Part shown: one piece after another, positions 1 through 26,299 of the stretch | Layout of the letters: each line of letters starts with the position of its first letter | How positions within the stretch are numbered: position 1 is the stretch's first letter | NCBI GenBank assembly: GCA_045596725.1 | Contig: JAZOCX010000122.1 | Coordinates: 1 to 26,299 of the forward strand | Source: Eubacteriales bacterium | GTDB lineage: Bacteria > Bacillota > Clostridia > Oscillospirales > UMGS1783 | Length of the DNA stretch: 26,299 nt | Reading direction: 5' to 3' | Position numbers and translations under genes: made by a program | Notes under the pieces: model-generated | Seen by the model: only the letters and a program-made list of their open reading frames with translations | What the model was told of the DNA's origin: nothing | Databases searched by the model: none

Positions 1-801
1 GTGCTGATTGATAAAGACGTCATTGACTTTGCCAATCGGGAAATGAGCAACGTGGTGCTCAGCCTTGACGGGCGCAAAGAGGTGCACGACCGCTTCCGTG
101 TAGACTATGCCGGCAACGGCTCGTTTGACCGCATCGTACCCAAATTCAAGGAACTTGCTCAGGCGCGCGGCGGGAAAAACTACTATATGCGTGGCACCTT
201 TACCCATCACAACCCCGATTTTCTAAACGATATTCAGACGATGCTCGATTTAGGTTTCCGAGAACTGAGCATGGAACCGGTCGTGTGCGACCCCGCTTCT
301 CCCGAGGCGCTGACCGAGGAAGATTTGCCCATCGTTATGGAGCAATACGAAAAATTGGCAGGCTTGATGCTCAAAGAGGAACGGGCAGGACGGCCCTTTA
401 CCTTCTATCATTATATGATCGATTTAGCGGGCGGGCCCTGTATCTACAAGCGCATCTCGGGCTGTGGCTCGGGTACCGAGTATATGGCGGTTACCCCCTC
501 GGGCGAGCTCTATCCCTGCCACCAATTCGTCGGCGACGAAGCCTTCAAATTGGGCGACATTTGGCAGGGTGTTACCAACACCGCCGTGCAGGATGATTTT
601 ATGAAGTGCAACGTTTACGCCCGTCCCGATTGTAAGGACTGCTGGGCGAAACTCTACTGCTCGGGCGGTTGCGCCGCCAACGCCTACCACGCTACCGGCA
701 AGATTACGGGTATTTACGAATACGGCTGTAAACTTTTCCGTAAGCGTATGGAATGTGCCATTATGGTAGCGGTAGCCAAGGCTCTGGGAGATACCCAATG
801 A
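1..801 (+). CDS. scfB: Radical SAM/SPASM thioether cross-link-forming SCIFF (ranthipeptide) maturase, 5'-truncated by the window edge
   Basis: C-terminal SPASM cysteines (GPCIYKRISGCGSG, LYPCHQF, CKDCWAKLYCSGGCAAN) and YMRGTFT motif typical of SCIFF maturases; the N-terminal CxxxCxxC lies outside the window. Confidence 0.85.
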   Translation: MLIDKDVIDFANREMSNVVLSLDGRKEVHDRFRVDYAGNGSFDRIVPKFKELAQARGGKNYYMRGTFTHHNPDFLNDIQTMLDLGFRELSMEPVVCDPASPEALTEEDLPIVMEQYEKLAGLMLKEERAGRPFTFYHYMIDLAGGPCIYKRISGCGSGTEYMAVTPSGELYPCHQFVGDEAFKLGDIWQGVTNTAVQDDFMKCNVYARPDCKDCWAKLYCSGGCAANAYHATGKITGIYEYGCKLFRKRMECAIMVAVAKALGDTQ

Positions 802-1985
802 CCACGCCCATCTGTGATTTTGTAAAAGCCTATCACGCCCACCGTCTGCATATGCCGGGGCATAAGGGCGTGGGGCCTTTGGGCTGTGAAGCGCTCGATA
901 TTACCGAAATAGCGGGGGCGGACAGTCTGCATCACGCCTCGGGTGTGATTGCCGAGAGCGAGAAAAATGCTTCTCTTCTCTTTGGCTGCCCCACCTTTTA
1001 TTCCACCGAGGGGTCGAGCCTGTGTATCCGTGCGATGCTGCATTTGGCAACGCTCGGTAAATCACGGCGTATCCTCGCCCCCCGCACCGTTCACACCGCC
1101 TTTTTATCGGCGGCAGCGCTTCTTGATTTAGACGTTATCTGGTGGGACGGCAACCTTGACACTCTCGCCGATGCCGACGCCCTTTATATCACCAGCCCCG
1201 ATTACCTCGGAAATATGGCCGATATTTACACCCTTGCAAAGCGTTGCCATAAAAAGGGTATGTTACTGCTTGTGGATAACGCACACGGCGCCTACCTGCG
1301 TTTTTTGCGTCCCTCTCGCCATCCGATGGACTTGGGGGCGGATATGTGTTGCGACAGTGCGCACAAGACCCTTCCCGTACTCACGGGCGGAGCCTATCTG
1401 CATCTGAAAAACCCCGCAGGGGCAAAGGAAGCGCTGGCGCTCTTTGCTTCGACCAGTCCGTCCTATCTCATCTTGCAGTCGCTCGATGCGGTTAATCCGC
1501 TGTTGGAGCATTTTTCTCCCGCCGTTTCTTTCCCCGACCTGCCCTTTGAGAGCGTGGGCGATGAGCCGATGAAACTCACCCTTGCGCCCAAGTCCTACGG
1601 CTATACGGGATTGGAATTGGCAGAAATATTACGCAACAACCATATCGAATGTGAGTTTGCCGATGAAGACTATCTCGTGCTGATGCCCGGCGATAAGGAG
1701 GATTTGTCCGACGTGGCGCAGGCTCTTGCCCTACCGGCACGTGCGCCGATTCTCACTGCCCCGCCCGCACCGCATACGCCCAAGTGCGCGATGAGTATTC
1801 GCAAGGCGATGCTCTCGCCCTTTGAAGAGGTGGCAGTGGAGCAGGCTTTGGGGCGTGTTCTTGCCCAGCCGAGTGTCTACTGCCCGCCCGCCATACCGAT
1901 TATTATGTGCGGCGAGGTTATTGATGAGCAGGCAATGAAAGCGTTTGCTTACTTTAACATAAAAAAAGTGAGAGTGGTTATCTAA
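798..1985 (+). CDS. PLP-dependent Orn/Lys/Arg decarboxylase-family protein
   Basis: LHMPGHKG, LLVDNAHGA, DSAHKTLP (PLP lysine), STSPSY and C-terminal YCPPAIP motifs; ATG at 798 overlaps the upstream stop (ATGA). Confidence 0.85.
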   Translation: MTTPICDFVKAYHAHRLHMPGHKGVGPLGCEALDITEIAGADSLHHASGVIAESEKNASLLFGCPTFYSTEGSSLCIRAMLHLATLGKSRRILAPRTVHTAFLSAAALLDLDVIWWDGNLDTLADADALYITSPDYLGNMADIYTLAKRCHKKGMLLLVDNAHGAYLRFLRPSRHPMDLGADMCCDSAHKTLPVLTGGAYLHLKNPAGAKEALALFASTSPSYLILQSLDAVNPLLEHFSPAVSFPDLPFESVGDEPMKLTLAPKSYGYTGLELAEILRNNHIECEFADEDYLVLMPGDKEDLSDVAQALALPARAPILTAPPAPHTPKCAMSIRKAMLSPFEEVAVEQALGRVLAQPSVYCPPAIPIIMCGEVIDEQAMKAFAYFNIKKVRVVI

Positions 1986-2000
1986 CCACTCTCTTTTTTT
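1961..2000. terminator. Bidirectional intrinsic terminator between convergent decarboxylase and MATE genes
   Basis: GAGAGTGGTTA-TC-TAACCACTCTC stem (1970-1993) with an A7 tract upstream and a T7 tract downstream. Confidence 0.75.
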
Positions 2001-3369
2001 AGTTTACGATATTGTTGAGCCAGACGCCCTTTTTAATGAGAATGTAGCCGATGCTCGCCTTAAACAAATCGGTGCCCGACACGATAGCGAAAACGGCTAA
2101 GATCGGCAAACTCGTATGCGCCGATAACAGATAGGCCACGGGGATATACACGCACCAGGAATAGACGCTGTCGAAGAGTACCGTTACCCCCGTGCGTCCG
2201 CCCGAGCGCAGGGTGAAATAGGCGGAATGGATAAAGGAGATAAGGGGCAGATAGGCGGCGGCAATTACAATAAAGCCGGTTGCCATTTGCTTGATCTCAT
2301 CGGTGGTATCGTAAAGCATCGGGAAGAATTTGGCACAGCCTGCCATCACCAGCCCCACGCCCGTTGCCAAGAGCAGACCGAAGACGGTGAGCTTGCGGTT
2401 TTCGTCCCGAGCCGTTGTCATATCGCCCTCGCCCAGACGGCGTCCGACCAAAATGGCAATGGCATTGCCCATCGCCAGCGCCACCACGTTAAAGAGATGG
2501 CTGATGGTGGAATTGATATTATAGGCGGCGACCACCTCGATCCCACGCAAGGAATAGCACTGCACCATCATCGCCATCGCCATGCTCCAAAAACTCTCGT
2601 TAAAGAGCAAAGGCAGACCCTTTTTGGTAATCCGCCCTACCACCTCTCGGGGAATGGCAAGACTGCGGTACACGCCCTTGATAAAGGGATGGCGCTCGGC
2701 GTTGCGGTGCGTCCAGAACGCAATCACGCCGAGTTCGGTAAAGCGGGAAATGACGGTAGCGATCGCCGCACCCGATGCGCCGAGGGCGGGCAAACCGCAT
2801 TTGCCGAAAATAAGCAGATAGTTCAGTAATAAATTAACGCCCACCGCCACAAGGCCGCTCACCATCGGCACGAGCGTTTGCCCCGTTTCCCGAAGCGAGG
2901 AGGCGTAAACCTGCGTTAGGGCATAGGGCAACAGCCCGATGAGCATAATGCGAAGATAGTCCTTTGCGAAAACAAGCGTTTGGGCATTTTGCTCCGGGGT
3001 GCCGTTGAGATAGGCGGATATGAGCGGAGTATCGCAGAGTAAAAACAGAGCGATGGCAAGCGCCGTCAAAATCAGCGTTGCCCACACCTTATAGCGGAAG
3101 CAGTAACGGACGCCGTCTTGATTGCCGTCGCCGAAATACTGCGCACTGAAAATGCCGGCGCCCGAAATGGCGCCGAAAATACAGAGAATGTACACGAACA
3201 ACAACTGATTGGCAATGCTCACGCCCGACATCGGGTAGGTGCCCGTCTGCCCCACCATAACGTTATCGAGCAGGGCTACGAAATTGGTAATGAGTTGTTG
3301 CACGATGATGGGCAACACCACCGTCAGTACCTTTTTATAAAAGGTTTTGTCTCCGAAATAGCGGTTCAT
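1999..3369 (-). CDS. MATE family efflux transporter
   Basis: 456 aa with about 12 hydrophobic segments; LPIIVQQLITNFVALLDNVMVG, GLPALGASGAAIATVISR motifs; AGGAG RBS. Confidence 0.92.
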   Translation of the reverse strand: MNRYFGDKTFYKKVLTVVLPIIVQQLITNFVALLDNVMVGQTGTYPMSGVSIANQLLFVYILCIFGAISGAGIFSAQYFGDGNQDGVRYCFRYKVWATLILTALAIALFLLCDTPLISAYLNGTPEQNAQTLVFAKDYLRIMLIGLLPYALTQVYASSLRETGQTLVPMVSGLVAVGVNLLLNYLLIFGKCGLPALGASGAAIATVISRFTELGVIAFWTHRNAERHPFIKGVYRSLAIPREVVGRITKKGLPLLFNESFWSMAMAMMVQCYSLRGIEVVAAYNINSTISHLFNVVALAMGNAIAILVGRRLGEGDMTTARDENRKLTVFGLLLATGVGLVMAGCAKFFPMLYDTTDEIKQMATGFIVIAAAYLPLISFIHSAYFTLRSGGRTGVTVLFDSVYSWCVYIPVAYLLSAHTSLPILAVFAIVSGTDLFKASIGYILIKKGVWLNNIVN

Positions 3370-3436
3370 AAAAACTCCTTGTGCTTTGCTGAAATTTATT
3401 ATACACTATACCTATACAAAAAGAAAGGTGCATTTT

Positions 3437-4195
3437 ATGAATATTGCCATATTAACGGGTGCTTCGGCGGGGCTGGGCGAGGAATACCTCTCCTTACTCG
3501 CCCGTGATGAGAAAATTGACCGTATCGTGCTCATCGCTCGGCGCCAAGACCGTCTGATGCGTCTGAAAGAAACCTATCCTAACAAGGACATCGTCCCTCT
3601 CGCTCTCGATATAACCTTGGCCGAGGACAGAAACACGCTCTCAGAGTGGCTAAAACAAGAACAACCGACCATATCCCTGCTCATCAACAACGCGGGGTGC
3701 GGTACGGTGGGCGCCTTTTGTGAGATGGACGCCGAGAGCCAGGCGAATATGCTTCACCTAAACGTGGAAGCCACCACCCTGCTCACCCATCTGTGTCTTA
3801 ACTATATGAATCGGGGCAGTAACATTCTCAACGTCTGCTCGATTGCCGGCTTTGCGCCCAACACCCGTATGGCGGTGTATTGCTCGACCAAGGCCTATCT
3901 CCTGCATTTTTCGAAGGTACTGCGTCGGGAACTGAAAAAAGAGGGGATCGGCGTGCTTGCCGTCTGCCCCGGCCCGATGAATACCGAGTTTTTCCAGGCG
4001 GGCGGGATCGTCGGCAAAAGCCACGCCCTCGAAAAGGGTCTGCCCCGTTGCTATGCCGACAAGGTGGCAAAGGGCTCGATGCGTGCCCTTTATCACGGGC
4101 GGGGCATCTACACCCCCACCCTCTTTTATAAATTCTACCGCCTGCTGTGCAAAGTCTTACCGCACGGGCTGATCATGTATTGGTCGGGGACGTAA
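3437..4195 (+). CDS. SDR family NAD(P)-dependent oxidoreductase
   Basis: TGASAGLG, LINNAG, YCSTK (YxxxK) motifs; start placed at ATG 3437 after AAAGGTG RBS. Confidence 0.92.
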   Translation: MNIAILTGASAGLGEEYLSLLARDEKIDRIVLIARRQDRLMRLKETYPNKDIVPLALDITLAEDRNTLSEWLKQEQPTISLLINNAGCGTVGAFCEMDAESQANMLHLNVEATTLLTHLCLNYMNRGSNILNVCSIAGFAPNTRMAVYCSTKAYLLHFSKVLRRELKKEGIGVLAVCPGPMNTEFFQAGGIVGKSHALEKGLPRCYADKVAKGSMRALYHGRGIYTPTLFYKFYRLLCKVLPHGLIMYWSGT

Positions 4196-4196
4196 T

Positions 4197-4874
4197 ATGA
4201 TTACCTTTTACAATGAATGGGACGAAGTGCTCGCAAAAGAACTGACGGCGCCCTATTTTACAAAACTCATCAAGGACTTACATCAGGAATATCGCACCAA
4301 CACCTGCTATCCGCCGCCCGAGCAGGTCTTTAACGCACTGCGCACCACGCCCTATTATAAAGTCAAGGCGGTGATTTTGGGGCAAGACCCCTATCACGGG
4401 CCGGGGCAGGCGCACGGGCTGTGCTTTTCGGTGCCCAAAGGGGTGGATATCCCGCCGTCTTTGCGTAATATCCATAAAGAACGGCTGGACGATTTAGGCC
4501 TGCCCATGCCCGAGCACGGCGACCTGTCCGAGTGGGCGAACGAGGGCGTACTGCTCTTAAACAGTATATTATCGGTGCGGGAGCATCAGCCCCTTTCCCA
4601 CGCCGAGCTTGGCTGGCAGACCTTTACCGATGCCGTTATTAAGGCACTTAACGAGCGGGAAGCGCCCATCGTCTTTTTGCTGTGGGGAGCGCCCGCCCGT
4701 GCCAAAAAAGCGCTCATTACCAACCGTCATCATCTCGTTTTGGAGGCGGCACACCCCTCTCCGCTCTCGGCGTATCGGGGGTTTTTCGGCTGTCGGCATT
4801 TCAGCCGTTGTAACGAGTTTTTAGAGGAGCGGGGTTTGGGTCGAATCGACTGGAAAATTTCCGAAAAACCTTGA
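4197..4874 (+). CDS. ung: Uracil-DNA glycosylase (family 1)
   Basis: VILGQDPYHGPGQAHGLCFS, PPSLRNI, GVLLLN, HPSPLSAYRGF catalytic motifs. Confidence 0.97.
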   Translation: MITFYNEWDEVLAKELTAPYFTKLIKDLHQEYRTNTCYPPPEQVFNALRTTPYYKVKAVILGQDPYHGPGQAHGLCFSVPKGVDIPPSLRNIHKERLDDLGLPMPEHGDLSEWANEGVLLLNSILSVREHQPLSHAELGWQTFTDAVIKALNEREAPIVFLLWGAPARAKKALITNRHHLVLEAAHPSPLSAYRGFFGCRHFSRCNEFLEERGLGRIDWKISEKP

Positions 4875-4899
4875 CAAAGCCAACGTTTAGGATAATAAT
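4871..4899 (+). promoter_or_regulatory. Sigma-A promoter for the cupin gene
   Basis: TTGACA (4871-4876) - 17 bp - AATAAT (4894-4899). Confidence 0.55.
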
Positions 4900-4932
4900 G
4901 AAGATATTACAATTATGGGAGGCAATCCATTT

Positions 4933-5385
4933 ATGAGCAGACATTATATCTGGCACTCGGACGAGGTTATGGGCTTTGGTAAGCCTAACTATGAAAGCCG
5001 TCTGATGCTCGACAGCAAGATGGCAGGCGAGCCCTGCATCAACGTAAACCACGGCACCGTTAACCCGAAGAAAAACACCGCTGAAATTGATGCCGACGGC
5101 CGTTCCTTCGGCTCAAAGCACGAGAAGGCGGAAATCTATATCGGTCTGGCCGGTGAGGCGGATCTGTACCTCGACGGCGAGAAGGAAGTCATGAGAAAGG
5201 GCACCGTTGTCTACATTCCCGCAGGCTGCGGCCATTTCCTTGTCAACCGCTCGGCTACCACCCCCTTCGAGCTGCTGACCCTGTGGCCCGACGAGAAGGA
5301 TAACGAGGCGTGGTTTGACCGCATCAATGCCTGGGGCGATGACTATTACCGCAGACGTGCCGACGGTACTTTGGGCGAAGAATAA
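4933..5385 (+). CDS. Cupin domain protein
   Basis: HEKAEIYIGLAGEA and VYIPAGCGH cupin motifs; GGAGG RBS favours ATG 4933. Confidence 0.8.
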   Translation: MSRHYIWHSDEVMGFGKPNYESRLMLDSKMAGEPCINVNHGTVNPKKNTAEIDADGRSFGSKHEKAEIYIGLAGEADLYLDGEKEVMRKGTVVYIPAGCGHFLVNRSATTPFELLTLWPDEKDNEAWFDRINAWGDDYYRRRADGTLGEE

Positions 5386-5422
5386 AAAAAGTAAGAGCAG
5401 AGGCTTCCTCTGCTCTTGTTTT
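5386..5422. terminator. Intrinsic terminator after the cupin gene
   Basis: AAGAGCAGAGG-CTT-CCTCTGCTCTT perfect 11-bp stem (5393-5417) followed by GTTTT. Confidence 0.85.
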
Positions 5423-5444
5423 ATGTCGAAAATTGCGGTATAAT
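5416..5444 (+). promoter_or_regulatory. Sigma-A promoter for the exonuclease gene
   Basis: TTGTTT (5416-5421) - 17 bp - TATAAT (5439-5444). Confidence 0.5.
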
Positions 5445-5471
5445 GGGACTATTGAAAGCAAGGAGTACACT

Positions 5472-6368
5472 ATGCACTATATCATACTCGACTTAGAATG
5501 GAATCAACCGCCCCACCCCAAGCGGATGGTGAAAAAGCCGGTGTCCTTGGTGGGCGAGATCATTCAGATCGGCGCCGCCAAGGTGGACGAAGCGATGACG
5601 GTGGTAGATTCTTATAAAACGATGGTTTGTCCCGCCTATTATACCCGTATGCATAAGCACGTGGCCCGTGTTACGGGGCTGACTGATGACGACCTCATTC
5701 AAGGCCTGCCCTTTGCCGAGGCGTTTGAGGATTTTGCCAAGTGGTGCGGTGAAGATTGCATCATCTTCACTTGGGGGCCCGACGATATCCCCATGCTCCG
5801 CACCAATATGCTCTTACATAATATCTCCTGCCCTCTGCCCCCCTGCTACGATTTGCAGGTCATCTACGACGGGCAGATCGCCCACGAAAACCGTCAGCAC
5901 TCCCTGACTGCCGTGATGGAAACCCTCGGCGAACAAGCCCTCGACGCCCACGACGCCTTAAACGACGCCCTGAACACCGCCAAGGTGTGCAAGCATCTTG
6001 ATATAAAAAAGGGCCTTGCCGACTATCCTACCCCCAGCCGTGGCGGATACGAGCGCAAGGGCGAAGCCTTTGCCACCAAGGAAGAAGCGCTGGCGAGCGT
6101 GAGCACCCTCTACTGCCCCTCTTGCGGGGAAAAACTGATCTGTGAGCCCATTAAGCATACCGACGCCCGCCACAGCGAGTGCGACCTTCTCTGCTCGCAG
6201 GGACACGCGTTAAAAATCACCTTCCGCTTTGTCAAATGGGCGGATCGGCTGCTGACCGTTTCCCGTGTGATCGAGGAGAAAACGGAGGACTCTCAAAACG
6301 CTCCGCCTCAGAAAAAGCGCCGTCGCCGCCGCAAGAAAACTTGCGAAGCAAATACCACTCGGCTGTAA
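5472..6368 (+). CDS. DEDDh 3'-5' exonuclease (ERI1/KapD-like) with C-terminal Zn-ribbon-like region and basic tail
   Basis: ILDLEWN, EIIQIGA, DAHDALNDA motifs; CPSC...C..H; KKRRRRRKK; AAGGAG RBS before ATG 5472. Confidence 0.85.
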   Translation: MHYIILDLEWNQPPHPKRMVKKPVSLVGEIIQIGAAKVDEAMTVVDSYKTMVCPAYYTRMHKHVARVTGLTDDDLIQGLPFAEAFEDFAKWCGEDCIIFTWGPDDIPMLRTNMLLHNISCPLPPCYDLQVIYDGQIAHENRQHSLTAVMETLGEQALDAHDALNDALNTAKVCKHLDIKKGLADYPTPSRGGYERKGEAFATKEEALASVSTLYCPSCGEKLICEPIKHTDARHSECDLLCSQGHALKITFRFVKWADRLLTVSRVIEEKTEDSQNAPPQKKRRRRRKKTCEANTTRL

Positions 6369-6418
6369 GCCGAATATCACTGCGTAGCAATATCACTCGG
6401 CTGTAAGCCGAATAACAC
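6341..6418 (+). repeat. Left array of AATA(T/C/A)CAC(T) motifs separated by GNA-loop mini-hairpins
   Basis: AATACCACT-CGGCT GTA AGCCG-AATATCACT-GC GTA GC-AATATCACT-CGGCT GTA AGCCG-AATAACAC, preceded by TTGC GAA GCAA. Confidence 0.85.
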
Positions 6419-6421
6419 ATT

Positions 6422-6449
6422 GGCACCTTCCAAACGGAAGGTGCCTTTC
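6422..6449. terminator. Intrinsic terminator between the exonuclease and four-helix-bundle genes
   Basis: GGCACCTTCC-AAAC-GGAAGGTGCC perfect 10-bp stem followed by TTTC. Confidence 0.8.
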
Positions 6450-6450
6450 A

Positions 6451-6813
6451 TCATCTTTGTTCAAGATTTGATTTTACGGTTTTCAGTGAAGATATTAACA
6501 TTCTGCGTATAACACCGCAATCGTTTTGCAAAGATTTGTAACTCTCTTCATCCATGCAGTCTGTTTCAAAAAGAAGTTCTAACCAATACTCGGTTTCATA
6601 ACACTCTTTTTGTGCTATTTCAAGTTTGGAAATGAAGTCCTTTTTCCCTTGCGCATATTGCGCTTCGTGCAAGTTTGCGCCGACCGAAGCAGCCGACCGA
6701 AGCAGTTGATTAACCAAAACCGCTTCCTTATGATTTGCCTTCATATCACGGCAAAGAAAGACAACCGCCTTTGCAAACTCCTTTGCCTTATTTCGTAAAA
6801 TGCTGTCCCCCAC
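6451..6813 (-). CDS. Four helix bundle protein (TIGR02436 / 23S rRNA IVS-protein-like family)
   Basis: QLLRSAASVGANLHEAQYAQGKKDFISKLEIAQKECYETEYWLELL family signature; GTG start with GAGGT RBS; more AT-rich than its neighbours. Confidence 0.9.
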   Translation of the reverse strand: MGDSILRNKAKEFAKAVVFLCRDMKANHKEAVLVNQLLRSAASVGANLHEAQYAQGKKDFISKLEIAQKECYETEYWLELLFETDCMDEESYKSLQNDCGVIRRMLISSLKTVKSNLEQR

Positions 6814-6831
6814 AACACTAACCTCTGTTTC

Positions 6832-6909
6832 AGTGATATTCCGACTATCGTCGGAGTGATATTTTTGCCGAGCAAAAGTGATATTGATGCCGTTGGCCTC
6901 AGTGTTATT
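6832..6909 (-). repeat. Right array of AGTG(A/T)TATT motifs (reverse complement of the left motif) separated by mini-hairpins
   Basis: AGTGATATT-CCGAC TATC GTCGG-AGTGATATT-TTTGC CGA GCAAA-AGTGATATT-GATGCC GTT GGCCTC-AGTGTTATT. Confidence 0.85.
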
Positions 6910-7905
6910 TTATTCGCCTTCGGCGAATAAAGGTAAAATGCCCTGACCGTTGTCGGTGTGGCAGATGAGCTGATAAATGTCGTGGCCGGGGAAAGGGTTG
7001 CCCTCGACTAAGCAGGGACCCTTGTCGGTAAAGGCGACGTCCCAGCCCACGTACCCGACCTGCGGGATAATGGTGGCGGCTTTTAGTACCAGCGCCTGCG
7101 CCTTGTCCCAATCGGGGAATACAAAACCCGAAATGGGCGTGCCCGTGGCGGGATGATTGGCAAAAATTTCGCCCTTTTTATTCACGGCGTCGTGTAAAAC
7201 CTTGCCCGTTTCCCTCTCCACCGGTACCACCATACCGCCGTGGTTGAAATTATCCACGCTCTCGCCCTCGGCGCCGATGCGCCAATAGGTGCAGACGAGT
7301 TTGGGGGTGCCGTCTTTGAGAATGGTTACGGCACGCAGGGTGTTCACCGCCTTCGGATATACCTTGCAAAGTTCCTCGTGCTGTTTGATGGGCTCTTCAC
7401 AGATCCAGCCCGCATACTCATTGAGTAATTTTTCATAAAGCGTGGGCAGGTCGCCCTCGACCCTGACCCACTCAATACCCCGTCCGCAACAGCCGTCACG
7501 AGGTTTTACCAAAAAGGTGGGGTGCTTTTCCATAAAGGCGAGCATCTGCTCTTTTGTGTCCTGAGCCACTTCTACCCAATCACGGTGGAAAAAGGCGTCA
7601 AAACGCTTGGCAAACTCCACCTTATCATCGAGCAGGCCACGAAAGGCAGGGTCGTTATACTTGCGCCACAACTCGTTATTGCGCCCGCCCGTTAAATAGG
7701 TGGCACGCTCGGCCTCTGAGCGCATATACAGTCCGCAATTTTCGTAGTCGATATATCCCGCACCGTGGCGGCGGGCACATCCGACGATATCCCAAAAGAG
7801 CCACACACGGCTCTTACCCGTCTTCTTTTTCAGGCGAGAAAGGGCCTGCATCATCCCCGATACGTTCAGACTTTTCAGTTTTCTCAGGGCGTACTCTAAA
7901 CCCAT
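6910..7905 (-). CDS. Sugar-transfer-associated ATP-grasp domain protein
   Basis: DDKVEF, VKPRDGCCGRG, EEPIKQH, VNTLR, DNFNHGG, VGWDVA, VEGNPFPG motifs. Confidence 0.8.
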   Translation of the reverse strand: MGLEYALRKLKSLNVSGMMQALSRLKKKTGKSRVWLFWDIVGCARRHGAGYIDYENCGLYMRSEAERATYLTGGRNNELWRKYNDPAFRGLLDDKVEFAKRFDAFFHRDWVEVAQDTKEQMLAFMEKHPTFLVKPRDGCCGRGIEWVRVEGDLPTLYEKLLNEYAGWICEEPIKQHEELCKVYPKAVNTLRAVTILKDGTPKLVCTYWRIGAEGESVDNFNHGGMVVPVERETGKVLHDAVNKKGEIFANHPATGTPISGFVFPDWDKAQALVLKAATIIPQVGYVGWDVAFTDKGPCLVEGNPFPGHDIYQLICHTDNGQGILPLFAEGE

Positions 7906-7917
7906 ACGGCTTCTCCT

Positions 7918-8652
7918 TTACTCGGCGTAAACGGTCAACAAGGCGATCGCCTGCGTCATCATAATATCCGCCTCGCTCTTGGTCATCTCCTGCAACACGG
8001 CGTTGATCTTCACCGCCAGCTCCTCCGACGTCTTGCGCAAGGTGATGCCGAGATCGGTCGTCTGCTCGGCAGAAAACTCGCTCATAATCACGTCCTCGTG
8101 CAGTACGGCGTAGGTTTCGGCGGTGGGCAGGTCAAGACACAGCGCATCGGCGTTGCCCTTTACTACCTCGTCCAGCTTCTCCTTGCCCGATAAAATGACG
8201 GCTCCCTTTAAGTCTTCCACGCTATCCGCCTTGGCATACTTGCCGTCTTTGGGAATCAAATACACGTTTTGCGCCGAATAATAGGGCCCGCACTCCATCG
8301 CCTCCTCGCTCTCGGCAAAGGAAAGGCCCGTCATTACGCAGTCAACCCGACGCTCCTGCAGAGCTGAAAGCATCGCATCGGCACTCAGTTGCACCACTTC
8401 CAAACGCCAGCCGTTTGCCTCACAGATGCGCTTGGCAATCATAACGTCGTAGCCGTTGGCGTACTGCTTGGTGTCCTTAATCGGCACGGCGCCGTTAGTA
8501 TCGTCTGTTTGCGTCCAGCTATACGGCGCACTGTAACAATCCAGCGCCACCGTCAGTACCTTATCAATGGTATCCGCCTTGTCCGTTTCTCCGCAACCGA
8601 CAACCGAAAACAAAAGCAAACAAGTGAGCATCAAAGCGAGTAACTTCTTCAT
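7918..8652 (-). CDS. Amino acid ABC transporter substrate-binding lipoprotein (SBP family 3), orphan
   Basis: Lipobox VVG-C; YAPYSWTQ, NGYDV, RRVDCVMTG motifs; no permease or ATPase adjacent. Confidence 0.8.
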   Translation of the reverse strand: MKKLLALMLTCLLLFSVVGCGETDKADTIDKVLTVALDCYSAPYSWTQTDDTNGAVPIKDTKQYANGYDVMIAKRICEANGWRLEVVQLSADAMLSALQERRVDCVMTGLSFAESEEAMECGPYYSAQNVYLIPKDGKYAKADSVEDLKGAVILSGKEKLDEVVKGNADALCLDLPTAETYAVLHEDVIMSEFSAEQTTDLGITLRKTSEELAVKINAVLQEMTKSEADIMMTQAIALLTVYAE

Positions 8653-8685
8653 CTTTTAACTTCCTTTATCACTCAATTTGCTTTC

Positions 8686-8715
8686 ATTATATAAAGAAGA
8701 ACAGTGCTTTGTCAA
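8686..8715 (-). promoter_or_regulatory. Consensus sigma-A promoter for the SBP and ATP-grasp genes
   Basis: Minus-strand TTGACA (8715-8710) - 18 bp - TATAAT (8691-8686). Confidence 0.65.
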
Positions 8716-8723
8716 GCACTGTT
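8700..8723 (-). terminator. Hairpin terminating the phage-like operon
   Basis: AACAGTGCTT-TGTC-AAGCACTGTT perfect 10-bp stem 9 nt past the endolysin stop; followed by CTTCTTT on the minus strand. Confidence 0.6.
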
Positions 8724-8732
8724 CCCCCCTTT

Positions 8733-9380
8733 TTATCGGCTTTTGATCCAGCCCGTTACCTGCCCCGAAACGCCCACACGTTCCTTTTGGTTGGTGATGC
8801 GGATGCGTCCGTTTACCACCTTCTCATCCCAGCGGTAATAGACACCCGATACACGCCCCGCCTTCTTCTTGGCGGTAGATGAAACGTAAAGCGGTTCATT
8901 TTTCAAGGTCAATTCCCCCGTTGGGGGCGTCAGCAAGTTTTTCGTCTTGGGACTTTGGCGCTGACCCTCAAAAAGATAGGTTACCTTCTTCGGGTCAAGG
9001 GCGTATTTTGCCTTGTCTTTGAGGTTCCACACGCTGTACGTGCGGGGCGTTTGCCACACCTCATAATGCAAATGCACGCCCGTCGCCTTGCCCGTCTGCC
9101 CCATCACGCCGATGCTCTCGCCCTGCTTCACTTCCTGCCCACGCACCACCGAAATACGGCTTAAATGCCAGTATAAGGTATAATAGTAACCGTTACTGAT
9201 TTCGTGGCGAAGCACGACGTAGAGGGCTTTTGACGAGTCCATACCGCAGGAAGCGACGATGCCGTCGTCGGCGGCGAGAATGGGGACGTTGGGGGTAGTT
9301 TCCCAGCCGAGGTCAATGCCTCGGTGGAGGATCGAATAGTGTTTTGTAATACCAACGTAGTCTACGGGATAGCGTAACAT
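8733..9380 (-). CDS. M23-family peptidase endolysin with C-terminal putative cell-wall-binding domain
   Basis: HRGIDL, YWHL, MGQTGKATGVHLHYEV zinc motifs; AAGGAGG RBS before ATG 9380; follows the holin. Confidence 0.88.
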   Translation of the reverse strand: MLRYPVDYVGITKHYSILHRGIDLGWETTPNVPILAADDGIVASCGMDSSKALYVVLRHEISNGYYYTLYWHLSRISVVRGQEVKQGESIGVMGQTGKATGVHLHYEVWQTPRTYSVWNLKDKAKYALDPKKVTYLFEGQRQSPKTKNLLTPPTGELTLKNEPLYVSSTAKKKAGRVSGVYYRWDEKVVNGRIRITNQKERVGVSGQVTGWIKSR

Positions 9381-9381
9381 C

Positions 9382-9636
9382 TTATTCCTCCTTATCACAA
9401 AGACCTTTGGTGCGGGGGTCGATGACGGCGCTATATAAACTAACGAGCATCGACACGACCACGACGGGATTGCTGAGTGCCTGACCGATTAAATCAAAAA
9501 GGGCAGGCCAACTGGTGATGGAAGTAAAATCACGGCCGAAATAGGTTAGAATGGGTACAAAGAGCGAAACGATACACTGCACCCAAAAGATGGGGTTGGA
9601 AAAGCGGGTTTTCCAATCAATGCCTAAAAATTTCAT
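9382..9636 (-). CDS. Phage holin (phi LC3-like)
   Basis: IDWKTRFSNPIFWV N-terminus, two hydrophobic helices, AVIDPRTKGLCD C-terminus. Confidence 0.85.
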   Translation of the reverse strand: MKFLGIDWKTRFSNPIFWVQCIVSLFVPILTYFGRDFTSITSWPALFDLIGQALSNPVVVVSMLVSLYSAVIDPRTKGLCDKEE

Positions 9637-9639
9637 AGC

Positions 9640-9891
9640 TCACACTCCTTGTATATACCAAAAAACGAAACCGACCAAAAGCGCCACCGCCGACGCCGTT
9701 ACCGACCACAAAGCACGGGTAACGGAACGCAGGGAGGCGTCTACGATATTGAGTTTTTCGTGCATACGAGCCGTCTGCACCGCCATCTCGCCGAAGCGGT
9801 CCTGCTGACCCTTTTGAGAGGATTCCAGTTCTTGCAGACGGGCGTCGATGCGCTCGAAATGCTCACGGCAAACGGGGAGTTCGCAGTCCAT
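9640..9891 (-). CDS. XhlA-family small membrane protein of the lysis cassette
   Basis: Coiled-coil N-terminus, C-terminal transmembrane helix (LLVGFVFWYIQG), position before the holin. Confidence 0.65.
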   Translation of the reverse strand: MDCELPVCREHFERIDARLQELESSQKGQQDRFGEMAVQTARMHEKLNIVDASLRSVTRALWSVTASAVALLVGFVFWYIQGV

Positions 9892-10742
9892 TATACGACC
9901 AGTTTGAGCAGTTCGATATAATACTCATCCGACAGATCCTCGGCGGCAAGATCTAAGAAGGGACGGACGAGGGCGTCGGCATCACCGCCGATGCGCTTGA
10001 CGGTATCGAGCATCGAGAGGATGTTCACACGAATCCACTGATACCGCTCCTTGGCGGTGCCGTCGGCAGGGTAATTGCCCGACGTGGCCTTAGAATCGTT
10101 ATATTTCGAAAGTTCCAACTGATACTGACGGTTACTGTCGGCAATATCGGCGTTGGCCTTCTTCTCGTTTAACTTTTGCTTTTCCACGTCAAGCTGATAC
10201 TGGCGGTTACTATCGGCAATGTCGGCGTTCGCCTTTTTCTCATTGAGTGCCTGCACGGCAAGGGAGAGCTGATACTGACGGTCTTTTTCCGTCTGCTCCA
10301 CTTCCTGCTCCTGACGGCGCACCTGCTCCGAAAGATGCGAGGCGTAGGCGTTTTCCCGTGCCTTGCTGTCGGCCTCGTCCAGCGCCAGCAACGCCTCTCG
10401 CTCCTCTTTGGAGAGTTTATCCAGTTCCTCTTGCGAGAGATTGCGGATCTGCGAAAGGGCGTTTTGATAGACGTTGTAATAGCCCACCTTTGCCGTTTCG
10501 CTCTTGCCCGTTTTATCCAGCCCCAGCGCTGCCATGACCTCGGCGTTGTAGCCGGTGGGGTCGATGTTTTTGGCGTAGTCGGCATAAGCGCCTCGCATAC
10601 TCTCCTGCTTCTTCGCCTCGGCGCTCGCCTTTTTCTCGGCGGTCGTTTGCGCTACCTCTTCCCGCTCTTTTTGCGAGCGTTCCAAGGCTTCTTTCAGTTT
10701 CTTTTCGATAAGTTCATCGATGGTTTTTTCATAATCGCTCAT
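9891..10742 (-). CDS. Coiled-coil virion protein with 25-aa repeats (possible internal/ejection protein)
   Basis: 283 aa, helical and charged, located between the tail and lysis genes; function inferred from position only. Confidence 0.5.
   Translation of the reverse strand: MSDYEKTIDELIEKKLKEALERSQKEREEVAQTTAEKKASAEAKKQESMRGAYADYAKNIDPTGYNAEVMAALGLDKTGKSETAKVGYYNVYQNALSQIRNLSQEELDKLSKEEREALLALDEADSKARENAYASHLSEQVRRQEQEVEQTEKDRQYQLSLAVQALNEKKANADIADSNRQYQLDVEKQKLNEKKANADIADSNRQYQLELSKYNDSKATSGNYPADGTAKERYQWIRVNILSMLDTVKRIGGDADALVRPFLDLAAEDLSDEYYIELLKLVV
10116..10282 (-). repeat. 75-bp period coding tandem repeat (about 2.2 units)
   Basis: TGATACTG(A/G)CGG recurs at 10120, 10195 and 10270; encodes RQYQL...LNEKKANADIADSN. 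Confidence 0.9.
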
Positions 10743-10754
10743 ACTCTTCTCCTT

Positions 10755-11489
10755 TTATGATATGCGTTGCCAGACGTTTACGCCACCCATCAGGTCATCA
10801 CGTTTTACCCAGTTTCCCCCAAAGCGGGATTCGGGTGTCTCACTTCGTAACGAAAGATACAGCGCACCGATGGGATAAATGCGGCCGAGCATCGCTTCAA
10901 AGGTGGTGTCTTCGGGGGCTAACGCCCACTCGCTCGCCTGCTCGCCTAATTCCACCTGCAAATGGCGAAACTGCACCTTGCCGATAAAATCTCTGGCTAT
11001 CATCTGGAAGTAGTAGGAAGCGATGTCGTGCTCGGTTACGAAGACCGATTTGGAAATGCGTTGCCACTCTCCCGCCTTTTTCAGCGAGGTGCTCTTAAAG
11101 GGGGTGAGATACTGACTTTTTCCGCCCGTTTGGGCGTTGCGGGAAAAGCCAAGCTCGAAGCCCAGGTAGGGACGGACGGTGCCGTAGGTGATATCCTCCA
11201 CCACCCTCGCCTCAACCGACAGGGTAACCCACTGCCCCAACAACGGGGCGGTATCGGTGAGATACAGGGAGCGGAAAGCCGTCTGATCAAACTCGGTCAT
11301 GGTAATGGTAACGGTGTGGTCAACACGGTTAAACGTCATCCATTCATCGTCCTTGTAGTCGGCAAAGTCGCCGTTGCGCACGAGGTTGCGCCCGTCAAAG
11401 ACGGGCGGACGCAATTCCTCAATAGCCTTGGTGTTTTTGGCGATTTGGGAGAGGTCGAACTCCCGTTTAATGCGCTCGTAATCGGTCAT
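10755..11489 (-). CDS. Tail/receptor-binding protein with carbohydrate-binding-like domain
   Basis: GRNLVRNGDF start and QVELGEQASEWALAPED end of the beta-sandwich common in Firmicute phage tail proteins; C-terminal IYPIGALY...FGGNW motif; ATGA overlap supports start 11489. Confidence 0.6.
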   Translation of the reverse strand: MTDYERIKREFDLSQIAKNTKAIEELRPPVFDGRNLVRNGDFADYKDDEWMTFNRVDHTVTITMTEFDQTAFRSLYLTDTAPLLGQWVTLSVEARVVEDITYGTVRPYLGFELGFSRNAQTGGKSQYLTPFKSTSLKKAGEWQRISKSVFVTEHDIASYYFQMIARDFIGKVQFRHLQVELGEQASEWALAPEDTTFEAMLGRIYPIGALYLSLRSETPESRFGGNWVKRDDLMGGVNVWQRIS

Positions 11490-12271
11490 AGCCCACGCCT
11501 CCAACCGCTCGCATAGGCATAGATAACGGCACTTTGCCAGCCGCCTTGGTAAATAAAGAGCCGACCACGCTCAAACCCGCCGTCTCGGCGCTGACGAAGG
11601 TTGCCCGACAGGGGCACCGACAGCGTTTTGCCACAACTGCCGACCCCCACCGTTTCCAGACTGACGGTAACGAGGGCGTTTCTCGCCGCTCCCGCCGCAC
11701 GGTAAGCCTTCAACAGTTCTCCGCCCGAGAACATCACCTTGCCCTTATCAAACCCGTCGCGGGTGGCAAAGGATACCCCGCCGATCATAAAACGGAGATT
11801 TTTTGTGGGGTTTGAAAGAGAATCGCTCACCCCCAGCGTGATGCCCTCTTCGAGATTCCCGCCGATGCTCACGATCTGCGAGGCACGGGGCAGGGCGGTG
11901 CAAACCAGATTAAGGCTGACACTACCGCTGCCGGGGGTATAAGCACCGCCCGAGGGCCCGCCGAAGGTACCGCTGATGGAAAGGGTCAGTTTCCCGCTTG
12001 CATCGTGGTTGAATACCCCTTCATAGCTCGCCAACACCACGCTGTCATACCGACCGCTCAGACTGTAATAGTCCGAATAGGTCTTGACCGCCACCCCGCC
12101 GACCGACAACACACCGTTGCAGAGATACTGCTGAAAATAGGTGCCGTTAGCGGTCAGTTTCAGTTCAATGGCAACCACCGAGGTGTTGCCCACGGCGTCA
12201 TAGGCACGCTCGGTCGCTGTGAGCGTTAGGGTGTAGCCGTTTTTAGTAGTTGTTACTGAATTTGTTGCCAT
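11486..12271 (-). CDS. Phage minor structural tail protein (DUF859-like N-terminus)
   Basis: Beta-rich; NTSVVAIEL, HDASGKLTLSISG, ALPRASQI motifs. Confidence 0.55.
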   Translation of the reverse strand: MATNSVTTTKNGYTLTLTATERAYDAVGNTSVVAIELKLTANGTYFQQYLCNGVLSVGGVAVKTYSDYYSLSGRYDSVVLASYEGVFNHDASGKLTLSISGTFGGPSGGAYTPGSGSVSLNLVCTALPRASQIVSIGGNLEEGITLGVSDSLSNPTKNLRFMIGGVSFATRDGFDKGKVMFSGGELLKAYRAAGAARNALVTVSLETVGVGSCGKTLSVPLSGNLRQRRDGGFERGRLFIYQGGWQSAVIYAYASGWRRGL

Positions 12272-12280
12272 ACTGCCTCC

Positions 12281-12748
12281 TTAATAGAGGACGAAGAGAT
12301 CGCCGTCATTGGCGGTGGTGGGCAGGGCGGTACCGCAGGTGATCTTGGCTTGGGTCGCCGCTAAGGACGCCGTAAGGGCGTCCATCTCGACGGCAAAGCC
12401 GTCGAGGGCGTCGGCCTGCTCTTTCAGTTCCGTCTTGCACTCGGCCATCTCCTGTTTTACCTCGCCCACCTGCTCCGACAACGCCTTACCGCAGGCGGCC
12501 GACAATGCGGCGGCCTCGTCCTCGCTGTCAAGCGTATTGTTAACGGCGGGAATATCGATGTTCTCCATCTTGCCGTCGATGAGGGCAAGCGCCTCTTCCA
12601 CCTCGGGCAGGAGGGTTTCGTTAAGGTAGTTGCCGATCTGCACGGCACCCTCATCAAACTTCGCTTTGAGCGCCGCCGCCGTTTCGGTGGGGCTGTCGGG
12701 AAGTTTCGAGATGATGGCGAGATCGGCTGTTAATCTGCTTAAATTCAT
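12281..12748 (-). CDS. Tail fibre-like or coiled-coil structural protein
   Basis: KLPDSP...LKAKFD N-terminus, VNNTLDS..ALSAACGKAL and ITCGTALP..DGDLF fibre-type motifs; start at ATG 12748 after GTGAGG. Confidence 0.5.
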   Translation of the reverse strand: MNLSRLTADLAIISKLPDSPTETAAALKAKFDEGAVQIGNYLNETLLPEVEEALALIDGKMENIDIPAVNNTLDSEDEAAALSAACGKALSEQVGEVKQEMAECKTELKEQADALDGFAVEMDALTASLAATQAKITCGTALPTTANDGDLFVLY

Positions 12749-12756
12749 AGCTTTCC

Positions 12757-14418
12757 TCACTTTACATAGTCAATGATATCGGCACGGTAGCGCACCGCCG
12801 CCACCCCAAACCGCTTATCCGAGGCAAAGCGCAGACGCAGGGTCAGAAAATCCTTTTCCCGCAGAGGCAGACGCACCAAATCATCGTCTGCCGTGGTAAA
12901 GGAAAGGGTGGCAAAATCAAGATGGGCGAAATTCAGTCCCCCAAGATTAAAGGCGGAAACGATGCGCTCGGCTCCCCCGTCGGCAACCGAGGAAACGGTT
13001 ACGTGAGCGTTGGCGATGCGTTTGAGAAGTGCCACCGCCCCTTTTTTGCTGACCCGCTTTCTGAGCGAAGGGTCGCCGGCACACTCATCTCTCGTTTCAA
13101 AGAAACTAATAATCGGCTCGCCGTCGTCGTCGGTGCCGTCGAAAACCACCAAGCGTCCTTCCTTTGCCCCGTACAGTTGTCCTTGCTCGCTCCATACGCC
13201 ATCAAGCCCCACCGTCCAGACAAACCATTCGTACTCACGGTGTCCGTCCACCGTGTAAGGGGCACGGCCGTCGGCAAGATAGAGCGTCCCACCGCACAGC
13301 AGACAGAGATAGGAGCCCCACACGGCAAAGGTCCCGCCCTTTTTGAGGGAAATATCGATCAATGTCGATCGGTGTCCCATACCCGATGCCATACCCTCTA
13401 CGCCACGCTCGGAGCGCCAGACGATATCGTCCAAAAAGGCGGTCGCCTCTCCGATGCACCCCACCGTAATAAGGTCGGCGGGCGGATAGATGCGCCCGAG
13501 CTCGTAATCGGTTTGGGGACGGTGTCGGCAGACTCCGCCCCGATGCAGGGCGTACAGGCAATCCTCGCCTACTACCAAGGCTTCTACGCTGTCCTCACTG
13601 TCCCGATACCAGTCGGTATCGGCGAAATAGGCAGGGTCGCCAAGGCGACTGTGTCGCACCAGCCCGCCCTCGGCGAGAAAGACACGGTTGTCGTACACGC
13701 AAGGGCTTTTGCCACCCGTTACCTTCTCCCGCTCTCCCCCTTTGGCATAGGTAATAATCACGTTATCGTCCCCGCCCGAGGGTGCCGAGGGCGCCGTGGT
13801 AAAGACCACCTTGCCCGCCGTTTTATCGACAGTAAAGGCGGTAACCTTTTTATTATCGACAGTTATCGATATAATATCGTCAATGTCGGTGGCGTCGAGG
13901 TAGTAGTCGGTGGTGCCGTTGCCTCGGAAGGAGTTGATGCGCTTGTTTGTCAATAAATTAACGGGTTGGAGTGCCGTTCCCCCGCCTAAGGGGGCACGGC
14001 CCACCGTCGTCATCGGCACGGTACCTTCCATAACGGAGAGCGTCTTGCCGTCAAAGCGGTAGTAGTTCTCGCCGTCGAGCAGGTAGAGGGCGCCGTCAAA
14101 GACAAAACCCTGCGAGGGAGCATCGGCAAGGGTGCCGATGCTCTTGCCCGTCATATCGCACAGGTCTGCTCCCGCATGGATAAACAGGGCGTCGCCTAAG
14201 CGATAGAGGGCGTGAATGGTGGCGTGAAAATCGTGCAGGGTGCGCATACCGGGGCGGGTTTCGAGGAAATCGGAAAAGCCGTCGGCGTAGCGCTTGTACA
14301 TATTCTCCATACTGGGCGAGCGTCGGGGGCTGATGCTTCTGCCCTGGGTGGAAAAATCCACTCCGCCCAAGGCTTCATAGGCAACGCTTACGCTTCTTGC
14401 CTTTTCGGGTAAGTTCAT
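12757..14418 (-). CDS. Short-tail nozzle / head-stabilisation protein (P22 gp10-like position)
   Basis: 553 aa, beta-rich, GGVDF...RSPSMENM N-terminus, follows the adaptor; assignment by synteny. Confidence 0.5.
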   Translation of the reverse strand: MNLPEKARSVSVAYEALGGVDFSTQGRSISPRRSPSMENMYKRYADGFSDFLETRPGMRTLHDFHATIHALYRLGDALFIHAGADLCDMTGKSIGTLADAPSQGFVFDGALYLLDGENYYRFDGKTLSVMEGTVPMTTVGRAPLGGGTALQPVNLLTNKRINSFRGNGTTDYYLDATDIDDIISITVDNKKVTAFTVDKTAGKVVFTTAPSAPSGGDDNVIITYAKGGEREKVTGGKSPCVYDNRVFLAEGGLVRHSRLGDPAYFADTDWYRDSEDSVEALVVGEDCLYALHRGGVCRHRPQTDYELGRIYPPADLITVGCIGEATAFLDDIVWRSERGVEGMASGMGHRSTLIDISLKKGGTFAVWGSYLCLLCGGTLYLADGRAPYTVDGHREYEWFVWTVGLDGVWSEQGQLYGAKEGRLVVFDGTDDDGEPIISFFETRDECAGDPSLRKRVSKKGAVALLKRIANAHVTVSSVADGGAERIVSAFNLGGLNFAHLDFATLSFTTADDDLVRLPLREKDFLTLRLRFASDKRFGVAAVRYRADIIDYVK

Positions 14419-14957
14419 ATATCCTCACCCGCCCTGACAACGCCCACGCTCTTGGGACGGAAGGTTTGGAACTGCGCAAGCAGTTCGTAGGCATCGGTGC
14501 GGAAACGCACGGCTTTGCGCTCGTCCTCGTCCTCCCAGACGTAAAAGGAGGCGAGTATGGGCAGGAGGATTCCCGCCTCTTCGCTGAGCATCAGTTCCTT
14601 TTCATCGCTATCGGATAGCGTGATACAAGGGGGAGCCACTCGGTAAAAGGCGTACCACTCGCCATCTTCCCCCACGACGATACTGCCGTCGGGCAGGGTA
14701 TGATAGGCGGGACGGGCGGTACGGTCGGCGGTGTAGATATCTACCCAGCCGCCGAAATCGTCGCAGTCGCTTCCGTCAAGAACCTCACCGCCAACGACGC
14801 TCAGCCGAACCCCTTTGATAAGTGGCAGGGTTCGGCACAGCAGTACGGCAGCACGGTTGACCGCCTCACAAAAACGCTCGGGCAGACGGGTGTAGGCGGT
14901 CATATCCTCACCGCCTAAGCGCAACATTTCGCCCTTGATCTCTCCCCATCGTTTCAT
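14415..14957 (-). CDS. Head-tail adaptor-like protein
   Basis: 180 aa immediately after the capsid gene; helical N- and C-termini; assignment by synteny. Confidence 0.5.
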   Translation of the reverse strand: MKRWGEIKGEMLRLGGEDMTAYTRLPERFCEAVNRAAVLLCRTLPLIKGVRLSVVGGEVLDGSDCDDFGGWVDIYTADRTARPAYHTLPDGSIVVGEDGEWYAFYRVAPPCITLSDSDEKELMLSEEAGILLPILASFYVWEDEDERKAVRFRTDAYELLAQFQTFRPKSVGVVRAGEDI

Positions 14958-14975
14958 AAAAATCCCTCCTTTTCA

Positions 14976-14993
14976 CTCCCCCCTAAGGGGGAG
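14976..14993 (-). terminator. GC hairpin after the major capsid gene (partial terminator or stabiliser)
   Basis: CTCCCCC-CTAA-GGGGGAG stem in the largest gap (42 nt) of the operon. Confidence 0.4.
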
Positions 14994-14999
14994 CGTGTC

Positions 15000-15815
15000 T
15001 TAGGCGCTGTGTGCCTTAATAACGTACATTTCCTTGGGACGAACCACCTTCGCGCCATAGGTATCCAAGCCCTTAACGGCATCCTGGAAACGCTGGGCGG
15101 GGCGATAGGCCTCGGTCTGATTGATCTGACCGGCAAAGGCGATCGCCTTTTTGGTACGGATCATCATATAATCGTCGGTGCCGTCGCTATACAGATTGGT
15201 GGAAATCTTCACCATGGCGCCGTTGTACATACCGACGATACCCTTCTTCACCAACTCCACGTTGTCGGTGTAGAGGTGGGTGAGGGCGTCCTTAAAGAGG
15301 TTATAGAACCAAGGGCTGACGGTGATAACGACCTCGTCGTTAATCTTCACGTCGTTGCCCCAGAGCCATACGAAGGCGTCGTCAACCGCCTTTTTGGCGC
15401 TCTCGGCATCGCTGACGGCAAGGGAGTCGGAGAGTTTGCCGGCATCAATTGCCTGCGCACCGACAAAGCGATCACGCTCCTGAGCGAGTGCAGCGGCCGA
15501 TTCCTGCATCAGGGCAGGCATCAGGCCCTCGATGGACTGTGCCTTGTCCACGTCGTCCACGCCGAAGTTGAAGAACTTGGCCTGGGTGATGTCGAGGTAC
15601 AGGGCGGTGTCGGCAACCTCTTCGGGGGCGCCGATGTCGGTGCCGGTGTAGTCGCCGATGGTGGGACGGGTTACGCCCAAAATCTTAACACGGGAGCCAC
15701 GCTTGGCGTCGCCCTCGAATTCGGTGTTGCAGTCTTCGACCAATACCGAAGCCTTTTCCAGCTCGTGCTGAATGTGATTGGACCATACGATCGGTTTGAA
15801 ATTAGAATAAGCCAT
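15000..15815 (-). CDS. Major capsid protein (P22 coat protein gp5-like, HK97 fold)
   Basis: FKPIVWS...NTEFEG.AKRGSRVKI N-terminus, F.DAVKGL.TYGAKVVRP C-terminus; follows portal and scaffold. Confidence 0.85.
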   Translation of the reverse strand: MAYSNFKPIVWSNHIQHELEKASVLVEDCNTEFEGDAKRGSRVKILGVTRPTIGDYTGTDIGAPEEVADTALYLDITQAKFFNFGVDDVDKAQSIEGLMPALMQESAAALAQERDRFVGAQAIDAGKLSDSLAVSDAESAKKAVDDAFVWLWGNDVKINDEVVITVSPWFYNLFKDALTHLYTDNVELVKKGIVGMYNGAMVKISTNLYSDGTDDYMMIRTKKAIAFAGQINQTEAYRPAQRFQDAVKGLDTYGAKVVRPKEMYVIKAHSA

Positions 15816-15819
15816 TGTT

Positions 15820-16299
15820 TTATCTCCATTTCGTCATTGATTTTTGAATCCGTGCCAAAAGGCCCGGATCTTTTTTGAAGTCGGCACGGGTCAAGCGGTC
15901 GACCTCTTGGGGGGTGTAGTATTCCTTGGGTGTCTCCACGGCGGCGTTGACCTCACCGACCGTGGGAGGCGGGGCAGCCGTTCCCCGTTTCTTTGCGGCT
16001 GCAAGGATCTCATAGGCGGTAACGGCGTCTACCCGACCCGTTGCCATAATGTGAATGAAATCCTTTGGCAGGTCATCCAGCCCCGTTGCGGAAAATTCGG
16101 GATACACCGCTTTTATCGAGGCGATGTCCTTTTCCACGGCGGTACGATCACGAAGCTTGCGCAGATCGCTTAACTCCGCTTGGCTGTCCTGCCACTGCTG
16201 TTGCTGGGCTTTCAGGGTTCCCAGCTCCTGTTCGGCACGCTCCTTGGCACGTCGCAAGGCGGCAAAGGCGGCGTTGTCCTGAGGGGTCTGCTTTTCCAT
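15820..16299 (-). CDS. Capsid scaffolding protein (putative)
   Basis: Coiled-coil N-terminus (DNAAFAALRR), short helical C-terminal capsid-binding-like tail; between portal and capsid. Confidence 0.6.
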   Translation of the reverse strand: MEKQTPQDNAAFAALRRAKERAEQELGTLKAQQQQWQDSQAELSDLRKLRDRTAVEKDIASIKAVYPEFSATGLDDLPKDFIHIMATGRVDAVTAYEILAAAKKRGTAAPPPTVGEVNAAVETPKEYYTPQEVDRLTRADFKKDPGLLARIQKSMTKWR

Positions 16300-16313
16300 T
16301 TCTCTTCTCCTTT

Positions 16314-17819
16314 TTACGCATTGAGGGTGCGATTTTGCAAAATTTGCTCCAATTTACCCTTGGGCAGTGCCGAGGATGCATCAAGCAAACTTACATACTC
16401 TTCAAAACTTAAATGTCCCGCCGCAAACAGGTTATCGAGCGCCTGCGCTGCGGCATAGCGGGAGTAGGGCGATTCGGAGGAAATGTCCACCCGAATTCTG
16501 ACACGAAGCCCGTCAAAGGCAGAGGGCGCAAGAATCTCCTCACTGCCGTCGGTATAGATGACCGCCAAGCCCGAAGGATGATAGACGCACCAAAGTTCAA
16601 ACCAAAGTGCGGCAATATCCTCGATGCACTGACGATAGGAAGCAATCTGCTCGTTAAGAGGCAACTGTGCCAAATCACGCACCGCCAAAATAGCGGCACC
16701 CGAAGCCTTTTCGGGGTTAATAGCGCCCATGATCCCGTCGCCGGCACCGGCAAGGGCACGGGTGGTGTTCATCAGTTCATCCGCCAAACGCTCGGCGGCA
16801 CTGTTAATAGGTGCAGGCGTCAGATAGGTGATGAGGTCGCTGACAGGGTTCTCGGTCAGATTTTCCACCGCCACGTGCGCCCCCACCTGCGAAAGGGTGT
16901 CGGGATCGCCGATGCGGTCTTTGTCGTAAACGAGTTTCGGGTAGGCAAAGTTCTTTACCGCCAGCGCCCGTCTTGCCATCGTCTTGTTCAGCTCGTCTTG
17001 GTTGGGGATGAGTCCCGCCACCTCGCTGTACCCACGCGACGAGCCCTTCACGGTCTGCCACACCAGATGCACCAGCGGATAGAGCGAAAGTCCGCCCCTC
17101 ACCTTTCCCTGCTCGTCGATGGAGCACAGGGGCGTGTCGGGCTGGTAGATGACCGTCTTGGTCGAGCGCATCGTGTGTACGTACCCCTGCTCGTCCTTGT
17201 ACAGATAGAGTAGGCTCGTACACTTGCTCTGCCCCATCTCGGCCTTGGCCTGCTCGGTGAGCAGATTGCCCGTTAAATCATCGGGCAGAACCTGCGAAAG
17301 CACCTTGTCGCTCAGCCCGTTTTGTTTGCCGATGCGGTAAATGTCCTCGATGCTCCGACGCTCGGCAATCACAATATAGGGCTGACGCTGAATATCGGCG
17401 CACTGCTCGTCGCCTAAGTAAATGTTGGTGCTGTCCAGCACCTCGGCACGGCCGTCGGCATCGTAAAAGTAGAGGAAACTGTCCCCCACCACCGCCGCAT
17501 CACGTACCGCCGCCCAGCATAAACTGTCGAGCTTAAACTGCTCCCAGCGTGCGGCGGCAAAATCGCAGAGTTTTTCGCAAAGCTCGGCATTGCCCTGTCC
17601 AATGGGGGTAAAGGTAATGCCCACCTTGCCCTGCGCTACCGTGGCTACCTTGTTTTTCACGGTGGGCCCGATAATGTTCATCACCGGCCAGTCCTCGCCC
17701 TGCCATTGGTCGCCAAGGTAGTAACGATGCGCCTTTTCGGCACTCTCGTACAGTCCGATGCGCCGATGATGCTCTTGTCCTTTCTCGTAAAGTTGCCAGA
17801 TTTCGGTTGCTTGTTTCAT
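16314..17819 (-). CDS. Portal protein (P22/podovirus-like)
   Basis: 501 aa following terL; YYLGDQW, SGAAI motifs; helical C-terminus. Confidence 0.8.
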   Translation of the reverse strand: MKQATEIWQLYEKGQEHHRRIGLYESAEKAHRYYLGDQWQGEDWPVMNIIGPTVKNKVATVAQGKVGITFTPIGQGNAELCEKLCDFAAARWEQFKLDSLCWAAVRDAAVVGDSFLYFYDADGRAEVLDSTNIYLGDEQCADIQRQPYIVIAERRSIEDIYRIGKQNGLSDKVLSQVLPDDLTGNLLTEQAKAEMGQSKCTSLLYLYKDEQGYVHTMRSTKTVIYQPDTPLCSIDEQGKVRGGLSLYPLVHLVWQTVKGSSRGYSEVAGLIPNQDELNKTMARRALAVKNFAYPKLVYDKDRIGDPDTLSQVGAHVAVENLTENPVSDLITYLTPAPINSAAERLADELMNTTRALAGAGDGIMGAINPEKASGAAILAVRDLAQLPLNEQIASYRQCIEDIAALWFELWCVYHPSGLAVIYTDGSEEILAPSAFDGLRVRIRVDISSESPYSRYAAAQALDNLFAAGHLSFEEYVSLLDASSALPKGKLEQILQNRTLNA

Positions 17820-17828
17820 AAGCTCCTC

Positions 17829-26069: not shown

Positions 26070-26299
26070 GGTTGCCTTAGGTCTTTCGGGCGGTGTCGAT
26101 TCCGCTGTCTGCGCCCATCTCCTAAGAGAGCAGGGGTATGACGTAGTGGGCGTCTACTGCCGTATGACCGACGATACAACCGAACAAGAAGACGCAAAAA
26201 GGGTTGCCGAGCATCTCGGCATCCCTTTTTCTGCTATCGACCTAAGAGACGATTTCCGCAAGGTTGTTATATCGAACTTTATCAATGAGTATAAAAACG
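26062..26299 (+). CDS. mnmA: tRNA 2-thiouridylase MnmA, 3'-truncated by the window edge
   Basis: Manual translation [31 protein letters not shown] (SGGVDS PP-loop); canonical iscS-nifU-mnmA order. Confidence 0.9.
   Translation, partial: [79 protein letters not shown]

Follow-up and report, generated by a model that had tools for sequence, protein, structure and literature searches.

The DNA analysed here, a stretch of 26,299 nucleotides that we call the window, probably holds one rearranged copy of a mobile module composed of a two-armed Gut-1 array and an Avd-like four-helix-bundle (4HB) gene of the PF05635 family. Sequence evidence indicates that this cassette is a real, permuted, promoter-less copy of a 'bracket' type with truncated arms. 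No description of a pairing between 4HB genes and Gut-1 arrays was found in the literature searched. The pairing gives a concrete candidate partner to a very large uncharacterised 4HB family, which includes the 23S intervening-sequence ORFs and is related to Avd.

Architecture and junctions of the cassette

The word AATAHCACT occurs in seven exact copies in the window, solely within 6351-6397 (plus strand) and 6832-6909 (minus strand); the expectation from shuffles is 0.32 copies, and none of 100 shuffles reached seven. Together with an eighth, variant word, AATAACACA (6411-6419), they give a form AATAHCAC(T/A) across both arms, with four words per side alternating with three mini-hairpins and the arms mutually inverted. 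This confirms the two inverted arrays, each with four words and three palindromes, that were described in an earlier note on this DNA. The left, or 'conserved', arm (6351-6419, plus strand) has words starting at 6351, 6373, 6389 and 6411 and three mini-hairpins with GTA loops, at 6360-6372 (cggcT-GTA-Agccg), 6382-6388 (gc-GTA-gc) and 6398-6410. The right arm, which is 'variable' and gene-proximal (6832-6909, minus strand), has its words at 6832, 6855, 6877 and 6901 and its hairpins at 6841-6854, 6864-6876 and 6886-6900. The words are common to both arms, the hairpins differ, and each arm is truncated. The proposal of a conserved linker between differing hairpins stood for the words, which are fixed, but the hairpins are not free-form: most belong to a restricted repertoire that reappears elsewhere, in further copies and in other genomes.

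Between the arms lies an intact 4HB gene (6451-6813, minus strand; 120 aa, GTG start), and 6 nt from its stop codon a hairpin with a 10-bp stem (GGCACCTTCC-aaac-GGAAGGTGCC, 6422-6445) forms part of the conserved-arm end. This terminal hairpin is terminator-like for the plus strand and also closes the copies C44, C45 and C68 of the repeat, at the very edge of the inserted DNA. A spacer of 18 nt with a ribosome-binding site (GAGG) separates the gene from the right arm (6814-6831, minus strand); according to the alignment it is the scar of a 29-bp deletion that took away the promoter spacer and the -10 box, both of which close relatives keep. We found no promoter-like site upstream of the gene on the minus strand of the window. 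The gene may be silent, and any transcription through the cassette likely comes from the ATP-grasp gene (ATPgrasp_ST; PF14397, 165.7 bits), which lies upstream on the same strand (6910-7905, minus strand). The cassette has a GC content of 41% (4HB gene 40.8%, arrays 41.5-48%) against 55-56% in the neighbouring genes, in agreement with the AT-richness noticed before.

On the left, the gene of an RNase_T-family exonuclease (5433-6368, plus strand; PF00929, 52 bits) ends inside the left arm, and its last nine codons and stop (..TCEANTTRL*) come from the element, as had been claimed. Orthologues in same-genus genomes end in ..KKKTNTEQKEQA*, and the native sequence is matched through AAGAAAA (6333-6339) and divergent afterwards. 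The left junction (6336-6350, plus strand) consists of a remnant of the element centre, AAAACT, and the mini-hairpin TGC-GAA-GCA (6342-6350). When it is read against the centre of compact copies (..TTATTCGCC nnn AAAACT cgcgaagcg AATACCACT) and the native tail in genome G003, the join between exonuclease gene and element falls in an AAAA(C) microhomology common to both. On the right, the stop codon of the ATP-grasp gene (6910-6912) abuts the last word, so that the reported end of the right array was also correct, and the protein ends in ..GILPLFAEGE*, compared with ..GIYPQFQ* in G003. Its final residues and stop codon are encoded by a closing hairpin (6909-6931; TTTATTCGCC-ttc-GGCGAATAAA), which we read as a fusion of the element centre with the distal end of a collapsed conserved arm; where exactly the right junction lies is ambiguous, as the native tail (TTATTGGAATTG) and the element end are alike.

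In three same-genus genomes the same locus carries an SDR gene downstream of the ATP-grasp gene and on its strand, with the exonuclease gene convergent to both. In the window the cassette has taken the place of this SDR gene, last in the ATP-grasp operon, with junctions inside the last codons of both neighbours; a search of the 69%-complete assembly did not recover the SDR gene. The comparison of the exonuclease/ATP-grasp junction, proposed as a search for an empty site, yielded an alternative allele in all three genomes, but one in which the SDR gene stands in that place.

A Gut-1 repeat inserted in terminator loops

The repeat has about 17 loci in this 1.1 Mb assembly, where it is usually a compact two-armed element without a gene. 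Gene-less copies of about 330-370 bp are composed of terminal hairpin, conserved arm, centre, variable arm and two further hairpins; the mini-hairpins are separated by a fixed 9-nt word, AATATCACT in one arm and its reverse complement in the other. To call arrays we used a strict dyad detector, compared with Markov shuffles, and a word-chain score, compared with control segments. More generic searches, for chains of perfect hairpins or for any 6-mer present three times, gave too much noise or overlooked real arrays, and reversed sequence is invalid as a control for hairpin chains because palindromes survive reversal. The strict dyad detector found seven loci in the genome and none in five Markov shuffles, and only the window copy among these seven has a gene-sized gap. 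CRISPR arrays and integron attC sites were dropped as candidates: the words have just 9 nt, and neither a cas gene nor an integrase lies nearby.

This repeat family is a member of Rfam Gut-1 (RF01706), with 23 matches in the genome, ten of them above cut-off (51.5-65 bits). The two arms of the window are sub-threshold variants, since they score 48.4 bits (left arm, 6347-6420, minus strand; E 2e-8) and 33.3 bits (right arm, 6831-6889, plus strand) against a gathering cut-off of 50. The model alignment covers positions 1-77. Gut-1 and the arrays share three or more short hairpins with a fixed, purine-rich linker, which is GUGAAAU in the model and is replaced by AGUGAUAUU here, and the relative L021 has the exact GTGAAAT word beside a 4HB gene. 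Gut-1 was published (Weinberg et al. 2010, PMC2864571) solely as a non-coding RNA candidate found in human-gut metagenomes; the published account includes neither a linked gene nor a second arm nor mobility. Rfam files Gut-1 as a free-standing small RNA gene, which would be unrelated to mobility, and the hairpins are backed by the covariance model; but each genome has dozens of copies, in either orientation and as dyads, with insertion polymorphisms, and the window arrays lie inside coding ends and have no promoter. We give almost no credence to that explanation. Among the sequencing runs listed for this stretch none was of RNA, and the DNA runs carried no more than 0.20 of its sampled words. 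As the arm of a mobile repeat, Gut-1, an orphan RNA motif since 2010, gains a genomic identity.

At all four analysable sites the gene-less element sits in the loop of a bidirectional terminator hairpin, between convergent genes. The sites C44, C133, C134 and C45 are filled in G000 and have an intact terminator hairpin in G001, G002, G003 and/or G005; since the hairpins that are filled here are intact in same-genus genomes, the repeat is mobile. At C67, C23 and C4 the relatives are rearranged or have other DNA at the site, and these three were left out of the count. The filled and empty sites among same-genus genomes support the earlier suggestion of a transposase-less, REP/BIME-like mobile interspersed repeat, and the exact terminator-loop targets, together with the empty sites of sister genomes, make mobility and binding readily assayable. 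No consistent target-site duplication was seen across the four sites compared, with AAAC possibly duplicated at one of them in G005, and no convincing split terminator turned up around the gene-bearing modules of clade A. We saw no parent insertion sequence of the repeat and identified no enzyme able to cut and join the element. Adjacency to tRNA genes is common in the gene-bearing modules of relatives and at the other two 4HB genes of this genome; it is absent at the window and at most gene-less copies.

The earlier note had also suggested a trans-acting HUH enzyme. Mobilisation in trans of a REP/BIME-like repeat by a transposase of this kind (Y1, RAYT or IS200-type) would suit intergenic palindromic copies at the 3' ends of convergent genes, the lack of target duplication and hairpins favoured in ssDNA, and one Y1_Tnp gene is present in the genome. 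This single gene (C121), however, is not flanked by arrays, and among 121 genomes Y1 genes are not co-distributed with arrays (12/36 array-bearing versus 17/85 other genomes, p 0.16) and are absent from ten of the 16 high-copy genomes. The suggestion was therefore not borne out, and we consider it highly improbable.

The stems of the arrays contain 501 Watson-Crick pairs versus 12 mismatches, with five GT versus five AC and no G-U bias. Within the AATATCACT word family, to which this count is limited, 42 of 93 loops on the word-sense strand are GNRA/GNA and none is of the reverse-complement type. The GNA triloops noticed before are thus real and, with C-G closing pairs, enriched on one strand; triloops, which have C-GNA-G closing pairs, make up about half of the loops, and a 7-nt GCGAAGC unit is the most conserved. 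Both the C-GNA-G triloops and the GCGAAGC unit are more typical of stable DNA mini-hairpins. As to the active form of the arms, we lean slightly towards DNA over RNA. In the module L023, of another word dialect, the loop pattern looked different by eye.

Four-helix-bundle genes and their arrays

The 4HB protein of the window matches PF05635 (23S_rRNA_IVP) with 95.9 bits (cut-off 33.8) and contains the R-x3-S-x3-N-x2-E motif described for this family (PMC3936711), with R39, S43, N47 and E50 invariant or nearly so. One search returned more than 7,900 relatives at E 1e-10. The AlphaFold2 model of the window protein (pLDDT 94.6) has four helices and an Avd-like fold, with TM-scores of 0.84-0.96 to PDB 2RLD and 0.68-0.83 to Avd (4DWL/8UB7). 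The profile match to the 2RLD/2GSC-type fold has an E-value of 4.5e-51, and these two closest solved relatives have five chains each as deposited. The pI is 6.7, near neutral (family median 7.8), while Avd is basic, a difference that counts against the mechanism proposed below. A 13-nt tandem repeat within the gene (6679-6705) is in frame with a conserved LLRSAASVG segment, and its interpretation as a lesion was rejected.

Analysis of 4HB loci across the order revealed word arrays at 23 of 37 loci; none of 103 control segments had them (p 5e-17), and among 3072 genome windows 7 did. Each 4HB protein clade has its own word 'dialect': the words required 14 changes on the protein tree, versus 25.8 in shuffles (0/200 as low), and the tree supports clade A with 97/92 and clade C with 100/99. 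These data agree with the co-occurrence of arrays and gene family that had been anticipated. Several clade/word pairs coexist in one genome, as in G014, which holds clades A, C and E. Arrays of the window word are found in 15 of 15 genomes with the cognate clade, and the clade in 0 of 85 array-less genomes, a table whose outcome is partly trivial, given that every gene comes with an array of its own; the match between clades and words is likewise also expected from simple linkage, because gene and array are inherited together. Six genomes have at least ten word pairs and no cognate-clade gene, which indicates that gene-less copies persist, or spread, without the gene.

The standard module has the order terminal hairpin, conserved arm, centre, variable arm, promoter and gene, and its last word runs into the -35 box of the promoter. 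In the window this order is circularly permuted (variable arm, gene, terminal hairpin, conserved arm), the promoter was lost and one conserved arm collapsed. The five closest modules of the window gene occupy five different gene contexts, in unrelated neighbourhoods. 23S_rRNA_IVP genes have also been reported inside cas loci, as would suit a cassette with operons among its insertion sites.

Two independent decayed gene-less insertions around an unrelated 4HB gene could, by chance, leave arms with different hairpins, each without its partner arm, and a deleted promoter, and about 16 other copies in the genome have no gene. The alignment, however, largely refutes this for the right arm: each of its units has a homologous counterpart in the arm that lies upstream of the 4HB gene in the closest relatives. 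The frequency of arrays at 4HB loci, the match of clades to words and the recurrence of the 'bracket' type in four protein clades also argue against chance, which we regard as very unlikely. The bracket of the window could itself be an accident of rearrangement, because its arms share only the words, both are truncated and the promoter is deleted.

The arrays might instead control the 4HB gene in cis, through an operator or through structured RNA in its leader or trailer, with autoregulation as one example; gene-less copies would then be dead or decoys, and the protein would have no mobility function. The fusion of the last word to the -35 box in the standard module is consistent with such control, as are the locus L032, in which the promoter is upstream of the arm and the arm is a 5' leader, and the filing of Gut-1 as RNA in Rfam. 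But gene-less copies far outnumber gene-linked ones, insertion polymorphisms are found in terminator loops, the arrays of standard modules lie upstream of the promoter and downstream of the terminator, where they are unlikely to belong to the mRNA, and the stems lack a G-U bias. Purely regulatory arrays therefore seem unlikely.

Proposed mechanism and known systems

In a mobile module of the kind we favour, strand-specific folding would turn the arms into ladders of very stable C-GNA-G mini-hairpins, with the words as single-stranded spacers. The 4HB protein would be a ring-forming cognate factor that reads the words, about one word per subunit, and we infer that it binds them. It would recruit a host enzyme as an adaptor, not a catalyst, comparable to Avd in diversity-generating retroelements, and the copies that lack the gene would be non-autonomous derivatives of the module. 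Should the protein be the specificity factor, the only gene of this mobile element would encode a non-enzymatic adaptor. In bracket-type copies the arms would be co-transcribed with the gene and could pair around the ORF, much as in the 23S rRNA intervening sequences that carry one; the predicted RNA fold of the cassette minus strand (-202.6 kcal/mol, z -7.0) pairs the words of the two arms.

The same fold, which encloses the ORF, could also belong to a cassette that operates at the RNA level like an intervening sequence: RNase III would cut the paired arms, releasing or silencing the 4HB mRNA, and spread would occur via RNA, reverse-transcribed by a resident enzyme that uses the Avd-like protein as cofactor. 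The bracket architecture without its own promoter, downstream of an operon, the resemblance of the 4HB fold to Avd, a known reverse-transcriptase cofactor, and the presence of the 4HB gene family in ORF-bearing 23S intervening sequences (PMC4990558) are in favour of this scenario. Nevertheless, RVT_1 had no match in the 69%-complete assembly, nor among the scanned window ORFs. Reverse transcriptases are not co-distributed with arrays (10/36 array-bearing versus 16/85 array-less genomes, p 0.33) and are absent from 10 of 16 high-copy genomes, and the C-GNA-G closing pairs of the triloops, the conserved GCGAAGC unit and the absence of G-U bias in the stems also speak against an RNA form; we judge the scenario quite unlikely.

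Extending the mobile-module reading, it is possible, although doubtful, that PF05635 proteins in general, including the rRNA intervening-sequence proteins, are sequence-specific partners of Gut-1-type arrays. Together they would form a previously unrecognised class of transposase-less elements that home to hairpin loops (terminators and, by extension, rRNA helices), in which a ring-shaped adaptor reads the single-stranded words between ultra-stable mini-hairpins and borrows host replication or repair enzymes.

Among known systems, the ORF-bearing 23S rRNA intervening sequences of Coxiella and Leptospira (S23p / PF05635 ORF), regarded as selfish and without a recombinase of their own (PMC4990558), have the same protein family and an ORF between inverted repeats able to form a stem. 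The window cassette differs in lying among protein-coding genes, whereas those sequences sit in helix 25 or 45 of a 23S rRNA gene, and no Rfam family, rRNA included, scored above cut-off in the 26 kb window. Its arms are word-and-hairpin ladders instead of a simple stem, and its repeat family has abundant gene-less copies and a terminator-loop target.

The predicted four-helix-bundle fold is shared with Avd of diversity-generating retroelements (TM-score 0.68-0.83). As an adaptor, Avd binds both structured RNA and a polymerase. It has about 15% sequence identity to the window protein and differs from it in charge, being basic, and the window, unlike diversity-generating retroelements, has neither a reverse transcriptase nor template and variable repeats.

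REP/BIME sequences with RAYT, and MITEs, resemble the repeat as short, structured, multi-copy intergenic sequences that are mosaic, lie between convergent genes and are polymorphic among relatives. Set against MITEs, which derive from DDE insertion sequences and have terminal inverted repeats and a fixed-length target-site duplication, the copies show dyad arms and terminal hairpins. The repeat differs in its lack of an associated Y1 or DDE transposase and of a consistent target duplication, and in its alternation of a 9-nt word with hairpins. It is also inserted inside terminator loops, which recalls the insertion of IS1397 into the loops of REP sequences.

Word arrays and the Gut-1-type repeat

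The word arrays around the four-helix-bundle (4HB) gene are real. Word and hairpin positions on both strands agree with the description in the earlier note, in which arrays of a fixed 9-nt linker (the word) and mini-hairpins flank the gene and are inverted to each other. The left array (6351-6419, + strand) carries the words AATACCACT, AATATCACT, AATATCACT and AATAACACA at 6351, 6373, 6389 and 6411, as read by sequence inspection, alternating with the hairpins cggcT-GTA-Agccg, gc-GTA-gc and cggcT-GTA-Agccg. The right array (6832-6909, - strand) has three copies of AATATCACT and one of AATAACACT, alternating with three hairpins unlike the left set. The 26 kb window has seven exact occurrences of the word pattern, all within the two arrays; 0.32 would be expected. 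The other features noted before also hold: the exonuclease ORF (5433-6368, +) ends inside the left array, the right array directly adjoins the stop codon of the ATP-grasp gene (6910-7905, -), and the gene between the arrays is AT-rich, with 40.8% GC against 55-56% in the neighbouring genes.

This gene (6451-6813, -) is intact and matches PF05635 with 95.9 bits, and its protein keeps every invariant residue of the family and has a near-neutral pI of 6.7. The AlphaFold2 model (pLDDT 94.6) gave TM-scores of 0.84-0.96 against 2RLD and 0.68-0.83 against DGR Avd. The PDB entries of the solved relatives 2RLD and 2GSC contain five chains each, which would fit a ring-shaped 4HB protein.

The arrays are the arms of a mobile Gut-1-type repeat. 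Against Rfam Gut-1 (RF01706, cut-off 50 bits) the scores were 48.4 bits (E 2e-8) for the left arm and 33.3 bits for the right, both under the cut-off; the model has three hairpins with GUGAAAU between them, and the window linker is AGUGAUAUU. The window's own assembly, G000 (152 contigs, 1.1 Mb, 69% complete), contains 23 Gut-1 matches, 10 of them exceeding the cut-off, and its words are clustered at about 17 loci. The typical copy is gene-less and compact (130-180 bp), with the order terminal hairpin, 'conserved' arm, centre and 'variable' arm, and with opposite word orientation in the two arms. The conserved arm is made of cgcc..ggcg, GCGAAGC and atgc..gcat or cggc..gccg units, the centre is AGTTTTnnGGCGAATAA, and the hairpins of the variable arm are taken from a limited set of types. 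A strict dyad detector found seven loci in the genome and none in five shuffles, and among the seven only the window locus has a gene-sized gap between the arms. Since many G000 contigs terminate within the repeat, the copies counted probably underestimate the true number. Two groups of gene-less copies (on contigs C15, C67 and C72, and on C45, C54 and C68) share sequence past the variable arm. Of 150 other genomes sampled phylum-wide, only two had Gut-1 matches. In Weinberg et al. (2010; PMC2864571), Gut-1 is no more than a candidate RNA, represented by 43 sequences of human-gut metagenomes and reported without gene context.

Anatomy of the window copy and its locus

The closest relatives (proteins 80-85% identical) were the reference for the standard module, which consists of terminal hairpin, conserved arm, centre, variable arm, promoter, ribosome-binding site and gene; the promoter is TTGAAA-17-TATAAT, with its -35 box fused to the last word. 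The right arm of the window aligns unit by unit with the variable arm of these relatives, and a 29-bp deletion took the promoter spacer and the -10 box, leaving no promoter-like site upstream of the window 4HB gene. Past the centre, the conserved arm is reduced to the hairpin TTTATTCGCC-ttc-GGCGAATAAA. The left arm, 6 nt past the 4HB stop codon, is of the conserved type and still has its terminal hairpin; its junction with the exonuclease gene falls at the centre word AAAACT, where the arm is cut. Along the strand of the gene, the variable arm comes first, then the gene, the terminal hairpin and the conserved arm, so that the copy is circularly permuted relative to the standard module; either tandem modules or the opening of a circular form at the centre could have produced this. 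Brackets of this kind, in which arm and gene have no promoter between them, were also found in four protein clades (loci L064, L025, L032/L042 and L031). L064 belongs to the clade of the window protein and its arms are fully complementary, L032 has a promoter upstream of the first arm, and locus L048 shows the reverse arrangement, with the gene at the dyad centre.

At this locus in three same-genus genomes, the exonuclease gene converges on an SDR gene, and the ATP-grasp gene lies upstream of the SDR gene in the same direction. At the junction where the earlier note proposed to look for an empty site, these genomes have an alternative allele, with the SDR gene in place of the cassette. The SDR gene is absent from the window locus, and the rest of the 69%-complete assembly showed no copy of it. 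The exonuclease tail, ..KKKTNTEQKEQA* in the relatives, is ..KKTCEANTTRL* in the window, and the ATP-grasp protein gained the tail ..AEGE*. Because the cassette lies downstream of the ATP-grasp gene and shares its strand, no source of transcription other than read-through is evident. Overall, the window locus carries a permuted cassette that lacks a promoter and has replaced an SDR gene.

The exonuclease, of the RNase_T family, has a conserved, highly basic C-terminal tail (PPQKKRRRRRKKK..; window 6300-6340 and orthologues at loci L008-L013) that is unusual within the family, and the junction with the element falls in its lysine codons. About 2-12 kb from the cassette, phage-type genes (8733-19181, -) encode an M23 peptidase, a DUF859 siphovirus protein, a P22-like portal and a terminase large subunit, which suggests a prophage or a remnant of one. 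The GC content of the window (54.5%) is well over that of the genome (47.8%).

Association of the arrays with the 4HB family

The arrays are specifically associated with the 4HB gene family, as scoring of co-occurrence corroborated. Loci were sampled across the order blind to arrays, by DNA similarity to the gene, best Pfam scores and protein search, and a word array (counted at a score of at least 5) was present upstream of or around the gene in 23 of 37 distinct loci, against 0 of 103 control segments from the same loci and 7 of 3072 windows across G000. A maximum-likelihood tree of 38 4HB proteins revealed grouping by word, with clades labelled, among others, AGTKATATT, GCGATAT, AGCTAAAT, RTGAAGY, AATGATGT and GTGATGY. 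Labels changed 14 times on the tree and 25.8 times under shuffling, with no value as low in 200 shuffles; the tree does not track host taxonomy, and several clade/word pairs occur within single genomes. This shows that gene and array travel as a single unit. The match of clade and word does not alone prove that the protein recognises the word, since linkage yields the same pattern.

Arrays with the window's word were present in 36 of 121 genomes of the order. The cognate protein clade (at least 62% identity) was found in 15 of the 121, all 15 with arrays, and in 0 of 85 array-less genomes; six array-rich genomes have no cognate gene. The five closest modules have unrelated neighbours, namely a type I restriction-modification S subunit, a GH92 glycosidase, an AraC regulator, a glutamine synthetase and a GNAT acetyltransferase. 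The other two PF05635 genes of G000 (C105:4119-4736 and C91:792-1423) each lie downstream of a tRNA gene (Arg-CCG and Gly-CCC, respectively), a terminator and a hairpin array, with the words AACATCRTT and ATATCAT, unlike the window word; no amplified gene-less copies of either were seen in G000. At locus L037 (G104:C35:70273-71293) an AATGATG array lies in the 400 bp that separate two PF05635 genes from different clades, and these may be tandem or nested modules. The literature searched contained no link of PF05635 to Gut-1 or hairpin arrays; there the family appears only as Avd-like proteins, intervening-sequence ORFs or genes within cas loci.

Mobility, mechanism and known systems

The gene-less repeat, located mostly between convergent genes, is mobile and targets terminator loops. 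Four insertion sites (C44, C133, C134 and C45) were comparable with same-genus genomes; at C67, C23 and C4 the relatives are rearranged or carry other DNA, and these three sites were left out. At all four, an element of about 330-370 bp lies within the loop of a bidirectional intrinsic terminator, as at C134, where the left stem AAAAAAGGCTCAGCC is followed by loop, insert and right stem GGCTGAGCCTTTTTTT, and the same-genus relatives keep the hairpin intact without insert. The C44 insertion is common to G000 and genome G005, and the other three are filled in G000 only, among the genomes comparable at each site. The terminal hairpin forms one edge of the insert and additional hairpins the opposite edge; the insert therefore supplies replacement terminators. 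No consistent target-site duplication was seen at the four sites. These filled and empty loops support the mobility of the transposase-less unit proposed earlier.

The trans-acting HUH enzyme suggested with it found no such support, since Y1/HUH transposases do not track the arrays (12 of 36 genomes with arrays against 17 of 85 without; p 0.16). Reverse transcriptases do not track them either (10 of 36 against 16 of 85; p 0.33), and each of the two genes is missing from 10 of 16 high-copy genomes. The only Y1 gene of G000, an IS200-like transposase (C121:886-1242, -, on a 1975-bp contig), is flanked by its own hairpins, without AATATCACT arrays. The best available hypothesis is that the 4HB protein itself would read the words.

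Structured RNAs usually show wobble bias in their stems; the stems of the arrays are without it (501 Watson-Crick pairs, 5 G-T, 5 A-C and 2 other). On the AATATCACT-sense strand, 42 of 93 distinct loops are GNA/GNRA and none is of the reverse-complement type; both arms follow this rule, which gives the element dyad symmetry. The dominant units are C-G-closed triloops and the 7-nt GCGAAGC, both classic ultra-stable DNA mini-hairpins, and for this reason the hairpin types favour, though not decisively, a single-stranded DNA form. At locus L023 (G001:C78), of the AATGATGT word variant, the GAA loops of both arms appear by eye to lie on one physical strand, unlike the dyad-symmetric AATATCACT family, so strand rules may vary between word variants. 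In the predicted RNA fold of the cassette strand, the words of both arms pair around the ORF (z -7.0).

Among known systems, the arrays belong with the Gut-1 motif and the gene is a member of PF05635. The cassette works like an ORF-bearing rRNA intervening sequence, yet outside rRNA, and resembles the 23S rRNA intervening sequence in its predicted RNA fold, with arm words paired around the ORF. The repeat behaves similarly to REP/BIME elements and MITEs, but without a transposase.
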